The notes: generated by a model not told the origin, from the letters alone. DNA of 46,542 nucleotides from Catajapyx aquilonaris (GCA_000934665.2 JYFJ02003100.1:1-46542), one strand, 5' to 3'; shown: positions 1 to 46,542, counted from the first letter of the stretch. Translations and numbers: made by a program.

Positions 1-40
1 TCTGAGCTGACACTCGCTTTAATCTGCTCTCTTTACACAG

Positions 41-89
41 ACCTCCGCTAGGAGGCAGCATAAACCCAAACCTCCGCTAGGAGGCGGTA
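41..89 (+). promoter_or_regulatory. Two direct copies of ACCTCCGCTAGGAGGC (29-bp period), each resembling a CTCF core motif and able to form a small CCTCC/GGAGG hairpin
   Basis: Exact 16-mer repeated at 41-56 and 70-85; CCGCTAGGAGGCAGCA matches the CTCF consensus CCRSYAGRKGGCRS apart from one position. Function is inferred. Confidence 0.35.
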
Positions 90-218
90 TGCTACAGTGG
101 ACAAGAGAAGTTAGGAGTTTGCATGGTCGTCTCTGAGAGGTGGTTATGGTGGGGTTGAATTATTTTTTACAGAACATAAGTACACTGCAGTGTTTGTGTG
201 TGTGAGGTATGTGTGTAT

Positions 219-789
219 TATAATCCAGACCATAAGCGTTTTAACTTTGCACTTTGTGATAAGACAGTACCACTTGGCACATATGTTCTGCAGGCCTATA
301 TAGGAGCCATTTGAAAGATTGCACCGCACCACCTGATCGGCCCCTTAGGTCAAAAGGAAGAAGAAGAAGAAAATATTTCATGTCCTCTGCATATACCCTG
401 CAGTTTCCAGAAAGTTCCGCAATTTACAGGTGTTCGCTGTACTCAGGGTCCGTTATGGACATGTGTCACCTCATTACCTTGTAATACAGTACATCGCAGA
501 GTGCATAGTGCGCAGAGTGGATATGTATCATTTTCTGCTCTTCTCATGCGGTTTTATCCGACTTTCAAGATATTTTCATGTTTTGAGCGGCATGGGTTGG
601 TATTCTTGGCAACAACGCATAACTCGTGACCTATCTAGCGGGCCGATCAGATGCCGCCATCTCTCAAATGGGTCCTATAGGCCTAGGAAACATGTGTCTA
701 CCAAGTGGCACCTTCATATCACCAAGAGCTCTTGATATCACAAAGTGAAAAGTTCGGCCTGTTTTTTTGCGCTTAGGTCCCGGACTGTA
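219..789. mobile_element. Degenerate inverted-repeat (MITE-like) remnant
   Basis: 219-344 is a gapped reverse-complement match to 640-789 (ctgatcggccc/gggccgatcag, ccatttga/tcaaatgg, cacttgg/ccaagtg, actttgtgata/tatcacaaagt); both ends are TA. Confidence 0.5.
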
Positions 790-2406
790 GGATATTAGGT
801 GACTTTGGAAAGCATTGTTTTGAGGTGACATTTTTATTTGTAGTTAAGATTTTTAAGCCCCCTATTAGAAAATCTACAATAGGTGGTCTTACATTTTTGG
901 ATGGCACTGTAGATTACCTTGTTGGAAATGGCTAAAGTAAATCATTTCAGACTCGCCCTTGACATGGTTTACGTTGCTTCCTTCCTCCCTGAACACTTGT
1001 GCGTAAACAATTTGATGTAGCCTGTCGAGTGTAAACAATCTGTAAGGCTGTGCTGTGGCGGGTAACGCACACGCCTACATTCTTAGTGCAGACGAAGCGG
1101 TATTGCAGCATAATCGGTTGTTCAATATTGCAAACAATGCTACTCACCAACTTGTGGAATCGGCACGTTTTCTGTACCAAAAATGCTTTTTGTTATACGT
1201 CTTGCAACGGAAGCAGTAAAAATGGAGCGCCATTGTGGAATCCCTAGTTTCATTAGGAAGGGAAAGAGAGGGGTGGTGTAGTAATTATGACACGGAACTA
1301 CTCATAAAAGATAAGCTTCTTACTGTTCCTGTAGGATTACACTTAGCCGAGGTTTATGACCACAGTTATTGCTGCTCCAGTAGCTGCTGGAGGGAGGTTG
1401 CCTCTTGGAAATCATTTTTATAAACGAGGAGAGAGAACCATAGGGAATCACTCGGTGCCGAGTTCTCTAAGCTTATATTTCAGTCATATATGCAGCTTCA
1501 CCTTTTGGAAGTCTGTCAACCAAGTTTGCCCCTGGTTATTTAAGATGCATATCAAAAAAAAAAAAATCAGTGACGTTAATACCTCCCGGCGTATTTAATC
1601 CATCACCAAACATCTAGTCAGATATTCAAAAATTGTTGATTTCCGTTATTGGCGCGAGATAGTATGCTTCTATCGGATACAGTTGTTTTTCCTGACGTTG
1701 TTCGAGGCTGCTTTATTGCGCGAGACGACAGTTTGTTGATCCTGGTATATTATTTTTGCAACAAATTACCCTGCATTTCCATGATGAAAAACTGGCCCAT
1801 CTCTGTTTATTTTATGCGCATTCGGTGTATTCTCTTTGAGCACTGACACTGGATTAGACTCCCTCATTTTTCCTTTGTATACTAGGAATTCTTCGCTGCA
1901 TTCAGTAATTTCCGGAGGGTGTCCTCATTTTCACTGAAATTCATGAATGAATTAAATTGCAGTACTTTCAGTTCCTGCACTGCAGACGGAACATTATGAT
2001 CACGAATTACTGTTTATCTCCAGCATGACTTCCCACTATTTTGAAGCGCACTGTACCTGTTGCCTGCATGATATCCTAACCAAATAAGATTGAGCTGTGC
2101 ATGACCTGGCAGTGCAGTGTAATAATCGCGGTGCATAGCAGAAACGACGGCGTAGGAGTAATTACATTACCTGGTCCATGTTTGATATGCTGCGCTGAAT
2201 CATTCAGGTTCGCATACCAGAGCTGCGTACCGGATATGAAAAAAAAGCGTACCCACCTTAAAAAAAGTTTTAACACATGTTTTCTAAGTACAACATGTGC
2301 CTCTCATGTATAATGCATGCGGATCGATACCGTGCTGCCAAGTTTATGGTCCATAATATTGCAACGTCGCATAAGGAATCCTAGGCGCCGTCGTTGCTTG
2401 CTTGTT

Positions 2407-2440
2407 TCAGTCGGCTCATGGTCGTCAGCACGAGCGGTCG
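2407..2440 (+). promoter_or_regulatory. Inr + DPE core promoter of the STK32 gene (predicted TSS A2409)
   Basis: TCAGTC at 2407-2412 (arthropod Inr TCAGTY); GGTCG (RGWYV) exactly at +28..+32 (2436-2440); G at +24; CpG-rich context; splice donor follows at 2601. Confidence 0.6.
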
Positions 2441-2600
2441 TCACGTCGTCGCCTCCACCGACCCATCGACCAACACAACCTCCCCCTCGCGGCACTGCGA
2501 AAAAAACGCACGAGGTCGCGTAACGTTGCCCACAATGTGACGGCCATGGCGGGATGTTGAATCGGGGAGCGACATTTGCATCGTTGCACATCAAACGCAG
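2409..2600 (+). other. STK32: Putative non-coding first exon (5' UTR) of STK32
   Basis: Starts at the Inr and ends at CAG|GTAATT (2600/2601); matching acceptor ttgtgttacagcag at 3046/3049 upstream of the ATG. Confidence 0.5.
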
Positions 2601-3109
2601 GTAATTCCACCAACTTTTTTTTTTTTTTACACGCTTCGTTTTTTTCCGCACCCAATTGCACTCGCACTTGACACATTCCGGTACCGCCTGCAATTTGGTA
2701 ATCACATCATGCATGCTGAAACAGCTCCCAGCAAGCAGTCCAGGGTAGCTGAAAGTAAATAAATACGGCACAAACAGCGGGGGTGCGCTAAATTTGGATG
2801 CTGATGCTGCAACTGTGCACTTTGCACATATCGACATGTGAATGATGTGCAGTAGGGTACCGGAAATTTGGGATATCTGGAATATAGTCGGTTGGATGGG
2901 ATGGGGGGGCAAAAATGCTCCGTTTTCATGTCGTGGAATCGATCCCGCGTGCAAACTTCGCACTTACCCCACCCTTCCTCTCGCTCAACTCGAGCCTGAG
3001 CAGCAGCCCGAATAGAACTGTACAGCGTGTTGCTCTTGTGTTACAGCAGGGGGAGACGTTTTCCCTCCGACCTGAGGTCATGCGGGGTCAGCTGTAACTG
3101 GGACACGTC

Positions 3110-3167
3110 ATGGGGGTCAACCAGTCGGCCAGGAGCAAGCACCATATCCTGCAAGACGGGGAAGAAG
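3110..3167 (+). CDS. STK32: STK32/YANK kinase coding exon 1 (MGVNQSARSKHHILQDGEE)
   Basis: ATG at 3110; MGxxxS N-myristoylation pattern as in STK32A-type N-termini; donor G|GTATGT, phase 1, joins the next exon to give EEVNFDHF. Confidence 0.85.
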
Positions 3168-5870
3168 GTATGTGTAATAATGGGGAATATATAGTCAGAG
3201 ATTGAGGATAAAGTGTGGGCGGAAGATGCAGTGGTAACCAATCATATAGAAAATAATTGCATGAAATTCTCAAATACACACCTTTTTGTGGCAGTGGCAT
3301 GTTGGGAAAATGTGCGAAAATTCAAATTCAGATATACTTACTGGGCGGCCCAAAACCTGTCTGCAACAGAACCTGGATTTATCGGAGATTCCCTACCAGG
3401 ATCGTTGTCAGGTTCAATCGCCATAATTCTTAGTGTGCCTAATAATATATAGATGAAAAAGTGGAGCTCGCTTTTACCTGCTTAGATCGCCAATCGAAGA
3501 ATCTGGATTTGAAAATTAATTTGACCAAAGTTCAAAAATGGCAACGGAATGGATTAGGAAAATTCTGAAATCGTTATTTCAGTTTTTACAAAACTTATAG
3601 CTGTGAAGGTGTAGGGTTGTAAATTGTCCACTAAAATGGACGTTAATGGAGTTAGTGTGTGCGAATTATTGGTTTCCCATTTGCATTCCCCCATTTTAAG
3701 GGTTGCAACATTGTGCAAACAAGGTTGCACAATAATGTTTTACGATCTATTACTCTTCGGCAGCAATTAGCGATTCTCATATTTCAAAAAAAAAAAAAAA
3801 ACAGTACAGAAATTCTACTCTGCTGCTAACCCTTTCTGTGGCCATATGTGAAATAATTACAAATGATTTTCAAACCCAGATTTCTCGGGNNNGGGGGGGG
3901 GGGGAGTGTTCCAACTATAGGCAAAAACTTAATTTTATTTTTCCAAATATATTATCAGAAACACTAATAACTATCGACTGGAGCGGGCAACGATAGGTAT
4001 ATTTTCAATGCATTTTGATCTCATATAAACGAATCATGTTTAGTGGAAAATACATTCGGAACGCAGGATTTTCTGATTGGTTAATTTCCAGCCACAATTC
4101 CGCCGAAATCTTGTCCTTCACACCCTGACACACACCTCTATAGTTAATTGGGTCGAACTTGCCGCCATACCGAGGTCAAGGATTGCGTTTCTTTGGGCGG
4201 ACGGGAACAAAAAGGAAGGACGACAGCCAATTAGCAAAATGTCTTTATTCGCGTGCAGCCAATTTTCCGGCCTGCAGGATTTGCCCCGGGTCTCATTGTC
4301 CGGGGCCCGGGATGAGCGTACCAGTAGGGGGTGGAAGGGGGGCTAAAAATTAAATCGCCCACGCGTCTCATTTGCATAAATGCGGGAGCCTGCTTTTCTT
4401 GAGTGAGGATGCGGAAGGGGCATCAATTATGCAGCGGGCAAACATGATTCGCCAAATGTTTAATGTAGGCGGGCTTTGTGCATGTAATTGCCTGGCTGCT
4501 GGCCGAAGGAACGAGTCGGCCGAATTTGGGGCCGGGGCTTTAATGGCGTATAAACAAGAAAATGCTGGAAAGCATAGTGCAAACTATGCTCGAAACTTTG
4601 TATGTTTGTTGTTACACACTTTCATGCAGAAAATGTAATATGTGACACTAGGAAACAAACGAGGAAAAATATGTTCAATTTTCGATAAGCTGCTGGAGTG
4701 TGAATAAAATAATTTATACCCTGGCTGGGTGCAAACCTGTTATTACTGTTTAGTTACTACTTTTAGAGCAAATTTGTATGCGTTTTGAATTTTCAGTGTG
4801 CAGGGTGTGAAATGTATGTAGTGTATACACAGTAGCTGTTGTCCATTATTATAGTCAGCTTAATGTGTAAGTATACACACTGAGTGCATTTTATTGTTGC
4901 TTGTGGACGAAAGTGTGTAACAATACCAAATTTCGGGTGATGTGGCGTTTATCCACGTTTTAAACAGGCATTTGCACATGCAAAATGGTTCGATCGGATG
5001 TAGGGAGCTGTGAAGGCCCGGTTGTTTGATTTAAGCTGAGGGTGTCCTTCGAGACTTCTGTTCTTTTTTTCGGGGAGAAGCTGAGATAAACGGCTGAGAA
5101 GAAGGGCGCCAAAGCTCATTTAGTCGTGTGCCAATTAGAACCTGATTCTGGCACGCTGCTGCTTGATGAATATTCAATCCGGGTCTGTTTTAGGGGATGC
5201 CTTTCGGGGGTGGGGAGGTGCTGGGGATTGCAGCTTCGATCCAGTTTCTCCAATGAAAATGGTAGCATGATGGAGTCTAAAGGTTTTCAGCAGGCTTGCC
5301 CAGAGGGTGGGTGGGTGAAATTATTTTTTTATTTGAATGGATGCCCCCCCCCNTGTGTCGAACCTGGTGTTGCCATTTATTAATGGCCGAACTGATTGGG
5401 CCCTTGCTGCGGTTGGCCAAACTTTCCCCATTAAATTAATTAGCGAATTAATTAATGACATACCGAAATTTCCCTCATTAGGTAATTCCGGCAGAAAGGT
5501 TTTGGGTGCGGGGGAATTTCCATTGCACATTAGTTGAGCATTCCTCTAGCCGAAATTATTTTGGCCAAAATTTTGATGTATATGCATAGCCTCCCCTCAT
5601 TTTTTCCCCCCCCCTCATCCGCTCAGTTTTCCCTCAGTGCATTTATTTGGCTATTAGTTGAAAACACCGTTGGGGTAGGTAGCGAATTTTCGAAATCGAT
5701 ATCTGGCGGAGCACATCGTGGGTATTACGCAGCTGATGTGTGCTCAAGGACTGTCGAACCTGAATGAGTACGTGCCTTGGCAAGGTGGACCCTTCATCAC
5801 TTTTGCATGACACACGACAGCTCGCCCGAGCTCAAGTGCTAATCGAGACCATTTTTCCGCCACTTTTCAG

Positions 5871-5926
5871 TCAACTTCGACCACTTCCAAATCCTGCGCG
5901 CCATTGGGAAAGGGAGCTTCGGAAAG
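5871..5926 (+). CDS. STK32: STK32/YANK kinase coding exon 2 (VNFDHFQILRAIGKGSFGK, glycine-rich loop)
   Basis: Acceptor cttttcag, donor AAG|GTGAGT; translation matches the YANK-family signature VNFDHFxILRAIGKGSFGK. Confidence 0.95.
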
Positions 5927-7749
5927 GTGAGTTTTTGCAATTTTTTGCCGATAATTGTAGCTTGTAATTATGTTAGAAGGTGGTTACCTGTATACTGCAG
6001 GTGCAGCAGTGTTCAAGCTAGTGTCGCCCCTTACGAAATTATTTAGAGTGCTGTCTATACAGTGTGGTTCCACGTACCAGGATGTGAAATTGCGGTATCG
6101 AAATAATTTGGTAGGCTACAGTTATGCCTACGTGTATACATAAAAGTGGGAGTAACGTCACACGAACGGTTTACCAACAACAACAATAACTGAAGTATTT
6201 CCACCAGCAGGCTTATGGCCTCTTTTACGCGATGGCTTTACCGTCACAAGCGAATTATTTTCCATGCTATATAGGCCTGCATTTCTGTGTGCCCCAGAGT
6301 TGTCATGCCCATGGGGATTGTCGTACCGCGATTTGAAAACCGCGATCAGTTTTTTTTTCGTCGTCCCTGGCTGATAGCTCCCTGACGGATTGACAGTGAG
6401 AGAACGATATTAGTGCCTCAGCGTGAATTGAAAACTGCACAAAAACGATCCCCCTCATCTTAATGCGGCTCATGCCTGCTGCAAAATACGAATGGGAGTG
6501 ATACGGATTTGGTAGTGGGTCCCTTTGGGCCAACCGCGTATATTTTACCCGATTTCTGCCAGAGGGAACCCGTTTGTATCAAATCCGTGGTTGTGTGTTA
6601 CGTGCGTACTGTATGTTGTCATGGGGAAAGTCTGCTGAAGACACTGGGAGTCATGGAATTCTGTACAGAAAGGTTGACATTATGATTTTTAGATACAACG
6701 GTTTATTTCCCATGGTTATGGAGTATGCAGTAGTACTGATCGCGGCTCTCTGCACAACTGTTACATTATGGATACGTTAAAAACATTATCGGTATTTCCC
6801 ACGTGGGATGCCTTGATACAGATTTCATAACGTAACATGAATGTATTCACTCTGTTGCAATTTATATTCGGAAATGATCCGACATGCATGTGATGGAGGC
6901 TACTCAAATTACAAGTGATTAAAGGGTAGGGAGTATAGTCGCAGTTGTGATTTTCTGATAAACTTTTTTCTGCAGTCGGTATCCGATTGTTTCAGAAGTT
7001 TGTGTCAAAAGCTTGTGATGAGCCATTCTCAGAGTATAATTAGGACATGGGAACTATAAAAAATCTCATCATCCTTTCAGTGTTCTATCTAAAGCATCAT
7101 TGTTCCTAGAATTGAGATGGGCAGAGTGAAACAGTAATTAGGGAATTACACGTATGGTACGCATAAAAGTAATGCAGATCTCCACTATTAAAATCAGGCA
7201 ATAGTGGATCATGGTGTTGAAGTTCGCCTATAAGGATAAACAGGGATTAACAAATTGTTGAAGCAAGTGCAATGAAATTGATGCTGCTGTTTCATCGTGC
7301 CGCTACATTAGAGCACAATAGGACATGAATGATTCTGCCTAAGTTTCACGTAGCAAGTTAATTAGATTGTTGAGACTTTGATAAAGCCAAATGATGCGAA
7401 GGACTGCAGAAAGTAATTTCAAATGCCAGAAAGATGCTAATGGAAGACTTTGGAAAAAGATGAGGGTCAGGGGAAATCTGTTAAATACGGTATGCCGCAC
7501 CTTCCCCTGCATTGTTGCAGTGCTGTGGTTTTTAACTAATTGCGCCATTTTACGTAGTTAACACAGCTATTAGCGCACAAGGATAATTGCCTGATACGTA
7601 ATAACACGTACAGTAGTTACTATAGCTTAGGTCCGAGAGGAAATTAGCACCCTTCTCCACTACCCAGTATATAATATAGAGGAATTGTGTGTACATTTTG
7701 CAGATTAATCTTGTAGCTCATGACCCGATATACTCGTATATTGCTTGTA

Positions 7750-8683
7750 CTTGCCCTGATCTGAAAATATTGGGACACCCCCAAAAAATGGAGTGGTGGG
7801 GTTATACACAGGATGTGATAAAAAGTTTCCATTAAGATTATCTGGACTTTAGAATGGATAATTATGAATAGTAACAATTGAGCTAGGAGGATACCAAATT
7901 CGAAGTTCATTTGACAGTTAACAACTGAAATAAATACGATTATACCTTGGACAGTGAATTTCTGTGGGGTCTGGTAAAAATTGCTGCCACTCTGTTTATT
8001 TCTTACTTAGCGGGATGTAAATGTTGATAATGAACCTGAGGGGCCGCACAAACCCAAAAACAGTTATGACATTAATTACAAAAAATCTAGCACAAAATTA
8101 AAAAATATTTATCGCAAGTGGATTTTTTCAGAAATTGATACACTTGGCTGTACCACATTTAACGGTGTTATTTATTAATAAATTAAAATGTGATAGTATT
8201 GTTTATCTAGAACTCAGTCCAATGTGCTATGATAAATTTTTTTATTGCAATTAAAGTAAAATGGCTTTAAATATTCCTTAATTCAAAAATGCACAGAAAA
8301 TGGCATATCTGCAAGCCATGATAAATATTTTTTAATTTTGTGCTAGATTTTTTGTAATTAATGTCATAACTGTTTTTGGGTTTGTGCGGCCCCTCAGGTT
8401 CATTATCAACATTTACATCCCGCTAAGTAAGAAATTAACATAGTGGCAGCAATTTTTACCAGACCCCACAGAAATTCACTGTCCAAGGTATAATCGTATT
8501 TATTTCAGTTGTTAACTGTCAAATGAACTTCAAATTTGGTATCCTCCTAGCTCAATTGTTACTATTCATAATTATCCATTCTAAAGTCCAGATAATCTTA
8601 ATGGAAACTTTTTATCACATCCTGTGTATAACCCCACCACTCCATTTTTTGGGGGTGTCCCAATATTTTCAGATCAGAGCAAG
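7750..8683. mobile_element. Foldback / long-TIR non-autonomous element flanked by TA
   Basis: 7748-8113 is the reverse complement of 8320-8685 (366 bp including the terminal TA, about 4 mismatches by eye); 206-bp AT-rich spacer; symmetry stops just outside TA, consistent with a Tc1/mariner-type TA target duplication. Confidence 0.85.
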
Positions 8684-11600
8684 TATTACATAATACGTAT
8701 TTTACATGCGGGTTTGTATTGTACCAGGCGCATGGGAACATCAATCTTGTGCTGAGTGCCTGTCTATACATTTATGCCTAAAGCATCCATCCCGAGTTTA
8801 TCCTTACAGTCCAGGGAGCCCGTGATTCTATTCTTCCATGCGGAAAGACTAATTGGAAGGATAAACTTGGGGAAACTTGGCAAACACCGCTTCGTTGCAC
8901 CAGGGCATCAATAAGTAATGATGGTTGTTGATTTTCAAGCCTTACCGAGGACTTTTAAATATATTAGCACATTAATTTCTTTACCGTGGGTGGTATGAAA
9001 AGGAGGAAAACAACAGCTCTGCAATATTTGGCGCAAAAAATCTAATTAGGTTCGTATGGAAATGACCAGCATCAGATAGCCGACATCGAGAATGAAACCT
9101 TTGACTACTGGAGTGGATGACAGGTTCCTTATCAGCTACGCTTAACTGCCTTTGTGCATTAACTAACACAAAAAAATGAGCGTTCATTACGTTATGAATT
9201 ACCAGCACACAAAAAATTAATGATCATGCGCTACCAACTAGTCACGGTTGATTGTGCACCAGCAGACCGAGCGCTGCCGAGTCTATCATTAGGGCGATCT
9301 CCGGGTTGTTGCCGGTTCCCTCTGCCGCCTCTCCCCGCTAAGGTTTCCTGTGGTTTTCCTCGGTCATTTCCAACCTTGTACTATGATAGTTTTCTAAACA
9401 AACCGCAGTTGCTTTCTCTCTTCGTCCGTAACATTTTGCGGGAGCGGCACAAATGCATGACTGAATATTACAAGAGAAAACTTTGCAGCTTAAGCTTCTC
9501 CGGTTGTTAATTAATTGTTGTTGTTTGAGGAGCTTTCATGCTGAATGTACTGTAGCTTGGTGGCATGCGGCATGAATAACTTAAATTTAGAATTGAATTC
9601 CGCGTTACGTTATTACATGCGGCGATCTGCTGATGGTGTTTTGGTAACTGTAATTAATTTGAATGCGAATTTCTGGTTTCTTGTGCGGCACGGGGTTAAT
9701 GCAGCGCAAGATGCACTGGGACTTTCAATGGATTGCCGTATTTATCATTCATCCTGTTTGTACTGCTCGAAAGATTCCGCGGTTGCTTTGATGAAAGACT
9801 CAGTACTTTACCTTGCATTTAAGTTGACTTCACTTATTAACCATGCCTGTAGTGAGTTTCCTGCAGACTCTTCTTGCATGCCAAATTGCAGACCGTCCAC
9901 GTTTTGCAATATTAAATCGCACAACAGTTAACGTCTTATGCACTATTCTGGTCAGCATGTATAGGGATACCAAGGTGGTCACTCGTGCCCATTTTAATGG
10001 TATATGCAGAGGGTGATTAGCGATGGCCCAAGCCATTCATATAACGAAGAGTGATGGATATCCTTGCAGAATTTGCGCTGGGTGTTGGGAGGACTTTGCA
10101 ACCTCCCCACGCTTTCGATATGGCCGAGTGGAAAGGACTGTAGCGGAGTTTATACACTCCTTTGAAAGCTGGGCGTCCGCGACAAAATGCCATCGCCGGA
10201 CCGATTTGCCAGTGGACGTGTTCCGAGCTTTCAAAGGCTTCTAGGGTGACATATCTCCTTTTACCCCGCCTTGAGTGGAAACTCTAAGGGGTTGGGAAGT
10301 AAATGGAAAAGGTTTCAGGCTGCTAATGGCCAACGGAGACAAGGATCGATCTAGGCAAGCTGGCCCGGCTTCATTAGACCCGGGCTGTTCGGGATCTGCT
10401 ATAAAAACACGTCTTCGGAGTCCGAACTTGTGCGATAACTGTGCAATCATAGCGCTAACTGGATATCGGTCTTCTGTTTATATATGGGGCGGACTGAAAA
10501 GGAGTTTGTAGCTCATGCACGAATCTCTAGTATTGATTTGCATATAGGGAGGGGAAAAAATTCACAGAGGAAGTAAAAACTGCAAGGAACATTGTAATGC
10601 AGTATTCAGCATGTAATCGGCTTAAAAGCAACTGTAACTTGCTAAATCCGGCCCAGCAGTGAACTGTTCACGTGTTTTTGCGCGTTGTTTCTGCCGGGAC
10701 AGCAGGGTATTATGCTGCGTGAATCCAACCATTGCTTTCGACTTTTATGTCCAAGCTGTTGAATACTCTGAAAACTAGCGGAATTCAATTGTTTAGCAGC
10801 GTTAACACTGGCGTGGGGGGAGGGGGGGGGGGGNATGGAACGAAATTTTTCATGGTTCATGCAAACTTGATGCCGCGTCACCTCCAGCACGTTGGGATGT
10901 GCGATCTAGCCGTCATACGAGCCGTGACGCGATTAGAGTGGTAAATATTTGTGTCGATAAAAATGGGATGTTGTTGAGGGTGCTGGTTGTGGCCATGGGT
11001 AGCAGCAACAAGGTGTAAGGTCAGAGGTGAGGTGAGGCTGTGAACATGAAACTATTAGTCCCCAGTCTTTGTTAAAGCCTCGGAAGGAGCTGCCGGCTGC
11101 GAAATCAAATCAACGCCTCGAGTTATAACTTTCTTGTAAGCTAATTACAAAATAGGGAGTCATCAGGAGATAAATTATGAAGAGAAGAGGAGGAGGGGCA
11201 GGGGCAGGGGGGGATGTGGTGGAGGGTTCCAGAGAGGTGGGGGGGGGGGNGTTGGGAAATGGAAATGTGAAATTGAATTATGGATGTCTCCTGCCTGGAC
11301 TACCTGGCTCTTAATGCGACTCTTTGCAGCTGGACCCGACATGGGGAAGTTCCGAACGAAATGGTTACGCTCTTTTACTTATACATTACAAATCGGGGGT
11401 GTCAGGTAGCTCTGATTGGACATGTTTTGTGCAGAGTATTCGTGCCAGGAAGATAAATGTGGGCGAATTTGGTTTAAAATTAATAGCTGTCGTATAAAAT
11501 ATGCAGTTTTTTCCTGGTAGATTATTATTAATCACTGCGAACTCAGTGGACAGTTTCAGACTCTGCATTTTTCCATGAGTAAATATCCAGTACTTTACGG

Positions 11601-14600
11601 TTTAGCAATTTTTGAAGCAAAGTGAGATTTAATGTAGGATGAAACAGGTAAACACGGGCCGAGGTTTGCCTTTATTACAACGCAGGCGCAGTTGGCAAGA
11701 ACTGTACATATACTGGCAGTCTACCTGGGCCTCTTGGGGAAATGCCAGACTTGGCAACAAACCTGAGGTTTTGATCCTCTGAGGATCCCAGCACCAGCCT
11801 GAGAGCTTAATAAGAATCTAAGACCTATTTTACATGGGCTTCCTCCTATGCCTAGAATTTTTGAGGGAGACTCTACAAGGTGCATATACAAGCTGAATCA
11901 TCAACACTCTGCTGTGACCAGGACCAATATAATTATGGAACATTAGGTTCTTTCTAGTTTGAATTTTACATGTCACAAAATGTATTAAGTTCGTTAAGCT
12001 GCCTCTTTGGCTCTTTTATAGCCTTTAATCCAATTGAGCACTTAGGAAGTGCACTGCAGAGGTTTCGAGGCAAATTGGCCACTTGTGGAAATCCGATGGT
12101 TTTTATGCACTCTGTCGCCCATATTCTTGATCAATATGTTGAAGCGTTATGAATATTTCAAGTACAACGCTGTTCTAGAGATTTTGAATTTTAAAGTGCA
12201 AAATTATAAAACCCGCTATTGAATAGTAACGATTGGCGCTTGCCTCGGCTAGTCTTTCGTGCCGTATGGTAAAGAAACCATCAAGTCATGTGCCTCAGAA
12301 AAGCGTCAATTTCTACACTGATATTAGACTCCTTATGGAAAAATGGTCGTGCCTGATAGTGGCCACTCTGATGCCAATATATAGGCTACGGGACACAATG
12401 GATCGCGTTTTAGCCATGCGACGATAAACTCTGACATCGGATGTATGCACTTTGCATGTCTGGAATGTCCTGGCTGCGATGTACACTTTAGTCCACTTTT
12501 TCCCTCCGCCAAAAGGTCAATTGACGCATTATCGACGAGGACGGGTCGAAATCGAGTTGCATGCTCCTGGATACCGTTGTAAAACATTTCTTTCTAATTA
12601 TCGGTGGCCCTTTCCCGACTATACCCATCATGCCCATTGGCTACTATTTGCAGTTGTACAGTATACACACTATAGGCTAAGAGCCTCGTTTGTCCGACCC
12701 TCTGCATTGAATTCGAGCTATTGAGTGCTGCACTGCCCAATTGGTTTCTGGGGCACACATCTTTCTTCCCAATTAGGCTACTGCAAAACGCACTACAGAA
12801 TATTATCAATTTCCAGTGGCGTATTTTATATTTCACGCGCCTCAGTAGCAAGCAAACGAAGCGAGGCAAGGCACGTCATTCCCTGTCGTACCTCTCGAGA
12901 TTAATTTTTTTTAAAAAAACAAAAAAGTAACACCCCGCAGGTATAACCTACGCTATAGTGACATGCAGGAGTCGATTTATCATAGCTGTCCGGAAAGTAA
13001 AGTCAATAAGAGGAAACTTGTCGGGAAAGTTCGTATAGTCACTTCCCATCGCCAGCTTCCCGTCCTCTCCACCGGTACACCCGCCCTATACTCTGTGCCT
13101 GTCTGCCACAACGCAATTAAAGCCTGTTTTCGTCTCTCGTTCTCTAGGCCCTAATTGAATCACGGGATTCCTGCTATATCCACCTGCATTTGGTGCCGGC
13201 GCCCGGATTCAAGGCAATGGACTGGAGCCAATTTGGGATTTTAGTTTCAATGGCGCAGCTTCCACCCCGCACATTGCGCTGTAGTTATGCCAAGGGGGAG
13301 TGAGAGAAAGGGCAAAGTTATTGCAAAAACTGGGGGCTCGAGATTAATAATGGGAAGTTTGGTGGTATGGCTGCTCATGTGCGGAACGTTCTAAATTAAA
13401 GGATGGTTTGGGGAGATTATGGCGTTTTGCGTGGTGCCTTGTCTGTGAGATCACAACGCATATTCTGGCTGCGGGAGTAACTTGCGTGTGTAATATAAAA
13501 CTGTTGTGGTATCGTCAGGTGTAATAGTTAGCGACAGAGGAAACCAGTGTCATTAGGAGGACTAGGTTGTAAACTAATGCTCTTTCGGGTTAAAGCTATA
13601 CAAGCTGTGTCTCACAATAAGTATAACGAGGTGTCGCCCTATAAAACCTGCGTGAACCCAAAATGACTGTCTGCATCATACGAATTTACCGTAGAAGCTT
13701 GTCTCTCCATCTGGCGTATGGCAATTGCCCTTTGTGCAGTGTACGTGTGATATGTCAATCGTTGTGGCCAAACAACGGGGTTGTCCTAGGGAATTTAAGC
13801 CTATTTATAGGAGAAGTATTGACAACCGGAAACCTTACGTGTTCTCAGGACAGGACGATGTGTAAACATTGTGTTGCGAAGCTGTGTTGGCGTATGGGCC
13901 TGTAATTTTTGTGCCATTATAGGGCTTGGCCCACCCATATTTTCTGTATCATTTGGATGTAAGTTATTTAGGCCGGTTGTAAACCCGTACTGGTATAGCT
14001 TGTTTGCGTTGTCTGATTTGTGATATATATTACATTACGTTTAACATTGTGGTAACGACATCATTAATATAGTAACTACTCATATTTTTTCACGCTGTGG
14101 ATTAATTTGTTAGAAGTATATAACATTCAGAGAGGTCTTTTCTTCTTCTTCTTGCACTTCAATCGTAGAATGTATAGTGCAGGCAGACTCGTCAAGCTTT
14201 TTACCTTGACGCATAATGTAAGGAATATTAATATAGTTGAAGTTAGTTATGTTTTTATTAACGTGTTCTAGGTATAGGAAGATTTAAGGAATGGACTATA
14301 TGTATTGTTTTTACTACAAACTTGTTTTCAATAATTATGAAGGTATACACACAAAAGTAGTGTGTCTAACGCGCATTGACTCTTTCCCGTTGTGTCATCT
14401 GTTGCATGCTGCATTTTTGTTAAAGCGGAATAATGTATACTATATCGCTTAATGGAATTATTCTGAAGATGTGTTTACGAACTGTTGTCACCAGGGATTG
14501 TACAACTATGTCGGAAAATGCAAGACACTCCGGGTTGAGACATACCTTGGAATGTTCAAATATGAATAGGAAGTTCTATTGACGTCATAGCCTTTAACAT

Positions 14601-15795
14601 TTCAACGGCTTCTTATACATGCTCGGTGATGGGACGCGGAGCCGCGCGCAATGAAACCAATAAATCTATTAACAATGAATGAATAAGCAAACCACAAAAT
14701 ATGCATGAGCAGTATACTCGTATTTTGAAGTATGCTCCAACTCTCACCAAACAGGTTGTTTCGCATATAATTGATTCAGACGAACTTATAGAGTGAATTC
14801 CGGGACACCTTAATACTGGAAGTGTCATAATTTTGGTGTCTGAATATTCGTTACATGTAGACAACGGACTTCCAATATAAGATATAAAATATGCTGGCAG
14901 ATAGGCCTACAGTATGTATAGTTGCCCGAGGGTACAGGCCTGAATATGAGCGACCGTGCATGTAAAGAGAAGGATTTACTATGCAAGTTTAATTAAAACT
15001 GCGACATCAGTAGGTTTAGTAGGCAGCTGCCGAAGCGATGGCAGTGCCGTAGATTCATCTGAACTGCATATGGCATATGAGCTAACCTCATTCATCAGCC
15101 ATGCTAATTTTATCTTAGATACGAGTCTGCGGATATTCCAAGTGACACCTCTATACCCGCCTCTACCTCTCTGCATTAGTGATCCTCTGATGGTGCTCAA
15201 TAGAGTTCATCCCTTTAGTTTGTCTGAAATATTTTGAGGCGCTCTGCAGAAATGGTAATATATTATACAGTATGAATGTATATAAGTCGTAAGAATAAGA
15301 ATGCCAAATTCACAATTTATTCGACAACGACGACTTTAGTTTCCCAAACCAGAAGTACGTGATGTGTGCCTGTTAACCGAAGTGTTTTAATCTAAGGATC
15401 GCGATTAAAGTTTCCGTGTGGGTAAAGCTGCTATGCAAACCCAGGAATTAAGCTAATAAAACACATCCATCCTCCCTTGGCAATTCCATGCTTCTGTTTA
15501 CATGGGAGGAATATTGGACCGGTTTTAAAAGTTTTAACCCGAGTTTGGAATAATTATGACAAAAACCATTGTGCGTGAATATGGCCATAGTGATATTACT
15601 TTCGTGCTGTTTTATACTGCAGTTCCACTCGATATTAATTTTGCAGTGTCGTTTGATAAAGAGTATGTACGTTATTAATGAAATACTAAATAAAGAAAAT
15701 AAACAGCTTCATTATACTATGCTGTGGACAATATGCTATGAAAACAAATCTATTCTTCCGATTAATTTGTGTGGAACACTCCCGTACTGAATAAT

Positions 15796-15842
<47 letters not shown>
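15796..15842 (+). repeat. (GA)n microsatellite
   Basis: Direct reading; one interruption. Confidence 0.95.
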
Positions 15843-15844
<2 letters not shown>

Positions 15845-18800
15845 AATTATAATGGTCAAATAATTGCGAAACGGCTGCTTATGATGTATCAGTGGAATGT
15901 ACAGTACTGTATGAATTTATTCCCGATTCAAGTAATTAGATCAATAAGGATTCCGGATGGTGGACCAATCATGGGGTCCTCATTCCAGGCATTGTTTAAA
16001 CGCCACTCCAAGGCCCTATTTAAACAGTTGCAATCCATCATGACAATATTCGCTCGTGCAATTTAAAAGAGACCACAGAGTCACGTCCTAGATATTGTAC
16101 CATTGCTTCTTTAGTTCCTCAGTTTCCTATACAATGGTTGCCAATCAGTCAGCTGCAATTTGCTAACAATTGAGTATATGTTGCATCTAGACATTTCGTT
16201 GGAAAAAAATGAAAACTTAATTCCCTAATTTTTGGCTTTATTTTTTATAATTGTGAAACTTTTTTGGTGCATTGATGTGGAAAATGAACGCGATGAAAAT
16301 TACAAATGGCGAAAGAGTTCGTTACCGCGATGATTCTTTCAAATCAATGCAGCATGTGAAATGATTGACCATTGACCTGTAAAGGTTGACCTTCATAGAA
16401 AAGACCGCCGTAGACAAGAGTTTTAAGAAAATTGAAAGTTGTTTCCAACTCTACAAGAAGAGGAAACTTTCCGCCACGAAAGGATCCACACTTGGTCGTT
16501 AGGAGGTTTAAGGAGGCGGTACACTGGTGTTTAATCCAATGTAATTCTCATTTCGGGCCAATGTTTTCATAAGTTCATTTGTGGGAATGCATACCAATAC
16601 GAGTAATAATTTCGTGTGATAATCATTCAATCGCCTTTATATTTAGGGAGGCTGCTTGCGTATATATACCAAAATCCGGATGAATTCCAGCGTTTGCAGA
16701 TTGTACGAGTAGTTATAAAATGATCCTTTTTAAAAACTCTAGACAGATGATATAGTATAAGGACTATAGAGCCGGGGGGAAACGCAGGTTGCGAGGTAAA
16801 AATATCCCGTGTAGAAGGTATGGGCGTGACGTCAACACTCAGCAGTACCGTCAGGGAGCCAGTCACAAAGTGAACGGGTGTTCGGAAATTCAGGCGAGAC
16901 TTGTCATGTTGTGGCTTCATGTTTAGCTGACGGAGGGTTGAAATCCATGCTTCTGAAAAAGAGCGACTGTCATACTAAATGTCGGCCTCCATTCGTTCAG
17001 GTGAAGATTGCAGGACACAATGAAATTTAAAAATGCGACCATTTTAATGTGCTGTCCGGTCCATGAGAATTTGATCAGATAAGCGTTTGAGAACGAATGG
17101 CGAGACTGGCGTGAGGAAATAAATAGTTATTATCGGAATATTGGCTTGCTGTTTGTTTCTGCCACCGTTTTTTTTCTGTGTAACGTCAGTTTCGCGTGCT
17201 CTTTTTCCCAATAATCAGTGGCCCAATAACGACATCGACCAATGGATCGATCCTCAACCACCTATAGCAGTACATACCTTTTTTGGTCCATTTTCTCTTC
17301 AAAAAAATATGGCCTAAATACACTTTAAAAGCTGTGAAATGTTGTGGTTATTTGAGTTTCATGCCGAATGCAATGTGCACTTTTGTGCAGTCATCCTTGT
17401 TGACCGATGTCGAAGGCCATACCTGTTTGTGGTGTTTTCTTCAGGAGCATCTGCACCTCTCTCGTGCTCTCAGCACTTCTCCCGGCACAACCCTCGAGAG
17501 ATTTCCCCATCGCAGCCGTATCTCTCGCTTAACCCATTTTGGAGGAGCCGGGATGCTGGCTCAGTGCAAAGTTTCCGGGGGCCCCCAGGACGTATCTTGC
17601 CTGTTGTTGTGGTGGGAATGGAGGACGTGAGTGATAGACGGGCATCAGGCTTTTCCCATTTTGGCCGGCAGATAATTTGCGTGGGTTGGATGGGAGGCCC
17701 CTCCCGCCTCACTCCGGCTCACAAAGAGTGCAAATTGGGGATCCGGGAAAAGCTGGATTTGCATCCATATAGCGATGGCCAGGACGACTCTGTCCTGATA
17801 TGCTGGGCGCACATCACGAACAGCAGCGGCAGGCACAGGGTGAAGCAGAGGGTTATTTGGAGTCGTGTCTGCGGGATGCGATGTCACTCATCTCTAATCG
17901 CCTGCATGGACTGTCCACCAGTGCTATACAGTTATGTGCTTCCACGAAATGAAAACATTGTAACTGAAATAATTTTCAGAAAATTTGCATTATGGAAAGA
18001 ATTTGTAATTAATTAATTCGGGTGATTTTTTTAAAAAAATAATTGAATTGGCCAATATAACCAGGACTCAAATCCAATGTGATAGATTTGCAGGTCCAAA
18101 ATAACAATGATTTACATGCTGCAGTCGGAATCATAAATACAGTACTTCTTATTTCCGGGGATATGCATCAATAAGAGTGATCTAGGTTGCATTGGGGCAG
18201 ATGGTAATTTTATGATAATACCAATTGTGAATTCATGTAACGGAAATTTTCTTTCGTGATACAACCGTAGTTTTAACTCCTAAAGGAATTATTGTTTTGC
18301 ACCCCTGCCATTGTTATATTGGGCGTGACATCGGCCCTTGATCGTTTCTTGAACGAACAACGTTATAGGTGTTTATTTACGGAAACCGTCGCGTCGGTAG
18401 AACCGTATATAAAACACGTCACTTCAGTTTTGTAAACTGTACGCTTGAATTCTACTTTAATTGGGAAGGTTATGGTAGCGTATGTTTAAGATCGCTGGGA
18501 CAAAAGTGAACGACTATAATAATGTTCTTATCGGCATATACTGTACTATAGGACAAAATTCTAGCGCGGGAACGGAAGTGTCGCAGAGATGTACTGCACT
18601 GTACACCGTCAAGACTCAAGGACAACCGCGCCTGTTATCGATATACGCACACATCTAAGCACTTTGGTTACATTATTCTCTGTGATGTATGTGAACTGAT
18701 GTGTACGATACTGCATTCTGTTATTTGTAAAACTGTAGTAAAATCGTATGTCGTCGAGTAAGAGATACCGCCTCACTTCGAATATCAGTCGCACTTTTTG

Positions 18801-21800
18801 CTTTAGCATTATACAGTATGTATTTTGTAATTCTCGCGACAAATATGTATTGATGACTTCACTGTAGAGTGTAGTGGTTTAACAAAAGGCTCTTTTAATA
18901 GTGCACGCATTACTTTTGTGAAAACTCGTTTGAAGTGCGCATAAATGCACCCATGCAATTTCATACAATGATAATGTATACACATGGCTCAATCACGGTC
19001 ACTAAACTGATTGTACCTTGCCCACACAACAGCATTTCATACTGTTATTATGTTAACATCATACATGTAGTAACGTACAGTTACAAGTGACCTTTTGTTC
19101 AACCCCCCTGTATCATGGGCGGTGCCCTTTTTCCTCGTCCTGTAACGTAGTGAAAATGTACTTTGTGTTCTTTAAATAAGGCATGAGCTCAGGGCGTTTC
19201 CAGACGAGAATCGCCCAATATTTGTCCTAAATAAGGCTCAAAATGATGCAAGTGTAACTAGCTTATGGGACAATTAGGTTCTAATCTGACTTTTGAGAGG
19301 AGGAAAATGGAAGAGGTGACAAAGGACTTGCTTGGCTTTTGATTGAAGTGACTTTGTCCGGGGATGGGTGGGCTGGTTGGGGGTGAGAATATAGACTTTC
19401 CCCGGTCCACCTCCACCTCCCCCCCCCNCCCCCCCCCCCCCCCCCCCCCACTTCCACTCATTTCCGGACTTTGCTCCAAAAGCGTCGCTCCGGCTCCGCT
19501 TGCACTTCCGACCCAATTATTTCCAAGCGCTGGGTTGGTTGGGAAGGGCTCATAATGGGAATCCTACCATCCACTTCTCCCCCCAACTCTATAGAGAACA
19601 GCAGAGTGTGTTTGGCGATCAAGCTCCCCGTCACTTAACCATTTCCTTCGTTGTGATCAACAAGAGCTCTGCCATATTTGCTGGTGCCAAACGTGGTTTT
19701 TTTTTTAAAGGCCAAAATTGGTCAACATTGGTGGAAATGGCGGGCATTGTGGGTGTATTGAAGTGCGTATAGAGGACATGAAAAGGCACTCGTTGGGAGT
19801 GAATGCACTACATTTTTAGCCGGTCTCTCAATGGCACATAAATGAGTAGAAATGGGGTCGAAATGAGGCGTTCGGAGCAATAGAGGGTGATGAATGAGTG
19901 TGCTGGGGTATCTTGTGAAACTCATGTCTGGGCCTAATGGTGAATAATTTTGTGTGTACAGTCAGGGTACATTTGAATTCAAGTCGTGATGAAACAACGG
20001 GGGGGGGTAATATTTGCTGGTTGTGAAGAGAACTGCGTGCGTTAATGACTGAGTATTCCTGCACTAATGATTATTAGTCCACAGTTCTCTAGTGCAGTCA
20101 GAGCTCTGTAGTGTAGCGCATGAGAGTCTCCTCAAAACGAGGGTCTCTTGTGCTGCGCTCTCAGTAATTAGCCAATTGGAAAGCCCTAATGACATCACTT
20201 TGTTCCCGTTGTTATTGTAACGTCGTTAGCAATGACGGCAATGGTGATGTGACTGATCTAATTTGGAACTTTAAAAATCAGAGTTAGCTGCCATCCTGTA
20301 ACACTTGGTACAGCAAGTGCCAGTTCTCTGAGAAAGTTTCTGGGAAAAACCGGTCTTCTTTTCAACTTCTATTCATTTCTCACTCTCTTGTGGTATTTAT
20401 CTCATGCAAAGTTTCAGAGGAAAACAGTTGCTAGTTTCGTGTGGCATGTTATATAGTTGCTCGCGAGTTTCTCACCAGCCTGAGTCTCGAGCTGAAAGAT
20501 GCTCCTTCCTACAGCATCTTTCACGCCAGCATGATCATGCGGTGAAATTGATTGGAAAAAGGGCTTGGAGCAAGTTGTAAATGAGGTTGGAACCCTCAGC
20601 ATGATGTGGGAATATCTGGAATATCTGGGAATATCTGGAAGATGCATTGATATAGGTAAATGGGGTATCCTGGGCTTCGGTTTCTAATTGAGCAAGGCAT
20701 GACCGTGTCTTCGATACTTATTAATTTTCGTCATGTAGATAAAGCAAGCATAATAAATAAGAATTTGGTAGCAAAGTCACCTGCATTGGAGCCTTATATC
20801 CAAAGTACGTATAAGGTTCCTTCTAAAGCAGTTCAAATATAAGCTATCCGGTGAGTGCATACTGTAGTTCATCATTATAATGCATACCTTATTATACTGT
20901 GTGAGTTGATTCTGTCTCTCCTTCGTGACGAGAATGCCAGAGGATCTCCTCTGAATTAAGAAGTTACTCGTCTTCCTCGAATTTGTAGGCAGGTTATCGT
21001 AGGCACGGCAGAGACTATACTGTATATATGCATGTGGGTTGAAACTTTCCATATACTGTGCTGTGCATGTTTCTCCAGAGCAAACAGAATCCCTTTTGTG
21101 AGGAAAGACGGAAAGCTGGGAGGGAATATTCGAGAACATGAGTGGCTAACCAACATAATTGTTTGTGCCATTTACGCGTACATAGAAATGTAACAAAAAA
21201 TGTGTATTGCATTTGGGAGGCGTAAATGTGGAGTATTTTGTTCTTGGGATAATTCGAGTAGTAGTTCGAAAATGGAACATGTGGGCAGAATTAACAGCTG
21301 CAGTGACTCGCATATATACACCCTGCTTTGCTGATGTTATGACTTACCAGCTTACTTGATGAACGCATAGTATGGCATTTTCGGGAGATAAATTAAATGC
21401 TTCGCGAAGCTGACATAATCTCTGGGCAGTTGCGAATGTAGCTGTGGCGTTGCCCACAAATGTCACTTTTAATATGTGCATTTCCAGCCTATGAATTGTT
21501 ACACTCGGGACAGAATTCTTGTCAGCTGCCGACATCATTCATCACTCACTGGGATGGCAGCCCAGACTAATACATCTATAGATGAAAGCACTGCCCTTTT
21601 TTATTATTTTCCAAGGGACAAGCTACAATTTCCACAATAAATCTCCGGAGCCCGGCTATATCCCCCTTGACCAAGAGTATTATGAGCACAAATTGATTTC
21701 TTCGCATTCAGGAAATTCCACCTCTTTTTCCAAGTTTTTTCTCCATCTCCCAACAGGGGCTTCTCGTTTCAAAACATCAACATCCATACTGATGGCTTCC

Positions 21801-24800
21801 CCCAACTTTACAGAAATGGGTTGTGCTATCCGCCAAATATTATTGCCGACACTTTGAGTGCTATTACCTCCATCACATTCATCATACGTGAAAAATGAGG
21901 GCCGAATTTGCATATTTCTGCCTATGCCCAGCACCGCACTATTTTGCGAGCCAATTTAAGGTTCAATAACATCGGTATGCATATTGGGAGAAAGCTTATG
22001 AAATACGTGGGATGTATCAGCCAACTGTAAAGTGATTGGGTAATGAGACGAGTGAAGTTCTCTCGTTGCCTGGTTACGGAGACGTTGGCCTGGCAAAGCA
22101 GCAGTAGAAGTCAGACTTGAAAGTGACCATGGGCGTGAAAAGAAGGGGTCAGTGGGAAGCGGAAGAGAATCTTGCTGAATTGGCACGGAAGCCGCAAAAA
22201 AAAAGTGGAAGCGCCTTTTCTTCCCTTTTTTTTTGCGGCACCCTTCCCGAAAATCCCAATCCGCCCTGATGGCCACCCCCACCGCACCCAATCAGCTTCC
22301 TCATCCCTACCCTCCACTTCCAGTGCTGATCAATACAGCATCCTTCCTACCCCTGCTCTTTCCCCCCATTCCTTTTTTTTCTTATATTCCTCTATTCCTT
22401 ACCTGAAACATCCCTTCAATCCCACGGGTACACGCCTTGCCATCTCCCATTGCCAACTTCATCCCTCCAAACTTTCCCTCCCGCTGCGCTTTATTCCCTA
22501 TTTTTTTTTCTCCAAAAAAACGGGGAGGACGGGAAGAGGACTCGATCACACCAGAATAGCTCTCAGATATAAAACTTCTTACTGGGAATCCGTTTTGCAT
22601 CAAAACTTCTCAAATACAAGAGTTTTCTAAGAGGAAGTGGAGCAGACTGTTTGAAGGCTCTTGCTTCGGGGGAGATATGACAAGGGTTAGTTATAGAAAG
22701 GAGATTGACAGGTTGTGATAGAAACATGAAGCCGGACATTGGTATATGCAGTTAGTGACCCATACAGAGGTTGTTCGCCCTATTAAAGAGCTGTACACTC
22801 GGAACTTCCGAAAGTTGGGCAGTTTGATGAAACAGTTTGTAGTCGTGATTGCAGGTGTTGGATGCCTGTCGATAATTAAAGAGAGGGAGTTAATGGGTGT
22901 TGTAGCCTGAGCGGTAGTGACAAGCTGTCCCCTACTGGCTTTGTACTCTGATTAGTCCGAGCAGATGAAGACCGATGAGGCTTGCAGGAGAAAGCACGAT
23001 AAAGGCTAATGATTGGTGAGGTGGATCATCGACCCTCTGTCATCAATCATGGTCGCCTTCAGACCTTATTAGGTCGACTAATCTTCATCGCGCCTGGGGA
23101 TGCCACTCGATTTATCGCCTCCCTTGCGACCCAGTTTGTCGATTTTCATCGCGGTTCAATTCTTTATGGACCCCCTCCTGAAGACAATTGGGGACGATCA
23201 AGCGAATGTTTGCCTAAGGAAACACACTTGATGCTGCCCCCACAAATCTCCGGATGACTAAAATTCAATATCGCACAAATGGGACCTAATGGCCCGCAGA
23301 TGCTACCAATTCTTCTTGCTCTGATGATCTATACATTTTATACGAAGAAGTTGCCTCGCCTGGTTGCAATTTGCACGTTCATGTGTTGCCATTTAGGCAC
23401 CCACTGTGCTGGGTTGGCATGGCGCCGTGTCTAGATAGTGTAAGAGTAATACCGACTGTAAGCGGTGACAAGTCATGAATAACAAAGCGATGTTATTTGT
23501 ATATGTACGAAAGAGAGTTCGGGGTGGAAATCGCGTTGCAGCAGCAGGTCCGGAGAACAATACATTAAGTTACACAGCTGCTAGCTCCAGGAGAGCGAAT
23601 AATATTATTGTAGTGGAAACTTACGATTGCTCTAAAACGTAGGATTAGGCTGGCATTAATGCGATTTAACGGGGCTTAAAAATGATTGTGGTGCAAATTT
23701 AACCCGGTTAGCGGCGGTTTTCCAAGCGCGCAAATTAAGTTAGAGCCGAGTAAAATGCATAATGCCAGCCCCCAATTTTTAGCATGTAAGTTTCCCTGTT
23801 GTGAAAAGGGCTGTGGAGAATAATTTTTTTTCCCCCTCTAACTCGGTGTTCAGCTGGGGTGTTAGGGTTATTTGCTAATGCAGAAATTTGCTTGGAACAA
23901 GAGCCGCACAAAGTAGACAAGCTTGTCCAGGGGCATTGAAGGGTCGTGTGAACTATATGAGCGCATATTGCAAGGCTTTTTGAGACTAAGCCTGGCCTTT
24001 TTCATTTTGGCAGGGGTCTCTCATTTTATGCTTGTGAATAGAGGCGGGGGGTCAGGGAGTCTCTTTAAGTCTAGGAAGATTGCTAGAATACGTTTACCCA
24101 GGAACCGCGGGTTTCAATGTGTCATTTGAAGGCGAGAGTCAACAGGGGGCAAGGTAAACTTAATAGGAGAGGTTTCCTGGCTCAATCCCCCAATCGCAAT
24201 CTCTCAAGCAGAAGAAGAGTGATTACCTGGGACCACGACCAGCCGACCAGAAACCATCGTCGACTCTTCATTACAATCCAGATGCAGCAGCTTCCAGGTC
24301 AAGGGATAGATTGGTTTTCCTACTGCCAGTGCAGTAGGTGGTACTTGGTACTCTACGTGCGGTATGAGGTTTAAAAAAGAGGAGGAATATGGTGTACCAA
24401 AGGGACCCCCGTGGGTTGTAGAGTGGAGTTTTAAAATGTTTTCAAAAGTGTTATCAGAGCGTGACTAGTGGCTCTTTTCTGGTTGTTTCTGACAGTTTCT
24501 ATATGCGGCCGGGTTTTTGGATGTTCGTTGCCTTTTTAAATATACAGTGTGGTTCTAGTATGGCTTGCACTATCATTGGTTTGAATCGGCCTGTATAATT
24601 TAGATGACGTACGCGGACATCGTGCTATGACTCTCGTGTTTCGTCTTTTTTTTTTAAATAGTCATTTTAGATAGATTTGAGCACTTTCCATTGTCATTGG
24701 GAGCCCATGTGCGATGGAATACTTATACAATTCAGTCGATTCAAAACAGCCTCCAGTTTCACGCAATAATATCGCATAGTTTTGAAAAGGACCTTCGGAA

Positions 24801-24940
24801 GAATAATTGATGGTGGGGACCAGGGAGTGGAACCTTCTACGTAACGGGAATAGCTTTTCCTGCAGCCATACAAATAAAACTTCCAGTGTTGTTGGGCGGG
24901 ATCCGTTCGCGACCAGAAATATTATTATTTCATCTCAGTC

Positions 24941-24960
24941 CTCTCTCTCTCTCTCTCTCT
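24941..24960 (+). repeat. (CT)10 microsatellite
   Basis: Direct reading. Confidence 0.9.
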
Positions 24961-27900
24961 AGTAACGAAACCAGTGGGGCGGTTTTTTCTCCACCCTCCG
25001 CCCCCTCTAGCAGTGCTTTTCAAACTTTTTTTTTATTGCTTCCCTTTTCTCTCAAATAATTCAGAATGTCTCGTGACCCACTTGAAATAGGTTGCAGTGT
25101 ACCTTCTGCCGTGCATAAATTATTAGGTCTATCTGTACATCCACTTCTATAATCAGCTATGGTTGATAAAGTGTTCCATCCTCTTATTATGATTGCTATC
25201 CAGAGTAGGAGTATGCACCCAAAAACGATATATTGCCCATTAAATTGTATGGGTAAGTGCTCATATAAAATCTACAGCACGAGTCGCATTACGAACATGC
25301 AGTTATTTTAATGGCACGAGTGTTGCAGTTTAGTTGTTTGTTTTTTTGCCTGTGCTAAAGCGCAGATTGGAATTTTGCATGAACATTCTGCACACGTGTA
25401 TTCTCGCCTCTTATTCATTTTCAGCCACGATACGTGCATAACAAAGATATGTCCTATTTTCTCCACAATGATGATGGTCAAAACTTGCACAAAATTTACA
25501 TTTTGAGCAACGGAAACGAGGTGAGATTAACAATGCGAGGACTCATCTTACTGTAATTCAGTAAACAATTCCGAAAATAATTAATTGCCCCGAACTTGTC
25601 AATGTAAATATTTCACGTGGTTTGTATTGAGCTTTCTAGAGAATACGAGCAGTTGACTGCATGCTGGTACCACCCACGCGCCTGACAAATATTGTTAATT
25701 CAGTATTATAATCCATTTTTGTGGAGCTGGTGTTGACCTACCTTTTGGAAGAGGCTTTGAATATTCTAGTGCACTACACGTATTTGTTCACCGGAATTAT
25801 ATCCGGCTTTAAAGATTGATTGGCATTTCCAGGACCCGCGAACACAAAAGGTGACTAAATTGCTGTTCCCGGCAATGGCAGCAGGAGCAGGAAAATCATT
25901 TGGAACAATGATAAAGCGTATAGGAGTTTGCGTCACCCGTCACTTTGCAGTGTTCACACACCTATACTCCAGCATTGTTCTAAACGGTTTTCATTAGTTT
26001 CGTCAGCACTTTCTGTGTGCGTGAGTCTAAGAATCGGGAAGGTCATGCTTAAGAAACTACTCAGTTTGGCATTTTAAAACCTGTGATCTTGAGATCTTGC
26101 AATAACCTAAGTTTTAAAGAGTTCAGAAGAAAATGTATAGCAATTACAGAGTGGGTGTGTGTCTTCGCCCTATTGTACGACATTAACGAATCGCCTTTGT
26201 GAAATCCGTGGGCGATGGAAGGAAATGGGGACGGCCAATTTCCCAAGTATACATAGCAGGTTGGTTATCCATTAACTCCTCGCACATGATGTCATCATGA
26301 GAAACGAGAAATGAATACCTTATCGCAGGGCTAAGGTGGATGAACTGTGCGAATTGCACCTTAAAGTTGATCCGCAATGCAGAATTATTTGGGGTAAAAT
26401 TGTATCCAGGGACCTTAGTACGAAACCCTCGTAACATCGAGTGCAGGAGCACTGTTACATGAGCACTGTATAATACACTACAGTGCCGTATCGAGTTCAG
26501 TTATCATCCTGAGTAGTATGCAACCGCACTTTTGTATCACTGGGTGTATCACCCGCAGGCGCAAATCACGAGTCAAATTGGATTGTCAGTGTACAGTACT
26601 GTACGCTGTACAGTTATATATCTCAAAAGGCTACTTTTTCAGTAATGTATGTTACAATTTTTCGAAAGCCTGCAGATCGACTTGACGTGGAATTACCCAT
26701 CAGCAGGTCACAAGCTATACTTGAAGCTTTTTTCTGAATGAAATGGAGGCTGCACCAGTACTGCGTGTAATGACATTTCAAGATGAAAGCTATTGCTTTG
26801 GAATTGCATGGAACTGTATGGCTTGGCACAGCAAGGAAGGGCTGCCGGGTTACAGTGTCCTGGAGCATAATCGGCCATCTCCTTAACAACCTGTAGCAAT
26901 GATATGTGAATACTTTCCCTTAGGAAAAATTTTTCCTTCATTATTGGCGAGAAGTAGGATTTAAAGATTTTCCTATGCATATGATGCTGGTATAAGTACT
27001 GTACAGTACATCACAACCAAGAGGCTGGTGCATTACACTACTTCTGCCAAGTTTATTGGCTGGGACGTTTCTTGCTCGGTTTACAGAGAAAATGTATTTG
27101 ACCACATAAAGTGGCACCGCCGTTTGCGGGCAGTGGGTTGCCGACCTGCGGTTTACAGGTAATAAAAACCGACATCCATATCTGAATGCACCCCATGGTG
27201 AACCGTCACTCTGCTGTTGCTTCCGTGGGTTTAACCACTCGTTAATCAGGTGTACACTTTGTAGCTTTGTAATCACCCGCAGTCACGAACATGCCCGAAT
27301 GAAATATGATGACGGGCAATCGCTGTAGTGATCTCCCTTTCTATCTCAATAACAACCTGTAGTTAACGGTTGATTGTACATCAAACTTTACATGTTATAG
27401 GCTACCTCATAGACGCATATAATTATCCCATTGAATCTATGGTCACAAAGCCGGATCTCTGAAAAATCTTGTGCATGTAATAACTCATAACCGGAGTGCG
27501 CTTCTTGGCGGTTTTCCTTCCCGAGTTGTTTACGCGAGTTAGCAAGGTTTCTGTTTGGTTGGCTGTGCGCCAAATTGTGCGAAAGTGTTGGCTTTAGGGG
27601 TGGGCCACGCTGCTTTTACAAATAGCGAAATTCCCATAGCAGGCAGCACTGCACCGCTGGAGCTGCTTTTCACTCTTTTCATTTTTTGTTGCTTTCAATA
27701 CAGGGAATTATTGGACAAGGAGAATGTTCGAGTGGCATCCAGAATATTTATGAAGCTGGCGGGCCACCAATAATTGAGGCGCCTGTTGGGTCCTCCACAA
27801 TTATTTTACCTTTGAAAGCTGGTTTTTTTTTTTCCGTCCATGTTCCTACCCTTTCATCCGTGCTTCTCTTACACTTGCGGGCCCCTCAGGGATCGATCCT

Positions 27901-28154
27901 TACATGCATTAAAGCCTCCTTTCATACCGAGNGGGGTTCACCCTTGGGGCCGAGTTACAAGCCACCTCGGCCTGAGGTGCAGGAATCTCAAATGCGCCAA
28001 AGGGAACGTCCGTCTTATTGCACTACAAGTGCTCTCAATTTTGGTGGAGGGCTCAAGTGTGCGGCCGACTCGAACCGGTCCTTTGTCGAGCGTAAATTCT
28101 CGCGTCGCCTTTTCTCTGTAAGATCGTTTCCGGAATTTTGGAGGAGGGTTATAA

Positions 28155-28436
<282 letters not shown>

Positions 28437-28488
28437 TAATGTGAATGAAAAAGCTGAAAATCTGCGTATATGGACGATATCCAGCTAG

Positions 28489-28671
<183 letters not shown>

Positions 28672-29130
28672 TAAGTGCGCTCTGTCATCTTCAGTCCTGG
28701 AGTTTGGGTGTGTTCACGGTGCACTGTAGAAGCCAGGGACTTGTTCATACCCCTCGGGCGTCCCGATTCAAGCAGCCAAAGTTAGACAAGATTTACCTTC
28801 ATTCTGTTCTCGTCTAGAACCGGGTCTGCCAGGGACGCTCTTTCTCTCCTAGTTTTTTTTCCTACGTATTTTGGCAGACGGCCGGCAATCTGTGCACATC
28901 TCCGCGAGATTACGTGGCATTGGATTTGGACCACAGTCGCACAGTAGATTCCCATTTGCTACCCTTCCTTTCCGCCAGAAGATAACTTCCGATGGAGATA
29001 ATGCAATCGGGTGAAATTGATGGGCGCATCCTAGATAAGTTTTGACGGCGAAAATGCTGGTCACTGCCACATTCAAAAATAACCACAATGACTCGCGGAT
29101 GTTGATAAGGATTTATTTTCATCGTTTCAG

Positions 29131-29168
29131 GGACATAAAGCCGGATAATATTCTTTTGGACGAAGAAG
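29131..29168 (+). CDS. STK32: STK32/YANK kinase coding exon 5 (RDIKPDNILLDEEG, catalytic loop)
   Basis: Acceptor tttcag, donor G|GTAAGG; completes HRDIKPDN. Confidence 0.95.
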
Positions 29169-29228
29169 GTAAGGCTTTCAACAGATGTCTTGTTTTTCGG
29201 GTAACTACATGACTTTTTTTTTTTTCAG

Positions 29229-29318
29229 GTCATGCCCACTTGGCGGATTTTAATATAGCGACAGTGTTGGAGGAAGGTCAGTTGGGTACTTCCATGTCAG
29301 GGACCAAGCCTTATATGG
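29229..29318 (+). CDS. STK32: STK32/YANK kinase coding exon 6 ([30 protein letters not shown])
   Basis: Follows a 60-bp GT-AG intron; the DFN motif and GTKPYMAPE are YANK-family hallmarks. Confidence 0.95.
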
Positions 29319-29995
29319 GTAAGTTGCCTGGGAAGGAATTAAGCTTCATTTAAAATTGCACATTAAAATTACTGTGGCGAGAAGGACACGAATTTTCTTG
29401 CTACAAGGCAATCATTACCAGCCGCAGGGTCTATTCAGTGAGCTGTAATTGGAATGGGAGTCTCTCCTCAGCTCCATCCATTTCATTTCCGGCCACTTGA
29501 AATCCTCTGGCTTGATGCCTATTGTGCAGCTGGTGATAAAAACTGCAGCAGCAGGAAGGGAAAGTCTAATTATTGTGCACTGTCATTCAGTTGTAACTCT
29601 TTTCAGCCAGAATTTGCATTTTGCGAAATATTAATGAAAGCTGAAAGAGAAATTAATGCTGGAGTGGCCATTATTGCACACCAAAAAAATGTCATATTAG
29701 CCAGCACTTCTGAATGAGGTTGACTGAGGGATATGAGGGGTTACAGGTATTGCAATGTGCTGTGCTGATGTCCCAAACAAAAGTCCAGAGTGCTACGTAA
29801 AACCATGTATCTGCTAATGACGCATGTGGAATCATGCACAGCGAATTCTTGCTCAAATCAAAATGCCTAATTAGCTACAGTTTTTCAACACTTGACAAAG
29901 TGGGTGCTGTTGTTTAGATATTTATACAGTACAAAGGTGTAGTACAAGTGTACAAATGAGCCACAAGATTTAGTACTGCAAGCTACTTTGATTAA

Positions 29996-30278
29996 TCCTG
30001 GAACCGTGATGCGGGGTCTTGTAGGACCCCAAAGGAATTAAAATGCATAAAAATGATAATTACAATGAACTTTTGCCTTTATTTGAAAGTATATAACAGG
30101 AAGTGCACGTTTATTTTGAATTAGCGATCATTTCAGGCATTGTTCAAAGAATGATTGCACATAGTCAATACATTGAAAAGTATTATATAAAAATTAATAA
30201 AAATTAAAATATGGATGGGGTCCTAAAAGACCCCACGTCACGGTTGCTGTAACTTTTAGGCACGTCACGGCTCCAGGG
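29996..30278. mobile_element. piggyBac-type MITE (283 bp) with TTAA target duplication, in an STK32 intron
   Basis: TTAA at 29992-29995 and 30279-30282; termini tcctggaaccgtga.../...tcacggctccaggg; subterminal inverted repeats ggggtcttgtaggacccc / ggggtcctaaaagacccc with asymmetric spacing. Confidence 0.8.
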
Positions 30279-30523
30279 TTAATACCTGTAAAGCTGGACT
30301 TGTTGTTTGGTGTGATGCAGTATATTCAGTGACTTAAAAGTTTCCTGTGAGCTAAGAGTTTTCAACTAGTGGTGCACTGTAGATAACTATGTTTCAGATG
30401 TGTTGCTACACTTTTGATTCAATTATACTGAATGTATAACAGAAAAACTTAATTCATGTCAGCTTTTAATGGTTTCTCAGAGACTTGGGCGGGAGACTAC
30501 AATTTTCTTCTTGTTTTTGGCAG

Positions 30524-30846
30524 CACCCGAAATATTTGCATGTGCAGCCGATGACTGCCCAGGTTACAGCTTCCCAGCAGACTGGTGGTCCTTGGGAGTG
30601 TGTGCTTATGAACTTGCTACAGGAAGGAGGCCTTTTGACATCCATTCCGCTACTCCTCTGGCTGAAGTCCGGCGCCTGCTGGCTGCCGATGTGTCTAGTT
30701 GGCCATCAGTGTGGAGTCCTGGATTCACATCCTTTCTACGCCGGATGTTGGCCATTGATCCAACAGCAAGGGCCAGTCACATGGATGACCTGAAACCTTT
30801 GCCCTTTATGCAGGGACTTGACTTGGAAGCTGTTTTGGAAAGGAAG
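30524..30846 (+). CDS. STK32: STK32/YANK kinase coding exon 7 (APEIF...DWWSLGVCAYELATGRRPF...LERK)
   Basis: Acceptor ttggcag, phase 1; donor AAG|GTAGGC; subdomains VIII-XI. Confidence 0.93.
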
Positions 30847-30984
30847 GTAGGCGCATCCCTCGCAAGCGCATTTCTCTCCTACCTCTGTAAAGTAGCTGTC
30901 CATACCCTGGGCATCAAGAGTTCCGCTGACACCCATATATCCATTAAAATTTTTGGGGCTCTACTTCATCAAGATGTTTTGCAG

Positions 30985-31140
30985 ATTGGTCCACCTTTTA
31001 CACCACCTAAGGACCACTTAAATTGTGACCCAACATTTGAGCTTGAGGAAATGATCATCGAAGCAAAGCCACTGCACAAGAAGAAAAAGAGGCTAGCAAA
31101 GCAAAGGTCCTTGCGTGAGATCAATGTTCAGTTGCCACAG
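30985..31140 (+). CDS. STK32: STK32/YANK kinase coding exon 8 (IGPPFTPPKDHLNCDPTFELEEMIIEAKPLHKKKKRLAK...)
   Basis: Acceptor tttgcag, donor CAG|GTAATT; LNCDPTFELEEMI.E.KPLHKKKKRL is the YANK C-terminal signature. Confidence 0.93.
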
Positions 31141-31230
31141 GTAATTATCACTGTAGTTGGCAAAGGCAAGTTAATTTTAAGCTCTGTTTAAAATGCTCTC
31201 AATGATGTTTGTGCATGAACATTTCAGCAG

Positions 31231-31659
31231 GAACCAGATTTGGTGCAACAGCACCTGGAACACATTGCTGAGGAATTCACCATTTACAACCGTGAAAGGG
31301 AATTGGAGAAGCGGGACATGGAGCGCAGGGAACAGGAATGGGAGGAGGAGCTGTGGGCTGCCATGGCTGCCAGCACCCCTTCCTGCTCTTCATCGCATCC
31401 TGGAGGCAGTGGGATCAGGAGGCCTGGTCCGGAGCAGCTCAGGAAAACTCACTCTAATCCAGGACCCGAGCCAGAGGGTGAGGTCGGGTCAGTTGAAACC
31501 AATGTTGCAGTTTCCGTTGAGTTACCCATAGCCAAAACGACCAAGTCAGCTTCACCAGAGCTGCCTGCCACTAGAAGGCTCAGACTACTGCGAACACAGA
31601 GCTTGTCCTTACCTAACGGAACACACGAGTCAAGCGAGAAGGGTGGTGGGAACAAGTGA
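31231..31659 (+). CDS. STK32: STK32/YANK kinase last coding exon (EPDLVQQHLEHIAEEFTIYNRE...GGNK*)
   Basis: Tandem acceptor ttcagcag (exon start 31228 or 31231); in frame; EF.IYNRE motif; TGA ends at 31659. Spliced product about 491 aa. Confidence 0.88.
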   Translation, partial: EPDLVQQHLEHIAEEFTIYNRERELEKRDMERREQEWEEELWAAMAASTPSCSSSHPGGSGIRRPGPEQLRKTHSNPGPEPEGEVGSVETNVAVSVELPIAKTTKSASPELPATRRLRLLRTQSLSLPNGTHESSEKGGGNK

Positions 31660-33243
31660 ATGGGAACAAGCAGGACTGTAATTTTGTTGATAGCAGGACT
31701 GTTTCATTTGTAAAGCAGCTTGGACAGGGTGTTAGGAGTGAAGAGAGATTTTCATGGTAGGATGATTGCAAAAACAAGTGGGGCATGTGTTCCTACAGTT
31801 TCCCTACTTTTTGGTATCTGGATCTGAAGTCAAATCTCCTGTACCCCATTGAAAGGAAAATCCTGAACAAAGGCAGTGTCAGTACTGATGAGAGGTGAGA
31901 TGTGTGAGGAAAGGGAAAAGGTTAACACTGATCTTAGTGCCCATCATAGCAATGTGTTTTCATCCTGTCCTGCTTTGTCCTCACTTCACACTATTTTTCT
32001 ACTTACTGTTACAGCTGCTACACTGTTAACTAGTGGGAAGTCTTAGGCATTCAGAGGTAATTGGTTAAAAATTGCTTGAAATATTTAATATATTATAAAT
32101 ATTAATATATGAGATGAAGAGGAAACTGATCCTGTGGGTTAGCAGGGTGTCTGTGGGTCCAATTAGGTACTTTAACAATGAAAAGATCATATGGTAAATA
32201 GGAGAAGCAATCATCAACAGCAATATAGGCAGGGTGGTTATTTTTTTCGTAAATGCCAAAGAGAAAGCACATACTTTTATACCTGAATCTAAAGCCTCCC
32301 CACGCAATGCAATGACCCTCTTCACAACGCTTAATAATGTGCTGTACTCTTTTAACAATCATTCCCATTTTGCCTCTTGACCGACCAACCTATGCACCTC
32401 TATACAAGAGCAACCACAACAATTGAACTTTAGAGTAATAATTTAAGATATGAATGGCACATGCTGCATAGAGGAAAGAGATTGCATCAGGTTTTGTTTT
32501 CCATTGAGTAGTTCCTGATGCTGTCTAGGATGTGTGTCATCCTGTATATAAGTTTTTGAATTGCTCCATTAATGTTATTTAAACTTTCATTCCTCTATGG
32601 CGCACTACCAACTTGTATAGAACTTTGCATAGTTTCTAGAACACTTTTAAAGCGTCACAGTATACAGCAATCAATGTTCCCAAAGTGGCCCTTTGCCTAC
32701 AATACCCTTTGTACTGTCGCTGCTGGGAATAATAAAATGACCTATATGCATTGTTCTTTTTCGTAATAACTGGAGCATTTTTCTTTGCTACGTTTTGGAT
32801 GACCTGCACCTACAATATGGAAGATGATAATTTTTAAAAGTGACTTTCATCATTACAGCAGTTCTGCCGCAAGAAGTCTTCAAGTAAAAATGAAGTAAAT
32901 GTTACTCATGTGCTAGACAACTGTTAATTGGGGCCAATGCAGCCCATTGGAGTATGTCTGATTTTATGCAGCAGAACTAATCACTAGCTGAGGATGGACA
33001 AGGACATGACTTAAAACATGCTGCACTTTCACCTTGGAAGCTTATAGTTTGTAATTTCCGATAATTCACAGCACAACCTATATTCTAACATTATTAAGTT
33101 ACCTTACTGTACTTTTACAACTAATATGAATGAACATCATGACGTCAACAAGAAGCTCGCGATATGAGTTATGATCAAAGCCAGTGTGCTGCTACTTTCT
33201 TTCAGGGATGTAAATCATTGCAGCATTTGCAGTACAAGGTATA

Positions 33244-33252
33244 TTTATTAAA
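33244..33252. promoter_or_regulatory. Candidate overlapping poly(A) signals (AATAAA on -, ATTAAA on +) between the convergent kinase genes
   Basis: TTTATTAAA at 33244-33252; another + strand AATAAA lies at 32731-32736. Confidence 0.3.
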
Positions 33253-33796
33253 CCAGATTAAATACTTGAATATACCTACAAGAGAGCCATGTAACATGCA
33301 ACAAAACAATGTCCAGGTATATAATAATATTATGATATGAGCCATTTTGGCATGTTTATACATATTTTTCCACTGGCTTGCTCAGTGTGTTTTATGAAGC
33401 TTATATACTTCAAAATTGCTGAAAACATTGAGTTCCACCTTCAGAGGTCACCAATATTTGACTGGCACCATGAGAAGTAGCCAGTTTTTCCATTATTCCA
33501 AGTGATTCAATGGGAAGTGCAAGCTTTCAACTGCAAGCGTAGAAACAAAGTTTTACTTGAATGACAAAGTGTGTTATATTAAGATGATTGACATTTTGTT
33601 GGCTACTTACCTAGTGTTAGCTAAGGTACCTTGTCATGTTTGAGCCATGGTGCATACCACAGAGAAGGGGTAATCTTGCCGTTGCTTGCTACATAAAAAA
33701 GGAACACGTTACAAGAACGACTTTTGAGAGTCACATCGGTTCAGTGATTTGGTCCCGAATATGTCTCGAAGGGAAAGATAAGAAAAATAACAAGGT

Positions 33797-34144
33797 TCAC
33801 TGGCCATCACTGCTTCCACCATTGACACCTCTGCTCTTGTTGGCAGGCGTCCCATCACTACTGCCGTCCTCCTCCTCCTCCTCCTCTTCCGCCTCTTCTT
33901 CATCCACTTCTTCTACCACACTGGCCTGAATCCACTCTTTGATTCGGTCCTTCTTCATTCCCCGATCCACTGTTGTCTCGATCCCAAACTGGGAGAGAGT
34001 GAAGAGGAGTTTTCCCTTCTCAGTCGCAGAGCTGTGAAAGCTCACCATGGAGAGGCTGGTAGATAGGTCATCTTCGATCAGTCCATTCTTCCCTGCATTC
34101 TTACTCAGCCACTTGTCCTCCATATACTTGGAAACATCAGCCAC
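33797..34144 (-). CDS. SBK1: SBK1/NKF1-family kinase last coding exon (VADVSKYMEDKW...acidic tail)
   Basis: Acceptor ttgcag, phase 0; KY..D.W closes the kinase domain; poly-Glu tail; stop at 33797. Confidence 0.85.
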   Translation of the reverse strand: MADVSKYMEDKWLSKNAGKNGLIEDDLSTSLSMVSFHSSATEKGKLLFTLSQFGIETTVDRGMKKDRIKEWIQASVVEEVDEEEAEEEEEEEDGSSDGTPANKSRGVNGGSSDGQ

Positions 34145-34307
34145 CTGCAATTAAGATTTAAGTGAACATGAATGACAGCAGTGAATTTTTAAAATCATCA
34201 TAGATAGCCATGGTTATCTTCTATGAGTTCAATATGATAAGAGTTATGCGAAATATATTACCTGATTCTAAATGACAATATCTTGTGCCCTATATTTAAG
34301 GAATTAC

Positions 34308-34574
34308 CTGGACTCGTTTTTCTAAGCGTGGTTCAAGCATCTTCCTGAACAATCTCCTTCCCCTCGAGCTCAGGACCTTGAGGAATTTGGGTGTCCTCAC
34401 TAGATTAGTTCGGCTTCGCAACCAGTGATTCCAGGCTGCAAACCCAGGGTCAGACGTGTCTGCCTTTTGCCATGGCAAACGTCCAGTCAGGCACAGGTAC
34501 AAGAGTATTCCCAGCTGCCATATGTCGTGGGAAGGGTCAACTACATAGCTCTTCTCATATGGAGTATCCACCAC
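34308..34574 (-). CDS. SBK1: SBK1/NKF1-family kinase coding exon 4 (VVDTPYEK...DIWQLGILLYLCLTGRLPWQKAD...KRVQ)
   Basis: Acceptor gaccag, donor CAG|GTAATT; D.WQ.G...CLTG.LPWQKAD is typical of arthropod SBK-like kinases. Confidence 0.92.
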
Positions 34575-34764
34575 CTGGTCAAATGAATTTTTCTCGTGTC
34601 ATACCATAATAACAGGCGACGGAAATGGGTCATATTTGTTTTGATTACTGTGACTGGCTCATAACCTGCAGAATATTTTTAAAATATTCATCTCAGTTTC
34701 TACCTGAGTAGATTGGCCTGTGTGGCTGTGTAAGAACTCCTGAGGTGAGGGAGAAACAGCTTAC

Positions 34765-34962
34765 CTCTGGTGGAGAATAGGGCACCCATTCATTAAACTT
34801 TGTGACAACAGTTCCCTTGGGTCTGGCTTCACTCAGGTCACATAACTTAACTTTGGAAAAGTCACTCTTGAAAACAAGAATATTGTCCATCTTGACATCC
34901 CTGTGAACCAGTCCTTTAGTGTGGATGAAGTCCACCGCTGCAGCAATCTGCTTTGCCACTCT
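34765..34962 (-). CDS. SBK1: SBK1/NKF1-family kinase coding exon 3 (RVAKQIAAAVDFIHTKGLVHRDVKMDNILVF...CDLSE...PYSPPE)
   Basis: Acceptor tttacag, donor GAG|GTAAGC; HRD loop and PPE motif. Confidence 0.92.
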
Positions 34963-35493
34963 CTGTAAACAAAGTGAATATTGATTAATCCCATTATCAT
35001 TTAGTTACGTAAAAATTTACATGATTTCACTTGCAGGTCTTTCCTAAATCTTCAATCGCTATTTGTTTTTTGTTCATTCATCGTAATTTTTATTTAAAAA
35101 TCATTACCAGTGGTTATTGGTTCAACACTATGCTAGATGATGTACCGAGTGATGCACTGTGTTAGCCCAAGGCCAAGACGCGGAAGAACAGGGAGTAAAC
35201 ATTATGGATTGTTTACCCTATAAACCAATTTAAAGACAAGCTAGCAATCAAGGTAAGTGAATTGGTGCTTCCAATCAGTTGCTTCTCTTGAAATTGGGTG
35301 CTAGGGTAAACAATCTGCTTTTTTTCCTCCTCCCTTCACCTTCTCTCCTGTGTATGATACACAGTAACTATGTTCTCATATGAAATAACCTCAGTCATGC
35401 ACTTTCATAACCTTAATTACCGTACCTAATCTGTGCTACAAAAGCAAGGTTAATAAGAAAACTTCTAATTGATTTAAATGGAAATGCCAGTGC

Positions 35494-35808
35494 CTTGGTG
35501 TTGATCTCTCCAATCCCAGTCTCAGAGAGGTTGTTGGTGAGGTCTCCAAAAGGAGCAAACTCCTGGGCAAAAAAGTAGCACCTCTGAGCCTCAAAGGCAA
35601 TATGGAAGGTGCGGACAATATTTTTGTGGTGCCCAAGTTGATAGCTGTAGTGGAATTCCCGATAGAAGTCCTTGAGACTGCAGCATCCACTGTGTTGAGC
35701 CTTCAATACCCTCTCACTCCTGGTTGCTCGCTGCTCCACCAGCAGTACTTTTGCAAACCACCCCTCTCCTACTGTTTGCACTACGTCATACTCCTCATTG
35801 AGGTCTAC
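35494..35808 (-). CDS. SBK1: SBK1/NKF1-family kinase coding exon 2 (VDLNEEYDVVQTVGEGWFAKV...GIGEINTK)
   Basis: Acceptor tttgcag; GEGWF loop, F.REFHYSY.L and FAQE.AP.GDL motifs; 3' end inferred at a GC donor (AAG|GCACTG). Confidence 0.85.
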
Positions 35809-37436
35809 CTGCAAAGTATCCACACAGTTAAATTGTAGAAAAACTGGTAAAAGAAAAGGTGTGATGCAATTCTACATTGCAATAAAATTTGGAAACTTCA
35901 TGTAATCGTTTATTGGTGAATAAAATTCATCCCCCAATGGTACATTATGATGCCAGTTGGAAAATGACTGTACAAGTGGTGGACATTAATGGAGAAGCAC
36001 AAGTGTCGCCTCCTGCGGAGTTTTCCCTCTACATGAAGCTGCTTCATGTGACACTTGCGCTTCTCCATTAATTTCCACCACTACTAAAATATTGTAGTTA
36101 TACTATTTCAGAAGTATAAAATGTATGATGATTGTAGCCACAAATCTTGTGTAGCCTACATATCATCTTTTGCAACTGCTACTCTGCACATTAGGTCTAG
36201 GGCAACCTCGAGGGCAACTATGCCTTGGGGGGAAAAACACCTTAACTGCCACATCATAAAGTCAAGTTTAGTTCACCCTGCTCCACTAATAGAAAACTGC
36301 AGCTGGGTACAAAAATCTGAAGGACTGAATGAACAAAATTTGATTCTATCATACATTGCCAGTATGGCATTTGCACTAAGGATGGTAGTACTGGCAGAGG
36401 AATACCACATGTCAGGATGATTCCATGATGCGCATAACAAGACTGTGTCCAGAAATTAATTTAGACTTTTTAAAATTGACTGTAACTGTATTTTTAATGC
36501 AAAACTAGTTTATTCTTGTGCCTGATTAAGTGGAATTATTGTCCAGAATGTGGAAAATGAGATGCTATGGATAAAGTTACTTTTAATAATTATTTGCTTA
36601 CAATGCCACCTTCGTACATATTATCAGCTGTGTATCACTTATTAATGGTTCTTATATAACAAGCACAGTTATTTTATGCTAACTACTTCGGTCGTAATTA
36701 ATAATGGAATAACAGAAAAGAATAATTCTATCAGCTCTCACCAATCTCAGTTCACTCATTGTTTGTAATATATTATTTGTATTTTGACAGGTACTACAAA
36801 TTTTGCAACCTGCTTTTTCAGAACGTATGGGGAATTTTCCTTATTCAACGTGTGTGGGTTATTTGTCTGACAAGCATGAGTGCGAGCAATTTAAAAGGGG
36901 AAAGTGAGTAGCCTGGGTAGAAATTTTGGCATGACTCCTACGTTAATTGGGCTTTTATCCAGCAGACAAGCGTGTTTGTCTGAGGTTAGCTTGCACCTCG
37001 GTACTTTATAACATGGTGTACTTGAAATGCACCTACGCATTATTTCACATTTTGTTACTTAACTTAGCTAGTTATCCTGGCACCTGCTTGTCACAATGAA
37101 CCCGGAAGCATGGATCGATTTTCAAAGATTCCCTCTCCCTTTCTCAGTTCATCCACCTCCAGGGTATGAACTCAAGGGACATGATGATAAGAAATCACTT
37201 TCATCTGCCTTCAAACCAGATAAAAGTGGCATAGTGAGCAGTGGAGATTTTTTAAAAATCTTTGGAGGCAAAGTCCCAAATTGGCAATTTTCCATGCACC
37301 TCAGTCCAAATTCCTAATGTTTTCTGCACAGTTCACAGTAATGGAGGGACCAGGGAAAGGTTGTGTGAAGGAAAGTAAATCCCTGGCCAGCAATAATATG
37401 ACACAGTTCGGCAGTAAAATATAATGAGTTAGTCAC

Positions 37437-37499
37437 CTCTTTCAACTGGAATTCTTTGATGTGATGGAGGGAGTTGGGCTTTTGCTCCAACGTCCCCAT
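37437..37499 (-). CDS. SBK1: SBK1/NKF1-family kinase coding exon 1 (MGTLEQKPNSLHHIKEFQLKE)
   Basis: ATG preceded by in-frame TAG TGA and by an acceptor (ttcttag) at 37524; donor GAG|GTGACT, phase 0, joins VDLNEEY. Spliced product about 396 aa. Confidence 0.75.
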
Positions 37500-37964
37500 C
37501 GTGTGCCTTCACTAGGGATGTACCTAAGAAGGAATACAGAAGATCAGTGGCGATGAACTTGCAGTTCCCAAATTAACGTTATGGGGAAATAAGGGCTATC
37601 ATTAGTCACTTTTGTTTTCACAGGAAGGGAAAAAATAAAGGTTTAAGTGTCACTTGATGTTTTTGCGCACAATGACTTGAACATTGAGACTAGTCTGATC
37701 TTACATATAAATTATCAAGGTGCTCCATGGTTTAATGTGGCATGATAGTTTGACATATGGAAAATTCTATAAACTTGTAATTCAGGACAACAGTTTTAAC
37801 TTACGTATTTTCTATTCAGGATGATGTGACACTTTATGGCTTAACTACTGAGCATTCCAGAGCTCTCAACTGTGGAGTTTAAGTCACTGACCAAGGAACC
37901 TATGCACGACTGCATATTCTGCCATTTAATCTAGTTGTGGAAGGTCCATAATCCAAAATAAATA

Positions 37965-38504
37965 CAGTGGAACTTTTGTAACTCGACTTCTTTATCATTT
38001 GAGTAAAATTACTTTGGTTGGTCACAATGCAATGTGATAGGAATGAAAATTCCCTATGCCAGAATTCCATATCTCAACATTCCCAACGTCAAATATTCCC
38101 TACGGAATTTGTGCGTTTTCAGTCTCTGGAAGTCGAATTTTGTGTTCGATTTAGGTAGCTTTCCTCACTACACTATCTATAGGTTAAAGACAGACTGAAA
38201 CTTGTGGACTGAATTGCAATTGAGTGTGCCAACCATGGTGTGTATTTGCATTGGTAGAGACTACATAGAACCACTAGTTCAGAGCGAAAACTGTTGTTCA
38301 TGTTGCCGAAGATGTCCTGGACTGTATGTATTTTTTGTTCATTGAAAATTAGATAGTGAAAAAATGAAGATAAATATCCCGGTACAGTTTTGCACTGCAA
38401 TTTTTTCAAACTTTTCTCACTCTAATCTTCCATCGAGTTGTTGTGTGGGTGTGTATTTTTTGTCCTGTAGAAGTGTAGAGATTCAAGTTGGAGAAGTTCC
38501 ACGG
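37965..38504. mobile_element. pogo/Tigger-type MITE remnant with TA target duplication
   Basis: TA|CAGTGGAACTTTTGTAACTCGA ... TCAAGTTGGAGAAGTTCCACGG|TA; imperfect TIRs of about 23 bp starting CAGT; no ORF. Confidence 0.65.
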
Positions 38505-38988
38505 TAATTCAGTCAGAGCCAGATGACCTGTCTTATGGGGTCGCAACACTTCTGGTGACCACAGCACCAATCAAGCTTTGAGCAGAGGGCCAAATTTCAC
38601 CTTCGTTACAGATAAATTTAAGCTATATTATTTACACTGAATTGGGTGTCCAGCAAAAGAATACCATGATGTCATTCAGCTGGGTTAGAGAGAGTGATGT
38701 CGTGGCATTCTTTCACTGGACATACTAAGAATATTGATCATTGCATTGCAAATAAAGCAGCACATTATCACAGAAGTGACTAACTGGAAGGCCAACTATA
38801 CAAATGGGGCCAGGCATTATTTTGTGCATGTACAGTACAGTATTTACATATTCAGTACTTCCAGGTACTAACAACTTTTATTGTGCAAGCCTGGCAATGC
38901 AATAATTGTACATGTACAGCTACGGTACTTGGAGTATTTCAGAGAAAATTACAATAACTTCCGGTTTTCACAAAAATGGGACCTGAAT

Positions 38989-39054
38989 TACTACTGCTGC
39001 CATTACTACTACTACTACTACTGCTACTACTACTACTACTACTACTACTACTAT
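38989..39054 (+). repeat. (TAC)n microsatellite, interrupted
   Basis: Direct reading; it produces the poly-Tyr in the spurious ORF 38881-39117. Confidence 0.95.
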
Positions 39055-40986
39055 ATTTTAAAATTCTTACTTGCCCTGTTTGCATGCATGGCACAGCACA
39101 CTAAACCCCACAATTGATTGTAATCACTAGTTCTCGCTCTGTAGATCTGCAGACCTCCACAGGTGATAGTGAAACTTTTCCACCACATTTTTAATTTATC
39201 AAATGCGAGATATGATGACTAATTTTTCACGTGTATTATGACACAGGCTTTTTTCAGACAATAGACTTGATTTCTCTGATGTCCAGGGTGAAAAAGAGCA
39301 TGGGAATCCCACCAATTCCACTGCCCTTGATCTGGACTTTGTTCAAGGGCCTCCTCTCCTCTTGCCAAAATAAATAAATATGCCCGGACCAGCCTGGCCC
39401 ATGTCTTTTAAGCAGTGGCCGGCCTGGCAAACATTTACATATCTGCATTTGCCGACACAAACCATGTCACACACTACCTTTTATATCTACAGCACATCAA
39501 GAATTAAATAATGAACAAAGAATGAAAGCAGTACTTGCTTGAAGCTGTTGGCCCCTACCAACAATGCTTCAAGACTGATGTATTTTACCCGCATCAGTAC
39601 ATCCTTTCGGTCTGAGGGACCAAATTAACCCCACCACGCAGGCACAAGGTGAGAAGGGCTGCAGCCATTCCTGTGGGGAGAAGCAAGCATAACACATGGG
39701 GACCTTTTGGAGATCTCATGACGCAGGCAGGACAATGCAGGAGCGCCATTTTCTATTCTTAGGTGAGATTAGATTTAGTAGGAGAGTTACGCGATTTTAA
39801 ACATACACTCAGGGCATTCTCACTGGAAGCTTTCCACCTCCTGGGCACTGCCAAGTCCGTGTCACTTGTTCACCTAATCACTCACCTAACCGCAAACTTT
39901 TTCAGTCACTTGCACTTCACCACTGCACTAGTGACTAAATCAGTGAAGGGCATCATGGGCCATTGTTGCACACATGCACTTGCAAATTCACTCTTAGGAC
40001 TGTAACACTACGATGCAAACTAAACACAGCCACCCAGTTACTTGCAGAGTCTCCCAAAGAGTGGTGCTATTCTTGGACTCAGCAAGAGACATGGAGAGGT
40101 GTCTTCTCCCCCCTTTAACCTCCCTCCTGTCTCCCTCCCTTGGCCCTTTCCTTTGGCGGTTTACACTGTGGGCAAGGTGCCAGTGGTATCTCTGCCAGTA
40201 CTGAAAGTTCGCCTGAAAAGGTTGATTAGTACTAGTCACCACGTGCTCTGGGGCTGATTTAATGTGTGAGGATACAGTCATCCAGCTTGTGCACGTACAT
40301 TACTTCACACATCTGCCATAAAGTTAATCCATGGTGACACAATCTAAGCCTTTTTCTGAAATTATGTACATTCACATGTTACTTCATTTTACTCTTGGGG
40401 AAAATAAGTGATAATTCAATAGAGCCTATTGGTTCGGAAGCTGGCAACTTGAATCTTGCTAAATGCCATCCACAGCCATAATTACTGTATTAATTACCTT
40501 GCTGTAGTAGTTGCTTTTATTGGCAGAATTCATCTTGTTGGTAAAAGGTGAAGTCCAAATTGGCCTGAATTTGACAAAAATCAGGTTCCAAACTTTTTTT
40601 TGAAAATGGTAATAAAATAAAAGAAATAAAACAGGTCCCACTTTGGGGACAAATTCTGAGATTCTGCCGATGTTGGCTGCCTTCTGACAAAATCATGGTA
40701 AATAAAATTTAAGTACATTTAAAACCAAATAAATCTACAGCTTGCTGATCTTTTACTGTTTGTTGACATGAACTTTATATTGGTGCAATGTTTCAAGTTT
40801 TCCACAATATTTACGCCGATGACTTCACGAGTTTACGCTATATTTCTGGAACCAATTACAAGTGTGAAATGGGTACTTCCTGTATTATAATGGGTTTGGT
40901 ATAAACCATAGGGGCAGGGGTGGACTTAGAACCAATTACCCAAAGAAAATTAGGACTCATTGTGCATCCTTTCATCCTCCCTCATG

Positions 40987-40992
40987 TTTATT
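40987..40992 (-). promoter_or_regulatory. Candidate poly(A) signal of the ZAP-like gene
   Basis: AATAAA on the - strand about 95 nt after the stop codon at 41088. Confidence 0.45.
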
Positions 40993-41087
40993 ATATATGA
41001 AACTGATACAAAGCAAAGCAAACTCTCATCTGTTGCAGTAAAAATGACTCTTTCCAAATATAAATGTGATTATCTCTGAAGATATCA

Positions 41088-41432
41088 CTAGTGTCCCTTT
41101 TCATATGGTTGCAGCTTGGTTGGTCGCCTGCGCAGCTTCCTGCTTCTACCTGTATCCTTATTCTGCTGCTCAAGTTTGTCAAAGTCAATGTGGTAATTGA
41201 ATGCTCCTATTGACATGACATCACTGGACTTCCCAGAGAGAAAAGTCAGCTCAATCAGGTGGGTACCTTGGCCACACGATTTCCAAGTGTATCCATCATC
41301 AAAATACCAGTCCCACGAGGTGGCCAGGGCATGGCTGGATGACACAGTGGATGGGGTTGATACACGACGAACATGATATTTTTGCCGCGAGAAGTTGTAC
41401 AAGACCATACAATTCAGGTCCAATGTCCATGT
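41088..41432 (-). CDS. ZAP(ZC3HAV1)/PARP12-like protein, last exon: end of WWE1 and all of WWE2
   Basis: Acceptor caacag, phase 0; VRRVSTPS, W.WY....TW and Y.IDF....Q.N..TG..RKLRRRP are tandem-WWE motifs of the PARP12/ZAP family; stop follows shortly. Confidence 0.88.
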   Translation of the reverse strand, partial: TWTLDLNCMVLYNFSRQKYHVRRVSTPSTVSSSHALATSWDWYFDDGYTWKSCGQGTHLIELTFLSGKSSDVMSIGAFNYHIDFDKLEQQNKDTGRSRKLRRRPTKLQPYEKGH

Positions 41433-41726
41433 CTGTTGATAAGGCACAACTGTTATTTTTGATGTAGGAATGTTTAAATTGCAAATTGTAACTACTCTGC
41501 CCTACTTGGTTCAGAAAATGAGGAGTGATTTAGCCCCCTAAATTGTAACTAAAAAAGTACACTATCTGCCAATGCCACACAATTGAAGCCGAAGTTGCAG
41601 CAGGGACATAGCGCCATATGTGACCATTTGAAACTTGAGAAGCTCGCAACACTTTGACACCATTATCTCGGATCTTTACAATTTATTTGTGATTCCGGCT
41701 ATCACTAATCTCATTCCCACTATTAA

Positions 41727-42590
41727 CCCCTTCACTACCAGCTAGGCCAACAATTCCTAGATTTTAGCTTACACCTACTCTGAAGATAAAGACAAGGGGT
41801 GGAATTTTCGTCCCACTGATAGTTACTGCTAACTCAGCAGTACCATTGCCAACACTGGCACTGCTAAGTTAGCAGTAACTATCAGTGAGACGAAAATTCC
41901 ACCCAAGATATTTTACAAATAATAATTTCACCTATATTTACCCATTCATGGATAACACTATTAATGTGTTGCAAACAATTTTACTAATCTAGAAGTCCGA
42001 AATTAGTTTCCAAAAAGACCGCCTTAAAAACTCGACATTCGAGTACTACCAGCCAACTGTCAGGCTGATATAATAATGAAATAAGCCTACACTAAAATAT
42101 ACAGAACAACCACCTTGAGAACCGTGCCAGATGAATTTGCTGAAATCGTCGTCCTTTGTGAGAAATAAAGTAATACTTATTTGAGGCTTTTTGAAACTTT
42201 GGAAAACATCCAAATTGATTTACTTCTTGAAAAGTGTCAAGCCGCCGCAAATAAGTATTGATCTCCTTCTCGCCAAGTACAACAATTTCAGCAAAATAAT
42301 GCTTCTGGCACAGTTCTCTAGGTTGTTGTTCCATATATTTTAGTGCATTTCATAATTAAATCAGCCGAACAGTTGTCTGGCAGTACTCGAATTTCGAGTT
42401 TTTAAGGTGGTCTTTTTGGAAATTAATTTAGGGACTTCTAGAGGAGTAAAATTATTTGCAACACATTAATAGTGTTTTCCATGACTGGGTAAATCTGGCT
42501 GTTATTATTTGTAAAATATCTGGGTCTTTATCTCCAGAGTAGGCATCAGCTCAAATCTAGGGGTTTTTGGCCTAGCTGGTAGCGAAGGGG
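41727..42590. mobile_element. piggyBac-type foldback MITE (whole-length degenerate palindrome) in the ZAP-like gene intron
   Basis: TTAA|CCCCTTCACTACCAGCTAGGCCAA ... TTGGCCTAGCTGGTAGCGAAGGGG|TTAC; arms stay alignable to about 42200/42231 (about 360 bp each, moderately diverged). Confidence 0.8.
41797..41904. mobile_element. 108-bp hairpin element nested in the left arm of the foldback MITE
   Basis: 49-bp arms (41797-41845 / 41856-41904, 3 mismatches), 10-nt loop, GGG...CCC ends, AAG on both sides; absent from the sister arm near 42520. Confidence 0.8.
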
Positions 42591-43016
42591 TTACACACCA
42601 TCTTTACCTAAATCTCAGTTAATTGCGTAATATAGTCCAAAAATTCCCCATCTTACTTCCACCAAATGTCGCTGAAAAATGTGCCAACTGTAATTCACAT
42701 TTTTCAAAAGGTCTATTTTCAATAATATTAGGATCCCAATCTTGATATAACTATTAAAGTTATATGAAACCTTGCACTGATATTAGTTTTAAAATCTTGT
42801 CCAAAATTTATCCAATGAACTTGTCACATGCATTATAACAAAAGATACTGCATCCAAAAACAGCTAATTCAGACATTACTTATGTGGCAAATAACATCCA
42901 CCAACTTAGCTTTTTAGACTTTTAAACTTGAACAAGTAAAATGCCTAGGCTTGGGACTATCTTGGGATAGCACTTCACTATCCCCCTTTTGTCACATCCT
43001 AATTCGCAAAACTTAC

Positions 43017-45773
43017 CTCATCTCCCAGAATCTGGCACGTCTTTCTGGGCATGTCACTCCCTTGTTTGGAAGGTGTCAATCGAAATGAATCACTGTTGAC
43101 ATTCCGATATTCCTGTTCAATTACTTCTGCGCAGTCATCACCCAAAGACTCCCATTGGCCATCGACCTGTATTTCCCAAATATACAGATCCTTCTCATGG
43201 ACCTTCTTGCAAGATCCAGAACACTGCCCATCTATGAAGCGCAGGCAAATGATGTCTTCTTCACTGTTATTGCTTTTAGTGGCCTTTCGGTTCCCTGGCT
43301 GTGCCACACGAGGATTGCTGTATCCTTGGTCTGTCAACTGCGGCCGACTCATACCTCCTTCTCCTATGATTGGCTTCTTCTCTGGTGGCACCCCACTTGG
43401 ATTATAATTTCTTGGTTCTCTTCCTGGTGGAAACTGTCTCTCTCCTACGATTGGCTTCCTCTCTGGTGGCAGCCCACTTGGATTATAATTTCTTGGTTCT
43501 CTTTCTGGTGGAAACTGTCTCTCTCCTGAATGGTGAGGTTTATCCCAATCCCTCCCTGGTCGATTTCTTTCTTGTGAAAGTTTATTGTAAGGTGGCTGAT
43601 CATGAGGCCTCCCATACATATTGCCTTGATGTTGTGCAGTGCCTGAGGTTTCTCTCTGATGACCTGTTCTACCTTCATTCATTCTATGTCCTGTGAAGTC
43701 CTGACTACGTTGATCTTGCTCTCTGCGATTATCGGGCCTTCTATCATTTACCCTTGGATGGTTCTGTTCCATGGAGTCACTCCTGTATGAGTGATTGCCT
43801 CTCTTATGTTGGTTATGTTGGTGCTCAGGTTCACTTTGATAATGTGCCTCCTGCTGATGCATGCCAGGGCCAGAACTACTGGAATACTGTTGTGATTTTC
43901 GCCTGGTTGGTTCAGCATCTGAAATATTCATATTACGGCCCTTCTCAAGTATGTGTTTCTTCTGTTCTGGCTTGACAGGGGGCTTCGATTTCACAGGTTC
44001 TGAATCACTCTCTTCTTCTTCATCATCAGAACTTGACGTAGCTGCAGTTTCTGCAGTCAGGAGGCTTTTCAAGAGCTCCTTCTTTTTTTCAGCTGGCATC
44101 TTGGCCAAAATATCTTTCCATGACTTCTCCTCAACTGCGGCTTCAGGTTTTCTTGGCTCTGATAAGAATTGCTTTTGTGGTTTTTTATTGTCACCATCTC
44201 TTTCCACATCACGATCCCCTATTGCAGTATCCATCCGCTTTTGGAGGTCCATGGAGTCATTCTTGTGTGGGTGTTTCTTTCTCTGATGTTGGTTGTAGTT
44301 CTCAGGTTCACTTTGATAGTGTGCCTCCTGCTGATGCATGCCAAGGCCAGAACTACTCGAAATCTGCTGTGATTTTCGCCTGGTTGGTTCATCATCTGAA
44401 GTATTCATGTTACGGACCTTCTCTAATATGTCTCTCTTGGTTTCTGACCTCAAGGGGGGCTTAGGCTGGATAGGTTCTGAATCACTCTCTTCTTCATTAC
44501 CAGAGCTTGACATAGCAGTAGTTTCTGCAGTCAGGAGTCTTTTCATCAGCTGCTTCTTCTTTTCATCTTGAATCTTGTCCAACACATCTTCCCAAGACTT
44601 CTCAACTTCTGGGGTTTCAGATTTTTCTGGCTCTGATGAGAATTGCTTTTGCGGTTTCTGATCCTCACCATCCCTTTCCGCATCATGATCCTCTATTGCA
44701 GCATCCATCAAGTTTGGCACAGGCAGCTGCTTCTCAGGCAAGTTATCGCCCATGCGAGTTGGGGTTCCATTGCTTGGTGAAATGTCAATCAAATCAGCTT
44801 CCACCAATGTCTTCTCAGGTAAGTTGTTTGTGACAGACGGAGGCAAGGTTGAGTTTGATGCTTTCACCAACTCCTCGTTATGCAGGTAACGGGCCACAAC
44901 AGATGACTGCTTTGTCACCTTCTCCGATTTTGCATCCTCCAGTTTACCACCAGCATTTTCTTCAGTTTCCAATTTCTGGTGTTGCATCTCTGGACTTGTA
45001 GCTTGAGTGTGACTTTTTGGATCAACATCTGCAGCATCAGCTTTTATGCTCGGCTTTTCCACAACCTCACTACTATTTCCATCTTTATGATTGGATTTCT
45101 CTTCAGCCAACAAACTGTTCCAAAATGACTTCAACTTTTCCTCTATGGCACTCCGATTCTCTGATGGGTCAATCCCAAACTGGGCCAATATGTGTATGCA
45201 ATCTGGGTGCTTCACATTGTGATTTTCATCACACACTGAGTTGCAATTTCCCAAAATAAACTTGTCACAAATGTGCATAAGGTTGCAGTCTTGCACGCAT
45301 TCCTTTTTCTTAGACTTCGGGCATATACCTGGAAGCACTTGAGAACTTGTAAACTGCAGGAGTTGGCGCACTTTGGTGACAGGTGCACCATCAAGTTGAA
45401 ATGCCTTCAAGACAGCCTGGTTGTGACGAGAGTTCAGGTTATGACTGTAAATGCAGCTGTCTGGTTCAGAGCACAGTTCAGTCAGGGACATGTGGCATAT
45501 GTGCAGTTTTTTACATGAAGCATCAGGGCATCCAGAAAGTGAGTTGTAAGTGGCACATATGATAACGTGAGGGGACAGCTGAATCCTGTTGACTGATCGA
45601 TCTGAAGATGGTGTTACACGAAAGATGTCAGGGTACACCATGACGAAAGCCAAAGTTCGAATGGACTCATTGCTTCGAGCATCTTGGTGCATGAGGTCAG
45701 GTAAGTCTGCAACAGTAGTGGTGAAGTTGTGTTGTTGGAGCAGTTCCTTCACTATCTGCTTCAGAGCATCCAT
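43017..45773 (-). CDS. ZAP(ZC3HAV1)/PARP12-like protein, large exon: N-terminal domain with four CCCH zinc fingers, long disordered linker, fifth CCCH finger and start of WWE1
   Basis: Within the 928-codon ORF; CCCH fingers x8/4/3, x7/5/3, x7/3/3, x7/3/3 with ZAP-like spacers (LHIC, YSH, LP.IC); C-terminal IC..F..G.C...C.KVH....Y.W; donor GAG|GTAAGT at 43017/43016; acceptor tttcag at 45777, three nt before the ATG. Confidence 0.9.
43360..43526 (-). repeat. 81-bp (27-aa) coding tandem duplication GERQFPPxREPRNYNPSGxPPExKPI
   Basis: Two near-identical copies visible in DNA and protein. Confidence 0.9.
43769..44708 (-). repeat. About 475-bp (about 158-aa) coding tandem duplication in the ZAP-like linker
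   Basis: Shared blocks KPQKQF.SEP, EKSW.D.L.K, LLTAET, ESDSEP, EPTRRKSQQ and GMHQQEAHYQSEPE in both copies; DNA offset 474-480 bp. Confidence 0.92.
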
Positions 45774-46050
45774 TGTCTGAAACACATGTATCCAATCAAG
45801 GTGGCAGCCTTTACATCACTATTGAGCATCACAATAATGCTGACAATCTAAAACCATCCCACAGTAATCACAGCAAAAAAGTATGAATCATTTCAAAGAT
45901 GTCTGCAAGAGTGTGCATCCAGTCGCCTCCAACTTGACTCAGTTTTAAGACTGCCACTGACTAGCTGAAACTAGTACTGCAACTGCTCATGAATATTTTC
46001 AATAAACGAACATGTTGAATTTTTTGAGGTAGCAGCAACTTTAAAAGTAC

Positions 46051-46206
46051 CTTTTCATCTGTGTCACATGCACTTCCTATTGATTTTTCTTGATCAGTGT
46101 CACTTGAGAAATGGTCAGGGTCCCCTGGGATTTGGTCCCCACTGATCCCCACAGCTGGATCCGTGTCGTCCTCAGAGGAGGGAAGAGAATTCAAGAGGCT
46201 GCACTC
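46051..46206 (-). CDS. Possible upstream exon of the ZAP-like gene (acidic, ...SSEDDTDP...CDTDEK)
   Basis: Open frame between acceptor tttgcag and donor AAG|GTACTT; phase 0 joins ACA ATG GAT of the large exon. It could instead be 5' UTR. Confidence 0.4.
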
Positions 46207-46453
46207 TGCAAATTTATGTTGTAGTTAAAACCTGACAAATTTATTGTGTATTTTATAAGTCAATCTTTACCTTGAAATCTACCAGCAAATAGATTCTGGG
46301 CCAAGACCAGCAAATCACGAAGTCCCACAAAGATACCTGATCAGGAGAGTTGGAAAAATATATACCAGGGTGTCTATTGTAACTCTGCAAAGACTTTCAG
46401 GGATAATAGAGGGGACCAAGACAAGTATTTTTGACATAGGAACCTGTGTCCGG

Positions 46454-46469
46454 AAACGCCATCTAGAGG
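46454..46469 (-). promoter_or_regulatory. CTCF-like motif CCTCTAGATGGCG in the CpG-rich 5' region of the ZAP-like gene
   Basis: Close match to the CTCF core (CCnCYAGRKGGCR); binding unproven. Confidence 0.35.
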
Positions 46470-46542
46470 GGGTTCATAGACAAGGAACGGGTGAGCTCAG
46501 ACGCGTCACGCGGGAGGCGCTAGGGGAGCGGCCTGTTTTGTT

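What the first reader, a model, noticed from the sequence alone, without database searches (positions are those of the whole stretch)
41088..45773. Invertebrate ZAP-like protein hard-wired in the PARP-less 'ZAP-S' architecture: candidate antiviral RNA sensor
Seen: four CCCH fingers, a linker of roughly 600 aa, ZnF5, WWE1 and WWE2, then a stop 10 codons after RRRP and an AATAAA about 95 nt later. No PARP-like ORF lies between it and the next gene. Known: vertebrate ZAP/PARP13 and PARP12 have this domain order followed by a PARP domain, and the interferon-induced ZAP-S isoform lacks it through alternative RNA processing. Inference: an apparently arthropod genome encodes a constitutively PARP-less member, suggesting an RNA-binding and poly(ADP-ribose)-sensing restriction factor in a lineage whose antiviral defence is usually attributed to RNAi.
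Basis: partly seen in the sequence, partly recalled or inferred. Interest (0 to 1): 0.75.

Follow-up and report, generated by a model that had tools for sequence, protein, structure and literature searches.

The report
PARP-less ZAP/PARP12-like gene in an arthropod
This is a real, spliced gene for a relative of the vertebrate antiviral proteins ZAP and PARP12 that keeps the RNA-binding and ADP-ribose-binding parts but has no enzyme domain; similar shortened genes already sit unnamed in several crustacean genomes, so it is a further member of that group and not a new kind of system.

Summary
A minus-strand gene (ATG 45773, stop 41090-41088) encodes 1033 residues. It has a winged-helix plus four CCCH fingers, a ~650-residue disordered linker, then ZnF5, WWE1 and WWE2. 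The stop comes 10 codons after RRRP and an AATAAA lies 95 nt further on. Contigs of one public run join 43017 to 41432 and 46051 to 45776 at GT..AG sites, which confirms the splicing. No PARP-domain remnant was found anywhere in the window.

The N-terminal domain matches only ZAP's RNA-binding domain, by sequence (E 2.6e-10) and by fold (E 5e-10). The exon-2 fold matches ZAP's central domain best.

The nearest relatives are crustacean PARP12-like proteins at 25-38% identity. Of the 150 best relatives, 27 have WWE plus PARP and 23 have WWE without PARP. Twelve of those end just after WWE2, as this protein does (Halocaridina, Palaemon, Macrobrachium, Panulirus, Oratosquilla and others). The hard-wired PARP-less layout is therefore widespread, though I found no study of it.

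Only 1 of ZAP's 4 CpG-contact residues is kept, so CpG sensing is unlikely. The WWE2 ADP-ribose pocket residues are kept. An antiviral role is inference only. The true N-terminus may lie upstream, possibly beyond the window.

The parts
46051..46214 (-). Upstream exon, either 5'UTR or further coding sequence. It is open in the frame of the main ORF for 54 codons, with no ATG and no stop.
   Evidence: The joint 45776|46051 (CT..AC) appears in a contig of run X1, with 157 letters on the far side. The 46214 acceptor is read from the sequence only.
45777..46050 (-). Intron (274 nt, GT..AG) just upstream of the ATG.
   Evidence: joint 'skips 274'; sequence.
43017..45776 (-). Large exon. The CDS starts at the ATG at 45773 and covers 919 codons: N-terminal domain, linker, ZnF5 and the first half of WWE1.
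45129..45773 (-). ZAP-type N-terminal RNA-binding domain (aa 1-215): a winged-helix at about aa 1-70, then CCCH fingers ZnF1 45557-45501, ZnF2 45497-45441, ZnF3 45323-45273 and ZnF4 45269-45219.
   Evidence: PF25261 at E 1.2e-7. phmmer against PDB ZAP N-terminal domain 6uei at E 2.6e-10. The 16 zinc ligands are invariant or near-invariant across 42 sequences. AF2 pLDDT 87.7. All 5 PDB fold matches with E<=1e-3 are ZAP N-terminal domains. Coordinates.
43248..45128 (-). Disordered linker rich in E, S, K and P. It contains a tandem duplication (aa 356-509 = 44708-44247 and aa 514-669 = 44234-43767) and an 81-nt repeat of 2.1 copies at 43360-43527.
   Evidence: 103 of 154 residues identical between the two copies, dN/dS 0.66, plus composition; tandem repeat.
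43197..43247 (-). ZnF5 (C-x7-C-x3-C-x3-H, aa 843-859).
   Evidence: It aligns with the ZnF5 of relatives.
41433..43016 (-). Intron (1584 nt, GT..AG, phase 0) inside WWE1, filled with nested inverted repeats that look like foldback or MITE elements.
   Evidence: joint 'skips 1584' at depth 36.6. sequence; 6 inverted-repeat pairs.
41088..41432 (-). Last coding exon: the second half of WWE1 (to about 41358), WWE2 (41318-41121), a 10-codon tail and the stop TAG at 41090-41088.
   Evidence: PF02825 at E 1.5e-10. AF2 pLDDT 89.9. Best PDB fold match is ZAP central domain 7kzh at E 1.6e-6, followed by ADP/ADPr-bound WWE domains. Coordinates.
40987..40992 (-). AATAAA polyadenylation signal, 95 nt after the stop.

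Best explanation
This is an expressed, spliced gene of a pancrustacean (arthropod) genome. It encodes a fast-evolving member of the PARP12/ZAP family that lacks the ADP-ribosyltransferase domain by gene structure.

Shown here: the gene model, the domain content, the absence of any PARP remnant in the window, and relatives with the same truncated layout.

Inferred:
- The N-terminal winged-helix plus four CCCH fingers bind single-stranded RNA, without ZAP's strict CpG selectivity.
- WWE2 binds an ADP-ribose unit, such as the end of a poly(ADP-ribose) chain or a mono-ADP-ribosylated protein made by another enzyme.
- The roughly 650-residue disordered linker joins the two binding modules.
- The protein therefore acts as a non-catalytic adaptor that brings bound RNA to sites of ADP-ribosylation (stress-granule-type condensates, decay or translation-control factors), as ZAP-S does in vertebrates.

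An antiviral role is the most attractive biological setting but is the least supported step.
For: Gene model:
- An intact reading frame of 1033 codons.
- GT..AG joints 41432|43017 and 45776|46051 in contigs of run X1. Seven further canonical joints in the neighbouring kinase gene indicate that the run holds spliced RNA.

Family:
- PF25261 and WWE.
- phmmer hits to ZAP N-terminal domain structures at E 2.6e-10.
- 547 library relatives at E<=1e-3.
- AF2 model pLDDT 87.7, whose 5 of 5 significant PDB matches are ZAP N-terminal domains over 222-237 columns.
- The exon-2 model matches ZAP central domain best, at E 1.6e-6.
- The nearest ESM Atlas clusters are PF25261 / 'ZC3HAV1 like', scores 0.94-0.96.

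No PARP domain: with positive controls 16 of 16.

Same layout in relatives:
- 23 of 150 relatives have WWE without PARP.
- 12 of the 43 relatives that carry the module end within 38 residues of it. Named ones come from Halocaridina, Palaemon, Macrobrachium, Panulirus, Oratosquilla and Trinorchestia.

Binding competence:
- All 16 zinc ligands of ZnF1-4 are invariant or near-invariant.
- In WWE2, W-x-W-Y-F, Y, Q-x-N and RRRP align with ZAP W611 (here F, as in the crustacean consensus), the Tyr aligned to RNF146 Y144, Q668 and R682. Residue roles come from passages of PMC8853533 and PMC9720839.

Lead for immunity: a ZAP homologue rose 2.89-fold in Litopenaeus vannamei after Taura syndrome virus infection (PMC3585375, passages and Table 3 text).
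Against: - There is no functional, induction or binding data for this protein.
- Only 1 of 4 ZAP CpG contacts is kept: K89 is H, Y98 falls in a 4-residue deletion, K107 is I, and Y108 is kept (alignment; contacts from PMC8102003).
- The branch is very long, 1.9-2.2 against a median of about 0.6. The two linker copies give dN/dS 0.66. Both are compatible with relaxed constraint as well as with an arms race.
- Splicing evidence rests on one run of unrecorded kind, and contigs cannot show that no rarer isoform exists.
- The N-terminus may be incomplete.
- The rest of the genome could not be searched, so a PARP-bearing paralogue or a distant 3' exon outside the window cannot be excluded.
Confidence: 0.6

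Rival explanations
1. A housekeeping RNA-regulatory or stress-granule adaptor with no special link to viruses. The same RNA-binding and ADP-ribose-binding modules would serve ordinary mRNA turnover, translation control or stress responses.
For: PARP-less and PARP-bearing relatives are widespread and often present in several copies per crustacean genome. The CpG pocket is not kept. No sign of induction was seen. Contigs of the one run that was laid cover the gene without any known challenge.
Against: A long branch and a lineage-specific family expansion are more typical of conflict genes than of housekeeping ones. A shrimp ZAP homologue is virus-induced (PMC3585375).
Confidence: 0.25
2. A truncated duplicate of a PARP12 gene that is drifting towards a pseudogene. 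It lost its 3' exons on duplication and is still transcribed.
For: It has the longest branch but a few in both trees. dN/dS between the linker copies is 0.66. No close orthologue was found.
Against: The frame of 1033 codons is intact. All 16 + 4 zinc ligands, the W-W-E triad and RRRP are kept. Both models are confident. The canonical introns are spliced. Relatives with the same end point are kept in several species.
Confidence: 0.1
3. The PARP domain is present but missed. It would lie on exons outside the window, or be used only in a rare isoform, so the gene is an ordinary PARP12.
For: Contigs cannot exclude rare isoforms. Four crustacean relatives (P0092, P0096, P0130, P0116) end at one homologous point about 80 residues into the PARP domain, which hints at truncated isoforms of PARP12 genes elsewhere.
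Against: The stop lies inside the exon, 10 codons after WWE2, and AATAAA follows 95 nt later. The next minus-strand gene is a kinase whose 5' exons begin about 1.2 kb downstream. No PARP remnant occurs in the 41 kb downstream.
Confidence: 0.05

Closest known systems
PARP12 of malacostracan crustaceans (records named 'protein mono-ADP-ribosyltransferase PARP12' in Cherax quadricarinatus, Portunus trituberculatus and Hyalella azteca)
   Same: It shares the N-terminal four-finger domain, a long linker and the ZnF5-WWE1-WWE2 module. These are the best matches of the C-terminal module (27-32% identity). In the module tree the window protein sits with them, weakly supported.
   Different: They carry a PF00644 PARP domain of about 200 residues after WWE2. 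The window protein stops 10 residues after WWE2.
Uncharacterised PARP-less CCCH-WWE proteins of decapods and a stomatopod (Halocaridina rubra, Palaemon carinicauda, Macrobrachium rosenbergii, Panulirus ornatus, Cherax quadricarinatus, Oratosquilla oratoria)
   Same: They have the same architecture and the same end point, 1-22 residues after WWE2 (132 in Cherax).
   Different: Only 23-27% identical in the module. The decapod rows form a well-supported clade of their own (99 and 97 SH-aLRT; Oratosquilla lies outside it). The window protein is not placed in that clade, although an AU test does not reject it (p 0.288).
ZAP-S (short isoform of vertebrate ZC3HAV1/PARP13)
   Same: Same domain content: RNA-binding domain, disordered linker, ZnF5-WWE1-WWE2, no PARP domain. 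The N-terminal domain and central-domain folds match ZAP structures best.
   Different: ZAP-S arises by alternative RNA processing of a gene that also encodes the PARP domain (established knowledge). Here no PARP exon exists in the window. The CpG pocket is not kept (1 of 4 contacts). ZAP itself arose within vertebrates (PMC8102003).
ZC3HAV1L (vertebrate 'ZAP-like')
   Same: A hard-wired gene with the ZAP-type N-terminal domain and no PARP domain. 'ZC3HAV1 like' is among the nearest ESM Atlas clusters.
   Different: ZC3HAV1L has only the N-terminal domain (PMC8102003 passage). The window protein also keeps ZnF5 and both WWE domains.

Membership tests
PARP12/ZAP family (CCCH-WWE PARPs) | N-terminal domain with four CCCH fingers of the ZAP/PARP12 type | tested here: met
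   PF25261 at E 1.2e-7. ZAP N-terminal domain structures at E 2.6e-10. Zinc ligands invariant. Fold matches ZAP N-terminal domains only.
PARP12/ZAP family (CCCH-WWE PARPs) | Central ZnF5-WWE1-WWE2 module | tested here: met
   WWE at E 1.5e-10. The module aligns over its full length with 43 relatives. The exon-2 fold matches ZAP central domain 7kzh best.
PARP12/ZAP family (CCCH-WWE PARPs) | C-terminal PARP (ADP-ribosyltransferase) fold | tested here: not met
   No PF00644 match in 51 downstream ORFs. No tblastn or HMM signal in the whole window, with 16 of 16 positive controls. The stop and AATAAA follow directly after WWE2.
ZAP (PARP13) proper | CpG-specific pocket in ZnF2 (K89, Y98, K107, Y108) | tested here: not met
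   alignment gives H, a deletion, I and Y, so 1 of 4 is kept. The contact list is from PMC8102003 (Discussion passage).
ZAP (PARP13) proper | Orthology with the tetrapod ZAP lineage | tested here: inconclusive
   The trees place it with or next to crustacean PARP12-like proteins. No named vertebrate ZAP was in the tree. The paper dates ZAP to vertebrates (PMC8102003).
ZAP (PARP13) proper | Dependence on the cofactors TRIM25 and KHNYN | not testable with these tools
   No genome is held for this window.
ADP-ribose-binding WWE domains (RNF146, ZAP WWE2, TRIP12, HUWE1) | Adenine-stacking aromatic, buried Gln, and phosphate-binding Tyr and Arg | tested here: met
   F at the position of ZAP W611 / RNF146 Y107, Q at Q668, Y and R kept (alignments, consensus). 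Residue roles from PMC8853533 passages. Binding itself was not tested.
ZAP-S type (PARP-less by alternative processing) | A PARP exon exists in the same gene and is skipped in the short form | tested here: not met
   No PARP-coding sequence anywhere in the 46.5-kb window.
Decapod, mostly PARP-less CCCH-WWE clade | Falls inside that clade in a tree | tested here: inconclusive
   It lies outside the clade in both trees, but the AU test does not reject membership (p 0.288). The long branch makes placement unsure.

The most novel reading that the evidence does not exclude
In this arthropod lineage the PARP12 function has been split between two genes. This gene would be a fast-evolving, non-catalytic RNA sensor that reads ADP-ribose marks written in trans by a separate enzyme. 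Together the two would form an RNAi-independent antiviral arm in a group that a 2021 survey described as lacking ZAP/PARP12 altogether.
Probability: 0.15. Interest if true: 0.7.

Novelty: new member of a known kind. Interest (0 to 1): 0.35.

Why it matters
A published survey of ZAP/PARP12 evolution states that arthropods appear to lack the family, and that only a few species have PARP-less forms (PMC8102003, passages read). The searches here show the opposite. Crustaceans carry both PARP12-like genes and many genes that end right after WWE2. This window adds a very divergent one from a pancrustacean with no close relative in the databases.

That makes non-catalytic ZAP-S-like proteins a recurrent, genome-encoded solution rather than a vertebrate splicing curiosity. 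It also offers candidates for RNAi-independent antiviral defence in crustaceans, including farmed shrimp and crayfish. The gene itself is not a new kind of system, and its function remains untested.

Tried and rejected
- Word-based homologue searches with the N-terminal domain (lengths 508-1617) and with exon 2 (longer proteins) found nothing at E<=1e-3. The relatives came only from the full HMMER scan.
- No RNA holder was listed for the gene. The single run listed has no recorded kind. I read it as RNA only because its contigs carry nine CT..AC joints.
- The bins without cover (36164-36615, 38876-39327, 40232-40683) say nothing, and neither does the absence of a listed joint leaving exon 2.
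- No whole genome is held for this window, so PARP-bearing paralogues and cofactors could not be sought.
- Earlier-findings look-ups near the place, by sequence, by relatives and by words gave nothing. The genome-wide word look-up gave only zinc-finger transcription-factor notes.
- Two weak tblastn hits were rejected as chance. One was a PARP tail at 15061-14873 (E 0.013, one of 16 queries). The other was a WWE module at 39888-40094 on the plus strand (E 0.02), which crosses a stop. The window's own protein finds no second copy at E<=1.
- blastp of the upstream-exon peptide against the relatives gave only E>=3.
- Literature: 'PARP12' with 'WSSV' returned 0 papers. 'ZC3HAV1/crustacean/arthropod' returned nothing relevant among the 12 listed. 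Supplements of PMC8102003 (its species list) were not opened.
- Taxon: I could not narrow it beyond pancrustacean.
Full report
OBSERVATION

The minus strand between 45773 and 41088 carries one gene. A stop-to-stop frame of 938 codons (42999-45815) holds an ATG at 45773. It leaves the frame at a GAG|GTAAGT donor, so the last exon base is 43017. A second frame (41088-41501) is entered at a ...ATCAACAG| acceptor, so the first exon base is 41432. Both junctions are in phase 0.

The joined CDS is 3102 nt, or 1033 codons, and ends in TAG at 41090-41088. An AATAAA at 40992 lies 95 nt after the stop.

Domains, with coordinates:
- CCCH fingers at aa 73-91, 93-111, 151-167 and 169-185
- ZnF5 at aa 843-859
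- WWE1 at about aa 863-944, split by the intron
- WWE2 at about aa 958-1023
- RRRP followed by 10 codons and the stop

SPLICING

Only one public run holds the stretch (64% of the sampled words), and its kind is not on record. Laid on 33000-46542, its contigs carry nine joints with CT..AC ends, which is GT..AG on the minus strand:
- 41432|43017, depth 36.6. This is exactly the predicted intron.
- 45776|46051, depth 6.3. This is an intron ending 3 nt before the ATG.
- Seven more in the neighbouring kinase gene.

I read this as spliced RNA. The kind of the run is my inference.

The exon upstream of the ATG (46051 to about 46214) is open in the frame of the main ORF for 54 codons, with no ATG and no stop. 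The protein may therefore begin further upstream, possibly outside the window. Many crustacean relatives carry 150-250 residues ahead of this domain (coordinates), while others start within 10-30 residues of it.

NO PARP DOMAIN

- None of 51 minus-strand ORFs of at least 30 aa between the stop and the next gene matched PF00644 at E<=1.
- I took the sequence after WWE2 from 16 PARP-bearing relatives and ran tblastn against the whole window. The best hit was E 0.013, 26 kb away, for one query only.
- As a control, the ZnF5-WWE modules of the same 16 proteins all found exon 2 (E down to 7e-12), and most also found the end of exon 1.
- An HMM built from the 16 tails gave a best E of 0.19 against all stop-to-stop segments of at least 15 aa.
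- The next minus-strand gene is a meng-po/SBK1-like kinase. Its coding exons lie at 33226-35806, and its 5' exons at 37435-37520 and from 39804.

WHAT FAMILY

Sequence and fold evidence:
- Pfam gives PF25261 (PARP12-like CCCH tandem, E 1.2e-7) and WWE (E 1.5e-10).
- Against PDB sequences, the first 233 residues match only ZAP's RNA-binding domain (3 distinct sequences, best E 2.6e-10).
- An AlphaFold model built on 42 sequences has mean pLDDT 87.7. Its five PDB matches with E<=1e-3 are all ZAP N-terminal domains, aligned over 222-237 columns (TM about 0.5). The first 70 residues resemble winged-helix domains.
- The exon-2 model (pLDDT 89.9) matches the ZAP central domain 7kzh best (E 1.6e-6, 115 columns). 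Next come WWE domains solved with ADP, ATP, ADP-ribose or iso-ADP-ribose: TRIP12, PARP11, RNF146 and HUWE1.
- The ESM Atlas agrees. Its nearest clusters are PF25261 and 'ZC3HAV1 like', scores 0.94-0.96.

RELATIVES

A full HMMER scan with the N-terminal domain found 547 proteins at E<=1e-3 and 156 at E<=1e-10. None was more than 38% identical. Two word-based searches found nothing, so no close orthologue is in the collections.

Pfam scans of the best 150 (at E<=1e-3; at E<=1e-5) give:

| Architecture | Count of 150 |
|---|---|
| WWE plus PARP | 27 |
| PARP without a WWE hit | 4 |
| WWE without PARP | 23 |
| CCCH arrays, RING fusions or no further domain | 96 |

The 23 with WWE but no PARP are not all the same thing:
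- Four (P0092, P0096, P0130, P0116) end at one homologous point about 80 residues into the PARP domain. They are truncated PARP12 forms, not PARP-less genes.
- Two or three look partial.
- Twelve end within 38 residues of WWE2, as the window protein does.

Names were available for 30 proteins:
- PARP-less forms come from Halocaridina rubra (3), Palaemon carinicauda (2), Macrobrachium rosenbergii, Panulirus ornatus, Cherax quadricarinatus, Oratosquilla oratoria and Trinorchestia longiramus (a partial record). Outside arthropods they come from a nemertean and a crinoid.
- Forms with PARP come from Hyalella azteca, Cherax, Portunus trituberculatus, Idotea baltica and a hemichordate.
- All five listed isoforms of the nemertean gene, and both listed isoforms of the Macrobrachium gene, lack PARP.

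PLACEMENT

Tree of the ZnF5-WWE1-WWE2 module (45 rows, 224 columns, quick search):
- The window protein lies inside a supported clade of 31 crustacean rows (SH-aLRT 97).
- It sits weakly with the PARP12-proper group, next to Idotea.
- Its end branch is 2.24 against a median of 0.56.

An AU test does not reject putting it with the 14-row, mostly PARP-less decapod clade (p 0.288).

Tree with the N-terminal domain added (44 rows, 390 columns):
- It becomes sister to all 29 malacostracan rows, with supports of 81 and 90.

The placement is therefore unresolved. It is a PARP12-like protein of the crustacean radiation on a long branch. Whether its PARP loss is shared with the decapod clade or independent cannot be told.

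The neighbouring kinase is 50-61% identical to kinases of insects, a springtail and decapods. The genome is pancrustacean, and I cannot say more.

LIKELY MECHANISM

RNA binding:
- All 16 zinc ligands of ZnF1-4 are invariant or near-invariant in the 42-sequence alignment, so an RNA-binding fold is expected.
- ZAP's CpG contacts are K89, Y98, K107 and Y108 (PMC8102003, Discussion passage). In the alignment these are H, a 4-residue deletion, I and Y, so only 1 of 4 is kept.
- I therefore expect ssRNA binding without ZAP's CpG selectivity.
- The gene and its two neighbours are themselves CpG-poor (observed/expected 0.27-0.46, against 0.79 in the first 30 kb of the window). The host background that makes CpG sensing possible in vertebrates may exist here, but the pocket does not.

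ADP-ribose binding:
- In WWE2 the residues that hold the AMP part of ADP-ribose in RNF146 (Y107, Y144, Q153, R163) and ZAP (W611, Q668) (PMC8853533 passages; W611 also in PMC9720839) align with F, Y, Q and R.
- F at this position is the consensus of the crustacean relatives.
- Binding of an ADP-ribose unit is thus plausible but untested.

Linker:
- It is disordered and rich in E, S, K and P.
- It holds a tandem duplication of about 155 residues (103 of 154 identical, dN/dS 0.66) and an 81-nt repeat.

Taken together, the protein looks like a non-catalytic adaptor between RNA and ADP-ribose marks that other enzymes make, which is what ZAP-S is thought to be.

I could not check it.

The only published hint of an immune role that I found is a 2.89-fold rise of a ZAP homologue in shrimp after Taura syndrome virus infection (PMC3585375, passage and table text).

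COMPARISON AND NOVELTY

The architecture equals that of ZAP-S, but here it is fixed in the gene. It goes beyond ZC3HAV1L, which has only the N-terminal domain. By descent it belongs with crustacean PARP12-like proteins.

The 2021 survey of the family says that arthropods appear to lack it and that only a few species have PARP-less forms (PMC8102003, passages). The database records found here contradict the first statement for crustaceans and widen the second.

I found no paper on these crustacean proteins, based on the following searches:
- (0 papers)

So this is a new, very divergent member of a catalogued but unstudied group. It is neither a new kind of system nor a singular case.

VERDICT

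Interest is moderate to low (0.35).

Noticed in passing
window 41433-43016 (intron of the gene): The intron is packed with nested inverted repeats: 6 pairs, with arms of 48-96 nt that are 76-92% complementary, including a 52-nt hairpin at 41797-41904. Several contigs of run X1 end in unrelated sequence there, which fits a dispersed foldback or MITE-type element.
   Followed up: partly
proteins P0092, P0096, P0130, P0116 (Logan/ENA records; relatives of Portunus and Cherax PARP12): Four cluster representatives from different crustaceans end at the same homologous point, about 80 residues into the PARP domain (Cherax PARP12 residue 916), before the catalytic core. They may be conserved truncated isoforms, a ZAP-S-like device in crustacean PARP12 genes. 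They may equally be assembly breaks at a splice junction.
   Followed up: partly
window 46051-46214, minus strand: The exon spliced onto the ATG exon is open in frame for 54 acidic codons, with no ATG and no stop. It also holds two out-of-frame ATGs just before the main ATG. It is either an N-terminal extension whose start lies upstream, or a 5'UTR with small upstream ORFs.
   Followed up: partly
window 30000-46542 versus 1-30000: CpG observed/expected is 0.27-0.46 across exons, introns and spacer of the three genes in the last 16 kb, but 0.79 in the first 30 kb. GpC is near 1 in both. This fits germline methylation of gene bodies.
   Followed up: partly
window 33226-39835 (minus strand) and 30418-31659 (plus strand): Two protein-kinase genes lie tail to tail. 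A meng-po/SBK1-like kinase has 5' exons at 37435-37520 and from 39804, with an alternative first exon near 39346-39669. An unnamed Pkinase-domain ORF lies on the plus strand.
   Followed up: partly
window 38872-39117, plus strand: A TAY-type microsatellite reads as a run of tyrosines. Read laying skipped 38989-39061 as a repeat.
   Followed up: no
proteins P0089, P0103, P0112, P0114, P0125, P0136: Six of the 150 relatives join ZAP-type CCCH fingers to a C-terminal RING finger, a possible one-chain version of an RNA sensor plus ubiquitin ligase. Their taxa were not looked up.
   Followed up: no
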